From the NCBI GenBank assembly GCA_963676915.2, contig CAXXVK010000060.1, positions 128,001-192,000 of the forward strand: a stretch of DNA of 64,000 nt. Direction: 5' to 3'. The first letter of the stretch is position 1. Each line of letters opens with the position of its first letter. Below, piece after piece: positions 1-64,000 of the stretch. The translations under genes and the position numbers were made by a program. The notes beneath the pieces were generated by a model, which searched no databases, was not told where the DNA came from, and saw only the letters and a list, made by a program, of their open reading frames with translations. Source of the DNA: Myxococcota bacterium (GTDB lineage: Bacteria > Myxococcota_A > SURF-8 > G963663525).

Positions 1-39
1 GACGATGTCTTTATTGGTAGTGAAAGAGAAAGCTATAAA

Positions 40-3000
40 ATGGTGAAAAATCACTGGTCGGCCTGTCGTAACGTCATCATGAGTTGTTGGCTTCTCGGGG
101 TGCTGCTGCTCTCCGGAATGGCACGAGCCGAAACGAAGATCGTCAACCCGTGGGAAACCCGTTTCGACCAATACGCCCGTACGGCGCTGAAACAATCCTC
201 CGGTCCCGAAGGTCTGGCGGCGATGCAAGACGCCGTTCGTATACATGACAAACTCTCGAACGGCGAAAAACTGTTCGACCTCAGTCGAAAACTGCTCGAA
301 AAGAAAAAAGTCGGCGTCGAATTGCGTCGTTTGGCCCAATGGCAACTCTATCGGAAAGCCTGGACGACCGACAACGGCGCAGAGGTCGAAAAAATTCTGT
401 CGAAACTGGGAGTTGTCCGTCATTGGCGCTTCGTCGGTCCTTTCGATAACGAGGGCGGAACGGGTCACGATCGAAGTTTTGCGCCGGAAGAGGAATTCAA
501 CCTTTCGGCCAGCTATTCCGGCAAGGAACGTCCGGTTTCTTGGCGCGATTTCCCGGATTTTCCCAGCAACGGTCGCCTGCGATTCAACCGCGTTATGACG
601 CCAGCGGAACGAACGACCGTATACGCTCAGTCCTGGGTGCAGTCTAAGAAAAATGTCAATGTCCTGGCGTTTTTCGCTTCGTCCGGTGCGGCCAAGATCT
701 GGATCAACGGAAAACAGGTTCACGAGCAGGAAAACGGACGAGACTGGGGAACGTCTCAGGATGCTTTTCACATTCGCTTGAAGAAGGGATTCAACGAAAT
801 CGTCGTCAAAATCTCTTCCAAGGACCGCAGCTCGTCGTTCAGGCTTTCTCTGGCCGACCGGCGACGTGGGATGGTGGTCAAAGGCCTGCATGTTCTGAAT
901 ACCGACGAACGCACCCGACAGGCGCAAAAACTGAAAACGTCGCGTCCCCTGAAAACAGGGAAAATCCGTGCGTTTCCGCTGATGCATGACAAGGTTGTAA
1001 AAAAAGCCAACAAGGGAAAACATGCCGCGCAAGCCTTGCTCGCCGCGCGCCTGCTGTACGAAAACCGTGATTTTCTGACCGAAAGCAAGCTCGACGAGGA
1101 GTTTTTGCGACAGGCATTGGAGACCAAACGACCCAGTGCGGCCTTGTACGAAGCCTGTATACGGATCGAAGACAACGCCAATCGTCGGCGGCATTGCATC
1201 GAGGATTGGATGTCCCTTGAGCCTACAAATCCCCGTCCCCGATGGCAACTGGCGCGGGAACTTCGAAAAATGCGCCACGATACGTTGGCTCGTAAAGAGT
1301 TGAATCAACTGGTGAAACGTCCCGAAGCCATGGTTATCGCCGAGTTGGAACTGGCACGCCTGGATGCTGCCGACAGCCTGCCGGGTCGTGCGCTCGCTCG
1401 GGTACGAAGGGCACAACAAGCCCTTCCTAAAGTCGTGTACCTTAAGGAAGAACTTCTAAAACGCTACCGCGCCGAAGGCATGACCGCAAACACCCGTGCT
1501 CTGGAAGACGACTTGCTGGAGCGCGACCGTAGGGACCACAACCTGCTTTCTCGTCTGTATCATCGGCAGATTCAATTGGAGCAGCCCGAAAAAGCGCTCG
1601 AAACGCTCAACCGCATGATGGTATTGCGACCCTACAAAATCTATCCTCGTCAACGAAAAGCGGTGTTGTTGGAGTCCCTTGGTAAATCCGAAGAGGCTCG
1701 CTCCGTGCTGCTGGCAGGACTCGAACTGTTTCCCGAATCCCACGAATTGCTTGAAAGCCTGGGACATTTCGAACGGGCGCAGGGAAACATCCCCGAAGCG
1801 ATTCGTTACTTCGAAAACGCTTTGGCTATCGTACCGCAAAATCCCGAATTGAGCCGCTACGTGGCGCAACTAAGTCCGCAGGTTCCCGCTTTCGAAGAGG
1901 AATTCCTCGTGGATGCCGAAGCCTGGATCGCTTCCCATCCGCCCATTGAAAACGACGATACCCTATCGCGCCAATTGCTGTCTTTGAACGTTTATAAAGT
2001 ACATGCCAACGGATTGTTCAGCGTGTTTCACCAATCCCTGGTTCGGGTCAACACCTTCAGCGCCGTGGAAAACTACCGGGTGCAGTACGAAAGTTACTCT
2101 GCCGACAGTCAGTCCTTGACGGTGCAAAAGGCCCGGATTTTCAAACCCGACGGGAGGATCATCGAGCGCTCGGCGATTCGGGAACACGGGATGAACGAGC
2201 GCTATAAAATGTTTTTCGACTACCGCAGCACCTCGATTCATTTCGATGAGCTGGCTCCCGGCGACGTGATCGAAATCCGTTACCGTCTCGACGACACCGC
2301 CCGCAACAATCTTTTCGCCGATTATTTCGGATTTTTGGAACCTCTGCGGAAAACGGAGCCGATAACCCATGCCGAAGTGGTCGTATTGGCTCCGAAAGAC
2401 AAAAAACTGTACTGGAACCACCCGGTCGAAGCTCCCGAACCGCTGGTCGAGGCACGAGGCGACGAAGTCTTGTACCGGTGGTTGGCTCAAGACGTACCGA
2501 AAATCAAAAATGAACCCAACATGCCGAGCCTGTTCGAGATTGCAGCTCCTTTGAAAGTGTCTACGTTCAAAGACTGGCAGCACATGGGTAGCTGGTACTG
2601 GGGATTGATCGAAGACCAGTTGGACGCCGGAGAAGAGTTGCGGAGCAAGGCCAGAGAGATCGCCGCCGGAGCCGAAAGCGTCGAGGAAAAAGTCAAAGCC
2701 GTATACGATTGGGTGGTGCGCAATACCCGGTACATCGGCCTGGAGTTCGGCATTCACAGCTATAAACCCTATCAGGTCAACGACATCTATCAACGAAAGT
2801 TCGGAGATTGCAAAGACAAGGCGTCGCTGATGGTCGCTATGCTGGACGAACTGGGCGTGAAAGCTCAAATGGTGGTGCTGCGCACCAGCAACCTGGGAGC
2901 CATCGAGCCGTATCCCCCGGCGCTCAACATGTTCAACCACGCCATCGCTTACGTTCCGGCCCTGGATCTTTACCTGGACGGTACCGCCCGAATTCGCGGG

Positions 3001-3754
3001 TACCGGCGAGTTGCACGCTTTCGACCGGCGCGGTCAGGCCATGGTGCTCGACTCTGAAAACGTACGATTCACGCAGATTCCCCCACTGGACCCGGAAAAG
3101 AATTTTACGGAACAGGTGCAGGATATCGTCTGGTCGGGCAACGAGGCTGTGACGATGACGGGCGAGTTTATCGTGCATGGCGTGCAGGCTCCTTCGTTAC
3201 GAAGAGCCTTGCAGGATGTCGCCCAGCGGCGGGAAACTCTCGAACGCCTGTTCAACCGCAGTTTCCCGGGCTCCGAGCTTGTGTCCTACGAACTGAAAGA
3301 TCTAGACGACTTCGAGAGACCGCCACGACTGGATTTCGAGTTGAACGTACCGGACATGGCCCGTAAGGAAGGCTCGAACTGGGTGATTCCCGGCAGTTCC
3401 GAAACCCGTTTCGAAAAGAGACTTGCCCCGCAATCCGAGCGGGAGCATCCGTTGGTGATCGCCCAGCCTGATAACGCTACGATTACCACTCTTTTCAAAT
3501 TTCCCGAAGGAGCGCGAACGATTCGATTGCCCGAAAGTGTTTCGATCGACAAACCGTTCGGGCGCTTCAGCTTCGAGGTGAACGTCAAGCCCGAAGGGGT
3601 CGAAATCCAGCGCTCGGTGCAATTCCTGCACCCGAAGATTTCTCCCAAGGACTATCCCGAATTCAAGCGTTTTTGCCAGGAAATCGACAAAGCGACACGA
3701 CAGTTGATCGTACTCGACACCGAGGGAGGGCAGCATGTCCGGGCGAACCCGTAA
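40..3754 (+). CDS. Secreted TPR + DUF3857 + transglutaminase-like protein (one frameshift near 2990-3010 joins ORFs 40..3057 and 3011..3754)
   Basis: Signal peptide; beta-sandwich segment (WRFVGPFDNEGG...LKKGFNEIVVK); TPRs; DUF3857-like GDVIEIRY; transglutaminase triad motifs GDCKDKA, FNHAI, YLDGT; C-terminal domain continues in the second ORF. Confidence 0.8.
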
Positions 3755-6700
3755 CCCGATGACAGGATATCGCGCAATGTTTCGTATTTTAGGAGGAGTT
3801 TGCATCGCGTTTCTCGCGAGTGCATGGATTTTCGGCTGCGCGAAACCGTCCCACGGCGTGTTTTCCGCACCGCCGGATTCCCCGAAGCTGATGGCGGCGA
3901 AAAATCCGCAGAACCCTTCGTATGAAGAACAGGTCATCGCCGGTTGGATCGCCTGGATCTACGACGGGAACCCGCAAGAAGCCGAGCGGAGATTTCGTCT
4001 GGCCGCCGAAATGGAACCTTTCGGGGGAGACGCCTGCTTCGGGCTGTCCTTGCTAGCCTGGACCCAGGGACGCACCAACGATGCGCTGCAATGTTTTCTG
4101 CGGGTGATTCAAAACGATCCCGCCAGCCCGGAAGCGGAGATTTCGGGCCGGTTGGTTCAGCGTCTGTATTCCGAGGTCAAAGGCTATCGCAAGCAGGTTG
4201 CTCCCGTAATGGATTTCGCGTTGGATGATCCCCGGACCTCGCCCGTGCTGCGAACCATCGCAGCCAACCTCAAGTATCGTATCCACGAATCCAAAGGCGA
4301 GTTCGAGCGCGCCCGGAGAACGGAACGCCACCTCGGCACGCAAAACCGCTGGCTCTACGTCGGGCCGTTCGGACGATACGGCTGGCTGGATCTCGACGAA
4401 CCGTTCCTTCCCGAACAGCCGGGGACGGTCAAAGCCGTCTATCCGACGATGCGCGGCGAAGCCGAAACCTACGAGATCGACCGAAAGCAAACCGGTAGCA
4501 ATTTCAGGGATTTTGCGAAAAGCGGCGGTGTATTCTATGCGGCGGCGTATTTTCATCTGCAACGGGCGGAACGGCTTCAATTTTCCTTGGAAAGCAACGA
4601 ACCGGTGGCGGTGTTGCTGGACGATCAACAGGCTTTCATTCGAGACGTACGCACTCAACAGCTCCCACCGGTAACCCGCCGTTCCCTATGGGTCGAAGCG
4701 GGGTGGCACAAGATTCTCGTGAAAGTCGGTTCGGTCTGGACACGGGCCGATTTCGATCTCTCCATTCTTCGACGCGACGGCCTGCCCGTGGTTTTCGACT
4801 GGAAAGCCACGTTGAAGGACCAACCCGCCTATCAACTCGGCAACTGGAAAGCGGACGACCCGATGCCGGATGCCGCCGAGACCTGCACCAAACTTCTCGA
4901 ACGCTATCCGAACGACCGCCTGCTTCGCTTTCAAACTCTTCTGGCGTACTGGTTGAAAAAGGATTTCGAAGCGGTTCAGCGCGTTTTGCCCGACTTCGAA
5001 GCGAGTCTTTCCGAATTTGCAGCGTTTCAAACGATTCGTGGCGAAATGACGCGGGAAAATTCCATGTTTGCCGCAGGGAATGGCCAGGGATCTTTCCCTC
5101 GCGGCCTATCGCAAGGCGGTGGAACTCGATCCGGGTCAGGCGATCGCTCAACAACGACTGGCCGAAACGGAAATCGAGGAAGAACAGATCGATCCGGCGA
5201 TAGAACGTCTGGAAAACCTGAAAAAACAGGCACCGAAAAACTACGCCTGGGGACATGATGCTGTACCGTCTGTACAACGCCAGAAACTGGAAAACCGAAG
5301 CCGACCTTGCATTGGCCTCGGCGCTGGCGATCAACGACGAAAATCCTTCCGTGCTGGAAACCGCCATCATGCAGGCCGAAGGGAAAAATCGCTTCGAAGA
5401 GGTAAAAACTCTCCAGGCCCGGCTATTGGAACTCGATCCCAACCACACCAGTCCGATTCGAAGATTGGAAGAAATGGGCGAAACGGAAAAGGCTCTTGCG
5501 CTATGGCGCGAACGCATCGAGCGAAACCCGGAAAACGCTTGGTATCGTCTGCAATTGGCCAAACTGCTGCTGTCGGTCAATCGCCTGGACGAAGCGCAAA
5601 CCGAGTACACGATGCTGAATCTCTGGCCGGGACGAACCTATTGGTATGCGTTTCAACGTGCCGACCTGGAATTTCTCGATGGCAATCCCGAAGAAGCCTT
5701 GCGGATTCTCGAAGAGGCAATGGGCGACAAGCCCGAATCGTTCAGTATTCGCCGATTTCTGTTCGAAGGACGAAGGCCGGGAGCTACTGGAACGCTACCG
5801 ACTGGACGGCATGGCGATCCTCGACGAATTGAAAGAAGAAACCTACGCCCCCGAAGCCGGGGAACTGCTGGTGTTGGATTCCGTGGTGGAGATTCTCTTC
5901 GAAGACGGCACGGAAGTCAGCCGCGTTCACCACATTACCCGAATGCAAAGCAAGGAATCGGTGGATCGCCACAGCGAGATTAGCCTACCCGGAAATGCCG
6001 CTTTGTATCAGGCACGATTGATCAAGCCGGACGGTCGAACGTTCCAACCTTTGAAATTCGACGGCAAGAAAAGCCTTTCGTTTCCTGAGGCGGCCATCGG
6101 CGATTGTATCGAAATGGATTACGTGATCTCCCGTCATTCGTCCTGGACGTTTGGTCGCCCCCATTTTGAAGGCGGTTTCTATTTCCGTATGCCCGAAACG
6201 CCTGTGTATCGCTCTCGCTTCGTCGCCATTCATCCGGAAAACATGTCCATCGAATTCGCTCCTCGTAATTATTCCGAGGAACCTCCGGTCGAAACGAAAC
6301 AGGACGGCTGGCTCGTTCATACCTGGAAAAACCGAAAAATGGACGAACTCGTGCCCGAACCCATGGGACCGCCAAGCCGCTACTATCAACCGAAAATTAC
6401 AGTCGTCACGCCGATGGAATGGGAAGCTTTGCGCGATTTCTACCGGCAGAAAATTCGTCGTCTGACACGCCCTTCGGCAGCATTGGAACACTACCTCGCC
6501 GAGCATGATCCCGGTGTCGCAACGGGGGAATTCCATCGTGCCGAAACCTTGTTTTACGATCTCGCCGAAACGATCAACGGCGATGGGAAAGCCGGAACTT
6601 TGCGTAGCGACGCCACACAGATTCTTCTTTCGAAAAACGGGAATCGGACGCTGGTACTGGCCGCATTGCTGAACATGGCAGGCATTCGCAACCGCTTCGT

Positions 6701-7593
6701 TCTGGCTCGGCCGCTGACCTTTCCCGAACCCGAGACGGATTGGGTGCTCAACAGTTTGTACGACGACCTGATGCTCGAAGTGTTTCCCGCCGACCACGAA
6801 CCGGTGATCGTCGATTCCGAACGCAAACGTTCCTTTTTCGGACGAACCAGCCCGATTCTCAGTGGAGCCGAAATCCTACCGCTGGAAGACGGACCGGTGT
6901 TTTCGCGCCTGGCGGTGCGAAGTTCGATTCCCGATCTGCGTTGGCTGGAAATGGCGGTGCAGTTGACCCCGGAAGGGCATGCGAAGATCGCTATTGCCGA
7001 ATCCGCCGATGGGTATTATTCCGCAGGCTACCGTAATGTTCTGGAACGCATTCCGCCTGATCGAATGAACATGGCTTTGGAATCGCTGCTGAATACGAAT
7101 TTCTGGGGTGCGAAGCTCAACGAATTCGAAATCCTGAACCTCGAAGAACCCCGTAAACCCTTGCTGCTGAACTACGATTTTTCAGCACTGCAACTTGCGA
7201 GAAAAACCGGCATCGATGCGTTTGCGACTCGAAAAAGGGTTTTACCCGCTGAACCTGACCCGCAGTTACATCAAGCTCCCGATGCGGCGTTATCCGTTGT
7301 ACGTCAATGCGCCCAACAGCTCGGTGATGCAGGTCGAACTTTCTCCACCGGAAGGCTACCGTTTCGAGAGCTATCCCGAAAGCCGAGAGATTCACAGTCG
7401 GTTCGGCGTGGTGCGGTTTTCGATCGAACTGAGAGAGGGCCGCTTGATCCTGCTACGGAGGCACGCCATTCCCGTACAGGTGATTTCTCCCAAAGATTAC
7501 GCGGATTTCTTCACGTTCTGCCAAGAAGTGGACCGCTTCGAGAAACAACCGATCCTGCTGAAGAAGGAAGATCCCATCGCCTTAGCAGACTAG
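3735..7593 (+). CDS. Lipoprotein TPR + DUF3857 + degenerate transglutaminase-like protein (about 4 frameshifts; pieces 3735-5258, 5068-, 5255-, 5646-, 7195-7593)
   Basis: Lipobox WIFGC; WLYVGPFG domain paralogous to the upstream gene; TPRs; GDCIEMDY; C-terminal ISPKDYADF mirrors ISPKDYPEF of the upstream gene. Confidence 0.7.
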
Positions 7594-7604
7594 TTGTTTA
7601 GGGA

Positions 7605-7632
7605 GTAGGTCGGGCAAATTTCTTGCCCGACA
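7605..7632 (+). repeat. REP family 1 palindrome (GTAG-GTCGGGCAAATTTCTTGCCCGACA)
   Basis: GTAG tetranucleotide followed by a hairpin; identical copies at 11424 and 55242. Confidence 0.85.
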
Positions 7633-7641
7633 AATCCTTTT

Positions 7642-7735
7642 CCTATCGATGGAGCAGGATTGTATCCTGCTCCTCACGTTTTGCTATGAGAAGACAAACG
7701 TGTGGACGGGGATACAATCCCCGTCCTTCGATAGG
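7642..7735. repeat. REP family 2 inverted doublet (GATGGAGCAGGATTGTATCCTGCTCC ... GGACGGGGATACAATCCCCGTCC)
   Basis: Two hairpins in inverted orientation; near-identical unit at 19973-20051. Confidence 0.8.
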
Positions 7736-7780
7736 GAAATTATCGGGTGAAAATTAATTGATTTACGAAAAGGATTTCTT

Positions 7781-8659
7781 CTAGGCTTTTTGGGCGAACA
7801 CGGCTCGGGGTTTGTCGGTCAGGTCGTTTTCGGCACGAACCGATTCCCAGATGTGTGACCGTTGCAACGCTTCGACTGCCAACGGCACCGTGTAGTGATC
7901 CAACTCCAGTGCAAGCCAGCCTTTCGGGGCCATTAGCGGAGCTACTTCGTCGATCAACGTCCCTACCCAGCGGAAACCGTCGGTTCCGCCATCGAGGGCC
8001 AGCGTCGGTTCGAACTCGCGGACTTCGCGGGGTAGAGATTCCATCACGGGACTCGGAATATACGGTAGATTCGCCGCCACCAGATCGAAGAATCCCGTTT
8101 TTTCCGCCACGGGTTGGAGTAGATCGCCTTCGAGAAAATGCACCCGCTCGGCCACACCCGCCGCTTCGGCATTGACTCGCGCCAGGTCGAGGGCGTCACG
8201 AGAAACATCCACGGCCCAGACCTCCGCACGAGGCCAGCCTGCCGCCAACGCACAGGCGATCACACCGGAACCGGTACCGACATCCAGCACATGGAGAGGT
8301 CTTAAAGAACCGGAAGATGCGATGGTTTCGAAGATCCGTTCCACCAACCACTCGGTTTCGGGTCGCGGGATCAACACCCGACGATCCACCTGGACTCTCA
8401 GGTCATGAAACGGTTGTTCTCCGGTGATATATTGGACCGGCTCTCCGGTGGCGCGCCTGCGCACCGCCTCGCGGAAACGGTCGCGTTCTTCCTGCAGAAC
8501 GGGTTGATCCCAGCGGGTGTAGAGTTCCATCCGGCGGCAGTCCAGCACCCAGGCCAGCAGAATTTCCGCATCTACACGGGGAGAAGCGATGTTTTTGGAT
8601 TCGAAATAATCGGTGGTCCACTTGATAAGTTCGATTGTCGTCCAGTGTTTTTCAGTCAT
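7781..8659 (-). CDS. prmC: Release factor glutamine N5-methyltransferase
   Basis: RRATGEPVQYITG, VLIPRPETE, LDVGTGSG, ANLPY, ALDGG motifs; start taken at MTEKHW. Confidence 0.95.
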   Translation of the reverse strand: MTEKHWTTIELIKWTTDYFESKNIASPRVDAEILLAWVLDCRRMELYTRWDQPVLQEERDRFREAVRRRATGEPVQYITGEQPFHDLRVQVDRRVLIPRPETEWLVERIFETIASSGSLRPLHVLDVGTGSGVIACALAAGWPRAEVWAVDVSRDALDLARVNAEAAGVAERVHFLEGDLLQPVAEKTGFFDLVAANLPYIPSPVMESLPREVREFEPTLALDGGTDGFRWVGTLIDEVAPLMAPKGWLALELDHYTVPLAVEALQRSHIWESVRAENDLTDKPRAVFAQKA

Positions 8660-8778
8660 TGACCAACAAACCGATAGAAACGAATAACTTGCCAGTTGCA
8701 GCAAGCTACGTTAATAATTGAACAAAGTCCAGCTTTCCCAAAATCGTATCAACTTCTGGACCAACAAGGGGCATCGGC

Positions 8779-9649
8779 ATGACGGAACGGATCGGAATCA
8801 TTGGAGGATCGGGTCTGTATCAGATGGACGGACTCGACATCAAAGAGCGCGTCGAGCTTACCACACCTTTCGGTTCTCCTTCCGACGCCTATATGATCGG
8901 CACATTCGCCGGAAAAGAGGTCGTGTTTCTGCCTCGACATGGCAAAAGACACCGTTTTCCGGCCCATCAGGTGAATTACCGGGCCAATGTATATGGAATG
9001 AAGGCGCTGGGCGTCGGTCGGATTCTGAGCGTCTCGGCCACCGGATCGCTTCGGGAACGGTATGCGCCGGGTGACATTGTGCTGATCGATCAGTTTTTCG
9101 ACCGCACACGCAACCGACCTTCCACGTTCTTCGAAGACGGCATTGCCGCCCACATCCTGTTCGCCGATCCGATCTGCCCTCAGTTGAACGATCTGGTTTT
9201 CGACGTTGCCACGGAGGTCGTAGGGAGGCGTGCGCACAAGGGCGGAGCGTATCTTTGCATGAACGGGCCGCAGCTTTCGACCCCGTTGTGCCGAATCTCT
9301 CGCCTACCGTAGCTGGGGGATGGACATCATCGGCATGACCAACCTCACCGAAGCCAAACTCGCACGGGAAGCGGAAATCTGCTACTGCACGATCGCAATG
9401 GTCACGGATTACGATTGCTGGAAAGAGAGCGACGAGCCGTTCAGCGCCGAGAAAATCGTCGAAACCTTCAACGCCAACATCGGAAACGCCAAGAAAATCG
9501 TTCAACGCACCATCGAAGCGCTTCCCGCCGAACCGGAGGACTGCTCCTGCCGCCATGCGTTGAAAGGCGCATTGATGGCCAATCCGGCGTCCATTCCGGA
9601 GGATATCAAGCAACGTCTGGATGTCATTGCCGGACGCTATTGGAAGTAA
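8779..9649 (+). CDS. mtnP: S-methyl-5'-thioadenosine phosphorylase (frameshift near 9290)
   Basis: IGIIGGSGLY, FLPRHG, VNYRAN, DIIGMTNLTEAKLAREAEICY, MVTDYDCW split over ORFs 8779..9312 and 9320..9649. Confidence 0.9.
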
Positions 9650-9710
9650 TCTGTTTCGAAGCGAAAAGAAGGTCTTTTTCCTTTTTTCGCTCTTTTTTGG
9701 AGAAGAAAAT

Positions 9711-10647
9711 ATGTCCGTATTGATCGTAGGTTCCGTAGCTCTGGACACCGTGGAAACCGTCAAAGGAAAGCGGGAAGAAACCCTGGGAGGTTCGGCCACG
9801 TTCTGTTCTTTGGCGGCGGCTTCGTTTGGCGATGTACAACTTGTGGGTGTTGTGGGCAGTGATTTTCCCGAGCGACACGTCGAGTTGTACCGAAGCCACG
9901 GTATCGATCTGGAAGGATTGGAAACCGCTGAAGGGCGAACGTTTCGCTGGGGTGGAAAATATGCCGATGACTTTTCTTCCCGAGAGACGCTAAATACGGA
10001 ATTGGGTGTTTTCGAGCATTTCGACCCGAAATTGCCGGAACGGTATCGCCGATCTCCTTACGTGTTATTGGGCAACATTCAGCCGGACTTGCAAGCCCGC
10101 GTACTCGACCAGACCGAGGGGAAACCTTTTGTGGTCGGCGATACGATGAACCTCTGGATCGACCTGTTCCCGGAAAAAGTCATCGAGTTGCTGCCTCGCC
10201 TGGACGTGTTGACGATCAACGACGAGGAAGCCCGCCAGTTGAGCGGAAAACACAACTTGTCCCAGGCCGCACGCTGGATTCTGGAGCACGGCGTTCGTAC
10301 CTGGTGATCAAGCGGGGTGAGCACGGCGCCAGCGCGTTTGCAAGCGAAGGGCGGCAATTCCATCTGCCTGCCTATTGCGTGGACGACGTAGCCGACCCCA
10401 CCGGTGCGGGCGATACCTTTGCCGGAGCGCTTACCGGCTACATGGCGGCACGAAAAGCCACGGATTTCGAGTCTTTCAAAAAGCTCTGGTCGCCGGAACG
10501 CTGTGGGCCAGTTTCCTTGTCGAGGGCTTTTCGACCGACGGACTGTTACAGTTGAGCCACGAAGACGTTTTCAAGCGGCTGGCTGCTTTCAAGGACAGCA
10601 CGACGCTGCCCGACATGCAACTGGCTCTACCGAAAACGACGCCCTAG
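9711..10647 (+). CDS. PfkB-family sugar/nucleoside kinase (two frameshifts near 10300 and 10480)
   Basis: VGSVALD, LGGSA, INDEEA, DPTGAGDTFAG motifs across three frames. Confidence 0.85.
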
Positions 10648-10662
10648 GGGGAAGGGAAAATC

Positions 10663-11351
10663 ATGTCGGACGATACACGCTACTTGTATACCGGATTGTG
10701 GATCTCGGTACTGCTGCTCTATCTTTTGGCCGTGTTCAACTCCTTCCACGTATTTTTCGCTGGCCAACCCGATTTCGCTGGGCGCATTCGTATTGATCAA
10801 TGCCCTTTTCGTCGGGGTTTTGCTGACGCTGCGAAAAAACACGAACAAAGCCGTTGAAACCGCCATGGCGACGGACCCGCAATCTTTGATGTACAACTCG
10901 GCTCATTTTTACAGCAGCGTAGAAGCCGAAATCGACCGCTCCAAACGTCGGGACTATACGTTTTCCATCGTTTTACAGCGATATCGACTATTTCCACCGC
11001 TACAATGAAGACTACGGAATGAAGGCCGGTGACGAAGTGCTGGCCCACATGGGCGAGATTCTCACGGGGATGACGCGTAAATACGATATCGGCTTTCGTT
11101 TCGGCAACGACGAGTTCGTCGTACTGCTTCCCGAAACGGACAAAGTGCAGGCCCGTTTCATCGCCGAACGAATCGGCGAAGCCTTCGGTCGCACGTATGA
11201 GGGTTCCTTGTCGTTAAGCATGGGAATCGCCCAATGGATCGAGGAGGATTCGGTCGATACCCTTCTGAGAAAAGCCGAAGAGGCCATGAACGAAGCCCGT
11301 CGGGGCGGAGGCAACCTGATCCGTACTCACATCGACCGGGGGCAGGTTTGA
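10663..11351 (+). CDS. Membrane-anchored GGDEF-domain protein with variant GNDEF motif (frameshifted)
   Basis: Two N-terminal hydrophobic segments; GDEVL, RFGNDEFVVLLP, SLSMGIA, A-x-x-A-M motifs. Confidence 0.75.
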
Positions 11352-11423
11352 GCCGAGTAAATTGTCATATCGCAGAGCATTATTGAAGCTGTAAATCGCT
11401 GTCAAGTATCGAAAACATCTCGC

Positions 11424-11596
11424 GTAGGTCGGGCAAATTTCTTGCCCGACAATGCCAAGGTGTAGGACTACAGGCCGTTGACAAACCCCACATTGAACAA
11501 GTTTTTCACCTGTAACTTATTGAAATTATTGAAGCTCAAAAACGACAAAACCACTTGTCAGCAGACTGTGTCGGGCTAAAAATTAGCCCGGCCTAC
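11424..11596. repeat. REPIN-like unit: inverted pair of REP family 1 (11424-11451 forward, 11569-11596 reverse)
   Basis: GTAGGTCGGGCAAATTTCTTGCCCGACA ... TGTCGGGCTAAAAATTAGCCCGGCCTAC. Confidence 0.8.
11471..11568. mobile_element. Small MITE-like element (family 2) nested inside the REPIN
   Basis: Imperfect 14-bp terminal inverted repeats CAGGCCGTTGACAA / revcomp CAGTCTGCTGACAA; a related left end occurs near 49100. Confidence 0.5.
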
Positions 11597-11645
11597 TACT
11601 CCGACAACCCATTTCCTGCCTAGAGTGCTGAAATCATGAACGTCT

Positions 11646-11671
11646 GGACCAGGATACAATCCTGCTCCATC
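11646..11671 (-). repeat. REP family 2 single copy
   Basis: Reverse complement reads GATGGAGCAGGATTGTATCCTGGTCC. Confidence 0.75.
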
Positions 11672-11745
11672 ATTGGGGACTCATTGAAATGAATGAGGTT
11701 TTCAATCTCAAGCTAACACGTTTTACTCGCTCCAGGGCCAGCGAA

Positions 11746-13755
11746 TCAGGTAATCGCCACTGACGATGGTTTTATCCCCAGCCTGGCGTGAATGCGCACG
11801 TAGCTTCGGGTGTCATTCGTTCCCTGTAATACGTATTGACCTTCGGTGGCGGCGGGTGCGTCAACAGTCGCTTCTTGTCCGTAATCGGGAATATCGTCGC
11901 CCCATTCCACACGATAGGTCGCCGCTTCGCTGCATGTCCAGGTGATCGTCGCGGTCAGACCGTCACGCTGGATTTCGATATCCGTAATCAACAACTGGCT
12001 TCGCTCGACGGGCTGGGTGTTGTCCGCTACCAGTTTCTCGGCTTCGTCGGCGAAACGGCGCATGTCCGAAGGTCGAGCCGGATAGGCTTCCCCCACTTCC
12101 GCTTCGGCCTCATCGGCGGTTTCGCGCAGGCGGTCGATGCGTATCGGATCATGCCGTCGTTGTCGTCCAGGTAGCGCACCCAAAGGATTTCCGCCACCCA
12201 TGTCCAGGCACGCAAGGCATAGTGATGCACGCGCAGTCGTTTGTGCAAGTCCTCGTAATCGCTGGCATTCAACGAATCTTTGATGGATTCCAGATCGGCG
12301 AGACTCAAGGCCACGAGACTCAACGCCTCCTGTTTTTCCTGGTGGATTTCCTCGATGGTGGCCATGTCGGGACTTTTCAGCCTGTCGAACCAGCTCTCGT
12401 AGTCGGGATCGTACAGCGCCATGTTGCGGCTATCAATTCGTTGGCTACGATTTTTTCCGGCATGGAAGATCCTTTTTCCAAGGCCCAGAAACCGAGAATG
12501 TAATACATCTTTCGATTGAAATCGTACGATCTTTCCAAGGCTCGCTGTAATACTTTTCCTTCTGTACTATTTTTCGTAATACTATACTTGCTTTCGAGCC
12601 AACTCTGCCAAAGGTCGTCGTGTACGTTTTTATAGCCGTGTTCGTGCAGGTAGGAAATGGCAAAGACGTTGATTTCGTTGGGTTGTCCGATAGCATGGTG
12701 GCTTCCTCTCTCGATACGCGAGACCGTGCCCACCCCCTTGTGATTCCATAAATAGTCCCATCGCTCGATGTAGTATTTCGGAGCCATCCACAACAGATAA
12801 GAAAGTCCCCAGTATTCTCCGGCCAGATCCAGCTCGACCACCGACGGGCGCGGTCCCTACGTCGCCGATCAGCTTGTTGTCCGGGTAGTAGGGTTCCCAG
12901 TCCTGGGGCTGGTCTTTGCTCATACCGTAGAAATTCACATCTTCGCCAATGGCCCGCAGTCCGGTGCCGATGTATTCCAACTCTTGCGGAGAATGGATGA
13001 AGGACCGGACGTACATTCCCTTCCCCAGTTCGTTAACCACGACCCTCACCGACGACACGAGTCACCTGTGCCACCCGGTCTCCACCGTAGGGCCACAGCA
13101 CCGACAATTGATCGTCGGGTACGTCCTCCTCGTCGGGTTTGTTCTCTTCGCACCAGTCGCACGTACAGATGGAGTACCAGATGTCGGGGCTTGCGGAACC
13201 GTACATCAGGACGATGCCGTCGATGTCGGGTTGTTGCTCGAAAAACAGCCGGTAGGCATCACGTCGCTCGTCCCAGAACGGATCTTCGGGATCGAAACAA
13301 ACGGTGAGCCGATTGCCGGTAAACTCATGCGCCCAGGCGAAAACCTCCAAACCTTCCGCTTTGGCCAGGCTCGCCGCGTCGGCCAGACGTTCGCGCTTTT
13401 GCAGGCTCTCCTCGTCGTCGAAAATCACCTCGTCGATATCCATAATCAGGTCGTGGCTCAACTGAACGTGGTTGACGCCGAAATCCTTTGCCATTTTCAC
13501 GACTTCGGCAACGTGTTCCAGGTCGGAGTCCAATAGAATCCATCCGTTGACCGCTTCGTAGCGGCTGCGGTCGAAGGTCCACTGCTCGGTGGTTTCTCCG
13601 TTTTCGGTGGAGTCCGACTCTTCCGAAATCTCCGACAGGTCGGTATCGCTATCTCCTGCTACGGTGGAATCATCCGAGGAGGAACAGGCGATCAGGAAAA
13701 ATCCCAAAAGAACTGCAAGCCACGGTTGAACGTAGAATTTTCGAGAAATATTCAT
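11746..13755 (-). CDS. Large lipoprotein, possibly TIM-barrel glycoside-hydrolase-like, with C-terminal beta-sandwich (about 4 frameshifts)
   Basis: Lipobox FLIAC and acidic linker; alternating beta/alpha pattern (GVNHVQLSH, VFAWAHE, IDGIVL); consecutive overlapping minus-strand ORFs from 13033-13962 down to 11746-12201. Confidence 0.55.
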
Positions 13756-14105
13756 AGGTTGAAGCTCCATTCGAAACATGTTTTCTATTTTCGAAAAAAC
13801 GGTTGATTGCGAAATAAATGCCGTTTCTTTGTCTCCGCAGAGTATACCGTGCCGTTCCGAACTTAGACAGGTCAATGGAAAAGTTGAAAAAGTCGAAATT
13901 TTCTGGCACAATACTATAACATTGGGATCGTCTAACGAGGGACTGGACTGCCACACGTGCATTCATAGCGGCGAATCGTGTTTCGTGCAAGGCTCGAATG
14001 AAAAACACATGAAACTCCAGCGGGAGTTGTCGTCCGTTTGAAAGCGAAGAAACCAAGATAAAAATGGGTAAAACGCTCTAAATGAGCGATATTTCCAGCT
14101 TTTGC

Positions 14106-14134
14106 TTGACAGTACAAGACCCCTTCCCTAGACT
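14106..14134 (+). promoter_or_regulatory. Sigma70-type promoter
   Basis: TTGACA-17 nt-TAGACT about 95 nt upstream of the 14228 start, which has an AAGGAG RBS. Confidence 0.6.
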
Positions 14135-14227
14135 TCGGGGTTGCTTGAGAGCAATGTTGTATTCAGGTTTGGTTTGGTGGCGTATCGAAGCGCTGCACCC
14201 TGTTCGATTTAACAAGGAGATCATCTG

Positions 14228-15540
14228 ATGAAGAAGCTTCACTTTCTGTTCTTAGCGGCGCTGTTCGCTTTTTCTGTCGGCATCGGCGGCTGTCTCGATC
14301 TTGGAGATGACGAGGGAGACAACAACAACGACAACGGCGGCGACGAAGACGTCGATAGCACGGACACCAACCCTTACATAAATCCCAATACTTGCAGCGG
14401 TTCCTGTATCGCCAACGAAACCACCTGCCTGCCCAATGGTGCCGGTGGATATACCTGGTGCATCTGCCCTCCGACCACCCTCGTCTGGAGCCCGCAGGAT
14501 TGCTCTACCCGTTGCGGCGACCAAGCCGTGCTCGGTTGCGCGGACGACCCGGATGATTCTCTTGGAGCCAAAGCCGTATGCATCTGCGGCGAAGAAGCCA
14601 GCCATAATTGCGGAAACGGCACCATCGACGAAGGCGAGGAATGCGAACCCACCGACATCTCCAACTGCGACACCGGTGAAACCTGCAGTTCCACCACGTG
14701 CATGTGCATGAATGAAAGCCAGGGTGACTGCGGCAACGGCACCATCGACGACGATGAGGAATGCGAGCCGACCGATCTCTCCAACTGCGCCACCGGCGAA
14801 ACCTGCAACTCCGTAACCTGCCTGTGCGAAGACGGAACCGATCCCTACTGCGGCGACGGCACGGTCAACGGCACCGAAGAGTGCGAACCCACCGACCTGT
14901 CCAACTGCAACACGGGTGAAACCTGCAACTCGGTGAGCTGCCTGTGCGAAGGCGGAACGGAACCCTACTGCGGCGACGGCACGGTCAACGGCACCGAAGA
15001 GTGCGAACCCACCGATTTGTCCAACTGCAACGCGGGGCGAGTCCTGCAACTCGGCGACCTGCGTGTGCCAGGGTGGCAACACCGGCGACGGCACTTGCAT
15101 CAGCTTCGGAAGCACCCTGGAATGTCGTCAGGGATGCACCCCGCAAGCCAACACCTGTGGTGACGGTTTCCAATGCTACGGCTATGCCGGTTCAACTGGT
15201 TCCGAGCTTGTTCTTGGTGGTGGTCGCTGTGTCCTGCTGGCGGAAACTCAGGCGGAATGGGATAACTGGGTTGCCTCATTGGATTCCTGCACCGACACCT
15301 GCCCCACCGGCTACGTTTGCCTCGGGTAGCAGTGAATCAGGCACTTGCTTCCCGGAATGCAACATCACGAGCGACACCTGCCCGTCGGATTACTTCCCAG
15401 GCTACGAAAACTACAACAAAGTTCCGTGGGCCTGCGTTGGCTACGAAGCCACCGATGGCAGCACCGTGGGTCTGTGCGAGCCGTGGGGCGATGCTCCCAC
15501 CTGCTCTACTGCGGGAGAAGCCTGCGATCCTGTAGACTGA
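14228..15540 (+). CDS. Cysteine-rich repeat lipoprotein (Myxococcus-type CGNG/CGDG repeats; frameshifts near 15035 and 15325)
   Basis: Lipobox IGGC; four CG[ND]GT...EECEPTD[IL]SNC...C...C.C repeats; Cys-rich C-terminus. Confidence 0.8.
14609..15070 (+). repeat. Intragenic tandem repeat, 4 x ~120 bp
   Basis: TGCGG(A/C)(A/G)ACGGCAC...GCGAACCCACCGA...TCCAACTGC recurs at 120-bp period. Confidence 0.9.
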
Positions 15541-15559
15541 TTCTCTGATTTCTCGAAAT

Positions 15560-15599
15560 AAAAACGCCTCTTCGGTATTTTGCCGGAGAGGCGTTTTTT
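15560..15599. terminator. Bidirectional intrinsic terminator
   Basis: AAAAACGCCTCTTCGG...CCGGAGAGGCGTTTTTT between convergent genes. Confidence 0.8.
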
Positions 15600-15650
15600 A
15601 TTACGTTCTTACCCCGAATATTTCATGAAAAATGGAAAATCTCTCGTTAA

Positions 15651-15826
15651 ACCCGCATAATTCATGAGGATCGTAGCGAGACGCCGAAAACCGAAGAGCT
15701 TTCATGAAGTTGGAGCGATTTTCACCCGCAGGCATACTGGACAGTCTGTCGAGGATGAAAATCGGGAAACGAGTGAAAGATCGAGAGTTTTCAAGTCGTA
15801 GTAGATTCTTCATGAAGTATGCGGGT
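15651..15826. mobile_element. MITE family 1, copy A (~175 bp)
   Basis: TIRs CCCGCATAATTCATGA / TCATGAAGTATGCGGG; TTAA-like flanks; homologous copy at 49159-49333. Confidence 0.85.
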
Positions 15827-15919
15827 TAAGGTTCACAGTCTCCTGGCTTTCAGTCGTGAAACTGTGGCGCCCAATGATTTGAATGTACAGGTTTTTTTGC
15901 TTTTACCTTACAGCCGGTC

Positions 15920-17254
15920 TCAATCGGAGGCTCGCCGGGCACGTTCCTCGTTGAGCATCCGTTGGATGGAGTCGCGCACCTGTTTCGACAACCGACCGAT
16001 AGCCACTCGATCGTCGGCAGCCTCCGGCCCGAAGCGGTTGACGTAGATCGGTTCGCCGAAACGGATCGTCCATTTCACCGGGAAAGGTACGAGTCCCGCC
16101 GGTCCCAGCCAAGGGAAAGTCGGCGTAACCGGGAAGTACGGCAGCTTGAACAGTCGGGCGATTCCCCGAACGTTGCCCACGATAGGATGGGTTTCCTCCG
16201 AACCGATGACGGCTACGGGAATGACGGGGGCGTCGGTGGTCAGACTGAGCTTGATATACCCACCCCGACCGAAACGCTGAAGCTGATAGCGCATACTGTA
16301 TGGCTTGTTGATACCTTTGATCCCTTCCGGGAATACCAGAACCGCTTCGTCCTGCAACAGCAGACGCTGGGCGTTTTCCTGGCAGGCCCGGATGAATCCC
16401 AGCTTGTTCAGCGACACCCCGAGAATCGGCGGGTAATAGAAAAAGTCTTCGACCATGGGCCAGACGTTACGGGACGCGGCATGCTCCCGATGAACCGCCG
16501 ACATTACCATCAGACCGTCGTAAGGCAGGATTCCCGAATGATTTCCGACCAGTAAAACACGACCGTTTTCCGGAATATTGGAGACGCCACGGACCTGAAC
16601 CCGCCACCAGTACTTGTAAAGAAACGAAACGATGGGGTCTAGTTTCTCGCGGAACTTCGGATCGAAGCCCAGTTCTTCGCCGGGAGTGGTTTCTTCGAGC
16701 CGTAGTTTGTCGTAATAGGCGGGATTGCCAACGAATGCGTGTGGATTTTCGGCATATTTCACGGGAAGCTGCACACTTCCCACTTTCGAATTCGCCGTAT
16801 GAGTTGTACCGCCTTCTGCGGCCAGTACTTCGACGTCCGGTTTTAGGGGTGTGGTTTTCTTTTTCGCAACGGGACGTTTTTTCGCCACCGTTTTTTTGGA
16901 TGACGCTGCGGCCTTTGCCGTCTTTTTCGTTGCGGTTTTTTTCGACGTATCGCTTTTTTTCGCGGTCTTGGACATTTTGGCCGCTGTGGTTTTGGTTTTG
17001 GAAGACGCCGTTTTCTTTTTCGCGGTCGTACTCTTTTTGGCCGTTTTTTTCGGTGCCTTGGAGCTTTTGGTTTGTTTCGTCGCGGTCTTTTTCGACGCCT
17101 TCGGAGAAGAGGCGGCTTTTCTTTTTTGAACGGTCTTTGCGGGTTTTTCCTCGGCCTTTTTCTTCGGCTTGTCGGGATGGTTTTCGTTCAAACGGTTCGA
17201 CAGGGGATCGTTACCCAGTACGCTGTTCTTTTTACTGGCCACGGTTTGCCTCAA
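15920..17254 (-). CDS. Lysophospholipid acyltransferase-family protein with N-terminal Lys/Ala-rich histone-like tail
   Basis: LVGNHSG...DG, VLVFPEG, FGRGG, PVIPVAVIG motifs; ~110 aa of KKTA/KTAK repeats. Confidence 0.9.
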   Translation of the reverse strand: MRQTVASKKNSVLGNDPLSNRLNENHPDKPKKKAEEKPAKTVQKRKAASSPKASKKTATKQTKSSKAPKKTAKKSTTAKKKTASSKTKTTAAKMSKTAKKSDTSKKTATKKTAKAAASSKKTVAKKRPVAKKKTTPLKPDVEVLAAEGGTTHTANSKVGSVQLPVKYAENPHAFVGNPAYYDKLRLEETTPGEELGFDPKFREKLDPIVSFLYKYWWRVQVRGVSNIPENGRVLLVGNHSGILPYDGLMVMSAVHREHAASRNVWPMVEDFFYYPPILGVSLNKLGFIRACQENAQRLLLQDEAVLVFPEGIKGINKPYSMRYQLQRFGRGGYIKLSLTTDAPVIPVAVIGSEETHPIVGNVRGIARLFKLPYFPVTPTFPWLGPAGLVPFPVKWTIRFGEPIYVNRFGPEAADDRVAIGRLSKQVRDSIQRMLNEERARRASD

Positions 17255-18240
17255 TTCTTCGGTTTCCGGTGAACGTGATGGGCCGCCATCAGGGCGTCTC
17301 GTGAACTGTATTCGGGAACGAACCCGATTTCTTCCGCTGCCTTGGTGCCGTCAGCTACCCAGGGATATTGCAGGTAGCGGGTCAGTTTGTCGGGGATATC
17401 CGACAACTTCAGGCTCCACAACACGCTGGAGAGCGGTTCCCATGCACGTAAAGGAAGGCGAACCGGACGGGTTGCCATCGTTTTCAGGGTTTCGGAATAG
17501 CGCAAGGTGCCTTTTCCAACGATGTTGTAAATTCCCGGATGGTCTTCATCAATCACCTTTTTATAGGCTCTAAACAGGTCGTCTTCGTGAATGAATTGCA
17601 TCAGCGGATCGTAGCCGATCAGTTTGACCGCTCGGGGTTGAATCAGCATGTTGGAAAGGAAATTGATGGCGGTCGGTCCCATGGTGGTACAGGCGCGGAG
17701 GATCGTCACCACCTTGTCGGGGTGACGCTGTGCAAACACCTGGAGTTGACGCTCGGTTTCCAGCTTTTCCGTAACCATGCTGTTGCGGCTGTCGCCGTCC
17801 ACTTTATGATTTTCGGTGTAAAATGCCGGACCTTTGGGTTTTGCACCGTAAATCGCGGTAGTCGAACGAGCCACGACCTTGCGTACGCCCGCCGCTTCGC
17901 AGGCATCGAGCATATGCATCGTGCCGATGGCTTCGATTTCGTGGGCAATGGATCGGCTGCGCGAAAGACCGTAGCTGAAAATCAGGTGGCAGAAGGTGTC
18001 CACGTTTTCGTTCGTCAAAATCTTCGAGATGATCTGCGAGGCCGATGGCAGGGTCATATCGACCTTGTAGTAAACTAGGCGACCATCCTGAGATGGCGGT
18101 TGCCGGGTGTCGAAAAGCACGACTTTGCGCGTATTCGGATCAGCCAGCAGACTGCGTGTCAATCCTGCCCCCAGAAAATTGGCTCCCCCACTGATGGCGA
18201 CTACGCGGCCATCCGTTGTAGGATTCGTTTCCTTCGTCAT
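17251..18240 (-). CDS. NAD-dependent epimerase/dehydratase-family protein
   Basis: VAISGGANFLG Rossmann motif, STTAIYG, QFIHEDD, YNIVG; stop overlaps the acyltransferase start. Confidence 0.85.
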   Translation of the reverse strand: MTKETNPTTDGRVVAISGGANFLGAGLTRSLLADPNTRKVVLFDTRQPPSQDGRLVYYKVDMTLPSASQIISKILTNENVDTFCHLIFSYGLSRSRSIAHEIEAIGTMHMLDACEAAGVRKVVARSTTAIYGAKPKGPAFYTENHKVDGDSRNSMVTEKLETERQLQVFAQRHPDKVVTILRACTTMGPTAINFLSNMLIQPRAVKLIGYDPLMQFIHEDDLFRAYKKVIDEDHPGIYNIVGKGTLRYSETLKTMATRPVRLPLRAWEPLSSVLWSLKLSDIPDKLTRYLQYPWVADGTKAAEEIGFVPEYSSRDALMAAHHVHRKPKN

Positions 18241-18697
18241 GCAATCCCCTCCCGCGTCGTTGATCTTGGATCGCAGCCGTTCAACGGCTTTGTGCGACAT
18301 CGACCCTTCCGGCGAGTTCGAACCTTTTCCCGGTCCGATCCGCAGCAGGTATCGTATGCATTTCACAAAGAGGTTGACGGTTGCTATCCGAAAACGAAGT
18401 ATAGCATACCAAACTGAAAATGGAAGACCTGCAACAGGGATTGCACGACAAGGGCGTGGATTTTATGGAGAAAACGGAATGACAAAGCTGATAAAAACGA
18501 ATTTCACACATGGTCGATAGTTTCTCTGGATTTCCACACAAACGCTCGCCATTCTCCTTGTGAAAAGAGAAGGTTCCATGGTAAGGTCTGCCGTCGAAAG
18601 TGTGTGAATGCAACAAACGGAAAGCGTTCCGGCGCGGCTCGAAAAACTTCGGGCAGACGGAGCGTTGTCCCGTTTCCAGGTCAAAGGAGTCGTATCG

Positions 18698-19903
18698 ATG
18701 AAACGGATTGTACCCGTGTTATTTCTGATACTTGCTCTCACGGTCCATGTGGCCTGCGAGAGCGGTGGCGAAGAATCGTCCACCGCAAAAACGGCAGAAT
18801 CCGGCAAGGCCGTCCTGCCGAAAGCCAAGGTTTCCAACAAGTTGGCGAAACTGAAAAACGCCAAAACCTCCAAGACGAAATCCGCCGCTCCGACCAAGGC
18901 GATGTCGACCAAAGAGATTGCCGCAAAATTCCCGGACGGAAAATACCCGGTGTTGTCCGTAAAGGACCAGGAGTTCGATTTCGGAACGGTGCAACAGGGT
19001 GAAGACGCCAAACACGTCTTCGTCTTGCGCAACAACGGCAAGGCGATGTTGAACATCGAAAAAGCCAAAGGATCTTGAGGCTGCACGGCCGCCATCGTTT
19101 CCGAGGCGGACGTTCCCCCGGGTGGGGAAGCCAAAGTGGAAGTCAAAGTCAGCACTCGTGGCCGCAAAGGCATGTTGAAAAAAAGCATTCGGGTGTATTC
19201 CAACGATCCGGCCAGCCCTGTGACCACCCTGACTATGAAAGGCACGGTGGAAATCGAGTTGGGATTGGATAAAACCTATCTGCGTTTACACGATCTCGAA
19301 ATAGGCAAAACTCAGGAAAACCGCATTCAAATCGTTGCAAAAAGCCTCAAAGGGCTTTCGTTTGGTGCGGTCGATAGCGGAAATCCCGATGTCGTGGCTT
19401 CGATCGTCTGGGACAAAGATGCGAAAGGTCAGCGAACGCCGTTTTTGGAAGTCAAGGTCACGCCTACGAAACTCGGAAGGCTCTCACGTACGGTGAAAGT
19501 CGCCACGAACCGTGAGAATCCCAAAGAACTCGTGCTGCGGATTTCGGGAGAGGTCAGCGGCGACCTGACGATACAGCCGAAAAGCATCACGTTTTACGGA
19601 AGAAACGACAACAAACCGCAAGAACGGTTCATCACGGTTTCTTCGAAGAAAAAATCCTTCAAAGTGGTTTCCGCAAAAGACACCAAAGGCGAATTGAAAA
19701 CCAAGGTTCAGGCGATCGAGAAAGACAAGCAATACAAAATCACCGTATCGCCCCCGGAGAACATCTCGAAGAATTTCAGCACCAAACTGACGGTCACCAC
19801 AAATCATCCCGACCAGCCGACGCTTGAAATTCCCATTCACGTGCGAATTCCGAAACCTCGTCCGCTTCCGAAAAAACCCGGAGTGGGACTCAAAAAGAAG
19901 TAA
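18698..19903 (+). CDS. DUF1573/Ig-like lipoprotein, probable selenoprotein (TGA 19076-19078 read as Sec, S-U-G-C motif), 401 aa
   Basis: AAGGAG RBS; lipobox VHVAC; ORFs 18608..19078 and 19136..19903 are in the same frame; read-through gives FDFG...LRNNGKAMLNIEKAKGS-U-GCTAAIVSEADVPPGG, matching the DUF1573 SCGCT motif. Confidence 0.8.
19085..19113 (+). promoter_or_regulatory. Candidate bacterial SECIS hairpin
   Basis: ACG-G-CCGCC-A-TCG-TTTC-CGA-GGCGG-A-CGT stem-loop beginning 7 nt after the TGA; G at the loop edge ~18 nt after the codon. Confidence 0.5.
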
Positions 19904-19921
19904 CGGTTTTTTAATCGATAG

Positions 19922-19956
19922 AAAAGGGCGGACCCACCACGGTCCGCCTTTTTTTT
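19922..19956 (+). terminator. Intrinsic terminator
   Basis: GGCGGACC-CACCAC-GGTCCGCC followed by a T-tract. Confidence 0.85.
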
Positions 19957-19972
19957 GTATCGAACCCTACAG

Positions 19973-20051
19973 GATGGAGCAGGATTGTATCCTGCTCCTC
20001 ACGTTTTGCTTTAAGAAAACCATGAGGACGGGGATGCAATCCCCGTCCATC
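19973..20051. repeat. REP family 2 inverted doublet
   Basis: Matches 7648-7729, including the spacer start TCACGTTTTGCT. Confidence 0.85.
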
Positions 20052-20184
20052 GATGTTCGAAAATCCGCTGATTTTCAGCTACACTGTTTCTTTGTATTGC
20101 TGTTACAAGTGACAGATTTCACTTGATAAAACAGAAAACTGCCTCGTTTTGTTTCAAGATTGGCGCCATGATTCGAGCTACCTG

Positions 20185-21381
20185 TTATCCCACGATTTTC
20201 CGCAACGTGCGGCAAACGTGTTCTACCTGCTCTTCGGTCATTCCGGGATGATTCGGCAGGTAAAACACCTCGCCCAATGGTTGCCATTCGTCTTGGAAGT
20301 CGAAGAGGGTCATATAGTCTGAACGGCTGTCGATACCGTGTTTCATCAATTGCTGCTGCACGTTTCGTGCACATTGCACCCGAATCGGAAAGGAATTCCA
20401 GGTTCCTTCCGAACCTTCGATCTCTTGCGGTAGGATCACGTTTTTGAGGTCTGCCAGATCGCTCAGGTAACGGGAAGCAATGTCCCGCCGTCGCTGGTTG
20501 CGCCGGTCGAGGCGTTCCAGTTGTTTGCTCCCCAACGCGGCCTGGAGACGACTCAAAGGCTTGAGATCACTTGGTTTATAGGCTTCAACGGATTCTTCGA
20601 ACAGGTTGTCCAGACGTCTGCGGTCAAAGGCATTGAGCAGATAAAACGGTGCGAATGGCCCGAGCCGGTAGCCCCAATGTGTGGTCATGAACCAGTTCCG
20701 CAATCCCTGCCTGGCGCGCCGTCGAATATCCTTGTCCGAGGCCGGTTGGGCCGCAAGGGCGAGACGCATGGCATGGCGATAGATGTCCTCCCGGTCGGTC
20801 AGCACCATGCCTCCGCCAAAGGTCATCAGGTTCTTGCCGTGTACGAGGCTGAAGCAAGCGGCATCGCCCAGCGATCCCACAGGGTTGCCCTGATAGCTCG
20901 CTCCGATGGACTGAGAAGGGTCTTCGATCAACACCACACCATGCTTGTGAGCTATGGCTTTGATGGCGTTCATGTCGACGGCTTGTCCGAACGGATGTTC
21001 CACCAGAATCGCCGCCGTATCTGTCGTGATAAACGCTTCCAAGCGGGTAGGATCTAGAGCGAAGGTTCGAGGATCACAAGGTGCGTAAGCTGTTGTAAAA
21101 TCACAGGTTTTCACGACTTCCGGAATGGAATGAAAACTGTAGGCGGGAACGATGATCTCCCGGCCTTTCAGCCATCCCGGACAGGAAAGAATCGCATACA
21201 GCGCATGGCGTCCCGCGTTGAAAGCCACCGCATGGTTCCTATGATGATAGGCGGCGAAAGCGTCCTCGAAGGTGGCGGTCGCATCTTCGCCCATCGGTTC
21301 GCCCGCCAGACAATGACCAAGGATTTCCGCAACTTCCGCCATATCGAGGTTGATATTGTGCCGGGGCACGATCCGAAACAT
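20185..21381 (-). CDS. DegT/DnrJ/EryC1/StrS-family PLP aminotransferase
   Basis: FEDAFA, IIVPAYSF, LIEDPSQSIGA, FSLVHGKNL (PLP Lys), LPNHPGM. Confidence 0.9.
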   Translation of the reverse strand: MFRIVPRHNINLDMAEVAEILGHCLAGEPMGEDATATFEDAFAAYHHRNHAVAFNAGRHALYAILSCPGWLKGREIIVPAYSFHSIPEVVKTCDFTTAYAPCDPRTFALDPTRLEAFITTDTAAILVEHPFGQAVDMNAIKAIAHKHGVVLIEDPSQSIGASYQGNPVGSLGDAACFSLVHGKNLMTFGGGMVLTDREDIYRHAMRLALAAQPASDKDIRRRARQGLRNWFMTTHWGYRLGPFAPFYLLNAFDRRRLDNLFEESVEAYKPSDLKPLSRLQAALGSKQLERLDRRNQRRRDIASRYLSDLADLKNVILPQEIEGSEGTWNSFPIRVQCARNVQQQLMKHGIDSRSDYMTLFDFQDEWQPLGEVFYLPNHPGMTEEQVEHVCRTLRKIVG

Positions 21382-21390
21382 GCTTTTTCC

Positions 21391-22725
21391 TTATCGTTTG
21401 GTCCGTGGGGAGAATCCCGCCAGATCCATCCAGGTTTTCGCCATCATCGCGGGAGCCAGACCGGGTTCCACCGCGATTTCACCCAACAATTTGAACACCT
21501 GTCCGGGAGTCAGGTAAAATCGCCGATAGGCTCGTTGGGCCATCAGGGAGCGCAGATCGGAACGCTCCGCCGTGCCACGTTGCGAACAGGCAGCGCCCGG
21601 CCATGGTTCGTACACCGAATAATGCGCCAGATCCAAGCCCAGCTTTCGAGACATTCGTACGGTGTAGGTGTCGTCCGCTAGTGTAGCATCCGGCAGACCG
21701 AGCAGAAAATATCCGGTGACCGTCATTCTCGAACGATGGGCCGCCTCCACGAGACGCCGGATGAGGTCCGGTTCGTGTCGCCAAGCCGCGTCCACTGTAT
21801 CGTGGGGAACTCCCAGGGTTTCGATTCCCAACGCGATCCGTCGGCAACCGGACGCCGCCATGGAGGGAAACAAGCCGGGGTCCAATTCTCTGGGGCGTAC
21901 GCCGTTGACGAGTTCCCAAACGAGAGGCGGTGTTTCCTTCAGAAGTTCCTCGCACAACTCGGCCACTTTTTCGGGGCGAGCCGCAAAGGCGTCGTCTTCG
22001 AAATGAACGGCCTGTATACCGTAACGACTTGAAAGAACACGCATTTCATCGGCGACAGCCGCCGAGGAACGATAGGCGATGGTCTGGTTTCGGATGGCCG
22101 GAACGGGACAATGACAACAGGTGGAGAGACAACCCCGGCTGAAAAACGAGGCGGTGAAAGGAAGCGCTACGCTTCGATACGCCCAGCCATAACGCATGAG
22201 CGGAAGAAACTCACGATCCGGCGGGTCCAGGTGTTCCAGATCCGTTTCCAGGTGAATACCTCCCTCTTCGCGGATCAGGCCATCTTCCATCCAAACCACA
22301 CCATTGGGAGCATCCCTGCCTTGCAGAAAGTCGAGCGCTCGGACGACGACCCGTTCGGGATCGCCACGAATCACGAGATTCGCGCCCGTGGCGACGAGGG
22401 AATTTTCGGGTTCGAGCGTGGGAGTATCCCCGACGAGCACCACCGGCAGATCGGGACGCAATACCTTCAGTCTGCGGACCAAAGATGCGGTTTGATCGAG
22501 TTGAAAGTGGGTGACCGAAAGAATGGCCACCCGGATCGTTTCCTTTTGGGCGATGTGCAACACACGGGCGAAGAAATCGAAATCAAGGTCTGACCCGATC
22601 ACATGCCACCCGGCTTGCTTCAGCACGGATGAAAGGCAAGCCAATCCTAATGGAAACGCCGCCTCGTTGCGCCATCCCGGTTTGATCAGCAGTGCGGTTT
22701 GCCGTTCGTTCACGTCCCCACCCAA
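21391..22725 (-). CDS. B12-binding-domain radical SAM protein
   Basis: PLGLACL cobalamin-binding N-domain; SRGCLSTCCHC; FEDDAF; ALGIET; FLLGLP. Confidence 0.88.
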   Translation of the reverse strand: MGGDVNERQTALLIKPGWRNEAAFPLGLACLSSVLKQAGWHVIGSDLDFDFFARVLHIAQKETIRVAILSVTHFQLDQTASLVRRLKVLRPDLPVVLVGDTPTLEPENSLVATGANLVIRGDPERVVVRALDFLQGRDAPNGVVWMEDGLIREEGGIHLETDLEHLDPPDREFLPLMRYGWAYRSVALPFTASFFSRGCLSTCCHCPVPAIRNQTIAYRSSAAVADEMRVLSSRYGIQAVHFEDDAFAARPEKVAELCEELLKETPPLVWELVNGVRPRELDPGLFPSMAASGCRRIALGIETLGVPHDTVDAAWRHEPDLIRRLVEAAHRSRMTVTGYFLLGLPDATLADDTYTVRMSRKLGLDLAHYSVYEPWPGAACSQRGTAERSDLRSLMAQRAYRRFYLTPGQVFKLLGEIAVEPGLAPAMMAKTWMDLAGFSPRTKR

Positions 22726-22759
22726 AGAAGATTCGAAAATATCGTTACAGCGTCAGTTT

Positions 22760-22823
22760 GCGGTCGGGCAAATTTTTTGCCCGACATTGCCGAAGTGTCG
22801 GGCTAGAAATTAGCCCGACCTAC
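22760..22823. repeat. Compact REPIN: inverted pair of REP family 1
   Basis: GCGGTCGGGCAAATTTTTTGCCCGACA-TTGCCGAAG-TGTCGGGCTAGAAATTAGCCCGACCTAC. Confidence 0.85.
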
Positions 22824-22887
22824 TATTTACTGTGCAACAGATTGAAAACACAACGTTTTTACCCTTTGTGCGTAACGTTGTGACAGC

Positions 22888-23430
22888 CTAGAATTCCCAA
22901 ACCAGTTTCAGAGCCAGATCCAAAAAAATCGGGGTATCGGGAAAGTCGGTGACAAGGTAATGGTACCTCGCCGAGCCGCCCAAAGCCCAGGTTTCGCCGA
23001 AAAAATAATGCAGATCGAAGCTGGTTCGAATGCCGAAATCCGTCCGCCACTGGTCCGTCAATCCCGAATGACTCAGGTACGGACCCAAAGCCAGCCCGAA
23101 CGAAGGCACGATGGGCAGACGATCGAACTCGTACTGTACGCCCAACGTCGAATCGATGAAGTGCACCTGCTTGTCATTTCGCACGCCGAACCCGGCATAT
23201 TGCAGATCGAGCCGAAGCTGCGCCTGGTTCCAGAAGCGCCAGGCTCCTCCACCGGTCAACGACAGCCCGCCGTAATCTCGTTCCTGCTGGCGCAGCCACG
23301 AAAAACCGGGACGAACGTCCAGTTGCCATTCGCTGTCCGGGTTCATGGCGTGGGCCGATGTCGGCACCCATAACAAGCCAAGGATGACCCAAACCAGCAG
23401 GAAAAGAATGGTTTTTTCGGTTTTCCACAT
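22888..23430 (-). CDS. Outer-membrane beta-barrel protein
   Basis: Signal peptide (AHA), amphipathic beta strands, C-terminal Phe. Confidence 0.75.
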   Translation of the reverse strand: MWKTEKTILFLLVWVILGLLWVPTSAHAMNPDSEWQLDVRPGFSWLRQQERDYGGLSLTGGGAWRFWNQAQLRLDLQYAGFGVRNDKQVHFIDSTLGVQYEFDRLPIVPSFGLALGPYLSHSGLTDQWRTDFGIRTSFDLHYFFGETWALGGSARYHYLVTDFPDTPIFLDLALKLVWEF

Positions 23431-23533
23431 CGGATGCTTGCCCTTTCCCTTTCAACCTATGCTCTGCATGGAGAAGTTGCAAGCAACTTGTGGGTTTCGT
23501 GGCGAAAAGGATGGAATGAAAGTCCGCTTCGTT

Positions 23534-24694
23534 TTACGAATCCTTGTTTTCACCTGCCGCTTTGTTTTGCTGTTGTTTGCGGGCTTGTTCGCACATCAGG
23601 TAGGCGCAACGGTGGGGATCGGAACGGGTGTTTTCGTACAAATGCAGCGCTCCGCCGTGGCAGCGATCGAAGACTTTGCACGAGCTGCAGACGCCTTTTT
23701 TCATCCAGGAACGATCCCGCATGACCTGGTAGCGGTTTTCCCAGACGACCCTGAAACTTTCCTTTCGGATGTCGCCCTGGTCGAAACAATCGCTGATTTC
23801 CGGGCAGGCTCCGATTTTGCCGTTGTGCTTGATGCCACCCACCGTGATACCAGCCCGACACTGGCAGTGGTAGGGACGCACGAGAGTTTCAAACTCGCCG
23901 ACGTAACCTTCCTCGCAGTATTCGGGGATGGGTTTACGGCGATCTTGCCGGGCGGTTTTGATGTACTCCAGGAGGTAGCGCAGGTCTTCTTCGTCGAGCA
24001 ACAGATCTTCGCGCCTGGCGGCCCGACCGATGGGAATTACCGTAGCCAGCCGCCACAACGGAACTTTTAGCGAAGCCACGTAGCGACGCATATCGTCCAG
24101 AGAGGTCAGAGCCGGTTTGGTGACGGTCGAAAGAATCTCCAGTTTGCCTTTGTACCCGGCATTTTGCAGGTTTTTGACCGCCTGTTCCACCTTGGCCGAC
24201 ACCCCTTTGCCGCGCAGCCTATCGTTGATTTCGGGCAAAGCGTCCATCGAGAGCGAAATCGACCCCAGTTTGCTCGCCACGATCCGCCGGGCGGCCTCTT
24301 CGTCGAGCAACTGCCCGTTCGACACCATGCCGAACCGAAATCCCAACTCCCCCAGCAGGTCGAGCAGGTCGAATATCCCCTCTTTCAGCAGCGGTTCGCC
24401 GCCGGTGATGGCGATCATCACCTGTTTCGCAGGAAATTCCCGAGCGATTCGGCGAACGACATCCATCCACTCGTCGATGGTGAGTTCGTTTTTCCAGGCT
24501 TCGGGCGTGCAACTGCTGCCGCAATAGGCACAAGCCAGATTACAGCGGCGGGAGATTTCGAGAAACAGGTATTGTAGGGGATGGCGGTGGCATAAATCTT
24601 CCAGCCGCTTGGCCTGCTTTTTCCATTCGAGGTATTCCGAAAAACGCTCTGAAAGGGACATGGTTTCACTCGTTCGTTTGAAGAATCGATGCAC
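23534..24694 (-). CDS. Radical SAM/SPASM-domain protein (rSAM/lipoprotein-system-like)
   Basis: HPLQYLFLEISRRCNLACAYCGSSC; ITGGEPLL; SPASM CRAG...GKIGACP...CSSC...CHGG...C. Confidence 0.9.
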   Translation of the reverse strand: MHRFFKRTSETMSLSERFSEYLEWKKQAKRLEDLCHRHPLQYLFLEISRRCNLACAYCGSSCTPEAWKNELTIDEWMDVVRRIAREFPAKQVMIAITGGEPLLKEGIFDLLDLLGELGFRFGMVSNGQLLDEEAARRIVASKLGSISLSMDALPEINDRLRGKGVSAKVEQAVKNLQNAGYKGKLEILSTVTKPALTSLDDMRRYVASLKVPLWRLATVIPIGRAARREDLLLDEEDLRYLLEYIKTARQDRRKPIPEYCEEGYVGEFETLVRPYHCQCRAGITVGGIKHNGKIGACPEISDCFDQGDIRKESFRVVWENRYQVMRDRSWMKKGVCSSCKVFDRCHGGALHLYENTRSDPHRCAYLMCEQARKQQQNKAAGENKDS

Positions 24695-24903
24695 GCTACC
24701 ACATTTTTAGACGAAGGCCAACCGTCGGATTCTTCATGGAATGATCCGACTACATTGTAGAAGGTGAATGAAATAGGGGGAAAGCTGAGGTTTTTTACAA
24801 AACGACGATTCAAACCGTAGCCGGGCTAGAAATTTGATCGACTTTGTGACGGTTCACTGCTTGGATCAATCTCTTTTTAGTTTAAAGAAATCATAGTTGT
24901 CTA

Positions 24904-25770
24904 GACAGTGTCGACACGAGAAAACGATTTATCTGGACAAAATCCTCGGCTTCTCGATATATTTCTATTTACTAGAATATATCGAGAGGAATTACCATGG
25001 AAGCTGCCTACCATCGTCACGATATTTCCGATCACGTATGGAATCTCCTGGAACCCCATCTACCTGGACGCTCCGGCGAGTGGGGAGGCGTGGCGGAAGA
25101 CAATCGACGATTCATCAATGCTGTTTTCTGGATTCTGCGTACCGGTGCGCCGTGGCGTGACCTACCCCCGGATTACGGTGGCTGGAACAACACGAACCGT
25201 CGTTTTTGCCGATGGCGCGACAAGGGAATCTGGGAGAAATTGCTTGAGATCCTCATTGACGATCCCGACTACGAATGGTTGATGATCGACGCCAGCCACG
25301 TCAAAGTGCATCCTGACGCCGCAGGAGCGAAGGGTGGCAATCAAGCGATGGGCCGTACAAAAGGGGGCTCAACAGTAAGATACATTTGGCCGTGGATGCG
25401 CATGGTAATCCAGTCCGAGCGATTGTTACAGAGGGTACCCGAGCAGATTGCAAGGAAGCTTGCGCATTGATCGAAGGAATCGACGCCGAGTATTTATTGG
25501 CTGATCGCGGCTACGATACGAACGTGATCCTTGAAAAAGCCGAAAACGCGGAGATGGTGGCAGTCATTCCTCCGAAAAAGAATCGGAAAGTTCAACGACC
25601 ATACGATAAAGAGCTTTATCGTGTTCGACATCTGGTCGAAAACGCTTTTCTGAAACTGAAACGATGGCGAGGAATCGCTACACGATACGCAAAAAACGCG
25701 GCATCTTTCCTCGCAGCCGTTCATATCAGATGTCTCGCTCTCTGGCTTGATATCTCGTGACGACACTGCC
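24904..25770 (+). mobile_element. IS5-family insertion sequence (IS427-like), 867 bp
   Basis: TIRs GACAGTGTCGACACGAGA / revcomp GGCAGTGTCGTCACGAGA; TA duplicated at 24902-24903 and 25771-25772. Confidence 0.92.
24997..25760 (+). CDS. IS5-family transposase (two ORFs joined by a -1 shift at AAAAGGGGG, 25359-25367)
   Basis: WILRTGAPWRDLP, MIDAS, GRTKGG|LNSKIHLAVD, LADRGYD, RHLVENAFLKLKRWRGIATRY. Confidence 0.92.
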
Positions 25771-26265
25771 TAATTTACGTACAATTGCTGGATCAAAACG
25801 TTCTCCAGAAACTTCTTCCATCAGTTGCACATAAGAACCGTAGTTAAGCACTCTGTATTTCGCAACATCGGTAGGTGGGTTTTGGATGTTCACACTGTTG
25901 AAAGCTGGGCAATGAGCATGAATCAGCAATCCTTCAGCAACTGAAATAAGCGTTGCCCATTCTTCATTGGTCAGATCTTTACTTCCATCAACCAGTAACC
26001 GGCCAATGTAAATTTCCAAATTGCATGGATCTGAAGTCCAATCATGAAGATCATGTTGTATCAATCTCTGTCGAAACGTTTGATCACAGGCTTTCCCGAT
26101 GTATAAAAGAACATTTCGACCATAAATAGGATGCGAGCCATATATTTGGTAAACGCCTCTTGCTGTTTCGCTATTGGTAAGTTGTTCAATTTCTGGGATA
26201 TCTTCTCCGAATAACTTGAATGGACCTCTCCAACCGAGACGAATTGAAATAAGTTTTTCACACAT
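25726..26265 (-). CDS. GIY-YIG nuclease-like protein, AT-rich; 3' end interrupted by the IS
   Basis: GVYQIYG...LLYIGKA, FRQRL, AEGLLI, PAFN; the last ~15 codons read into the IS end. Confidence 0.7.
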   Translation of the reverse strand: MCEKLISIRLGWRGPFKLFGEDIPEIEQLTNSETARGVYQIYGSHPIYGRNVLLYIGKACDQTFRQRLIQHDLHDWTSDPCNLEIYIGRLLVDGSKDLTNEEWATLISVAEGLLIHAHCPAFNSVNIQNPPTDVAKYRVLNYGSYVQLMEEVSGERFDPAIVRKLGSVVTRYQARERDI

Positions 26266-26299
26266 TTTGGTCCCCTTTAAACCAACCCCCGCCCCCGAC

Positions 26300-26464
26300 C
26301 TAAAACAGCGTGTAGATAAACGGGGCCGAGGCTTGGCTTGTGGCGACGAGCAGAGCGATCAGACCGAGCAGCAAGCCTAGCGGAACCATCCAGTAGACCT
26401 TGTTTTCCTTGGCGAAATCCCAGAATTCTTTCAGCAATTTTCCGCTATACCCCAGTTTGCCCAT
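26300..26464 (-). CDS. DUF5989 / SxtK-like small membrane protein
   Basis: LKEFWDF...KVYW..P...APFIYTLF C-terminal signature. Confidence 0.85.
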   Translation of the reverse strand: MGKLGYSGKLLKEFWDFAKENKVYWMVPLGLLLGLIALLVATSQASAPFIYTLF

Positions 26465-26522
26465 CGTCCTTGTCCTTACTTTCGACCCGGTGTTGCCGGG
26501 TTCGGATGTCTCGCCGTGGCGG

Positions 26523-28355
26523 TCAGTCCAATTCGAATTCGCTGCGCCAGTCTTTCTTTTCCTGCCATTGGGGCTGGCGCGATTTTTCCAGCAGGAACGA
26601 GCCGAGCACCAGATCGTCCATTTCGGTGCGCATGAAACAGCGGTAGGCGTCCTCCGGAGTGCAGACGATCGGTTCACCCCGTACGTTGAAGCTCGTGTTG
26701 ATCACGATACCATATCCCGTGCGTTTTTCGAAAGCCCGAATCAAGGCATGGTACCGGGGATGGGTTTCGGCGCTGACGGTCTGCACCCGCGCCGAGTGGT
26801 CTACATGCGTGATGGCGGGGATATCCGAGCGCGGACGGTTCACCCATTGCAGCAGGTCGTCGGTACGCGGCGGTTCTTCCTCACCGGCCCAGCGGTCCCG
26901 GCGCACGTCGGCCACAAGCAGCATGTAGGGCGAGGGACGATCCAACTCGAAGAAATCGCTTACGCGCTCGACGAGGCAACTTGGCGCAAAGGGCCGGAAC
27001 GACTCGCGATACTTGATTTTCAGGTTCATGATCGACTGCATTTTTTCAGACCGCGCATCGCCGATGATCGAGCGTGCCCCCAGCGCTCGGGGACCGAACT
27101 CCATACGCCCGGTGAACAAACCCAATACATGTTGCTTGTCGATCACCTCGGCCAGCCGGTCCGCCCAGTGCTCTTCCGACAACCGTTCGTAAGGATATCC
27201 CTTTGATTTCAAATAGCTTTCGATGGCGTCATCCGAAAATTCCGGGCCAAGATAACTGCCTCGCATGGCGTCGTGAACGCCGTCCGTCTCGCGGGGAATG
27301 TCGTGCAGGTTGTGGGCCACGGCCAGCGCAGCACCCAGCGCGCCTCCGGCATCGCCTGCCGCCGGTTGAATCCATATGTCCTCGAAAATCCCCGAACGCA
27401 GCAGTTTTCCGTTCGCCACGCAGTTAAGCGCCACACCTCCCGCCATACAAAGATGCTTCATTCCGGTCGTTTCTCGCGCATGTCGCGCCATTCTGAGCAC
27501 GATCTCTTCGGTCACTTCTTGAATCGAGCGGGCGAGATCCATTTCTCGGCGGGTGATCGGCGTCTCCGGTTTGCGGGGCGGTCCGTCGAAAAGTTTTGCG
27601 AAACGACGGTTGGTCATCCGTAGGCCGTCGAGGTAGCCGAAGTAATCGAGATTCATTCGGAACGAGCCGTCCTCTTTGAGATCGATCAGCTTGTCCAGAA
27701 TCACATCTTTGTAGGTCGGTTCACCGTAAGGAGCAAGACCCATCAGCTTGTATTCGCCTGAATTGACACGAAAACCGGTAAAGTAGGTAAAAGCCGAATA
27801 CAGCAGTCCGAGCGAGTGGGGAAAACGCAATTCTTTTAGAATTTCCAAGCGGTTGCCACGTCCGACCGCCAAGGTGGAGGTGGCCCACTCACCTACGCCG
27901 TCCACTGTCAAGACCGCCGCTTCGCGAAACGGCGACGGGAAAAAAGCGCTGGCGGCGTGGGATTCGTGATGTTCGGGAAAATACAGTTTTTCGGGCATGG
28001 AAACGCCCGCCCGCTTCAGCGCGTTTTCGATCTCCACCGGAATCCAGAGCTTTTGTTTGATCCACAACGGCAAAGCCTTGAGATAGGGGCGAAGGCTCCA
28101 GGGCGCGGTTCCGAAATGGGTTTCGATGATACGGTGGAATTTGATCAGCGGCTTGTCGTAAAAGGCCACGGCGTCCAGTTGATCGGGACCGACGCCGCCT
28201 TCAGCCAGGCAATAGCGAATGGCGTGGATCGGGAACGAATGGTCGTGCTTGACGCGAGTGAAACGCTCTTCCTGCGCGGCGGCGACGATCCGCGCCCCGT
28301 CGAGCAGACAGGCGGCGGAATCGTGATAAAACGCGCTGATCCCGAGAATTTTCAT
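26523..28355 (-). CDS. NodU/CmcH-family carbamoyltransferase
   Basis: ILGISAFYHDSAA, QEERFTR, EHHESHAASAF, AGGVALN, EFGPRALG, NTSFNVRGEPIV. Confidence 0.95.
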   Translation of the reverse strand: MKILGISAFYHDSAACLLDGARIVAAAQEERFTRVKHDHSFPIHAIRYCLAEGGVGPDQLDAVAFYDKPLIKFHRIIETHFGTAPWSLRPYLKALPLWIKQKLWIPVEIENALKRAGVSMPEKLYFPEHHESHAASAFFPSPFREAAVLTVDGVGEWATSTLAVGRGNRLEILKELRFPHSLGLLYSAFTYFTGFRVNSGEYKLMGLAPYGEPTYKDVILDKLIDLKEDGSFRMNLDYFGYLDGLRMTNRRFAKLFDGPPRKPETPITRREMDLARSIQEVTEEIVLRMARHARETTGMKHLCMAGGVALNCVANGKLLRSGIFEDIWIQPAAGDAGGALGAALAVAHNLHDIPRETDGVHDAMRGSYLGPEFSDDAIESYLKSKGYPYERLSEEHWADRLAEVIDKQHVLGLFTGRMEFGPRALGARSIIGDARSEKMQSIMNLKIKYRESFRPFAPSCLVERVSDFFELDRPSPYMLLVADVRRDRWAGEEEPPRTDDLLQWVNRPRSDIPAITHVDHSARVQTVSAETHPRYHALIRAFEKRTGYGIVINTSFNVRGEPIVCTPEDAYRCFMRTEMDDLVLGSFLLEKSRQPQWQEKKDWRSEFELD

Positions 28356-28398
28356 AGGTCGCGCCAAGCCTCCATCAAGTGAAACCCTTTGAAATTAC

Positions 28399-28875
28399 TT
28401 AGAATTGACGTTCGTACGAAGATTTTTTGCTGTCTCGTTCACACCAGTAACTTTCCTGGTTTCCGGGAAAGCGTCGGGCCAGTCGGTCGCGGTTTCCCCG
28501 TCGGAACAACAAGCCGAAGGGGAGAAAAAACAGCAGATACAGGGGAATCAGCGTCAGCCATCCGGCCAGCGTTCCCAACAGCCACGCCAAAGCGCCCACC
28601 GCTTTTTCGAACACGGCAAAACCGCTCAGAGGCGACAACAGTCCCAACACCAGCGTCAATCCGGTAAACGCGAAAACGAGGATACCCAAGGTTTCGTGAA
28701 CGAACAGAAACAGCAGCGGGGCGGCGATCACTCCGATGAATCCCTGCACCAGCGCCCGGTTGATCCGTCGGGACTTCAGCTCGCGAACCCGTCGCTTCGC
28801 CGTTCTACCGCTTGGATCCCAGACACTGTAAGAGGCTTCATGGCGATCCGAAGGCTGCTCCGAGGAGGAGGACAC
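28399..28875 (-). CDS. SxtJ-like membrane protein
   Basis: Several TM segments; C-terminal P.GLL.R...D.L......SYW......SYERQF. Confidence 0.65.
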   Translation of the reverse strand: MSSSSEQPSDRHEASYSVWDPSGRTAKRRVRELKSRRINRALVQGFIGVIAAPLLFLFVHETLGILVFAFTGLTLVLGLLSPLSGFAVFEKAVGALAWLLGTLAGWLTLIPLYLLFFLPFGLLFRRGNRDRLARRFPGNQESYWCERDSKKSSYERQF

Positions 28876-28878
28876 CGG

Positions 28879-29460
28879 TTAACTCGCCGGAACTTCTTGG
28901 TACGTGGATTCGGGAAGTTTTTCGAAAGCTTCCTTGCCGTGCTCGAAAATGTAGGTTTTGACCTTTTCCGGCATGGTTTCGGCCTGACGAATCAACTCGA
29001 CGAAGCGGTCATAGCGGCTGACCGCCCGCGAATACCAGGCGCGGGTTTCTTTTTCCACGTAGCGATCGACGATCGGCGAGCTGGCGGCATCGAGCATGTT
29101 CACGGCCTGATTGGCGGCCTGCCATTCCTCCTCGCTGAGATTCTCGCCCAAATCGCGCACGCCCAACATCAAGGTGTCGATCCACTTGGCGAACAGTGCA
29201 GCCACCTGCTTGCGGCCTTCGTTGTCGGCCTTGCTGCGGGCCAACTGAAGGGCGTGAATATTCTCGACTTTTCCGATGCCCTGCACCACGGGAACGGCCT
29301 GGCCGTCTTTGTCTTCCAGGGTGGTGCGGCCACTGGTCATGACGACCCAGGCCGGGCGATTGCCCAGATTATCCGGGATGGTGTTTTTGGTCGTGCAGGA
29401 CGAGGCCAGAAACAGAATCGAAACGAACCAGACGGTCCAGGCGAGTCTCGCGACGCTCAT
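28879..29460 (-). CDS. Lipoprotein (LPP20-like)
   Basis: GAAGGAG RBS; lipobox ASSC; PAWV...VQGIG...LARSKAD..GR. Confidence 0.65.
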   Translation of the reverse strand: MSVARLAWTVWFVSILFLASSCTTKNTIPDNLGNRPAWVVMTSGRTTLEDKDGQAVPVVQGIGKVENIHALQLARSKADNEGRKQVAALFAKWIDTLMLGVRDLGENLSEEEWQAANQAVNMLDAASSPIVDRYVEKETRAWYSRAVSRYDRFVELIRQAETMPEKVKTYIFEHGKEAFEKLPESTYQEVPAS

Positions 29461-29637
29461 GCGGTTTTCTCCTTCGCTGACATCTACGAACATTCATGTA
29501 CGTTGCATTGTAGCCAGACGCCGGGGAAGGTCAAGTCGGGTGACACCGGGACTTGTCACGGAGCGGAATATTCTGTAGTTTCAATGGGCTGGTGATTTCG
29601 ATCGTTTGATGAAAACTTCAACCGGGGCAGAGCCATC

Positions 29638-31185
29638 ATGAATCGAATCTTCTTGTTTTTTGGCTTTTTGATCTGTGGAATTCTCCTTGGATGCGGGGGG
29701 AGCGATACCAGCGGTACGCCATTTTCGAACGAGGAGGGGGATTCGGAATCTTCCGGGTACGAAACGGATGAAGATTTTCCTATGGTACATGGTGACATGG
29801 ACTCGGAGGAACACGAGGCCGTGCTTCCAGGAGATGAAGAGACCGTGGAAAACCTGGATGTTTCGGACGACGACCCGGATCATTTCGAAAACGATTCAAC
29901 CGAAGAGTACGACGAAGCCTTTGAAGCGGAAGAAGCCGAGGAGGCTCTCGAAGTCGAAGCCGACGATTCCGGAGATTTCGCCTGCGACCGCCTCGAATTC
30001 TGCCCGAGTAACCATGTGTGCAACCTGGCGTTGGGACGTTGTGAAAAGCGCAGTACTTATGTTGAAACCGGCAATGAGTTCTTTGACTTCCATCCGAAAA
30101 AGGCGCGGAACGGGGATCTCCTGGTGATCGACGGCCAGGCGTTTTACACCACGTTGATGGGCAATTTCTCGGTCAAAGTCTGGATCGGTCCTACGGAATT
30201 GACGTTTTTGCAATACCTCGCCTGGGACGAAAACCGTCTGCTGGTCCGTATTCCCAACGGCGCTTCGGGAAAAATCGGCGTGCAATGCGAAAACGGGTTC
30301 TTTTTGCAAAGTGCCGAAGATTTCGAGTCGGCTCCCGAAGGCGTGCTTACCTGTGACGATTCCTCACCCCAGGCTCGCGGCGTGGCGGCGGAGTTTCCCA
30401 CGCAAAGCGGTCCGTACGCTCCGGCCTACCTGGATTACACCAACGAAGGCATTCGCGTCTTTTATCCGGCGTCTTGCGGATCGTTGCGAAGACCAGGGGT
30501 TGCGGGAAGTTATCCGCTGGTGACGATTCTGCATGGAAACGGAGCGGGACACGTCAATTACGAATACCTGGGGCAGTTGCTCGCCAGTCGGGGGTTCGTG
30601 GTGATCAATCCGCCCAGTACTCACACCAACCAATACGACGAGGAAGTCATCCGGTTGATCAAAACCACGATCGAGACATTCCACGACCGGGATCTTGGAA
30701 CCATCCATCAGGCACTTTCGGGACTTTCCACCAATGGCGATCTGGGCTTCATCTGTCATTCAAGGGGCTGTGGCCGCGAGCAGGAATTGCTCGGCGATTA
30801 TCCAAGCCTTGCCGCCGATACTCTGGCCTCGGTTTATTTGGGACCGGTGGGCAACAATGATGTGGTTCCGGGCGCGATCATGGTGTTCGGTGGAACCGTG
30901 GACGGTCAGAGTTTTGCAAGCTACTACAACGGCGATTACCAACGACAGTCCGCGCCGAAATGGAAGATCGAAATCCAGGGAGGCAATCACAGCTTGTTCG
31001 CCGATGCGAAAACCTATTCGACCATGGACGGCGTCCCCTCGGTTTCACGCCAGAGACAGCTTGCAATCACGGCATCGTTCGCCATTCCATTCATGGAGCG
31101 AGCTTTCGGAAAAATCGAAAATCACGCCGAATGGCTTGATAACCCGCCCGCCAGCTCGCATTACACCGTTGAATCGGACCCGTAA
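29638..31185 (+). CDS. Lipoprotein: acidic linker, Cys-rich module, IPT-like domain, alpha/beta hydrolase (chlorophyllase-like)
   Basis: Lipobox LLGC; YPLVTILHG, LASRGFVV, nucleophile CHSRG, GTVDG, GGNHSLF. Confidence 0.78.
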   Translation: MNRIFLFFGFLICGILLGCGGSDTSGTPFSNEEGDSESSGYETDEDFPMVHGDMDSEEHEAVLPGDEETVENLDVSDDDPDHFENDSTEEYDEAFEAEEAEEALEVEADDSGDFACDRLEFCPSNHVCNLALGRCEKRSTYVETGNEFFDFHPKKARNGDLLVIDGQAFYTTLMGNFSVKVWIGPTELTFLQYLAWDENRLLVRIPNGASGKIGVQCENGFFLQSAEDFESAPEGVLTCDDSSPQARGVAAEFPTQSGPYAPAYLDYTNEGIRVFYPASCGSLRRPGVAGSYPLVTILHGNGAGHVNYEYLGQLLASRGFVVINPPSTHTNQYDEEVIRLIKTTIETFHDRDLGTIHQALSGLSTNGDLGFICHSRGCGREQELLGDYPSLAADTLASVYLGPVGNNDVVPGAIMVFGGTVDGQSFASYYNGDYQRQSAPKWKIEIQGGNHSLFADAKTYSTMDGVPSVSRQRQLAITASFAIPFMERAFGKIENHAEWLDNPPASSHYTVESDP

Positions 31186-31241
31186 GAGGCCGTTTTCGCC
31201 ACACTATTTTGCAAGAAGCGTCTCGGAAGGGTAAATTTCTT

Positions 31242-31254
31242 TAACCTGTTGATA
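31242..31254 (-). promoter_or_regulatory. Possible IHF binding site
   Basis: Reverse complement TATCAACAGGTTA matches WATCAANNNNTTR exactly; intergenic. Confidence 0.35.
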
Positions 31255-31415
31255 TGTAAGCTTTTTACGGATTCGTCATTGGTTTCTGGCAAAAGACTTT
31301 GACCAAGAACGTTATAGTGTTGGCGGTTTTCCCTTGACTTCGATCCGCTAGATACATAATTATTCCGTAATCGACCATGGGGAGTTTCTGGATTTCCAGG
31401 AGAAAGGTTCAGTTT

Positions 31416-31592
31416 ATGGCCTCCGAGGAACAGTACGAAATATTTAACGATTACTTCTCCGAAGACGCGATTGAAAGCCTCTTCGATAATCTTCCCCAAG
31501 AAACGTTGGATGAGCTTTTACAGGTTGTCCAGCTTGTGGACAAGAAAATGGGGATGTATAAAAAGAAAATCAAGGAGTTAGAGACGAAATAG
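31416..31592 (+). CDS. Small acidic/basic hypothetical protein (58 aa)
   Basis: AGGAGA/AAAGG upstream; helical sequence; followed by a hairpin. Confidence 0.6.
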   Translation: MASEEQYEIFNDYFSEDAIESLFDNLPQETLDELLQVVQLVDKKMGMYKKKIKELETK

Positions 31593-31613
31593 ATCGGTTG
31601 AGGATTTTCGCCT

Positions 31614-31649
31614 ACGAACCTCGTAAACGTCGTTTTGCGAGGTTCGTTT
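31614..31649 (+). terminator. Hairpin, probable terminator
   Basis: ACGAACCTCGTAAA...TTTGCGAGGTTCGT-TT. Confidence 0.55.
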
Positions 31650-31802
31650 CGTTTGGTGACCAGACGTTACGGATAGTTGAATTTCCCATGATTTTGATGA
31701 TGGTCCGATATTGTACCTTATCGGGCTTGGTGATATGCTGAATCGTTTTCTAGGAGCCGCAATCGGCGCCTTTTTTCACTCGATACGACGTGGAGGATAA
31801 CC

Positions 31803-33773
31803 ATGCCTGAACGGCAGTACACATGGAATGACCGACAATGGCAGGCGGAAGAGGGACTCAGCGCGGCGGATATTCTGGCCGCTGGAGGAATCGAACTGAC
31901 CGCCGACACCGTCGCTGCAAAATACAACGATGACCTGATCGAACTTTCCCGCACGCTCACCGAAGGCGGTAGCTTGGAACCGGTGGAACTCGACAGCGAA
32001 GACGGACTCGAAGTGATGCGCCACACGGCGGCCCACGTCATGGCGCAGGCGATTCTTCGGGTATTCCCCGAGGCGAAACTGGCTATCGGTCCTACCGTGG
32101 AAAACGGTTTCTACTACGACATCGATTTCGGCGACAAGGAGTTTTCTTCCAGCGATTTCAAGCGTATCCAGTCGGAGATGCAAAAGATCGTCAAGAAGAA
32201 ATTCCCCATCGAACGCAAAGAAGTCAGTCGGGATGAAGCCCTCGCGATGTGGGAGCCGGAAGGGGAAATCTACAAAGTCGAACTGATCCAGGATCTTCCC
32301 GAAGGCGAGACGATCAGCACCTATACCCAGGGTGAATTCACCGACCTCTGTCGCGGTCCCCACACTCCCCATACGGGTTTCGTGCGGGCGTTCAAACTGA
32401 TGAGCGTGGCCGGAGCCTATTGGCGAGGCGATGAAAAGCGCCAGCAGCTCACTCGTATTTACGGAACCGCGTGGCCGACGAAAGATGCGCTGAAAGACTA
32501 TCTCCACCGCCTGGAAGAAGCCGAGAAACGCGACCATCGTAAGCTTGCCAAGCAACTGGAATTGTTCATGATTTCCGAGGAAGCGGGCAAGGGACTTCCC
32601 CTGTGGATGCCCAACGGAACGATTATTCGGGAAGAACTCGAAAAACTGGCCAAGGAAAAAGAATTCGACTACGGATACGAGCGCGTGGCGACGCCGCACA
32701 TTACCCGGCAGGAACTGTATTTCCGTTCCGGGCATTTGCCATACTACAAGGATTCGATGTTTCCTCCGTTGTCCATGAAAGACAAGGACAAAGATGAGGA
32801 TGAAGTGTTCTATCTCAAGCCGATGAACTGCCCTCACCATCACATGATTTACGCCGCTCGTCCGCGTTCCTACCGTGAACTGCCGTTGCGGCTTTCGGAA
32901 TACGGTCAGGTGTACCGCTACGAGAAATCCGGTGAGCTGGCGGGAATTTTGCGCGTACGGGGAATGTGCATGAACGACGCTCACCTGTACGTCCGCGAAG
33001 ACCAGTTGAAAGAGGAATTCCAGCTCGTGATGCAGATGCACAAAGAGTACTACGAGCTGTTCGGCCTGAAAGACTACTACATGCGGCTTTCGCTGGGCGA
33101 CCCGGAAGACGACAAAAAATACTTCAAAGACGATGCTCTGTGGCGCAAGGCCGAAAAAATTTGTGCCGAGGCGATGGACGCGGCCGGAATGAATTACAAA
33201 ACCGTGCGCGGCGAGGCGGCGTTCTACGGTCCCAAGGTTGACGTACAATTCAAGAACGTGATGGGACGCGAGGAAACCAACGGCACGAACCAGGTCGATT
33301 TCCTGGCCGCCGAGCGTTTCAATCTGCGCTACATCGGTTCCGACGGACAAGAGCACAAACCGGTGGTACTGCATCGCGCCCCGTTGGGAACCCACGAACG
33401 CTTCATCGCTTTTCTGATCGAGCACTTCGCGGGTGCGTTCCCGCTGTGGATGAGCCCCAAACAGGTGGTGGTGATTCCCGTTGCAGCGGCGTTTGCCGAC
33501 TATGCCCACAAACTCAGCGCCGATCTGCGGGCGGCACGGATTCGCTCGGAAGTGGACGACTCGACCGAAACCCTCAACAAACGCATTCGCACGGCGATCA
33601 CTCATTGGAAGACCCCTTGCGTGCTGGTGGTCGGAGAGCGGGAAATGACTCAGGAAGCCGTCACGCTGCGCCAGTACGGTATCAAAGAGCAGAAACAGAT
33701 GCCGTACACCGAGTTCAAAGCCTGGGCCTTGGAACAAATCCGTACCCGTGCTTTACCGGATCGGGAGTTGTAA
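31803..33773 (+). CDS. thrS: Threonine--tRNA ligase
   Basis: RHTAAH, DLCRGPH, RDHRKL, KPMNCPHH, YRYEKSG, AAFYGPK, LHRAPLGTHERF. Confidence 0.98.
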   Translation: MPERQYTWNDRQWQAEEGLSAADILAAGGIELTADTVAAKYNDDLIELSRTLTEGGSLEPVELDSEDGLEVMRHTAAHVMAQAILRVFPEAKLAIGPTVENGFYYDIDFGDKEFSSSDFKRIQSEMQKIVKKKFPIERKEVSRDEALAMWEPEGEIYKVELIQDLPEGETISTYTQGEFTDLCRGPHTPHTGFVRAFKLMSVAGAYWRGDEKRQQLTRIYGTAWPTKDALKDYLHRLEEAEKRDHRKLAKQLELFMISEEAGKGLPLWMPNGTIIREELEKLAKEKEFDYGYERVATPHITRQELYFRSGHLPYYKDSMFPPLSMKDKDKDEDEVFYLKPMNCPHHHMIYAARPRSYRELPLRLSEYGQVYRYEKSGELAGILRVRGMCMNDAHLYVREDQLKEEFQLVMQMHKEYYELFGLKDYYMRLSLGDPEDDKKYFKDDALWRKAEKICAEAMDAAGMNYKTVRGEAAFYGPKVDVQFKNVMGREETNGTNQVDFLAAERFNLRYIGSDGQEHKPVVLHRAPLGTHERFIAFLIEHFAGAFPLWMSPKQVVVIPVAAAFADYAHKLSADLRAARIRSEVDDSTETLNKRIRTAITHWKTPCVLVVGEREMTQEAVTLRQYGIKEQKQMPYTEFKAWALEQIRTRALPDREL

Positions 33774-33800
33774 CCTCTGTAAAACACGGCTAGATTTTTG

Positions 33801-33837
33801 AAGGGACAGGTTCCGGTCGGAGCTTGTCCCTTTTTTT
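33801..33837 (+). terminator. Intrinsic terminator after thrS
   Basis: AAGGGACAGGTTCC...GGAGCTTGTCCCTTTTTTT. Confidence 0.85.
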
Positions 33838-33901
33838 GTCCCATGGATTGGAGAGACATGTTACCATGCGAATAATGAACGAATTCAATCGTGGAAAGGG
33901 G

Positions 33902-34393
33902 ATGCCGATGGATAGAAAAATCAACCTTGCGGATGTATTGGATATTGCCGTTCGGATCGAGGAAGAAGGATCGCGTTTTTACAAGAAAGCAGCCGAACTG
34001 GAAACGAATGAAGACCTTTCAAAAATGTTCGAAAGGTTATCCAAAGAAGAGCTGGCGCACGCCCAGAGCTATCGACAAAAAAAAGAGCAATTGGGCGAAA
34101 CCGAGGATCTTTTTCACACCGAGCTTTCCAAAGAGATCGAGGAATTCATTCATTTTACGCTCAAAGGAGATTTTTTCGATCTGGAAGTCGGCAAACAGTA
34201 TTTTACCAAACCGCATTCCAGTGTGGAGATCATCCAAACGGCCATCGACATGGAAAACCGCAGCATTTCTTTTTACGCAGCCTTGCGACAGTCGGCAGCC
34301 AACCCGGAAACTAGGAAAATGATCAACGGCATCATGAATGAAGAACTTTTCCACGTTGTGCGTTTGGGAAAACGTTTGGAAATGCATTTATAA
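33902..34393 (+). CDS. Ferritin/rubrerythrin-like diiron protein
   Basis: AVRIEEEG..FY, EELAH, AIDMENRS..FY, EELFH. Confidence 0.88.
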   Translation: MPMDRKINLADVLDIAVRIEEEGSRFYKKAAELETNEDLSKMFERLSKEELAHAQSYRQKKEQLGETEDLFHTELSKEIEEFIHFTLKGDFFDLEVGKQYFTKPHSSVEIIQTAIDMENRSISFYAALRQSAANPETRKMINGIMNEELFHVVRLGKRLEMHL

Positions 34394-34588
34394 GGCGAAT
34401 CCGTCGGTCCGTTGGGTAAAATTGCCCAACCTCCGAATTTTTCCCAGCATTTGCATTCTTACCCTGAAAACATCTTCCGAAGGAAACCTTCTTGCTCCGT
34501 TCGGCGGGAATGTGCTAGGTTGAGCAAGACTATACCCTGAGATGCCATTTTCACGGCCTCGCCCACCACGATCCGAGGAGGTTCGTCG

Positions 34589-35860
34589 ATGCTTTGCCGC
34601 TTGCTTCCAATTCTACTTGCCATTGTGTGTTTATCCTCGACGGCGTGGGCCGATACCGCCAAAAAGCCCCAACCGAAAGTTCTTTCGGATGAACTCTCGC
34701 TGCTCTGGATCGTCGAAGAACGTATCGATGACGAAAAGACCGATCTGGAACTGCTTCAGCACGCCATGCAAGCAGATTTGTACAAGATCGGTCTGCGGGC
34801 GATCAAGGGAACCAAGGCCAAGGCGCTGGCCAAACCCTGCGACATCGAAGCGATGATGAAAGACGAATTCTGCGCGTCGATCGGAGCGACCGACGCGGAT
34901 ATCGTTTTCGTCGCCACCGTGGATTCCAAAGCCAAGGTCAAAGACAAACGAAAACGCAAAAAAGCCAAAAAGATGGGCTATCAGGTGAAAGTTCAGTTGA
35001 AAATGTTCCGCGTGGACGAACAGCGGTACTATGGATCTCTCACCCAGTCTTCCTATGCCACGGCAGGAACCGCCAACCTGGCCACCCAGGAAGCTCTGAA
35101 AAAAATCGTCAATCCCATGACCATGCTGATTTCCATCAAAACCCACGCCACGATGTCCAAGGAAAATGTGGCGCAGATTTACGTTTCGGGATTGCCGTCG
35201 GCCGATCAATACAACAACATGTTGTTGCATTTCCCGCTGATCGACGTCGTTTCCGAAGCGCGGGTGCGTAATCTCGATCCAGAAAAAGGACAGGTCAGCG
35301 TCGTGTTCTCGGGAACCACCGTGGCAGGGCTTTCGCGTTCGATCAACAAATCCTACGGTGTCGGCCTGAAAACCACCGTGACCGGGCCGATGAAACTGGA
35401 CGCGACGTATTCGCCCTCGCACGCTTTCGCTATGCTATCGCATGTCTATGAAATCAAAGACAATAGCGGCGGACAGCGCACCGGAGACGCCGCCAAATTG
35501 AAGGTGGCGACCGCCAAACAGATCGATGCGCTCTGGCGCTACTCCAAAGTAGCCGATACGGGAACCGATACCTATTCTCCTCGCTATGCAACCCGTTTTT
35601 ACAACGACTATGGCGGAGAGTTGATCATCACCGGTAGCATCACCCGCACGGCGGACGTCTATTTTCTCGAACTGGTGGCCAAGCATCACAAGGCCGGAGA
35701 AATCGCCCGCGTGAAAAAGTCCGATCCGGGAAATATCGACGACTGGGCGAGGCTTGCGGTGATCGATCTCGGAAACGAAATCCTGCGTGGCCTCGACAGG
35801 AAAACCAACCGGTTGCCCTCCGACGAGAGGGAACAGTACCGAGCCTACCGCAATCAATGA
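34589..35860 (+). CDS. Secreted hypothetical protein
   Basis: GAGGAGG RBS; signal peptide ending AWA; 423-aa ORF. Confidence 0.75.
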   Translation: MLCRLLPILLAIVCLSSTAWADTAKKPQPKVLSDELSLLWIVEERIDDEKTDLELLQHAMQADLYKIGLRAIKGTKAKALAKPCDIEAMMKDEFCASIGATDADIVFVATVDSKAKVKDKRKRKKAKKMGYQVKVQLKMFRVDEQRYYGSLTQSSYATAGTANLATQEALKKIVNPMTMLISIKTHATMSKENVAQIYVSGLPSADQYNNMLLHFPLIDVVSEARVRNLDPEKGQVSVVFSGTTVAGLSRSINKSYGVGLKTTVTGPMKLDATYSPSHAFAMLSHVYEIKDNSGGQRTGDAAKLKVATAKQIDALWRYSKVADTGTDTYSPRYATRFYNDYGGELIITGSITRTADVYFLELVAKHHKAGEIARVKKSDPGNIDDWARLAVIDLGNEILRGLDRKTNRLPSDEREQYRAYRNQ

Positions 35861-35864
35861 TGAT

Positions 35865-35898
35865 ACGGCTCATTCCCGATAAGGAATGAGCCGTTTTT
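35865..35898 (+). terminator. Intrinsic terminator
   Basis: ACGGCTCATTCC-CGATAA-GGAATGAGCCGTTTTT. Confidence 0.85.
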
Positions 35899-36243
35899 CG
35901 TTTGTTTTCAACAAAGTGGTGAACGATGAGGGACCAAGGCAGCGGTGTCCTTTTGTTGCACTTTAATAACAAAAGACTATTTCCAGATATGTAAAATGTT
36001 GACAAGCTCTTTTTTTTCGTTCTATTTTAAATCATTAAATATTATTATAAAGAAGATGTTTTAAACTGGTCATTGGATGAAGCGACTGGATATTAATAGG
36101 AAAATCATCGGGTGACGTTTATGACGGGGGGATAAAAATAGTTTGTTTTCAATTTTCTTCGTTGGGTGTGGCGTAGGACGGACCTAAGGGTGTATAATTG
36201 TGTGAGGAACCGGGAATAAGGTTCAGGTAGGAAAGAGGTCATC

Positions 36244-38181
36244 GTGACCAACCTTTTGCTGATCGACAACCAGAAAGACTTCGTTCGTGCCTGGCTGGAA
36301 ACCGTGAATTCCTTGTGGCCGGATGGAATGCACCGTTGGGTTACCGATACCTCGACCCTCGGAAACGATTCTGTGGATTTCGTTTTCGTTTCGTTGCAAA
36401 CCATCCCGAGTGAATCCGCTGTGGAATTCGCCAACTGGAGGGTTACGATTCCCGCCGATGCCCGCCTGCTTTTCATCGATGACGACGACAACCCTTGCTA
36501 TGCAAAACGAACGTTTTTACATCCGTGGCCGGCATTACCGCGAAAGCAGGTATTGGGTTCTATAGAGCACATTCTCGCTTTTAACCTTTTCGGATGTACG
36601 CAAAAAACGGTGGAAAAGGCACCGAGCGAAAAGATTTCCTCCGTTGCGGAAATCGGGGCCGACCTCTTCGATCGCATCCCCTTGGGACTCCGCGTACGCA
36701 ACCGCTATGGCGAAGCGGTCTACAAAAACGCCATGTTTTCCCAGCTCATCAAGGATAAAATCGCATCGGACAATCTCCGGTACATGATTTTCATCAATGG
36801 AAAAACCACGCAAGAGGTTTCCGAGCGGGAACTTGTGGAAATGGTGTTGCAAAACAGCCAGAGTAGCAAGCCGTTTCTTGCTCGAACATCCATGGATTCG
36901 ACGATCTACCAGATAGCATTCACGTCGGTCCAGGAAGGTATAAAAGGCAAGCTATGGATCGTCGAGATCTGGCGGGATATTACGGAAGAGGTGAATATCC
37001 AGAAGAGCCTGATCAATGCGCAGAAAATGGAAGCCGTCGGGAGCCTTGCCGGAGGCATCGCACATGATTTCAATAACTTGCTGGCCGGGATCATGGGCTA
37101 TGCCGACCTGATCAAGATGCTGGCCAAGGGAACGCCTGCTGCCCGGTATGCCGAGACCATCAGCAAAACGAGTGCGAAGGCTTCGGATCTGACGCAACAG
37201 TTGGTCGCTTTGACCGAACGGCGCGAACAAAGCCCGAAACCCATGAACATGGGAACGGTGGTCAAAAACGCTACAAAATTGATCAAAGCCGGTCTGCCTC
37301 CAACCGGAGGGTTCGAAGTATCGGATTATACCTCGCACGAGAGCGGACGAATTATCGGTATTCCCCAGCAGATTCAACAACTTCTGGTGTCGTTTTCAAA
37401 AGCGGTGAAAGACAGTCTGGAACAGGCCAAGTTGTCGTTGGATTGCCGAGATTATCGCCTCGATTCTTCCAGCGAATGGGTGAGGAAAAAGAATATCGAT
37501 CCGGGTTTGTACATCGGAGTGTTTATCAAGGTCGAAGGAGATTTGACGGATTTTACACTTTTCGAGCAGTTCAGACGTCTGGTGGAGGGCAAAAAGAAGG
37601 ATTTCGAAGTTTCCGGGGTCAGTCTGCAAGTTGCCGCCAACATCGTACAAGCCCATCAATGCCGCGTGTTGATCGAAAAAAAGGGAACCTCTGCTCAGCG
37701 TTTGGTTTTACTGTTTCCGAAACAGGACAAAACCATCGAAATCGATTCTACGGATGCCATCCAGATGGACCATCCCTGGTGCATTCTCGCGGTCGATGAC
37801 GAGGAAATCATTCGTCGTATGCTTGGCGTCGGTTTGGGACGCTTCGGCTACGAAGTCGAAACCGCCGAATCGGGAATGGAAGCTCTGGAAATCCTCAAGG
37901 ATCGACCGGAGGATTTCGACCTGATCCTGCTCGATATGCTCATGCCGGGATGGACCGGAGCGAAAACGTTTTACAAAATAAAAGAGGTTCTGCGAGATCC
38001 CCAAATCATCATCTTTTCCGGTATGGCCGATCCGGGGGATGTCAAAGATCTTTTACGCGACGGTGCTTTGGATTACATCCAGAAACCGATTCGGTTGCCG
38101 GTTCTGGCGCAACGTCTCAATGAATTCTTTGCTCAATCCCGAAAAGGTTCGGCCGCACCGATGCCTCGTGTCGGAAGCTGA
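36244..38181 (+). CDS. Hybrid sensor kinase-like protein (PAS-like, HisKA, degenerate HATPase, receiver)
   Basis: AQKMEAVGSLAGGIAHDFNNLL; receiver AVDDE, LLDMLMPG, DYIQKP. Confidence 0.88.
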   Translation: MTNLLLIDNQKDFVRAWLETVNSLWPDGMHRWVTDTSTLGNDSVDFVFVSLQTIPSESAVEFANWRVTIPADARLLFIDDDDNPCYAKRTFLHPWPALPRKQVLGSIEHILAFNLFGCTQKTVEKAPSEKISSVAEIGADLFDRIPLGLRVRNRYGEAVYKNAMFSQLIKDKIASDNLRYMIFINGKTTQEVSERELVEMVLQNSQSSKPFLARTSMDSTIYQIAFTSVQEGIKGKLWIVEIWRDITEEVNIQKSLINAQKMEAVGSLAGGIAHDFNNLLAGIMGYADLIKMLAKGTPAARYAETISKTSAKASDLTQQLVALTERREQSPKPMNMGTVVKNATKLIKAGLPPTGGFEVSDYTSHESGRIIGIPQQIQQLLVSFSKAVKDSLEQAKLSLDCRDYRLDSSSEWVRKKNIDPGLYIGVFIKVEGDLTDFTLFEQFRRLVEGKKKDFEVSGVSLQVAANIVQAHQCRVLIEKKGTSAQRLVLLFPKQDKTIEIDSTDAIQMDHPWCILAVDDEEIIRRMLGVGLGRFGYEVETAESGMEALEILKDRPEDFDLILLDMLMPGWTGAKTFYKIKEVLRDPQIIIFSGMADPGDVKDLLRDGALDYIQKPIRLPVLAQRLNEFFAQSRKGSAAPMPRVGS

Positions 38182-38200
38182 TTTTTCATGGATTGAAAAA

Positions 38201-38749
38201 TTACTCGTCCGCCAGCGGATATCCGGCTTCTACCCAGGCTTCCAGACCGCCATCGAGACAGGCTACATGCGTGTATCCGGCGGCAACCAGCGTATCGCAG
38301 GCACCAACCGACATCAGCCCCCGATAACAGTACAGCACTGTTTTACGGTCTTTGTCGTCACCGATGTAGGCCATGACCGCATCCATATCGGTATGGGCGA
38401 TGTGGGTGTCGGTATCGGGGAGTTGACCTTCGTCTCCGTGATACACGTTGATCAGCAGGAAGTCTTTGGTTTCCAACATTTCGTGGAGTTTTTCCGGCGA
38501 AACGGTCCAGACCTGCCCGACGTTTTCCCACACGGTTTGATCCGAACCCCCGGTACCTTCCTCGGTCGCTTCGGTTTCCTCATCCGAATCCGACGCAAGC
38601 TCGGTGTCGTCCGTATCGGCGGACATACCGATTTCCTCGTCACCGGCGGGTGGGTTGTCGCTTTCCTTACAGCCTGATGGAAGCAGCGCCACGAAGAAAA
38701 TCAAAACGAAAAGTGCTAAATTTTTCCAGCAGATACGAAGGTTGTTCAC
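38201..38749 (-). CDS. Rhodanese-domain lipoprotein
   Basis: Lipobox LPSGC; VLYCYRG; LDGGLEAW..AGYP. Confidence 0.85.
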   Translation of the reverse strand: MNNLRICWKNLALFVLIFFVALLPSGCKESDNPPAGDEEIGMSADTDDTELASDSDEETEATEEGTGGSDQTVWENVGQVWTVSPEKLHEMLETKDFLLINVYHGDEGQLPDTDTHIAHTDMDAVMAYIGDDKDRKTVLYCYRGLMSVGACDTLVAAGYTHVACLDGGLEAWVEAGYPLADE

Positions 38750-38760
38750 AGCGCTATCAC

Positions 38761-39318
38761 CTATAGTTTTCCCCGAAACAGTTCACGGATGCAGATTTTG
38801 CCGTAATCCCATAGCAATCGGAACATACTACGAAAATCGAGATTACTGAAAATATTGTCGAAGGTTCCCATCGGCAGCATTAAAGGAATGATGCCACGGC
38901 TGTATTCCAGCATCCAGGCTTGATCCGGCACCCGGTAGCCTTTGGCGCGCCCTCTAGCAAGATGAGCGCGATCTCCCGGAAGCGAAACGGTCCGCGTCGT
39001 TTCACCTTCGTAGTAGGTCCACATTTCGCCGTCCAACATCCAGTCGTAGACATCCGCCGGGTAGCGACCCGAATGTCCCTCGGTGCCGATGGGCGTACCG
39101 AAGAGAATCACGTACTCGGTCAAGGAACCGTACAGCAGTTTGAGTGTTCCCATGGCTCCGCAGGCGTTGTTGAACACCCAGTCGAATTCACGGGTGATGC
39201 GACCGGGATACCGTTTCTCCAGTTCGCTGATGACGGTTTCGAACATCTCGTCCTGCGGTTTTCCTTTGGCGAGATCGACAATTTCCTGCAACTCGGCGAG
39301 ATCGAAAAGAGTGGTCAT
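38761..39318 (-). CDS. ERG2 / sigma-1 receptor-like protein
   Basis: WVFNNACGAMG, LLYGSLTEYVILFGTPIGTEGHSGRY, WMLEYSRG.IP. Confidence 0.88.
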   Translation of the reverse strand: MTTLFDLAELQEIVDLAKGKPQDEMFETVISELEKRYPGRITREFDWVFNNACGAMGTLKLLYGSLTEYVILFGTPIGTEGHSGRYPADVYDWMLDGEMWTYYEGETTRTVSLPGDRAHLARGRAKGYRVPDQAWMLEYSRGIIPLMLPMGTFDNIFSNLDFRSMFRLLWDYGKICIRELFRGKL

Positions 39319-39380
39319 GAAAATCCTCTATGGAAAATAAGAATAAATCGGTCGAACGTGTGACAAAACGTGAAAAAAGA

Positions 39381-41516
39381 TCAAAGTTGGTGGTACCAGT
39401 TGGAAAGCAGTTCGCTGCGTTCCTGTACGAAAATGCGTTTGAAACTGGCCTCTTCGTCTTCCCCTCGGCCAATGCTTCGTACCAGATCGAGCACGGCCGC
39501 AAACTCGTAATTATCTGCTAGATAAGATACAAACGAAGCCGCCTGTGCGTGTGCGCGGGCGTCGCCACGATTCAAAGTGCGGTCCCATTCACCGAATTCC
39601 CGGTATCCTTCACCTTCCATCAACAGTTTTCTCGGATGGTATTGGTTCGGAACGACTTTCTCCATCAACGTCAGGCTCAGGCCGCATTCGAGCCAGCGCG
39701 GCGTAGCGTCTCCCCCGATCTGCCGGACGATTCGGCGCGCCACGAGGGCGGCCAGTGTCGCCTGGGCTTCTTTTTTGTCGGTATGCATCCACTGGCCGTA
39801 CACCGGGATCGTTCCCGAGGATTCGGGGATATCCAGCCCGAAGGTCGTAACCATGGTGGAAAAATCTTTCGTCCCATCGACGAAGAAAGACAGCCGTTCG
39901 ACATCGGACAGATTGAGCGCCGTGAGCATTTTGTACAGGTTCTGTTCACAGAGCTTCCCCAGATCGATCAACAGTCCGTCGTTTTCGAGACCGGTGGCTT
40001 CGAAGTGACAGCGTCCTGCCGAGGTTGTGTACTGAAGACGGTTCCCCGTATCGGTGGAAGGAGGGGACGGAACTTGTTTCGCTACTTTCTTGGTCGCAGG
40101 CGGCGGCGTTTTCACGATGGTGGTCTGTTTTTGAGGCGCATTCTTTTCCGATACCGGTGAGCCGCCCATCAGAGAAAAACCAGCAATGGCCAGGCCAACC
40201 AGCACGACGGCCAGGCCTCCATACAGCACAATGGGGCGCTTTTTCTTTAAAGATATCGGGTTGTTACCGGTTGTCGGAGAACTCATGATGCCGTAGCGAC
40301 CGCTGGTTTCGAGCTCCAGTTTCGGGCGTCCCTCCCCCAGTTTGACTTTGCGGGAAGACACCTTTTGCAACTCGATTTCCGCTCCCATGTCGTAAAATCG
40401 CCGTTGCAGTTCCTTGGCTTTTTCGAATTCGAGTTTCGGCGACAAGGTAAGCGGTAAATTGCGCAGGATCATCCGAATGGCTTCGGCGGACCGACCCGTG
40501 GTCTGCTTCATGTATTCGATGACTTTGGCTTTGGCTTCGAGCTGCGAAAACCCAAGCAATTTCACCTGCATGAACACTTCTTCCCGACTCGGAGGCTCGA
40601 TGCTCGCCCCGCAGCGGCTGCAATGTTCCTCGTCTTTCAGGCGGGTGGCGACGCCGCAGTCGTCGCAGAACGTCCATTCCGAATCGACGAAATCCTTCTC
40701 ATTGATCACGATGGCGTCCAACTCGGAGATGATATCGCTATAGGACGGGTAGCGCTCCTTGGGAGATTTGGCCATCATCCGTTCGACGATGCGACCCAAC
40801 GAACGAGGGAACTGAGGGTTCAAAGCGACGAGATCCGGGATGGGATCTTTGATATGCTTCATGATCAGGCCGATGGCCGTTTCCGAGGTATACGGCGCTA
40901 CTCCGGTGATCAATTCGTAAAACGTCACGCCCAGGGAATACATATCCGCGTGAAAATCAATGGCTTTTCCGCTGGCCTGTTCGGGACTGATGTATTTCGG
41001 CGTTCCCAACGCCATACCGGTGGCGGTGAGGTTTTCGTCCGCCTGGGTCAGCTTGGCGATGCCGAAATCCACGAGCTTGGCGCCGCCCTCGGCTTCGATC
41101 ATCACGTTGCCCGGCTTCACGTCGCGATGCATCACGCCCTTGTCCGAAGAAAATTTCAAGGCGGCGAGGGTCTGCTGCATCAAGGTGATTTTTTGCAAAC
41201 CGGTCATTCGCATTTTTTTGACGATCAGATCCGACATCGGGATGCCGTCGATGAACTCCATCGCGTAAAACGGCACGCCTTCGGCGGTTCGACCGACGAA
41301 AAAAACATGAGCGATATTGGGATGTTTCAGGTTTGCGGCGGCACGGGCTTCCCGCTCGAAACGGGTGAGGTTCTCTTTGTCGGACATGATCGCGGGAGAA
41401 AGCACCTTCAGGGCCACCCGCATGTTGAGTTCCTCGTCCAGCCCCTCGAAGACCTTTCCCATCGCGCCTTCGCCAATTTTTTTCAGAACTTTGTAATGGC
41501 CGTATCGTTCGGACAT
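39381..41516 (-). CDS. Membrane Ser/Thr protein kinase (Hanks type) with extra domains
   Basis: IGEGAMGKV, VALK, HRDVKPGN, DFG, GTPKYISPEQ; TM near residue 430. Confidence 0.95.
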   Translation of the reverse strand: MSERYGHYKVLKKIGEGAMGKVFEGLDEELNMRVALKVLSPAIMSDKENLTRFEREARAAANLKHPNIAHVFFVGRTAEGVPFYAMEFIDGIPMSDLIVKKMRMTGLQKITLMQQTLAALKFSSDKGVMHRDVKPGNVMIEAEGGAKLVDFGIAKLTQADENLTATGMALGTPKYISPEQASGKAIDFHADMYSLGVTFYELITGVAPYTSETAIGLIMKHIKDPIPDLVALNPQFPRSLGRIVERMMAKSPKERYPSYSDIISELDAIVINEKDFVDSEWTFCDDCGVATRLKDEEHCSRCGASIEPPSREEVFMQVKLLGFSQLEAKAKVIEYMKQTTGRSAEAIRMILRNLPLTLSPKLEFEKAKELQRRFYDMGAEIELQKVSSRKVKLGEGRPKLELETSGRYGIMSSPTTGNNPISLKKKRPIVLYGGLAVVLVGLAIAGFSLMGGSPVSEKNAPQKQTTIVKTPPPATKKVAKQVPSPPSTDTGNRLQYTTSAGRCHFEATGLENDGLLIDLGKLCEQNLYKMLTALNLSDVERLSFFVDGTKDFSTMVTTFGLDIPESSGTIPVYGQWMHTDKKEAQATLAALVARRIVRQIGGDATPRWLECGLSLTLMEKVVPNQYHPRKLLMEGEGYREFGEWDRTLNRGDARAHAQAASFVSYLADNYEFAAVLDLVRSIGRGEDEEASFKRIFVQERSELLSNWYHQL

Positions 41517-41541
41517 AGTGCACGTACTTTCGCTATAGAGC

Positions 41542-42345
41542 CTATTTCTGTTTCAGACCGGCAACGAATTTCATGCGGTTCGAACCGATTTCGATGGTGT
41601 CGTCATCTTCGAGAAGATATTCGGTTCCTTTGGGCAGTTTTTCTCCATTGACTTTGACCCCACCCATTCCACCGACCTGCACCAGCACGAAATCGCTACC
41701 CCGACGAGTTACGGTAGCGTGTTCTTTTCCCAGCATGAACCCGCCTTTTAGGCGAATATCCACGTTGGCGGCCCGACCCAGGCGAGTGGTCTGTTTGTCG
41801 ATGGAATAAGTCCGGCGGTCCATTTCGGTCAGTGCCTGGAAATGAGGTTTCAGGCGTTTTCCCATTTCCGCTCGGAGCGCGTTGAGCTGGGTTTTGCCCA
41901 TGGTCATCGTTTCATCGACCACCACCGGCTGAGAGGCACCGGGCTTGGCTTTCCGGGATGCCTCCACGGCATCGGACAAGGCGTCTTCGAACGACGTTTT
42001 GAACTGGCCGCCCGGCTTGTTCTGGTCGATCGCACGATCCCGCTCCAACTCGTCCCGCGACTGCTTGAAGGTCAGCATGTATTTCGCCACGCCGATCACG
42101 TACCCGTTGTGAAGCGGTGATTTTTCAATGGGTTCGCCGTTGATGAACAAGCCGTTTTTACCGGAAAGATCCTTGATGAACCAGATCGCGTTGCGCTGGT
42201 AGATCATCGCGTGTTTGCGGGAGACGAGAGGGTTGTCCAGGTGAATGTCGGACTCGGGATTTCGGCCGATGAAGATCATATGATCTTTCACAAGTCGAAT
42301 CGTTTTCAGCTTCTTCGAGCCTAAAACCACGGTAATTTCAGCCAT
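41542..42345 (-). CDS. Double FHA-domain protein
   Basis: IGR...SRKHA...SGKNG and LGR...KEHA...GVKVNG. Confidence 0.9.
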   Translation of the reverse strand: MAEITVVLGSKKLKTIRLVKDHMIFIGRNPESDIHLDNPLVSRKHAMIYQRNAIWFIKDLSGKNGLFINGEPIEKSPLHNGYVIGVAKYMLTFKQSRDELERDRAIDQNKPGGQFKTSFEDALSDAVEASRKAKPGASQPVVVDETMTMGKTQLNALRAEMGKRLKPHFQALTEMDRRTYSIDKQTTRLGRAANVDIRLKGGFMLGKEHATVTRRGSDFVLVQVGGMGGVKVNGEKLPKGTEYLLEDDDTIEIGSNRMKFVAGLKQK

Positions 42346-42605
42346 CGGACCCGCCCTCCCTCGATGAGCTTTTCTAAAATACTGGTTGCGGAAATATCCA
42401 TAGGGAATAACAGGTATTTTACTGCAAAACCTCAAGGAAGCAACTGAAATCGATGATGGGTACAACGGATGGCTGCAATAACGTGTGATTGAAAATGGTG
42501 AAGAATTCGTTGTTTTTCAGGAAAACGTGACTTTTCGGTACAAAACAAGACGGCTGTGGTATAGTAACGCATTATCGTTTATCCGGAGGTACCGAACAGA
42601 CTCCC

Positions 42606-43865
42606 ATGTCGGAAAATGATGTACTGGCCTATCTCGGCTTGTTGTTTTTGTTGCTGTTTTCGGCTTTTTTTTCCGGTTCCGAAACAGCTTTGATCGGCAG
42701 CCGCCGCCTGATTCTCACAACTCAAGCCCAAAAAGGAAACCGTTCGGCCCAACGGGCACTGGATCTGATTCGCGAGCCGGGGTCGTTGCTTGGCACGATT
42801 CTGGTCGGAAACAATCTCGTCAACGTCGCTGCCGCCGCGCTCGGTGCCTATCTCTGGGGGCCGGTGACGGCAACCGTCGTCATCACGCTTCTGTTGCTTT
42901 TAATCGGTGAAATTCCACCCAAAACCCTGGCCACGTATTGGCCGGAAAAGATTGCAAAAACGGTAAGTTGGCCGATCTCGCAGTTCAAGCGTCTGTTCTG
43001 GCCGTTGGCCTGGATAGCACAATCTCTTACCGATCTGATTCTAAGACCGCTGTTCAAAAAGGTCGGTCCTCGGCGTGGATATTTCAGCCAGGATGAAATA
43101 TCCACAGCCCTTGGGTTGAGTCAGGCCGAAGGCGAACTGGAACCGGGGGAAGCCCGTATGGCCCAGGAAACCCTGGAGTTGGACAAAACCCTGCTCGAAG
43201 AGATTATGATTCCCCTCAAAGATACCGCCACGTTGCAAAAGGATTGGAACCTGGATCGGGTAGAGAAGGAAATTCGCAGCAGCCGGTTTTCCCGTTATCC
43301 GGTGTACGACCACCGCGGGCGTCCCATGAAACGGATGCTCCATATCAAGGATCTAGTGCTCGCCACCCATCGGAAGTACTGGTATGGTCTGACCCGCACG
43401 CTGGAAGTTCGCCCCGGCACGATGCCCGCCGACGATCTGTTGCGGGAAATGCAGATCGGTCGTTTCCATATGTGTGCTGTGGCGCAGGAAGACGGAAGCA
43501 TCGTCGGATACGTTACGATGGAAAGCGTATTGGAGGAAATCGTTGGGGAAATCACCGACGAACACGACAAGGAAGACGATCCCGTCAAAACTCAGGGAGA
43601 GAACAAATACCTTGTACGAGGCGATCTTGAATTGGCCGACGTTCAACTCATTTTGAATATCGATCTGGAAGCCGACGATCCGGAACAAACGCTGGAAGAT
43701 TATTACCGCGAACGGGCTGGAGGACGGCCATTTTCCTATATCGTGGTGGGACGCTCACGCATTCGTGCATCCAAAAAGAAATTCATCGTTGAGATTTTCG
43801 AAGACGAAGAAGCCTTGGAAGAGGAAATCGAGGAAGAGAAAAACGGGAATCACGCCAGTACTTGA
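42606..43865 (+). CDS. CNNM/CBS (HlyC/CorC) family membrane protein
   Basis: SAFFSGSETA, TILVGNNLVN, GEIPPK, FSRYPV, LEEIVGEI.DE.D. Confidence 0.92.
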   Translation: MSENDVLAYLGLLFLLLFSAFFSGSETALIGSRRLILTTQAQKGNRSAQRALDLIREPGSLLGTILVGNNLVNVAAAALGAYLWGPVTATVVITLLLLLIGEIPPKTLATYWPEKIAKTVSWPISQFKRLFWPLAWIAQSLTDLILRPLFKKVGPRRGYFSQDEISTALGLSQAEGELEPGEARMAQETLELDKTLLEEIMIPLKDTATLQKDWNLDRVEKEIRSSRFSRYPVYDHRGRPMKRMLHIKDLVLATHRKYWYGLTRTLEVRPGTMPADDLLREMQIGRFHMCAVAQEDGSIVGYVTMESVLEEIVGEITDEHDKEDDPVKTQGENKYLVRGDLELADVQLILNIDLEADDPEQTLEDYYRERAGGRPFSYIVVGRSRIRASKKKFIVEIFEDEEALEEEIEEEKNGNHAST

Positions 43866-43895
43866 GTTTTATCCGAATATCGAACTCGGCTCACT

Positions 43896-44921
43896 TCATT
43901 CATCGAGCTTTTCGGCCATCTCCCGAGCATCGTCGATCAGGCGGTCCAGTTTCGTCGAATCCAGGTGCAATGCCTTGGCGGAGGCTTCGACCATTTTCGG
44001 CATCGTGTAGTCGATGATGGTCACGCTTTTCTGCTCTTTGTCGTCCAGAATCCCGGCTTCGATTTCGTTGGCGATCCATTCGGCCAGACAGGCGGTCGCC
44101 ATAGCGGGAGTTACGGTCTGATCCGGCTTGAATTTGTGATGGTATTCAATCGCTTCCCGAATGTTTTCAGGGAGTTTCCACAATCGGGCCAGAATTCCCC
44201 CGGTTTCTTCATGCAAATCGTTGATCGCGGGCCAGAGCAGATCGAGGCTGAATCTGGCCTCGGGGGTTTTGCCTTCTCCAAGTGCGATCAACAACCCGGC
44301 CATACCGATATCGTGCATCAAGCCGATCAAAAACGCCTGGCCTTCCATCAACCCGGTACGAGAACCGATCAACTTGGCGACGCGGGCCGTCGCTACACTG
44401 TGACGACGCAGAAAATCCATCTGCTCGGAAAACCGTTCGACACGAAACACCCGCATGTCCATCGCCACCTGCCAGACGATATCCCGGATGGTAGCCAGTC
44501 CCAGACGAACGATGGCGTGCTCCAGGGAAATCATTTTGCTTTGTCCACCGTAGAACGGGGAATTGACGATTTGCAGCACGCGACCCGTCAAAACGGGGTC
44601 CATTTCGAGAACTTCGCCGATTTTGGCGAAGGTGATGTTCGTTTGCCCTGTGAGTTCGTGGACTTCCATGGCGATACGAGGAAGCACGGGAGGCTTGTAA
44701 TCGGGGGATTTGAACAGGGAAAGCAGCGTTTTCCTTAACGTTTTTCCCGCTTCCGATGCGTCGAGATCTTCGGACGATACCTGCCAGCGAGTCCGATCGA
44801 TCGTGCTCTTTTTTTCGATACGACCCAAAGCATCTTTGGCTTGCCGTTTCGGTGATGTTTTGCCGGAATTTCGAGAAGGGGCTGCGTCTTTTTTCTTTGT
44901 TTTTCGCCGACCGAGAAACAT
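43896..44921 (-). CDS. HDOD-domain protein
   Basis: PVLP, DPVLTGRVLQIVNSPFY, AIVRLG, GLMHDIG, WKLP...AIEYHH. Confidence 0.9.
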   Translation of the reverse strand: MFLGRRKTKKKDAAPSRNSGKTSPKRQAKDALGRIEKKSTIDRTRWQVSSEDLDASEAGKTLRKTLLSLFKSPDYKPPVLPRIAMEVHELTGQTNITFAKIGEVLEMDPVLTGRVLQIVNSPFYGGQSKMISLEHAIVRLGLATIRDIVWQVAMDMRVFRVERFSEQMDFLRRHSVATARVAKLIGSRTGLMEGQAFLIGLMHDIGMAGLLIALGEGKTPEARFSLDLLWPAINDLHEETGGILARLWKLPENIREAIEYHHKFKPDQTVTPAMATACLAEWIANEIEAGILDDKEQKSVTIIDYTMPKMVEASAKALHLDSTKLDRLIDDAREMAEKLDE

Positions 44922-45016
44922 GGAAGCTCCGTTTCCTGAATGTCCATTCCTAGTATTTGATCGGCAGGTTTTGACGCAACAAAAGGGATTTTTTACGAAA
45001 AACGGAGAATGTTTCG

Positions 45017-45979
45017 TCAGTTTTTCGCTTTTCCGACAAGCTGTTGCAAACGTTCGAGCCGGGCTGGCTCCGACCGGGAAAACCACTCCATCGCCGATAG
45101 CAACTCGTATGCCTCGGCGGCGGATCGGGAGGCGAGTTCCGTTTGTCCTTTGGCGGCATACAGTTCGGCCAACTCTTCGTAAACAAAGCCGTCTTTTTCT
45201 CCGGCGGCATTCATTTCCCGTTCCAAAGCCTGCTGCATGTCCAAAGCCTCTTCGGCCTGTCCCATGGCTCGTAACGTACGAGCTACGCACCATGTCGCGA
45301 TCCGAATTTCTTTGGGTACTCCTGCGTTTTGCCGAAATTCCAGCGCGTCACGGAACATCGCCAACGCTTCGGAATACTCTCCCCGATCGAAGTACGTCCA
45401 GCCGAGGTTGTTGGTCAGGCTGCCTTTCCATTTTCGGGCTTTGGCGGAAGAACTACGCTCGACCATATCCAACGCCAGCCGGTTCCATTCCAGCGCGGTG
45501 TTCGGCTCGGCGACGATAGCAAGCATGTGGGCGGCATCGATGGCGTAAAACTCCTCTTTAAGTCCAAGCGCCAACCGAAAAGCCGCCAGAAACAGGGGAC
45601 GCGCACGGGTTTTGTCGCCTGCGGAGTTGAAACAGCGTCCTCGTTCCAACTGCAAACGGATCAGCGCAACACTTGGAGCATCGCCGATCAGCGCCTTTGC
45701 TTCGTCGAGACGGGTGTGGGCTTTATCGAATTGCGATCTCAGACTATGAGTCCGGGCGATCTGCGTGAGAAGTTCGGCGCGACGCAGTGGTTTCGTTTCG
45801 GCGGGGAAGCGGGACAGAAACTCGGTAAAGACACGTTCGGTATCTTCCGGGTGGTCGTAATCCCACAACCGGTCGAAATCTTCGGTCGACTCAACCGGTT
45901 TTTCAGGTTGTGGCTGAGGAGCCACTCCAGCGCAACCTACGAAAAAGACAACGAAAATGACAAGTAGTAAAGTACGCAT
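45017..45979 (-). CDS. TPR lipoprotein
   Basis: Lipobox FVGC; TQIART, LERGR, IDAAHMLA, NNLGW helical repeats. Confidence 0.82.
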   Translation of the reverse strand: MRTLLLVIFVVFFVGCAGVAPQPQPEKPVESTEDFDRLWDYDHPEDTERVFTEFLSRFPAETKPLRRAELLTQIARTHSLRSQFDKAHTRLDEAKALIGDAPSVALIRLQLERGRCFNSAGDKTRARPLFLAAFRLALGLKEEFYAIDAAHMLAIVAEPNTALEWNRLALDMVERSSSAKARKWKGSLTNNLGWTYFDRGEYSEALAMFRDALEFRQNAGVPKEIRIATWCVARTLRAMGQAEEALDMQQALEREMNAAGEKDGFVYEELAELYAAKGQTELASRSAAEAYELLSAMEWFSRSEPARLERLQQLVGKAKN

Positions 45980-46535
45980 CGCTTCCCTTTTTCCTTGCTC
46001 CACATCGTGTGGATCACTCCCGATCATGACGAATCAGAGAATATCGATTTACACCGTGATCTTGACTTATAACATACTGTAATTCTGTGTAAATGAGACG
46101 TAAAACAACGGGAAGGTGCATCAAAAAAGAGAGCACTAGACCCAATGATGATGAAGTTCTCATTCTTTCCTTTGGGTTGTCGCGGCGAGGCGGTAACCCA
46201 CTAAAAAAAAGGGATTGGCACGTAGGAAAGCGTCTTTCCATAGGCGGTGAATTTTTGTCTCGTCGCTACGGAATAAAGCAAGAATTTCTACAGCCACTAT
46301 ATTTTACGATGTGTCTGCTAGTATTTTTACTATAATATATTATTTGTAAACTTGTGCCGAAAATGGTACACTTTGACTGTTTTTGTATCGAAAAATGACG
46401 GCTGTGCCTGCTTTCCAGTACAGTGATTTTTGTTTTTGTTTGGCAATCAGGCCGGGTTACAGTATTCTCGGTTCTTGTTTCGGTTCGGACCAAACGAAGA
46501 AAACTTGCCCGATGTATGGGTCATAAAGGAAACGA

Positions 46536-47543
46536 ATGATGGACGATCTGCCGCAGACCGGCGAAGCGGAACGCTCCGAAGCTCCACAGCCTTCGGCTCC
46601 ACCTCCCCCGCCTCCGTCACCGCCACGGCAATATTACGTGCCGTACCAGCCGCCGCCCAAGAAAAAGGGGGGATCGTTCTGGACGGTGCTGCTCGGCGTC
46701 ATCGTGGGTGGCGTTATCATTATGCTGATCGGTGAATATTTCGACGATTTCGACGACTCCATCGGAGACGGCGACGTGCGTATCGGTGTGGTGAACCTTC
46801 TGGGTGCGATCGAAGACACTACGGTCGTGGTCGAAGACTTGCAGAATTTCGCCGAAAACAAAAACATCGACGGTATCGTGCTGCGGATCGATTCCCCCGG
46901 CGGCAGCGTCGGCGCATCCCAGGAAGTCTACCGGCAGGTCGAACTTGTCAAAAAGAGCAAACCGGTCGTGGTGTCGATGGGTAGCCTCGCGGCATCGGGT
47001 GGCTATTACTCGGCGGCGTCGGCAAGCATGATCGTGGCCAACCCCGGAACCCTGACCGGCTCCATCGGCGTGATCGTATCTTCGACGTACATGCGGGAGT
47101 TGATGGAGTTTCTCAAAATGGACCCGGTGGTTTACAAGTCCGGGAAACACAAGGATATTCTGTCTCCCTTCCGTCGCGCCACCGAAGAAGATGAAGCGTT
47201 GATCCAGAAGGTGATCGAAGACATCTACACCCAGTTCGTGGACGACATCGCCAAGGGGCGGAATATTCCTGCTGAAGAGATCAAAAAAATCGCGGATGGG
47301 CGGTTTTTCACCGCCAAAGAAGCCATTACGTACAAACTGGTGGATAAAACCGGCAACTTGATCGACGCCGCCAAAGAGACTGCAGTTCTTGCCGGATTCA
47401 TGCCGGATGCCGACATCGAGCTGGTGTATCCCAAGGAAGACAAGTTCAAAACCTTTGAAAAGTTTTTGGAAGGAGCTACGCGAGCGGTCATCCGAGCCGC
47501 TTCCGACTCCTCGACCAAGATCGAATATCGTATGAATCACTAA
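46536..47543 (+). CDS. sppA: Signal peptide peptidase (S49)
   Basis: LRIDSPGG, AASGGYY, TLTGSIGV, SGKHKD. Confidence 0.95.
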   Translation: MMDDLPQTGEAERSEAPQPSAPPPPPPSPPRQYYVPYQPPPKKKGGSFWTVLLGVIVGGVIIMLIGEYFDDFDDSIGDGDVRIGVVNLLGAIEDTTVVVEDLQNFAENKNIDGIVLRIDSPGGSVGASQEVYRQVELVKKSKPVVVSMGSLAASGGYYSAASASMIVANPGTLTGSIGVIVSSTYMRELMEFLKMDPVVYKSGKHKDILSPFRRATEEDEALIQKVIEDIYTQFVDDIAKGRNIPAEEIKKIADGRFFTAKEAITYKLVDKTGNLIDAAKETAVLAGFMPDADIELVYPKEDKFKTFEKFLEGATRAVIRAASDSSTKIEYRMNH

Positions 47544-47557
47544 ACTCGGGGCATGGA

Positions 47558-47914
47558 ATGAATATTGCCAAATCGCTTCTCCTGGTTGCCGTCGCCGTAA
47601 GTTTCACCGCGGCCGCCATTTTGTTTGTAGCGCTCAATCGCGATCCGGTACAACTTGAGTTTCTCATCCTCGAAAGCGTTCCGCTGCCCATGGGAGCGGT
47701 GGTGCTGATTGCCCTCGCCTTGGGTATTGTCATTGGTTTGGGAACCTCGGCCTGGTTCTGGTTCTCCCATCGCATTCGTCTTTCGGCTGAACGACGCCGA
47801 AACAAGGTTCTGCAAAAGGAATTGGACGACCTGCGCGCTCTGCCGTTTTCCGGCAAAGACGACGGACCGGAACAAAACCGAACCGTCGAAGACGACCAGA
47901 ACGCGGGGAACTGA
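47558..47914 (+). CDS. lapA: LPS assembly protein A family
   Basis: TM-FVALN..V...FL-TM-coiled coil; lies directly upstream of a lapB-like gene. Confidence 0.7.
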   Translation: MNIAKSLLLVAVAVSFTAAAILFVALNRDPVQLEFLILESVPLPMGAVVLIALALGIVIGLGTSAWFWFSHRIRLSAERRRNKVLQKELDDLRALPFSGKDDGPEQNRTVEDDQNAGN

Positions 47915-47917
47915 GAT

Positions 47918-49042
47918 ATGGAAACGGCTTTCCAAGGGATGGTTCCCCTGTTTATTGCGTTCGCCGCCGGTATCGTTGTGACGTGGTTTGCGGCGACGAT
48001 TCTGCGCAAATACCGATTGCACCACCCGACATCCGAGCAAAAGCTTCTTCGTCGCAGACATCTAACCGCCGCCGAACACCTGATTCGCGAGGAATGGGAA
48101 GAGGCTCGAAGAATTTTGACCGAACTGGCGGTCAAAGACAGCGATGCGGTACAGACCTATCGCATATTGGGGTTCGTGCTTCGAAAACTCGGGTTGCATA
48201 CACGATCCAACCGGGTGTATCGCAGCCTGATCCTTCGTCCCGATCAAAGCGACGTGGACGTCCCGCGTGTGTTCTACGAACTGGCGGTCAACCAATGGGA
48301 AACAAAGCGCAGCCGGGACGCGCTGGAGTCCATTCGGAAAGCCGTGCGATTTCGACCCCGCTGGGCTATGGCGAGAAAAACACTGACATCCTGGCTGATG
48401 CGCCTGGATCGATGGGAAGACGCCGCCCTGGAACGCGAACAATACGAAAAATCCGAGCCGAAAGCCCACAAAACCGAACCGGAAATTTTGGGCCGGATCT
48501 ACGCTCAACATGCCTTACAGGCCGCTCGTTCCGGCGATACCGACAAAGCCCGTTTCGCGCTTAGGCGCGCCAAAGCCGAGCTGGGCGACCATCCCCAGGT
48601 TTTCCACGCCAAGGCCGTTTTGGCTGTGGCGACAGGCAATCTCGATACCGCCATCGAAGCATTTCGCGAAGCGCTGGAGTTGTCGATCGATTGCGCCCCG
48701 ATCGTGGGTTGGGAGTGGTTCGACGAAGGTGTAAAACACGAAAAGAAACTGCCGTTCCACAAATGGCTGTTGCGTCGCCGAGACGCCGGAGACGAGCGAT
48801 GGACCCACCTGCTGGAGGTCCGTTGGCTGCTCGAAGACGGTCAGGAAGAAGCCGCGCAAGACCTGTTGAAGAATCATCTGGTTCGTTACCGACACGATCC
48901 CCACGCCTGGAATCTCGCCCAAGAGCTGTCATTGAACCCGGAGCGTCCGCGACCCCAATGGAAATGCCGCCACTGCGGGGCGAAGTCGTCGAACCCGTCG
49001 TGGTTCTGTCCTGAATGCCAGCGTTGGGATTGCCACTTCTAA
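47918..49042 (+). CDS. lapB: LPS assembly protein B-like (TM, TPRs, rubredoxin domain)
   Basis: N-terminal TM, TPRs, C-terminal CRHCG...WFCPECQRW. Confidence 0.72.
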   Translation: METAFQGMVPLFIAFAAGIVVTWFAATILRKYRLHHPTSEQKLLRRRHLTAAEHLIREEWEEARRILTELAVKDSDAVQTYRILGFVLRKLGLHTRSNRVYRSLILRPDQSDVDVPRVFYELAVNQWETKRSRDALESIRKAVRFRPRWAMARKTLTSWLMRLDRWEDAALEREQYEKSEPKAHKTEPEILGRIYAQHALQAARSGDTDKARFALRRAKAELGDHPQVFHAKAVLAVATGNLDTAIEAFREALELSIDCAPIVGWEWFDEGVKHEKKLPFHKWLLRRRDAGDERWTHLLEVRWLLEDGQEEAAQDLLKNHLVRYRHDPHAWNLAQELSLNPERPRPQWKCRHCGAKSSNPSWFCPECQRWDCHF

Positions 49043-49076
49043 GTTCAAAAAACCTGAATTTTCAACGATATACAAG

Positions 49077-49120
49077 GTCGGGTGCTCTGCACCCGACATC
49101 AGACAATTGACAAACCCCAT
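49077..49120 (+). repeat. REP-1-like hairpin followed by a MITE-2-like left end
   Basis: GTCGGGTGC-TCT-GCACCCGAC, then CAGACAATTGACAAACCCCA (compare CAGGCCGTTGACAAACCCCA at 11471). Confidence 0.5.
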
Positions 49121-49158
49121 CTTTTCCGGCGGTTTTTATTTTTTCCGAGGTCAATTAG

Positions 49159-49333
49159 CCCGCATACTTCATGAGGATCGTTGCGAGACGCCGAAAACCG
49201 AAGAACTTTCATGAAGTTGGAGTGATTTTTTAACGGAAGCATACTTGACAGTATGTTGAGTATAAAAAATCGGGAAACGAATGAAAGATCAAGAGTTTTC
49301 AAGTCGTAGTAGATTCTTCATGAATTATGCGGG
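49159..49333. mobile_element. MITE family 1, copy B
   Basis: TIRs CCCGCATACTTCATGA / TCATGAATTATGCGGG; TTAG direct repeat on both sides; colinear with 15652-15825. Confidence 0.88.
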
Positions 49334-49619
49334 TTAGGCTCCGATGCCGACGGGAGCGAATTTTCCAATCGAAAGGCGAAAACCGATCCGATGTCGGTCC
49401 CTTGCGCAACAAAGGATCGCCACCATCTCCCAGCCATTTCACCTCCAAAAATTCGTACCTGAACAGTCCCTTTTTACCGAAAGTCGTTGCGTTCGAGGGT
49501 GGGAGTGATTACCTTACTTTTGGTTTTCGGAATCGGTCCCGTGTGAAAAAGGGAGGATTCCTAATCCAGTAACAATTTGAATTCTATTAAGAATTTTGAG
49601 AATGGGGCGGAAAATACCG

Positions 49620-51803
49620 ATGACGGACGTGACGACGAGTATTCAACGGCAGCTACAGGATGAATTCGACCGGTGCGAGCTACACCGCGACATCAAGCCC
49701 GAGCCTTATAAGGATGGCGAACGGCTTCGCCTCGACCTGACCGGTATTCATCCGCAGGTTCCTGGCCATGCGGATGTGGAAATAGAAAAATTTATCGGTG
49801 GAGGATTCGCCGGACAGGTCTACAAAGTCCGTCTGAACGCTATCGACGGCGAAGACGGTGCAATGATCGACGGCTTGGAGTTGGGACGATCGTATGCCAT
49901 GAAGATCCTGATTCCCCCGACGGGATTTTCGGTACTGTTCCGAGACGCCATTTACAAAACCGCCTACCAAAGCGATTTTGCCGCCCAGGTCAATCCCGAT
50001 GCTATGCGGGCGGGTAGTTTGTGGCAGCTTTTCATTCGCCGCGCTGCTTCTTTGGAATTCGGTTCCGAAAAATGCGTCGTTCAGCCGTTCGCCCATTTTT
50101 ACGACGCTCGTCTGCACGCCTATGGAGAGATCAGCGAGTGGGTAGAAGGTCGAACCTGGCATTACGAAATCGACGAAAACCTGTTCGAGCGCTGGACGGG
50201 TGATGTCGAATCCCTGGATGCGGACTCCAGTCCGGAATATTCCGAGAAAAAGCGTTTCATGAAACGTTTTGTGGCGATGCTGCATCGCATGGGCGCGCCC
50301 GAATTCGCCCGCCAATACGAATGGTGGAGCATGAAAAGCCAGCCCAACGTGCTCAAGCGCCTCAATGACGAGGACTACGACGGCCTGACCGCCATCGATT
50401 TCCGCGCCGGGTTGGCGCTGCTGTTTTTCCTGCCGATGAGTCCGGTAGACGTGAAACTGATCCGCGACGGGTTTCGGCGGGGACATTGGGTGCAGTTCGA
50501 CCGGGGGAACCTGTCCCAACTGCGGTATTACGTCGAAAGCCACCGGGAGTTCTTCGAGGATCTGCTGCCCGTGCTCGACGAATTGGAAACCACCGACCGG
50601 GCATATCGGGAATCTCAGATCGATCTTACCCATCACGGACTGAAAGCCCTGACAAATTCCCGGCTTCGCGGCTCGATCCGGCAGGGAAAAATTCAGGCGT
50701 GGCGAGCCAAAGGACAACTGGACGAGGACCGCGCCGAGACGCTCGAACGTTCGCCTTGGCTGTTTTCGTTGCTGTTTTTGCTTTCTCTGATTCCTTTGGT
50801 CGGCAAAGTCATCCGTAAAAGCTGGGGTAATGCACGGTATCGTAAACACTTGAAACAACTAACTGTTTCTCCTGGGTATCTCTGGCGAGCGATGCGGGCG
50901 AGTCGTATCGAAACCTTGATGAAATGGCAGAAAAGCGGCCGACGCAACGACGAAGCCCTGCTGCGGCTGGTTCATCGGCCCGTAGCGTTCTGGGCACAAC
51001 GGATACCTTTCGGACTGCTGCCTGCCTCGTGGCATCGTTCGATCATGGAGCCTTCGTATCTGTTGGGAAAAATCCGCGATTCCATCTCGTATTCCTGGCA
51101 GTTTTACAAAAACAGCGAGTTTCGCGAGCGCTGGCTGTTGGGAGAGTTGGAGGAGGGCCGCCGCCAGGGAATGTTGAACGAGGAGGATTTCCAGGAAATC
51201 GCCGGGCGGATCAAGGACCAGTTCATTCAAAAATACCTGAAAAGCGTGGCGATTCACTTGATGACCCTGCCCGTGACGCAGGTTGTGGCGCTGGTGATTG
51301 CCATCTACGCCTACTTCGCTTTCGCCGATACCTGGGAGGAAGGCATCGCGTATGCCACCGGTGTGATGGTGATTTTCCAGGTGCTTCCCTTCAGTCCGGG
51401 ATCGCTAACCCGTGGATTTTACGTGGTTTATCTGATAATCTCGGAGCGGGATTTCAAAAACTACAAAGTCGCCTGCTTCGTAAGTTTCTGGCACTACATC
51501 GGTTATTTGGGCTTTCCGCTGCAAATGGTGGCGCATTATCCGAAGCTGGCCCGTTTCATGGGCGGGCGCTGGGCCACGAAAATGGTGCACGTCGTGCCGG
51601 TGTTCGGCGAACGCGGCGGCCTGCTGGAGCACTTTATCTTCGACCTGTTTTTCAACATGCCGATATCGTTACGGAAAAGCTACCGCAAGCAACCGCTGAA
51701 AACCGTGCTGGGTGTTTTGGCGGTACTCGTGCTTCTCGTGCTTTTCCTTGTCGCGCTGTATTATCTGGCGGCCTTTGTCTTCGGCTGGTTGTTCGGTAAC
51801 TAA
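49620..51803 (+). CDS. Membrane protein with kinase-like N-terminal region
   Basis: IGGGFAGQVYKV, YAMKIL, SQPNVLK, AIDF; several C-terminal TMs. Confidence 0.7.
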   Translation: MTDVTTSIQRQLQDEFDRCELHRDIKPEPYKDGERLRLDLTGIHPQVPGHADVEIEKFIGGGFAGQVYKVRLNAIDGEDGAMIDGLELGRSYAMKILIPPTGFSVLFRDAIYKTAYQSDFAAQVNPDAMRAGSLWQLFIRRAASLEFGSEKCVVQPFAHFYDARLHAYGEISEWVEGRTWHYEIDENLFERWTGDVESLDADSSPEYSEKKRFMKRFVAMLHRMGAPEFARQYEWWSMKSQPNVLKRLNDEDYDGLTAIDFRAGLALLFFLPMSPVDVKLIRDGFRRGHWVQFDRGNLSQLRYYVESHREFFEDLLPVLDELETTDRAYRESQIDLTHHGLKALTNSRLRGSIRQGKIQAWRAKGQLDEDRAETLERSPWLFSLLFLLSLIPLVGKVIRKSWGNARYRKHLKQLTVSPGYLWRAMRASRIETLMKWQKSGRRNDEALLRLVHRPVAFWAQRIPFGLLPASWHRSIMEPSYLLGKIRDSISYSWQFYKNSEFRERWLLGELEEGRRQGMLNEEDFQEIAGRIKDQFIQKYLKSVAIHLMTLPVTQVVALVIAIYAYFAFADTWEEGIAYATGVMVIFQVLPFSPGSLTRGFYVVYLIISERDFKNYKVACFVSFWHYIGYLGFPLQMVAHYPKLARFMGGRWATKMVHVVPVFGERGGLLEHFIFDLFFNMPISLRKSYRKQPLKTVLGVLAVLVLLVLFLVALYYLAAFVFGWLFGN

Positions 51804-51838
51804 CCCGGTTAGTTCAGGCCAAAATCAATGACCGAAAT

Positions 51839-52924
51839 TTAAAATTCTCCGCGAAGCATGGCTTGGAATTCCGGGATGGGTTGCAGACTGCGCAGGTCGG
51901 GATCTTTGCGCATCATGTCGGTTTCCACGAAACCGTTCATCAGGGCGATTTTCAGATAGCGCATGGCCAGATCGCTTTTGTCCTGAAGGGCATAGATGCA
52001 CCCGATATTGTAGTAGGCATCCTGATAGTTCGGGTCGCAGACCAGCGCTTTTTTGTAGGCTTCCAACGCTTCGTCGTACATGTTGCGGGCGTAATAGGTG
52101 ATTCCGACACCGTTGGTGGCGAAGGGGTCGCAAGGGCTTTCTTTCAATGCCGCCTGGAATTTCGCCCGAGCCTGCTCGAATTTTCCCGCACCCAATAGAC
52201 CTTTGCCCTCATTTTTGTATTGGAGGGCTTTGTCGGTCAGTTTCAGCGCCGCCATCGGGTCGTAGGTGCCCGGTTCGGGGCGTGGTCCGTGCAGGACTTT
52301 CTTTTTGTGCTCGTACTTCCCTTTCAAATCCCCGAGAGCCTCCAGGTTTTCCGGCTCTTCGACACTGGGTTCGGCGAGTTCGTCGGTTTCCGGCAGCGGT
52401 TCCTGCGGTGTATTGGAAGGGATGGATTTGGAGGAAGAAACAGCGGATTTTGCGGGTTTAGCAGACTTTTTTGCAGCGGCGCGTTTCCAGTACAGCCCGT
52501 TTTTTCCGGTCAATCCCTGGATCGTGCAGCCTTTGGCATTGACGTTGACCGACCCGGACAGCACCTTGCCGGAACCATCCAGCAGCAACACACCGAATCC
52601 CCAGATTTCGCTAGAGCATCCGGGAGCATCCAGGCGGATTTTACCGGAAAGGCTGTCTTCCATCATCACGCCTTCCAGAATCAGGTCGCCGGATTTCAGG
52701 GTGACGCCTTCCGCCGGAAGAGCGAGTTTCCCCACGATTTTACCCGAAACGGCCGAAACCCGAATATCGCCCAGCAAACCGGACCAGTTGCCAGTGACAT
52801 CGGATTGTGCAAACAGGGTGGCGGGTAGCAGTAGCATCGGAAACAGAACCACCGAAATCGCAAGAAACCGTAGAAAAGAACGTTTGGAGGCTGAAATGTC
52901 ATAACCTATCGGATTTTTCATCAT
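51839..52924 (-). CDS. Secreted TPR protein
   Basis: Signal peptide, beta domain, linker, TPRs ending YNIGCIYA...DPDLRSL. Confidence 0.8.
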   Translation of the reverse strand: MMKNPIGYDISASKRSFLRFLAISVVLFPMLLLPATLFAQSDVTGNWSGLLGDIRVSAVSGKIVGKLALPAEGVTLKSGDLILEGVMMEDSLSGKIRLDAPGCSSEIWGFGVLLLDGSGKVLSGSVNVNAKGCTIQGLTGKNGLYWKRAAAKKSAKPAKSAVSSSKSIPSNTPQEPLPETDELAEPSVEEPENLEALGDLKGKYEHKKKVLHGPRPEPGTYDPMAALKLTDKALQYKNEGKGLLGAGKFEQARAKFQAALKESPCDPFATNGVGITYYARNMYDEALEAYKKALVCDPNYQDAYYNIGCIYALQDKSDLAMRYLKIALMNGFVETDMMRKDPDLRSLQPIPEFQAMLRGEF

Positions 52925-53034
52925 TTTTTGCCTTTTCCCCGTAAGTTTTCTTGACTTAATTTTATAAAATTATGTAAAGTTAATACATGTTGAAATGGAA
53001 AACGGTTCGTATACTGTAACGCAGAGGATGTGCT

Positions 53035-53340
53035 TTGTCGAATCCGCGACCGAAAAAAATCCTGTTGGATGTAGCAGGACAAAAGCTCAAGGTCATGACG
53101 GATCTGGAGGAATCCTACGTGCAGCGAATCGCCGCTTACCTGGACCGCCGGATCGGCGCGGTACAGAAGTCGGGGAATGTGGGGATTTCTCAAAAGACGA
53201 TCCTATTGGCGGCGTTGGATCTCGCCGAAGAGGTGATCAGTCTGAACCACCAGTTGAACGAATTGCGTTTTCGAAACGATTCCAATAAAAAGAGTGATTC
53301 CGATCCATTGACAGTTTCGGATAAGTTAGGGTATGAATAA
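53035..53340 (+). CDS. zapA: Cell division protein ZapA
   Basis: VAGQKLK...YVQRIAAYLD...LLAALDLAEE; context upstream of 6S RNA and rny. Confidence 0.85.
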   Translation: MSNPRPKKILLDVAGQKLKVMTDLEESYVQRIAAYLDRRIGAVQKSGNVGISQKTILLAALDLAEEVISLNHQLNELRFRNDSNKKSDSDPLTVSDKLGYE

Positions 53341-53371
53341 GAGTTGCGATTTTTTCGCACGTTTGGCACCG

Positions 53372-53544
53372 CCGGATCATGCGGCGTTCATATATAACAG
53401 GTTTCGGATCGAACCTCAGTAGCATTAGCCTTTTCCCCGGCCACAAGCCGGATCAGATAGCGCCCGGAATTTCCGGGTTCACCAGCCTACTAAGAGCCTT
53501 TTTCGGCCGATTCCTTGAACACCGCCTTGGTCATGATGGGTCCG
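53372..53544 (+). ncRNA. ssrS: 6S RNA (ends approximate)
   Basis: Long rod: ATCATG...CGGCGTTCA pairs with TGAACACCG...CATGAT around a central A/T-rich bubble; canonical position between zapA and rny. Confidence 0.72.
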
Positions 53545-53601
53545 ACTGCGTAAATCCGGTGAAATTCCGGGGTAATTTACCCTCTGACAAGGAGAAAAAC
53601 T

Positions 53602-55164
53602 ATGCCTACGTGGCTTGCGATATTGTTGGTGTTGATGGCCGTTGGCGTCGGGATCGGCGCAGGCATCTATTTTCAGCAACTCAGGGAAAAGCTGGTCGCC
53701 AAGGAAGCCCGGCGAACCGCCGAAGGCATTGAAAGCGAAGCCAAAGCCAAAGCCGATCGCCTGTTGAAAGAAGCCGAGCTGAAAATCAAGGAACAGGAAA
53801 TCCGCAATCAGGAGCGTTTCGAGAAAGAGGCCAAGCAGCAACGTGAAAAGCTTTCCCGAATCGAGCAACGGCTGGAGGAGAAAGAAGATAAAGTCACCCG
53901 CAAAATGGAGAATCTCGAAAAGCGGGACGAAGAACTTTCACGACACAAAAACCGCCTCACCCAGAAAGAAAGCCTGCTGGATGACAAGGCGTTGAAAGCT
54001 GAAAAATTGCTGGAAGAGCGCAAAACGCAGCTCGAAGTCGTCGCCCAGATGACCAGTGAAGAAGCCCGACGCACCTTGATGGACCAGATGGTCGAGGAAT
54101 CCAAACAACAGGCTGCGCAACACCTCAAGGTGATGGAAGAAGACGCCCGCGACATGGCCGAAATGAAGGCCAAAAACATCATCGCTCAAACCATTCAGCG
54201 CTACGCCGGGGATTACGTCGCCGAAAAAACCGTCAGCGTGATCAGCCTGCCCAACGACGAAATGAAGGGCCGGATCATCGGCCGTGAGGGTCGGAACATC
54301 CGGGCGATCGAGGCGGCGACCGGTATTGATTTAATCATCGACGATACGCCCGAGGCGATCATCCTGTCCGGGTTCAACCCGATCCGCCGGGAAGTGGCTC
54401 GCATGGCCCTGGAACGGCTGATTTCGGATGGCCGGATTCATCCGACCCGGATCGAGGAAATGGTGCAGAAATGCGAGCAGGAACTTGAAGGAAAGATCAA
54501 GGATTTCGGGCAACAAGCCGCCATGGACTTGGGCATTCACGGCTTGCATCCCGAGTTGTTGAAACTGATCGGTCGTTTACGCTGGCGCACCAGTTACACC
54601 CAGAACGTCTGGGAACATTCGCTGGAAGTGGCTTATATGTCCGGCATGATGGCGTCCGAGCTGGGGATTTCGGTCAAGCAGGCGCGACGGGCCGGATTGC
54701 TGCACGATATCGGCAAGGCACTGACCCATGAAGTGGACGGCTCCCACGCCCTGATCGGTGCGCAACTGGCGAAAAAGTATGGCGAAACGCCGAAAATCGT
54801 CCACGCCATCAAGGCTCACCACGAAGAGGAAAAACCCGAAACCGTGCTGGCGGTGATCGTACAGGCCGCCGACAGTCTGTCCGGCGCACGCCCAGGCGCT
54901 CGAAAAGAAATCCTCGAATCCTACATCAAGCGCTTGTCCGATCTGGAGAACATCGCTCGTGGCTTCGACGGTGTGGACAAATCGTATGCGATTCAAGCAG
55001 GCCGGGAATTGCGGGTCATCGTGGAATCCCGCAAGGTCAACGACGCCGACGCGGTGATCCTCTCCAACGAAATCGCCAAGAAAGTCGAAGAGGATCTGAC
55101 CTATCCGGGACAAATCAAGGTTGTGGTCATCCGCGAAACCCGCGCCACGGGAGTTGCTCACTAA
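53602..55164 (+). CDS. rny: Ribonuclease Y
   Basis: TM, coiled coil, KH (MKGRIIGREGRNIR), HD (LLHDIGKA), AIQAGRELRV. Confidence 0.98.
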   Translation: MPTWLAILLVLMAVGVGIGAGIYFQQLREKLVAKEARRTAEGIESEAKAKADRLLKEAELKIKEQEIRNQERFEKEAKQQREKLSRIEQRLEEKEDKVTRKMENLEKRDEELSRHKNRLTQKESLLDDKALKAEKLLEERKTQLEVVAQMTSEEARRTLMDQMVEESKQQAAQHLKVMEEDARDMAEMKAKNIIAQTIQRYAGDYVAEKTVSVISLPNDEMKGRIIGREGRNIRAIEAATGIDLIIDDTPEAIILSGFNPIRREVARMALERLISDGRIHPTRIEEMVQKCEQELEGKIKDFGQQAAMDLGIHGLHPELLKLIGRLRWRTSYTQNVWEHSLEVAYMSGMMASELGISVKQARRAGLLHDIGKALTHEVDGSHALIGAQLAKKYGETPKIVHAIKAHHEEEKPETVLAVIVQAADSLSGARPGARKEILESYIKRLSDLENIARGFDGVDKSYAIQAGRELRVIVESRKVNDADAVILSNEIAKKVEEDLTYPGQIKVVVIRETRATGVAH

Positions 55165-55190
55165 CTCTCCGAAAATATGAAAACTTTTGA

Positions 55191-55221
55191 GACGCCTGCT
55201 GATTTTTCGGCAGGCGTTTTT
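55191..55221 (+). terminator. Intrinsic terminator after rny
   Basis: ACGCCTGCTGA...TCGGCAGGCGTTTTT. Confidence 0.85.
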
Positions 55222-55241
55222 CGTTGGGATAAGTAGGATAA

Positions 55242-55369
55242 GTAGGTCGGGCAAATTTCTTGCCCGACATTGCCAAGGAATCGGTAGGGTAGCACGAACC
55301 AAGCATAGGGTAGCGACTGTGATTGAAGGGAAGTAGGAAGTAGGTCGGGTGAGGAATTATCCGACCTGC
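55242..55369 (+). repeat. REP family 1 cluster (55242-55269 and 55340-55369)
   Basis: GTAGGTCGGGCAAATTTCTTGCCCGACA; GTAGGTCGGGTGAGGAATTATCCGACCTGC. Confidence 0.82.
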
Positions 55370-55380
55370 GGAGTTTATTT

Positions 55381-55773
55381 TCACTTTTTCAATGGATCAG
55401 TCCCGATAAAAGGTAAAAATGGTTCCGAACCTTCTTTTAATATTCCATTGTCTGTAAAAGAGTAAATGTCCCGATAATTCATACTTGAGGTATAATAACC
55501 TCCACTAAATGAGTACGGATCTTTTCCTTTCACTGTATGAACCAATATCTTAATCTGGCTTTCTGCACAGGCTAAAGGAATAACAATTTCAATGCTGTTG
55601 CTCTCATCTAGATTCTTGAAAATTCTTTTCTTCTGGCAATTGAATATAGTAATTCGTTCAATTTTATTGATGCTGTTGTTTTTAACAAGTATGTAGAGAT
55701 TATTATCCCATGCGATGATCGAAAGGATAATTGCAATACATAGAAAAAACGTGATAATGATTTTTTTAGCCAT
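55381..55773 (-). CDS. AT-rich orphan exported/membrane-anchored protein
   Basis: 130-aa ORF, N-terminal hydrophobic segment, markedly lower GC than flanks. Confidence 0.7.
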   Translation of the reverse strand: MAKKIIITFFLCIAIILSIIAWDNNLYILVKNNSINKIERITIFNCQKKRIFKNLDESNSIEIVIPLACAESQIKILVHTVKGKDPYSFSGGYYTSSMNYRDIYSFTDNGILKEGSEPFLPFIGTDPLKK

Positions 55774-55849
55774 TTGTTAATACTTATGGTGCGTAACATC
55801 ACCATTTTACCACAGCAAACACCTGAAAACTGACACAATAAGGATCATG

Positions 55850-55914
55850 CAATGTCGGGTAAATTCTTAACCCGACATTGGCAAAGTGTCGGGCAAGAAA
55901 TTTGCCCGACCTCC
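55850..55914 (-). repeat. REP family 1 doublet
   Basis: AATGTCGGGTAAATTCTTAACCCGACATT and TGTCGGGCAAGAAATTTGCCCGACCTCC. Confidence 0.82.
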
Positions 55915-55971
55915 TCGTAACTTGCCCCAACGAACTAAAGCCAATCGACTAACTAGTAAAAAAACGATATC

Positions 55972-56658
55972 TTACGGCCATTCGATGCCGATGGTCGAAT
56001 CCAGCGCCCAGTGATGGCCGAACTTGAATGAATCGATGGGTTGGGGCAGGTTGGGAGCTTTGATACCGGTTGCGCCGTAAAGAATGGAAATCTCGTAAAC
56101 TACCGCCCAGTTTTTCGAGAGCGACGGATACCAGGTTCCCGACAACGGCAGGCGAAAAAACAATTCCCCGCCATAAAGAATTTTATCGCTTAAAATCACG
56201 CCGAGTTTCGGTCCCAAACCGGCTGAAATCACCCAATGTCCGAACACCCAACGATACGCCGTGCCGAAATACGCGCCCAATCCTGCAATCACGCTGAGTT
56301 CATCGCAATGGGAAAGAGAAAAATACGGTGTGAAATCGAAGATATACCCCGATCCCCCGCGTTTGATCCCGAAGTTGAGCAACCAGCCATGGCGGTCATC
56401 GACGATCAGGCCGGGGGCTGTGTTCACCGGGTCGGTCCCCGGACCTTTGGGGGTGTATTGCAACCGGTATTTTCCCTGATACAAGTATCCTATACGCGGG
56501 GACAGTTCGATTTTCGACAGTTTTTTCTTTCTCGGATGGTTCTCTTTGGTTTCGGCGGCATATCCACTGGAGAAGCACAACATACAAACGATCATCGAGA
56601 CCAGCGTGATCCACGCCAAGCCCGGCACCATTTTCGTTTGCTTCGATCCCCGATCCAT
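55972..56658 (-). CDS. Probable outer-membrane beta-barrel protein
   Basis: Signal peptide, amphipathic beta strands, aromatic C-terminus IGIEWP. Confidence 0.65.
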   Translation of the reverse strand: MDRGSKQTKMVPGLAWITLVSMIVCMLCFSSGYAAETKENHPRKKKLSKIELSPRIGYLYQGKYRLQYTPKGPGTDPVNTAPGLIVDDRHGWLLNFGIKRGGSGYIFDFTPYFSLSHCDELSVIAGLGAYFGTAYRWVFGHWVISAGLGPKLGVILSDKILYGGELFFRLPLSGTWYPSLSKNWAVVYEISILYGATGIKAPNLPQPIDSFKFGHHWALDSTIGIEWP

Positions 56659-56860
56659 ATCGTACCCTATCCTTGACCGTTCGAGAAAGGCCAGTATAGA
56701 GCAAGCGCTTTCCGGCGGCAAGGAACGGTTGCCGATCATCTTTCAGACGACTTCGTCGCCGGTCTCGACTTGAAAGACTCCCGGTATTCCACGTCTCGCC
56801 AACAACGAATCCGTCTCGAAATTGCCTCGAAATCCTCGGTCGCTAATTTTAGGATAGCTT

Positions 56861-58603
56861 CTACTCGAAAGTTGCGGGCGGCTTTTCCTGGCTGCCGAAC
56901 GGGTCTTCGACGTTCAGGCGTTTTTCCCGCTGTAATCGGAGTTTTTTCATGCGTCGTTTTTTGATCTGGATAACCATAAAGATCAAGAGCAGCACGGCTA
57001 GCAACGATACGATCAATTGCATCCGAAATACTTTGTAATAGGGCAAATACCCCCAAAGCGTGTCACCTCGCACCATAACGTTGCGAATATCGAGCAGACG
57101 CTCCCGGTCTTTGGGGGAACGAATGTCCCGAGATAGCGACAAAGCGTAGTTGATCTCGTTGATGGCCAGCGCCTGATTGGTATCGTAATATACGATAGCT
57201 TTGGCGAAATGCAGGAAAGGATCGGTCAACGATTGGTCATCGGCATGGTCGAGCCGTTTGACGGCTTGCTCGTATTCGCCCATATGCCAATGGGACAACG
57301 CCGCATATCCGGCGATACGACTCATCGAATTGTCGAGAATTTCCAGTTTGGCAAGACCCAATTGTGCGTCTCGATAGCGGTTGGAATGAAAATCCGCCAC
57401 GGTTCTGGCCCAGAGCGCAAAGATATCGTCCGGGTTTTTCGCTTCCCGAGCTTTCAGGCGTTTGTCGAAGTGGCGGTTGCCATCGAGTTCGAAAAACAGG
57501 TCATCGAAGGACGGAACCAGTTGTTTGTTTTTCGTCGGTTCCAGATCGTAGGCCGCTTCCAGCATTTCGGCGGCTTCCAGGTAGTTTCCGCTTTCATAGC
57601 GACAAGATCCCAGAGGAACGAAAAGCTTGCGCCGCAAATCGTCGGCCTGCCCCATGGTATCGAGCATCAGAGCTTCCAGTTCATCGCACAAACCGCCACC
57701 GGAATAGAGATCGATCAATCGTTTTTGCAGCACCGTACAGAGGGGATAACGGCGCATTCCGGCTTTGGATATGCTTGATGCCTGATTGAAAAGTTGTCTT
57801 TTTTCAAGCAGTTGAGATGTCCAGACCAGGGTTTTGCATACCGCATGACGCGAGATCGGGCTTTCGGCCTGGTACACGCGATCGAGCAAGGCATAAGCAT
57901 CTTCGCTCTTGCCCTGCAACAGATGCGTGCGCGCCATCTCGCGCATGGCGATTTCCCACAACGTTTCGTCCTCGGCTTCTTCCGTATACGGAGTCAACAG
58001 ACGGACCGCCGTTTCGAATTGACCACGCTGGGTGGCCAGTGCCGCTTCGAAAATCTCCAATTGACCGAGCTTGTTTTGAGAAGACAAGTCCGAGCGCATC
58101 GACTCCCACAGGTGTGGCATGGCATCGAGGATAGCGGTTTTGTAGTAATTTTGAAACGTTAGACCGAAAGCGTCGTCGGGCCGTTGTTCGACTTTCTTTT
58201 CTGAAACATTCCATTTCCATTTCGGCAAGCCGGGAACAGCCGCCGTAAACGCCTGCCATGCCGGAAGAATCGTTTCGGGAATCGGGTCGGTCTCGACACC
58301 AACCGCCACCGAACCGATAATTTTTGCTCCGGAAGAGCGTTGTTGCGGATGAAGCAAGCGGAAACAAACCTGAACGTCGCTGTTTTCTTTCAGCTTCAGA
58401 CAGGTTCGAACGCTGTCCTGACTGATGACGATATCGGTGAATTCACTGGTGGAAGGCAAGGCGGATTTCGCCTTATCGAAAAACCGCTGGACACCGGCCT
58501 GGCCTTCTTCATCGATGACCCAATGCGTTGTTTCTCCCATTAGTAAGGAAGGGAAAATCCACAACCCAAGTATCCCCATCCACATACCGATGAATTTCCC
58601 CAT
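56861..58603 (-). CDS. Exported TPR protein with C-terminal TM
   Basis: Signal peptide, helical repeats, TM then basic tail. Confidence 0.75.
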   Translation of the reverse strand: MGKFIGMWMGILGLWIFPSLLMGETTHWVIDEEGQAGVQRFFDKAKSALPSTSEFTDIVISQDSVRTCLKLKENSDVQVCFRLLHPQQRSSGAKIIGSVAVGVETDPIPETILPAWQAFTAAVPGLPKWKWNVSEKKVEQRPDDAFGLTFQNYYKTAILDAMPHLWESMRSDLSSQNKLGQLEIFEAALATQRGQFETAVRLLTPYTEEAEDETLWEIAMREMARTHLLQGKSEDAYALLDRVYQAESPISRHAVCKTLVWTSQLLEKRQLFNQASSISKAGMRRYPLCTVLQKRLIDLYSGGGLCDELEALMLDTMGQADDLRRKLFVPLGSCRYESGNYLEAAEMLEAAYDLEPTKNKQLVPSFDDLFFELDGNRHFDKRLKAREAKNPDDIFALWARTVADFHSNRYRDAQLGLAKLEILDNSMSRIAGYAALSHWHMGEYEQAVKRLDHADDQSLTDPFLHFAKAIVYYDTNQALAINEINYALSLSRDIRSPKDRERLLDIRNVMVRGDTLWGYLPYYKVFRMQLIVSLLAVLLLIFMVIQIKKRRMKKLRLQREKRLNVEDPFGSQEKPPATFE

Positions 58604-58994
58604 TGGCTTCGCTCCCGATTTTGTGCTAACATTTTACCGACGGATTTTCATGGTAGTGGATTCGCTACGATCTTCCAAGGGAAAATCCGCAGCCTGACAA
58701 GGATGGGGCGGATTTTTTCATGCGTTTCATGCCTGATGGACTCTTTTCGTCAGGGCGGCGGGTGATACGACGGGAAATGTAGTGCGGGTTCACATATGGC
58801 GAGAATTCGAAAACTTTGGCTGCAAGCGGGGTTTTTTCGTGGATTTTCGCAGGACTTTCTACGTGCGAAATGAAGGAATTCCGGCCAAAGGTTTGCGGTA
58901 TCGTGTGCCTTCTGATAGAATTATGTGCTGAGAATTACAAAAAATTCAGGTTTGCCCCGGATTTTTACCGTGCTCTTCCAGGAGTGGAAACCTC

Positions 58995-61900
58995 ATGAAA
59001 ATTACATGCGGAACCTGCTCCGCCAAATTTAAAGTGGCGGACAGCAAAATTCCGGACAAAGGGGTCGTGATCAAGTGTCCGAAATGCGGATCACCCATTC
59101 AAGTGGAAAAAGAAATTCCCGCCGAGGAGGCCGCACCTCAGGATCAGACACTGGACCCGTTGGATCTTCCTCCCGCGCCGGATTTCAATTCGGATTTGCC
59201 TCCGGCCGAGGATGTCGATGTGTTCGGCGCTGCAATTCAGGCTCCTCCCGAGGATGACGACGATGCTGGCGGGGTCACGTCCGGGACATTGTCGGATACG
59301 CAATTCAGTTTCGACGATCTCGGTCTGGACGAGGATCTCTCCCGTTCTGTGGACGATGACGATCTGTTCGATACCATTTCACCCGATTCGATTCCGACGG
59401 CCCCGGATATTTCCCTGGGCGATACGGAAGCACCCGCTTCCGCGTCGGCAGATGGCGTTGGGAAACTCGGTGCGACGAAATACGAGTTGGAAACCGGTTC
59501 GCAACAGGAAGACACCAGTTCTCTGACCCGTTTCGATCCCCTTCCCGCCGACACGCAATTCGGTGAAGATGCTACGGATTTCGGAGAAATCGATTACACC
59601 GGCAGCGATCAGGCTACCCAGGCGGTGTCCGACCCGCAAACCCAGATCGAGTCGGCCGAAGGTTCTCAGACGTTCAGCGAAATGGATATCGACCTTCCGG
59701 CTCCACCGGAAGAAGGCGGTCTGACCCAGTTCGCATCCCCCGACCAGTTAACCGGATTCGGCGAAGAAGATACGGATTTCGGTGCCGGGACGGACGTTAC
59801 GGATTTCGGTGGACGAGGCAACGAATTCACGGATTTCGGAGATCGCACGAATTTCGGCGATGTCGAGCAGTTGGGAGATGAACTTCTCGATCACCTGACC
59901 GATTTCGACACCAAAAAGACGTTTTCGGTCAAACGTCCCAGTGGGGATGTTGTCGGTCCTTTCACCGAAGATGCTATCCTGGACATGCTGGCTCGGGGCA
60001 AGCTTTCCGGCGAGGAACTGGTTGGTAAAGAGGACGACTGGACCCCGATCGTGGAAGTCGAAGCTTTTTCGGATGCCGCGCTTCAGGCACGTTCCCAGTT
60101 GGACTCGACCGAGGCCGTGATTCCGCAGGAATCGGAATCTCTGCTGAAAGAACGGGAACGCATTCAGGACGAAGCCAAACGCCGACGTCGGGCCGGTTCG
60201 CTCGATGTCGTTACCGGCGCTCGCGAAGGCAAACGACTTTTCAGCGGGAAAATTCTGGTCGCGCTACCGGTGATTGCCGTTCTGGCATTGGCCTTTGTAT
60301 ACTTCACGTTCATCGAAGAACGAGGCATCATCGACATTCTCACCGGCCACGATCCGTTGGAAGATGCGTACAAAGTCCGACTTTCCAACAATTCTCCGGC
60401 CTTGGTGTCCAAGTACAGCGAATACCTTTCGTTGATGTACAAAGACGACTTCCCCAGTTTGAGCAAAGCCCGCGAAAAGACACTGGAGACGCTCCAAGCC
60501 GAAAGCCCGTTCTGGGGAGAGGAACTGTTCCATGCCCTGCTTCATCTGGCGAATACGGAAATCATTCGCCGCTATGGTGGAGGCGTGCAGCTTCAACAGG
60601 AAGTCCAAAAGTCCGATGAAATCCTCCGGGCGGCGCAGGTGGTCAAAGACGACCCGGAATTCCACTTAGCCTTCGGTTCCTGGAATCTATGGAAACGGCA
60701 TTACGATACTGCGAAAAAAGAGTTCACCGAAGCGCTTTCGCTGTTCGGAAATCCCAACCACGAACGAACCTTGCATTTGCTGGCGGAAACCTACATTTTC
60801 CTTCCCGAAAAAGAACAGGGCTACCAGCACCTGAACAAACTCATCGAAAGCGACAAGGCCAACGCTCGAACGTATATCTTGTACGGATTGCTCTACGTTT
60901 CGGAAAAACGATTCGAAGAAGCTCGCGATCAATTCAACAAAGCACTTGAAATCGACCCGGAAAACCTGGACGCCCAGATCGAACTGGCGGCCACGACCAT
61001 GTACCTGCCGCAGGGAGAATCCAAGTCGATCAAAGAGCTGACCGAGATCAAAAACAAGAATCCCGATCGTCTTGCCCGTCGGCAACTGGGTAATATTCAT
61101 TACTACCTTTCTCTTGTCTACAAACGCCTCGATCAGTTGTACAAACAACAAAAAGAGTTGTTGGCCGCAATCGAGCAGGAGCCGGACAACTACATTTACC
61201 GTTTGAAGCTCGGGTATTTCCATCTCAACAAGCACGAGTACGAAAAAGCGGAAGAGCAGTTCGAGCACTGCAAGCTCAAAGCGCCGAAGGTAGCGGCCTG
61301 TCACGTCGGACTGGGAGAAGTGTTCCTGGCGACCAACCGCCCCGACCAGGCGTTATTCGTCATGGACAAAGTGGTCAAATGGGCCGCCAACGATTCCGAG
61401 GTTCATTTCCTTTTGGGTCGATCCTACGAAGGAATTTTCAAGCCGAAACTGGCGCTTGCGGAATTCAAAAAAGCCATGCAGCTCGATGGCAACCAGGTCC
61501 GGTATTTCACCCACACGGCCATGATGCACCTCAAGGATGGCAACCAGGTGGAAGCGGGTAACATGATTCAGCAGGCGTTGATGAAAGACCCGAATTCTTC
61601 ATGGGTTTTCAATGCCTTGGGTGAAATGCAACTCTACCAGAAAGACAACGCCACGGCGATCGAATCGTTCAAGGGAGCGATCAAAGCCAATCCGAAATTC
61701 ATTCCGGCATTGTACAATCTAGCCAACCTGTATCGCGACCAGGGACTGTACAGGCAAGCGATCGAAGAATACGACAAGGTGTTGGCACTCGACGAAAAGA
61801 GCGACCGTGCCCACTACGGTCTGGCAACGACGTATCTTGCACAGAAGCAACTCGATAAAGCCGTGGCCGAATTCGAACGGGCTTTGAGTCTCAATCGCCG

Positions 61901-62672
61901 CAATGCCGATTATTATTTCAATGCCGGTCTGGCCTACTACCAGAACGGCGAACGCGACGAAGCCCAAAAGCATTTCAACAAGGCCATCGAGCTTGCACCC
62001 AACCACAGTGGAGCGATGTTCTGGCGAGGCCGTGTCTATGCCGACCTGCTTCAATTCGACAAAGCCGTGGAAGCCTACGAGGCCGCTATTCAGCTCGACA
62101 AGGAAAACCCGAAAATTTACTACCACTTGGGAATGGTTTTCGAGCAACAGGACAAACCCGGCGACGCCATCGATCAATTCGATGCGGCATTGAAGTTGAA
62201 ACCGGACTTCCCGGATGTTTACGTGCGCCTGGGACTGGTGTACATGAGCCAGAACCGGATCATCCAAGCCATCAAGATGTTCAAAAACGCGCGTGACCTG
62301 AAAACCGGCGACATTGTGGCTACATTGGGTTTGGGGGATTGTTACGTCAGTCTCCAGCGCTACCAAAAAGCTATCAAGCTGTTCAAAGAAGCCATCGGTC
62401 GCAATCCCAATAATGCTCAGGCGCATTTCAAGCTTGGTGACGCCTACGCCCAGCAGTTGAAGTTCAAGGCGGCTCTACCCCATTTGAAGCGGGCTTTCAA
62501 CCTCGATCCTCTCGATCCACAAACCAACCGGCAGTTGGGTTTCGTGTACAAAGGACTGGATCAGAAAGCGTTGGCGATCCGTCATTTCCAGAATTATCTG
62601 GGACTGGAAGAGGAAAACAACGAGCAGGAAGATATCGAGGAAATCATTCTTCGAATGCGCAAAAACCTGTAA
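58995..62672 (+). CDS. Zinc-ribbon (MJ0042-type) / acidic linker / GYF-like / TM / multi-TPR protein
   Basis: CGTC...KIP..G..IKCPKC; VVGPFT...ML..GKL......W; TM; many TPRs. Confidence 0.88.
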   Translation: MKITCGTCSAKFKVADSKIPDKGVVIKCPKCGSPIQVEKEIPAEEAAPQDQTLDPLDLPPAPDFNSDLPPAEDVDVFGAAIQAPPEDDDDAGGVTSGTLSDTQFSFDDLGLDEDLSRSVDDDDLFDTISPDSIPTAPDISLGDTEAPASASADGVGKLGATKYELETGSQQEDTSSLTRFDPLPADTQFGEDATDFGEIDYTGSDQATQAVSDPQTQIESAEGSQTFSEMDIDLPAPPEEGGLTQFASPDQLTGFGEEDTDFGAGTDVTDFGGRGNEFTDFGDRTNFGDVEQLGDELLDHLTDFDTKKTFSVKRPSGDVVGPFTEDAILDMLARGKLSGEELVGKEDDWTPIVEVEAFSDAALQARSQLDSTEAVIPQESESLLKERERIQDEAKRRRRAGSLDVVTGAREGKRLFSGKILVALPVIAVLALAFVYFTFIEERGIIDILTGHDPLEDAYKVRLSNNSPALVSKYSEYLSLMYKDDFPSLSKAREKTLETLQAESPFWGEELFHALLHLANTEIIRRYGGGVQLQQEVQKSDEILRAAQVVKDDPEFHLAFGSWNLWKRHYDTAKKEFTEALSLFGNPNHERTLHLLAETYIFLPEKEQGYQHLNKLIESDKANARTYILYGLLYVSEKRFEEARDQFNKALEIDPENLDAQIELAATTMYLPQGESKSIKELTEIKNKNPDRLARRQLGNIHYYLSLVYKRLDQLYKQQKELLAAIEQEPDNYIYRLKLGYFHLNKHEYEKAEEQFEHCKLKAPKVAACHVGLGEVFLATNRPDQALFVMDKVVKWAANDSEVHFLLGRSYEGIFKPKLALAEFKKAMQLDGNQVRYFTHTAMMHLKDGNQVEAGNMIQQALMKDPNSSWVFNALGEMQLYQKDNATAIESFKGAIKANPKFIPALYNLANLYRDQGLYRQAIEEYDKVLALDEKSDRAHYGLATTYLAQKQLDKAVAEFERALSLNRRNADYYFNAGLAYYQNGERDEAQKHFNKAIELAPNHSGAMFWRGRVYADLLQFDKAVEAYEAAIQLDKENPKIYYHLGMVFEQQDKPGDAIDQFDAALKLKPDFPDVYVRLGLVYMSQNRIIQAIKMFKNARDLKTGDIVATLGLGDCYVSLQRYQKAIKLFKEAIGRNPNNAQAHFKLGDAYAQQLKFKAALPHLKRAFNLDPLDPQTNRQLGFVYKGLDQKALAIRHFQNYLGLEEENNEQEDIEEIILRMRKNL

Positions 62673-62697
62673 TTGTTAGATTTTTCACGCTTTTTTT

Positions 62698-62722
62698 ACC
62701 CCGCCTATACGGCGGGGTTTTT
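62698..62722 (+). terminator. Intrinsic terminator
   Basis: ACCCCGCC-TATAC-GGCGGGGTTTTT. Confidence 0.82.
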
Positions 62723-62754
62723 CGTGTCTGACGACAAAGAGGCGAAATCGCTAT

Positions 62755-64000
62755 TTACCCTCCGCAGACGTCGACCAGCGCCTTGCGGGCAGCATCGACC
62801 ATGAGGTCTATTTCCTCGATGGTCATCGTCAGCGGCGGCATGAACACCAGTACCGATCCCAGCGGACGCAGCATCACGCCGTAATCTCTGGCTTTGAGAC
62901 AGACTTTCGCCCCGATTTTCTCCTGCCAGGGATATTCCTCCAACGTAGCTTTGTCTTTCACCAGTTCGACACCGCACATCAAACCGCGTCGCCGGATCTC
63001 GCCGCAACAGTTCAATGGGGCGATCCATTCGTCCAGTCGTTGTGCGAAGTGCTTGATTTTCGGCTGGATTTCGTCCAGCACCTTCCCGGTTTCAAAAAGC
63101 TTCAAGTTGGCCAGTGCCGCCGCACAGGCCAGCGGATTTCCGGTGAAAGTATGGCCGTGGAAGAAGGTCCGAGCCTCTTCGTGGGTTCCTAAAAACCCTT
63201 CGAAAACCTGTGTGCTCGTCATCGTTGCAGCCAACGGCAGATACCCGCCGCTGAGTCCTTTGGCCAGCGCCATCAGGTCGGGACGTACGCCTTCCTGCTC
63301 GCAGGCGAACATCGTGCCGGTACGACCGAATCCGGTGGCTACTTCGTCGCAGATCAGCAAAACATCGTAGGCGTCGCATAGCTCTCGTACACGCTTGAGG
63401 TAACCCTCGGGTTGGGCCAACATCCCTGCCGCACCCTGCATCAACGGTTCGATGGTAAACGCCGCCGTTTCCTTGCCGTGTTTTTCGAAAGCCTGTTCCA
63501 AAGCGTCCCAGAAACGTTGCAACCCCTTGGGATCGTTCTCGGTTTTCGGCTCTCTCAGGTTGTACGGCGTCGGAACCCGGACCATTTCGAACAGCAACGG
63601 ATGATAAATACTATGGAATAGCTCGATACCGCCCAGCGATACCGAACCGATGGTATCGCCGTGGTACGCTTCACTCAATCCGATGAATTTTCGCCGATGC
63701 GATTGTCCGTTTTGCCTGTGGTATTGAAACGCCATTTTAAGGGCGATTTCCATCGCCGTGGAGCCGCTATCCGAATAAAAAACGTGATTCAGTCCTTCCG
63801 GGGTGATGTCCACGAGTTTTTCGGCCAGTCGGATCGATGGAACGTTGGCAAGACCCAACAACGTGGAATGCGCCACCTGGTCGAGCTGCTCCCGAATGGC
63901 ATTATCGATTTCCGGCACTTGATGCCCGTGTACGTTGGTCCACAGGCTGGCGATGGCGTCGAGGTAGCGCCGACCGTGGATGTCCTCCAGCCAGCAGCCC
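62755..64000 (-). CDS. bioA: Adenosylmethionine-8-amino-7-oxononanoate transaminase (5' end beyond window)
   Basis: YLDAIASLWTNVHGH, SDSGSTAMEIALK, AYHGDTIG, DEVATGFGRTG, AKGLSGGYLP, HGHTFTGNPLAC. Confidence 0.95.
   Translation of the reverse strand, partial: GCWLEDIHGRRYLDAIASLWTNVHGHQVPEIDNAIREQLDQVAHSTLLGLANVPSIRLAEKLVDITPEGLNHVFYSDSGSTAMEIALKMAFQYHRQNGQSHRRKFIGLSEAYHGDTIGSVSLGGIELFHSIYHPLLFEMVRVPTPYNLREPKTENDPKGLQRFWDALEQAFEKHGKETAAFTIEPLMQGAAGMLAQPEGYLKRVRELCDAYDVLLICDEVATGFGRTGTMFACEQEGVRPDLMALAKGLSGGYLPLAATMTSTQVFEGFLGTHEEARTFFHGHTFTGNPLACAAALANLKLFETGKVLDEIQPKIKHFAQRLDEWIAPLNCCGEIRRRGLMCGVELVKDKATLEEYPWQEKIGAKVCLKARDYGVMLRPLGSVLVFMPPLTMTIEEIDLMVDAARKALVDVCGG

What the first reader, a model, noticed from the sequence alone, without database searches (positions are those of the whole stretch)
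18698..19903. Probable selenocysteine-containing DUF1573 lipoprotein (S-U-G-C)
Seen: an in-frame TGA at 19076-19078 (codon 127) splits one reading frame exactly at the first Cys of the SCGC(T) motif. The downstream half has no RBS of its own, and a stem-loop follows the TGA. Established: UGA aligned to a conserved Cys plus an adjacent hairpin is the hallmark of bacterial Sec recoding. Inference: an exported Ig-fold redox or metal-binding selenoprotein with a UxC motif that ORF callers split. Its function is unknown; whether this family is already catalogued as Sec-containing needs checking.
Basis: partly seen in the sequence, partly recalled or inferred. Interest (0 to 1): 0.8.

Follow-up and report, generated by a model that had tools for sequence, protein, structure and literature searches.

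The report
Known selenoprotein family, new myxobacterial member
The stop-like TGA inside this gene is almost certainly a selenocysteine codon in a membrane-anchored protein of unknown function, but this selenoprotein family has been catalogued since 2007, so the find is sound yet ordinary.

Summary
One frame runs from ATG 18698 to TAA 19903, with a single in-frame TGA at 19076-19078 (codon 127).

- **Sec position.** The TGA sits where 88 homologues have TGC or TGT, the first Cys of the C-G-C motif. Twenty genomes of the same phylum (closest named relatives are Myxococcota) carry TGA at that column.
- **Recoding signal.** Two hairpins follow the TGA. Helix 1 (19089-19109) covaries. Its loop starts at the same distance from UGA as the SECIS (Sec insertion hairpin) loop of this genome's FdhA-like (formate-dehydrogenase-like) gene. 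Helix 2 (19113-19129) forms fully in 18 of 19 Sec forms and 0 of 88 Cys forms.
- **Selection.** The downstream half is under the same purifying selection as the upstream half.
- **Machinery.** tRNA-Sec, selB and selD are intact in the genome. selA is present, but several frameshifts break it in this assembly.
- **Novelty.** The family is not new. NCBIfam NF041425, "OS_HP2 family (seleno)protein", matches above cut-off. Papers of 2007, 2008, 2022 and 2026 list OS_HP2 / DUF1573 (PF07610) as a UxC/UGC selenoprotein.
- **What is added here.** A three-Ig-domain lipoprotein architecture (AF2 pLDDT 95), the two-hairpin element, and a split between Sec and Cys forms that follows the Sec machinery.

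Biochemical function remains inferred: a redox or soft-metal site in the cell envelope. Interest is low.

The parts
18684..18689 (+). Shine-Dalgarno-like AAGGAG, 8 nt before the start codon
   Evidence: read
18698..19903 (+). whole OS_HP2/DUF1573 selenoprotein gene, 401 codons plus TAA, with one in-frame TGA
   Evidence: Pfam PF07610 E 4.3e-30; NF041425 107.6 bits against a cut-off of 100
18698..18757 (+). signal peptide ending in Cys20 (lipobox-like V-A-C); the putative lipid-anchor Cys codon is 18755-18757
   Evidence: a hydrophobic N-terminus ending in Cys in 9 of 9 Sec-form orthologues examined; no signal-peptide predictor was available, so this is inference
18758..18946 (+). Lys/Ala/Ser/Thr-rich low-complexity linker (residues 21-83), poorly conserved and variable in length
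   Evidence: alignment A1
18956..19249 (+). DUF1573 / HYDIN-VesB-like Ig domain (residues 87-184) bearing the U-G-C motif
19076..19078 (+). TGA = selenocysteine codon (U127)
19082..19084 (+). TGC = Cys129, the invariant partner in the U-G-C motif
   Evidence: invariant in 108 of 108 sequences of A6
19089..19109 (+). helix 1, probable SECIS hairpin (alignment columns 14-34); its loop starts at the 19th nt after UGA
   Evidence: covariation; same loop position as the FdhA-like gene's hairpin
19113..19129 (+). helix 2, UUCCCC-CGGGU-GGGGAA, laid over the codons for V-P-P-G-G-E
   Evidence: all six pairs form in 18 of 19 Sec forms and 0 of 88 Cys forms; 0 of 12 Cys forms that encode xPPGG use these codons
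19259..19558 (+). second Ig-like beta-sandwich domain (residues about 188-287)
   Evidence: AF2 model
19565..19846 (+). third Ig-like beta-sandwich domain (residues about 290-383)
   Evidence: AF2 model; weak Cep192_D6 / DUF7579 hits
19847..19900 (+). Pro/Lys/Arg-rich C-terminal tail, lower model confidence
19927..19956 (+). intrinsic-terminator-like hairpin GGCGGACC-CACCAC-GGTCCGCC followed by T8
   Evidence: read; the scan listed the same stem only for the minus strand

Best explanation
Window 18698-19903 is one gene for a selenoprotein of the OS_HP2 family (Pfam DUF1573, motif U-G-C).

Recoding (inferred by analogy with the bacterial Sec pathway). UGA127 is read as selenocysteine by SelB with Sec-tRNA(Sec), directed by the mRNA structure just downstream. 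Helix 1 starts 10 nt after the UGA, and its loop begins at the 19th nt after it. That is the same place as the SECIS loop of this genome's FdhA-like selenoprotein gene. A second GC-rich hairpin with a G-rich loop follows. Synonymous-site selection keeps it in nearly all Sec forms.

Product (inferred). The product is exported by an N-terminal signal peptide and probably lipid-anchored at Cys20. A Lys-rich linker follows, then a rod of three ASH/HYDIN-type Ig-like domains.

Active site (inferred). U127-G-C129 sits in a loop of the first domain. The motif and N112 are invariant in 108 homologues, and H106 and K162 are nearly so. The likeliest chemistry is a reactive selenol that forms a reversible selenenylsulfide with C129. 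That would make the protein an envelope redox protein acting on thiols, disulfides or sulfur species. The same site could instead bind a soft metal.

Shown here: gene structure, Sec/Cys pairing, the RNA element, the fold class and the family membership. Inferred: export, lipidation and chemistry.
For: Family:
- PF07610 matches at E 4.3e-30.
- NF041425 'OS_HP2 family (seleno)protein' scores 107.6 bits against a cut-off of 100.
- The literature lists OS_HP2 = pfam07610 with motif UxC/UGC.

Sec/Cys pairs:
- In 401 genomes of the phylum, 36 matches fall in 33 genomes. Twenty matches carry one in-frame TGA and 16 carry none.
- Every TGA examined maps to the U127 column (9, 19).
- Cys forms have TGC/TGT there (77 of 80; 11 of 30).

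RNA element (alignment A5, 20 Sec forms):
- Pair 15/33 is CG in 10 and GC in 7. Pair 18/30 is CG in 17 and GC in 2.
- The covariation score is 0.153 against a shuffled mean of 0.054 (0 of 500 shuffles reach it) and at most 0.058 when the pairing is slid.
- Helix 2 forms fully in 18 of 19 Sec forms and 0 of 88 Cys forms. Helix 1 has at least 6 of 7 pairs in 13 of 19 Sec forms and 1 of 88 Cys forms.
- Twelve of 88 Cys forms encode the same xPPGG peptide, and none uses the hairpin codons.

Selection against the same-genus orthologue:
- dN/dS is 0.216 downstream of the TGA (274 codons) and 0.217 upstream.
- dS is 0.233 in codons 128-145 and about 1.2-1.3 elsewhere.

Machinery in the own genome:
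- tRNA-SeC with anticodon TCA.
- selB at 339 bits over positions 2-573 of 581, selD at 359 bits, and a selA core at 384 bits.
- A second Sec-type gene, FdhA-like, with TGA in C-A-R-T-U-H. Its downstream hairpin loop GGUCU starts at the same distance from UGA.

Co-occurrence across genomes:
- selA is found in 18 of 20 Sec-form genomes and 3 of 13 Cys-only genomes. tRNA-Sec is found in 18 of 20 and 4 of 13.
- Within one genus (g54), the two genomes with the machinery have TGA and the two without it have TGC.

Structure:
- The AF2 model has mean pLDDT 95.2 and pTM 0.80 and shows three beta-sandwich domains. S-U-G-C lies in the non-strand segment between two strands.
- PDB matches are HYDIN/ASH-type Ig domains.

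Export:
- A hydrophobic N-terminus ends in Cys in 9 of 9 Sec forms examined.
Against: - selA is broken in this assembly. Compared with the intact same-genus selA, the first ~190 codons change frame at least four times through single-base indels. rpoB is intact. If the breaks are real, this strain could not make Sec-tRNA and the gene would end at codon 126. One tuf copy also carries a 1-nt insertion relative to its otherwise near-identical twin, so assembly indels do occur.
- Two Sec-form genomes (G005, G009) gave no selA or selB match. G005 also gave no tRNA-Sec.
- The single-sequence fold is no better than shuffles.
- No Rfam family matches.
- One Sec form (G270) lacks helix 2.
- The genomes are related, so the counts overstate independence.
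- There is no direct evidence for selenium in the protein, for lipidation or for any activity.
- Gene neighbourhood gives no functional hint. It is not conserved across the 12 orthologous loci examined.
Confidence: 0.9

Rival explanations
1. The gene is a genuine Sec gene by descent but is not decoded at present in this strain. selA is a pseudogene, so translation stops at UGA127 and only a 126-residue lipoprotein stub is made, or nothing stable.
For: selA of the own genome shows at least four frame changes in its first ~190 codons against the intact same-genus selA. rpoB (1377 codons) is intact, so the assembly is not riddled with frameshifts.
Against: tRNA-Sec, selB and selD are intact. Two Sec-type TGA genes keep open frames and their hairpins. 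dN/dS downstream of the TGA is 0.216. The assembly does hold at least one likely indel error, in a tuf copy. Depth in the one holding run is about 5.
Confidence: 0.08
2. The TGA is a true stop. It is either a sequencing error or nonsense mutation in a Cys-type DUF1573 gene, or the boundary between two separate genes.
For: Public gene calls hold the downstream piece as its own 255-aa protein. The single-sequence hairpin energy is unremarkable. The read check was not independent.
Against: The TGA sits at the same column in 20 genomes, with protein identity to the window's protein falling to about 24%. The domain is split in its middle. A Sec-form-specific RNA element is present. The downstream part is under purifying selection.
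Confidence: 0.02
3. This reading keeps the same gene and recoding but gives the motif another role. U127, C129 and the nearly invariant H106 form a soft-metal site (Cu(I), Zn, Hg or Cd, or a metalloid such as selenium or arsenic species). The protein would then be an envelope metal-binding or metallochaperone lipoprotein, not an oxidoreductase.
For: Cys/Sec plus His are conserved: C127 and C129 are invariant and H106 is at least 90% conserved in 108 sequences. The fold is a non-enzymatic Ig-like domain with no catalytic relatives. Other selenoprotein families in the same review tables are metal-related (MerT-like, cation ATPase, YHS).
Against: No metal-transport genes are conserved next to the gene. 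Most Sec residues of known function are redox-catalytic (statement in PMC2398784, passage seen).
Confidence: 0.3

Closest known systems
OS_HP2 selenoprotein family (NCBIfam NF041425; 'DUF1573 domain-containing protein, UGC' in reviews of prokaryotic selenoproteomes)
   Same: The domain is the same (PF07610). The motif is the same, with Sec at the first position of U-G-C. The match is above the curated cut-off. The family was first listed from symbionts of the gutless worm Olavius algarvensis and from ocean metagenomes.
   Different: This member comes from an uncultured Myxococcota-like genome (closest named relatives). It carries two further Ig-like domains, a lipoprotein-type signal peptide and a Lys-rich linker. 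The passages I read give no SECIS structure, architecture or function for OS_HP2. Figure 5 of PMC1976440 shows other families' SECIS elements, not that of OS_HP2 (legend seen).
Cys-containing DUF1573 proteins (C-G-C or C-S-C), widespread in Desulfuromonadales, Bacteroidota, Planctomycetota, Ignavibacteria and others
   Same: The domain is the same, as are the invariant N and C-x-C and the N-terminal signal peptides.
   Different: They have TGC/TGT in place of TGA and lack the two hairpins. Many have only one or two domains or different C-terminal parts (one search match ranges).
Bacterial SECIS as in formate dehydrogenase genes (E. coli fdhF type; details of that element are recalled, not from a call)
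   Same: A hairpin starts about 10 nt after UGA, inside the coding sequence, with a G/U-containing apical loop. Helix 1's loop starts at the same position as the loop of this genome's FdhA-like gene.
   Different: A second, nearly invariant hairpin lies 3 nt further downstream. It has no counterpart in the FdhA-like gene's first 60 nt. No Rfam model matches.
ASH / HYDIN / VesB-like Ig domains (PF22544, PF15780)
   Same: The fold class and sequence-profile similarity match.
   Different: Those domains are structural or scaffolding modules without a C-x-C or U-x-C loop. The one solved bacterial relative, 2qsv, has no Cys at the aligned positions.

Membership tests
OS_HP2 family (seleno)protein, NF041425 | Score at or above the curated cut-off of the NCBIfam model | tested here: met
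   107.6 bits against a cut-off of 100 with U read as C. The six-frame search, with the stop read through, gives 90.2 bits.
OS_HP2 family (seleno)protein, NF041425 | DUF1573 (PF07610) domain | tested here: met
   E 4.3e-30, residues 87-184, profile positions 2-98 of 98.
OS_HP2 family (seleno)protein, NF041425 | U-x-C (UGC) motif with Sec aligned to a conserved Cys of homologues | tested here: met
   S-U-G-C-T at residues 126-130. The column is TGC/TGT in 77 of 80 loci and 11 of 30 loci. C127 and C129 are invariant in A6.
Bacterial selenoprotein gene (SelB/SECIS-dependent recoding) | SECIS hairpin directly downstream of UGA | tested here: met
   Helix 1 covaries and sits where the FdhA-like gene's hairpin sits. 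Helix 2 is specific to the Sec forms. SelB binding itself was not tested.
Bacterial selenoprotein gene (SelB/SECIS-dependent recoding) | tRNA-Sec, SelB and SelD encoded in the genome | tested here: met
   anticodon TCA; 339 bits; 359 bits.
Bacterial selenoprotein gene (SelB/SECIS-dependent recoding) | Intact SelA (selenocysteine synthase) | tested here: inconclusive
   The core scores 384 bits, but the N-terminal ~190 codons change frame at least four times in this assembly. Whether this is an assembly error or real decay was not resolved.
Bacterial selenoprotein gene (SelB/SECIS-dependent recoding) | Selenium actually incorporated in the protein | not testable with these tools
   This needs 75Se labelling or mass spectrometry.
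Bacterial lipoprotein | Signal peptide with lipobox [LVI][ASTVI][GAS]C (consensus recalled, not from a call) | tested here: inconclusive
   The window has T-V-H-V-A-C: positions -1 and -2 fit, and -3 is His. Orthologues have L-A-A-C, L-A-S-C, V-A-G-C and similar. A Cys is present at this place in 9 of 9 Sec forms. No predictor was available.

The most novel reading that the evidence does not exclude
The nearly invariant second hairpin (19113-19129) is a recoding element of its own. It would let UGA127 be read in this lineage even where the canonical machinery is missing or broken. selA is frameshifted in this genome. No selA, selB or tRNA-Sec was found in the 3-contig genome G005, which still keeps TGA in OS_HP2 and in the FdhA-like gene. 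This would be decoding of a Sec-type UGA that does not depend on SelA or SelB.
Probability: 0.04. Interest if true: 0.7.

Novelty: new member of a known kind. Interest (0 to 1): 0.2.

Why it matters
The main value is for annotation. The gene is split in public protein sets: only the 255-aa downstream piece of the window's gene was found there. It should be joined and labelled as an OS_HP2 selenoprotein.

Three things go modestly beyond that:
- The survey shows the Sec form in 20 of 401 sampled genomes of this phylum. Within one genus, Sec and Cys forms swap in step with the Sec machinery.
- It defines a two-hairpin element that could improve bacterial SECIS models.
- It gives a confident three-domain model for a family whose function is still unknown. 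A selenol exposed on an envelope-anchored Ig rod is a tractable target for asking what DUF1573 proteins do.

Tried and rejected
- **Fold energy.** The single-sequence fold of 19070-19140 scored z = -0.10, so it says nothing either way.
- **Rfam.** There was no match at gathering thresholds over the window. At E up to 10 over 19040-19200, the only hit was a chance sRNA on the other strand.
- **Genome contigs, single protein.** No relative was found.
- **Genome contigs, alignment A1.** It was repeated with the 8-sequence alignment A4. One of the two search patterns required C-G-C, so that set is biased towards Cys forms.
- **PDB by sequence and by profile.** Only HYDIN-type Ig domains and 2qsv came up, and none has the C-x-C motif.
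- **Foldseek on the whole model.** It returned tandem Ig proteins with low TM-scores. The low scores may reflect a three-domain rod compared as one body.
- **Neighbourhood.** The window's neighbours are an acyltransferase, an epimerase, a DegT aminotransferase and radical-SAM genes, all on the other strand. Across 12 orthologous loci no partner is conserved. MlaD is adjacent in 2, a TonB-dependent receptor in 2, and a thioredoxin-PEGA protein in 1. Guilt by association therefore gave nothing.
- **The search for homologous proteins on residues 80-190.** Only 3 hits came back. This would fit Sec forms being split in that collection, as the window's own gene is (P0003).
- **Sequencing runs.** No RNA holder was listed. 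One run holds the whole stretch as an identical contig and may be the source. The two others laid nothing.
- **The protein-atlas search.** It does not take a protein read with TGA as a residue, and I did not pursue it.
- **The search of earlier findings.** It was closed.
- **Model coordinates.** They are not available to scripts, so the H106-U127-C129 geometry could not be measured.
- **Supplements.** I did not open those of the cited papers. They may hold SECIS drawings or alignments for OS_HP2.

Full report
**Observation.** The frame that starts at ATG 18698 is preceded by AAGGAG at 18684-18689 and runs to TAA 19901-19903. It holds one in-frame TGA at 19076-19078, codon 127. Table 11 splits it into a 156-aa ORF ending at the TGA and a 255-aa ORF from GTG 19136. 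The public protein collection holds that second piece as a separate protein (P0003). Read through, the 401-aa product has a DUF1573 domain at residues 87-184 (PF07610, E 4.3e-30; also PF22544, the HYDIN/VesB-like Ig domain). The TGA lies in the middle of that domain, in the motif S-U-G-C-T.

**Is the family known?** Yes.
- NCBIfam NF041425, "OS_HP2 family (seleno)protein", matches at 107.6 bits against a cut-off of 100.
- I saw the Table 2 passage of PMC1976440 (2007). It lists OS_HP2 among new selenoproteins of the Olavius symbionts.
- I saw the table passage of PMC2398784 (2008). It gives OS_HP2 = pfam07610, motif UxC, with 2 Sec sequences and 354 Cys homologues.
- I saw table passages of two reviews, PMC9312934 (2022) and PMC13188914 (2026). 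[quoted passage not shown]
- A full-text search for DUF1573 returned 4 papers. The other two only name such proteins in tables, one an expression table and one a vesicle proteome.
- I found no statement of function in any passage read. I did not open supplements.

**Sec/Cys pairs.**
- A search of 61 related genomes with the read-through protein found 9 places with exactly one TGA inside the match. A script showed that all 9 TGAs map to the U127 column. Five further loci had TGC/TGT there, and 3 weak matches had other residues (17 loci examined).
- A survey of 401 genomes of the phylum with NF041425 gave 36 matches in 33 genomes at E up to 1e-10. Twenty matches had one TGA and 16 had none.
- Of the 30 loci stored from that survey, 19 had TGA at the column and 11 had TGC/TGT. 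The twentieth Sec form (G007) was covered.
- A scan of one genome per species returned 80 loci: 3 with TGA and 77 with TGC/TGT. Over the 57 nt printed, the three TGA loci are identical to loci already held. One of the two search patterns demanded C-G-C, so this ratio is biased.
- The closest named records are Myxococcota / Myxococcales MAGs.

**The RNA element.** The 20 Sec forms were aligned for 75 nt from the TGA without gaps (A5).
- On the first 9 sequences, RNAalifold predicted two hairpins.
- Counting that structure on all 20 gives 88.1% of cells paired against a shuffled mean of 81.9%. The covariation score is 0.153 against 0.054 (0 of 500 shuffles reach it) and at most 0.058 for slid partners.
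- Helix 1 is alignment columns 14-21 with 28-34, window 19089-19109. It carries the compensatory changes: pair 15/33 is CG in 10, GC in 7 and UG in 1; pair 18/30 is CG in 17 and GC in 2; pair 21/28 is CG in 10, UA in 2, GC in 1 and UG in 1.
- Helix 2 is columns 38-43 with 49-54, window 19113-19129, reading UUCCCC-loop-GGGGAA. In one search, five of its six pairs are the common type in 19 of 20 Sec forms and the sixth in all 20. The loops are G-rich. G270 lacks it. RNAalifold on all 20 sequences kept helix 2 but not helix 1.
- Controls on Cys forms: helix 2 forms fully in 18 of 19 distinct Sec forms and 0 of 88 Cys forms. Helix 1 has at least 6 of 7 pairs in 13 of 19 and 1 of 88.
- Twelve of the 88 Cys forms encode the same x-P-P-G-G peptide, and none uses the codon set that makes the hairpin. 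The conservation is therefore at the RNA level.
- Against the same-genus orthologue, dS is 0.233 in codons 128-145 and about 1.2-1.3 elsewhere.
- This genome's FdhA-like gene has TGA in C-A-R-T-U-H, followed by a hairpin whose loop GGUCU begins at the 19th nt after the UGA. Helix 1's loop begins at the same position. I therefore take helix 1 as the likely SelB-binding hairpin and helix 2 as an accessory whose role is unknown.
- Neither hairpin matches an Rfam family. The single-sequence fold energy is unremarkable.

**Is the downstream half translated?** dN/dS between the window gene and its same-genus orthologue (66% identity) is 0.216 over the 274 codons after the TGA and 0.217 over the 120 aligned codons before it. 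The AF2 model needs both halves to build the first domain.

**Sec machinery.**
- The own genome holds a tRNA-SeC with anticodon TCA (62 bits), selB (339 bits, profile positions 2-573 of 581) and selD (359 bits).
- It has one selA locus, whose core scores 384 bits.
- The N-terminal ~190 codons of selA change frame at least four times through single-base indels, relative to the intact same-genus gene.
- rpoB is open over 1377 codons. However, one tuf copy has a 1-nt insertion against its twin, which is otherwise 1216 of 1218 identical. Single-base indels of doubtful reality therefore do occur in this assembly.
- The one holding run shows a depth of about 5. I could not resolve whether selA is truly broken.
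- Across the 33 genomes with an OS_HP2-like gene, selA is found in 18 of 20 Sec-form genomes and 3 of 13 Cys-only genomes. tRNA-Sec at E up to 1e-8 is found in 18 of 20 and 4 of 13. These genomes are kin, so the counts are not independent.
- In genus g54, the two genomes with selA and tRNA-Sec have TGA. The two without have TGC, and their sequences keep 5 of 6 helix-2 pairs.
- The exceptions are G005 and G009. G005 is a 3-contig genome with no selA, selB or tRNA-Sec match. G009 has no selA or selB match. Both keep TGA in OS_HP2 and in the FdhA-like gene. The simplest reading is that the single tRNA-Sec-selA-selB cluster is missing from those assemblies. In G004 and G007 the three lie side by side.

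**The protein.**
- The N-terminus MKRIVPVLFLILALTVHVAC is a signal peptide ending in Cys20. All 9 Sec forms examined have a Cys at that place, several in a canonical lipobox. Lipidation is inferred, because no predictor was available.
- A Lys-rich linker of variable length follows.
- AF2 with a 108-sequence alignment gives mean pLDDT 95.2 and pTM 0.80. It shows three beta-sandwich domains, at residues about 80-185, 188-287 and 290-383. The C-terminal Pro/Lys tail is less confident.
- S-U-G-C (model residues 47-50) lies in the non-strand segment between strands 39-46 and 51-55.
- PDB matches by fold and by profile are HYDIN/ASH-type Ig domains. The one solved bacterial relative, 2qsv, has no Cys at the motif.
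- In the 108 sequences N112, C/U127 and C129 are invariant. G96, H106, F108, G114, L118, G128, T130, A131, G158 and K162 are at least 90% conserved.
- The gene stands alone on its strand, between an epimerase and a DegT aminotransferase on the other strand. A terminator-like hairpin with T8 follows it. Neighbours are not conserved across 12 orthologous loci.

**Mechanism.**
- Shown: one gene, a Sec codon, an RNA element specific to the Sec forms, the family membership and the fold class.
- Inferred from the established bacterial Sec pathway: SelB with Sec-tRNA binds helix 1 while the ribosome reaches UGA127. The nascent chain is exported and anchored by Cys20.
- Inferred chemistry: an exposed selenol at 127, resolved by Cys129 into a selenenylsulfide, acting as an envelope redox centre. 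I put this at about 0.4. A soft-metal site using U127, C129 and perhaps H106 is the main alternative, at about 0.3. The rest is unknown.

**Verdict.** This is a new member of a known kind. Its value lies in annotation and in a few new details: the two-hairpin element, the three-domain lipoprotein architecture, and the Sec/Cys switching that follows the machinery in this phylum.

Noticed in passing
own genome, contig 4, about 45030-46308 (locus L018 about 615-1990, minus strand): selA is interrupted. Relative to the intact same-genus selA, the first ~190 codons change frame at least four times through single-base indels. The remaining 378-codon core is open.
   Followed up: partly
own genome, contig 10, 68208-69069 (L013) against 85451-86308 (L010): One of two near-identical tuf copies (1216 of 1218 bases the same) carries a 1-nt insertion that splits EF-Tu at about codon 87. 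This looks like an assembly indel.
   Followed up: yes
own genome, contig 72, about 229754-231028 (L168; TGA at locus position 1729-1731): A second Sec-type gene: a formate-dehydrogenase-like molybdopterin oxidoreductase with TGA in C-A-R-T-U-H. A hairpin with loop GGUCU follows. Orthologues in G001, G004, G005, G007 and G009 also have one TGA.
   Followed up: partly
relatives G005 (3 contigs) and G009: Both keep TGA in OS_HP2 and in the FdhA-like gene. G005 gave no selA, selB or tRNA-Sec match. G009 gave no selA or selB match. selD is present in both. The cluster is either missing from the assemblies or was lost very recently.
   Followed up: partly
loci L130 and L132 (genomes G123 and G383, genus g54): These Cys forms (C-S-C) come from genomes with no selA or tRNA-Sec match, yet they still keep 5 of 6 pairs of helix 2. 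Sister genomes G063 and G078 have the Sec form and the machinery. This looks like a recent Sec-to-Cys replacement with a fading hairpin.
   Followed up: partly
window 15920-17254, minus strand: This acyltransferase (PF01553) has an N-terminal extension of about 140 residues that is extremely rich in Lys, Ala, Thr and Ser, with a repetitive histone-H1-like composition.
   Followed up: no
window 24997-25470, plus strand: An IS4/IS5-family transposase N-terminal fragment (DUF4096) sits among radical-SAM and carbamoyltransferase genes.
   Followed up: no
locus L152 (G001), 6756-8663 plus strand and 317-3298: In the same-genus genome the orthologue has different neighbours from the window. On one side is a divergent 636-aa protein with thioredoxin/AhpC, PEGA and Lcl_C domains. 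On the other are two integrases and an IS91-type transposase.
   Followed up: no
window 11746-15163: Four ORFs of 151-311 aa have no Pfam match at E up to 1e-5.
   Followed up: no
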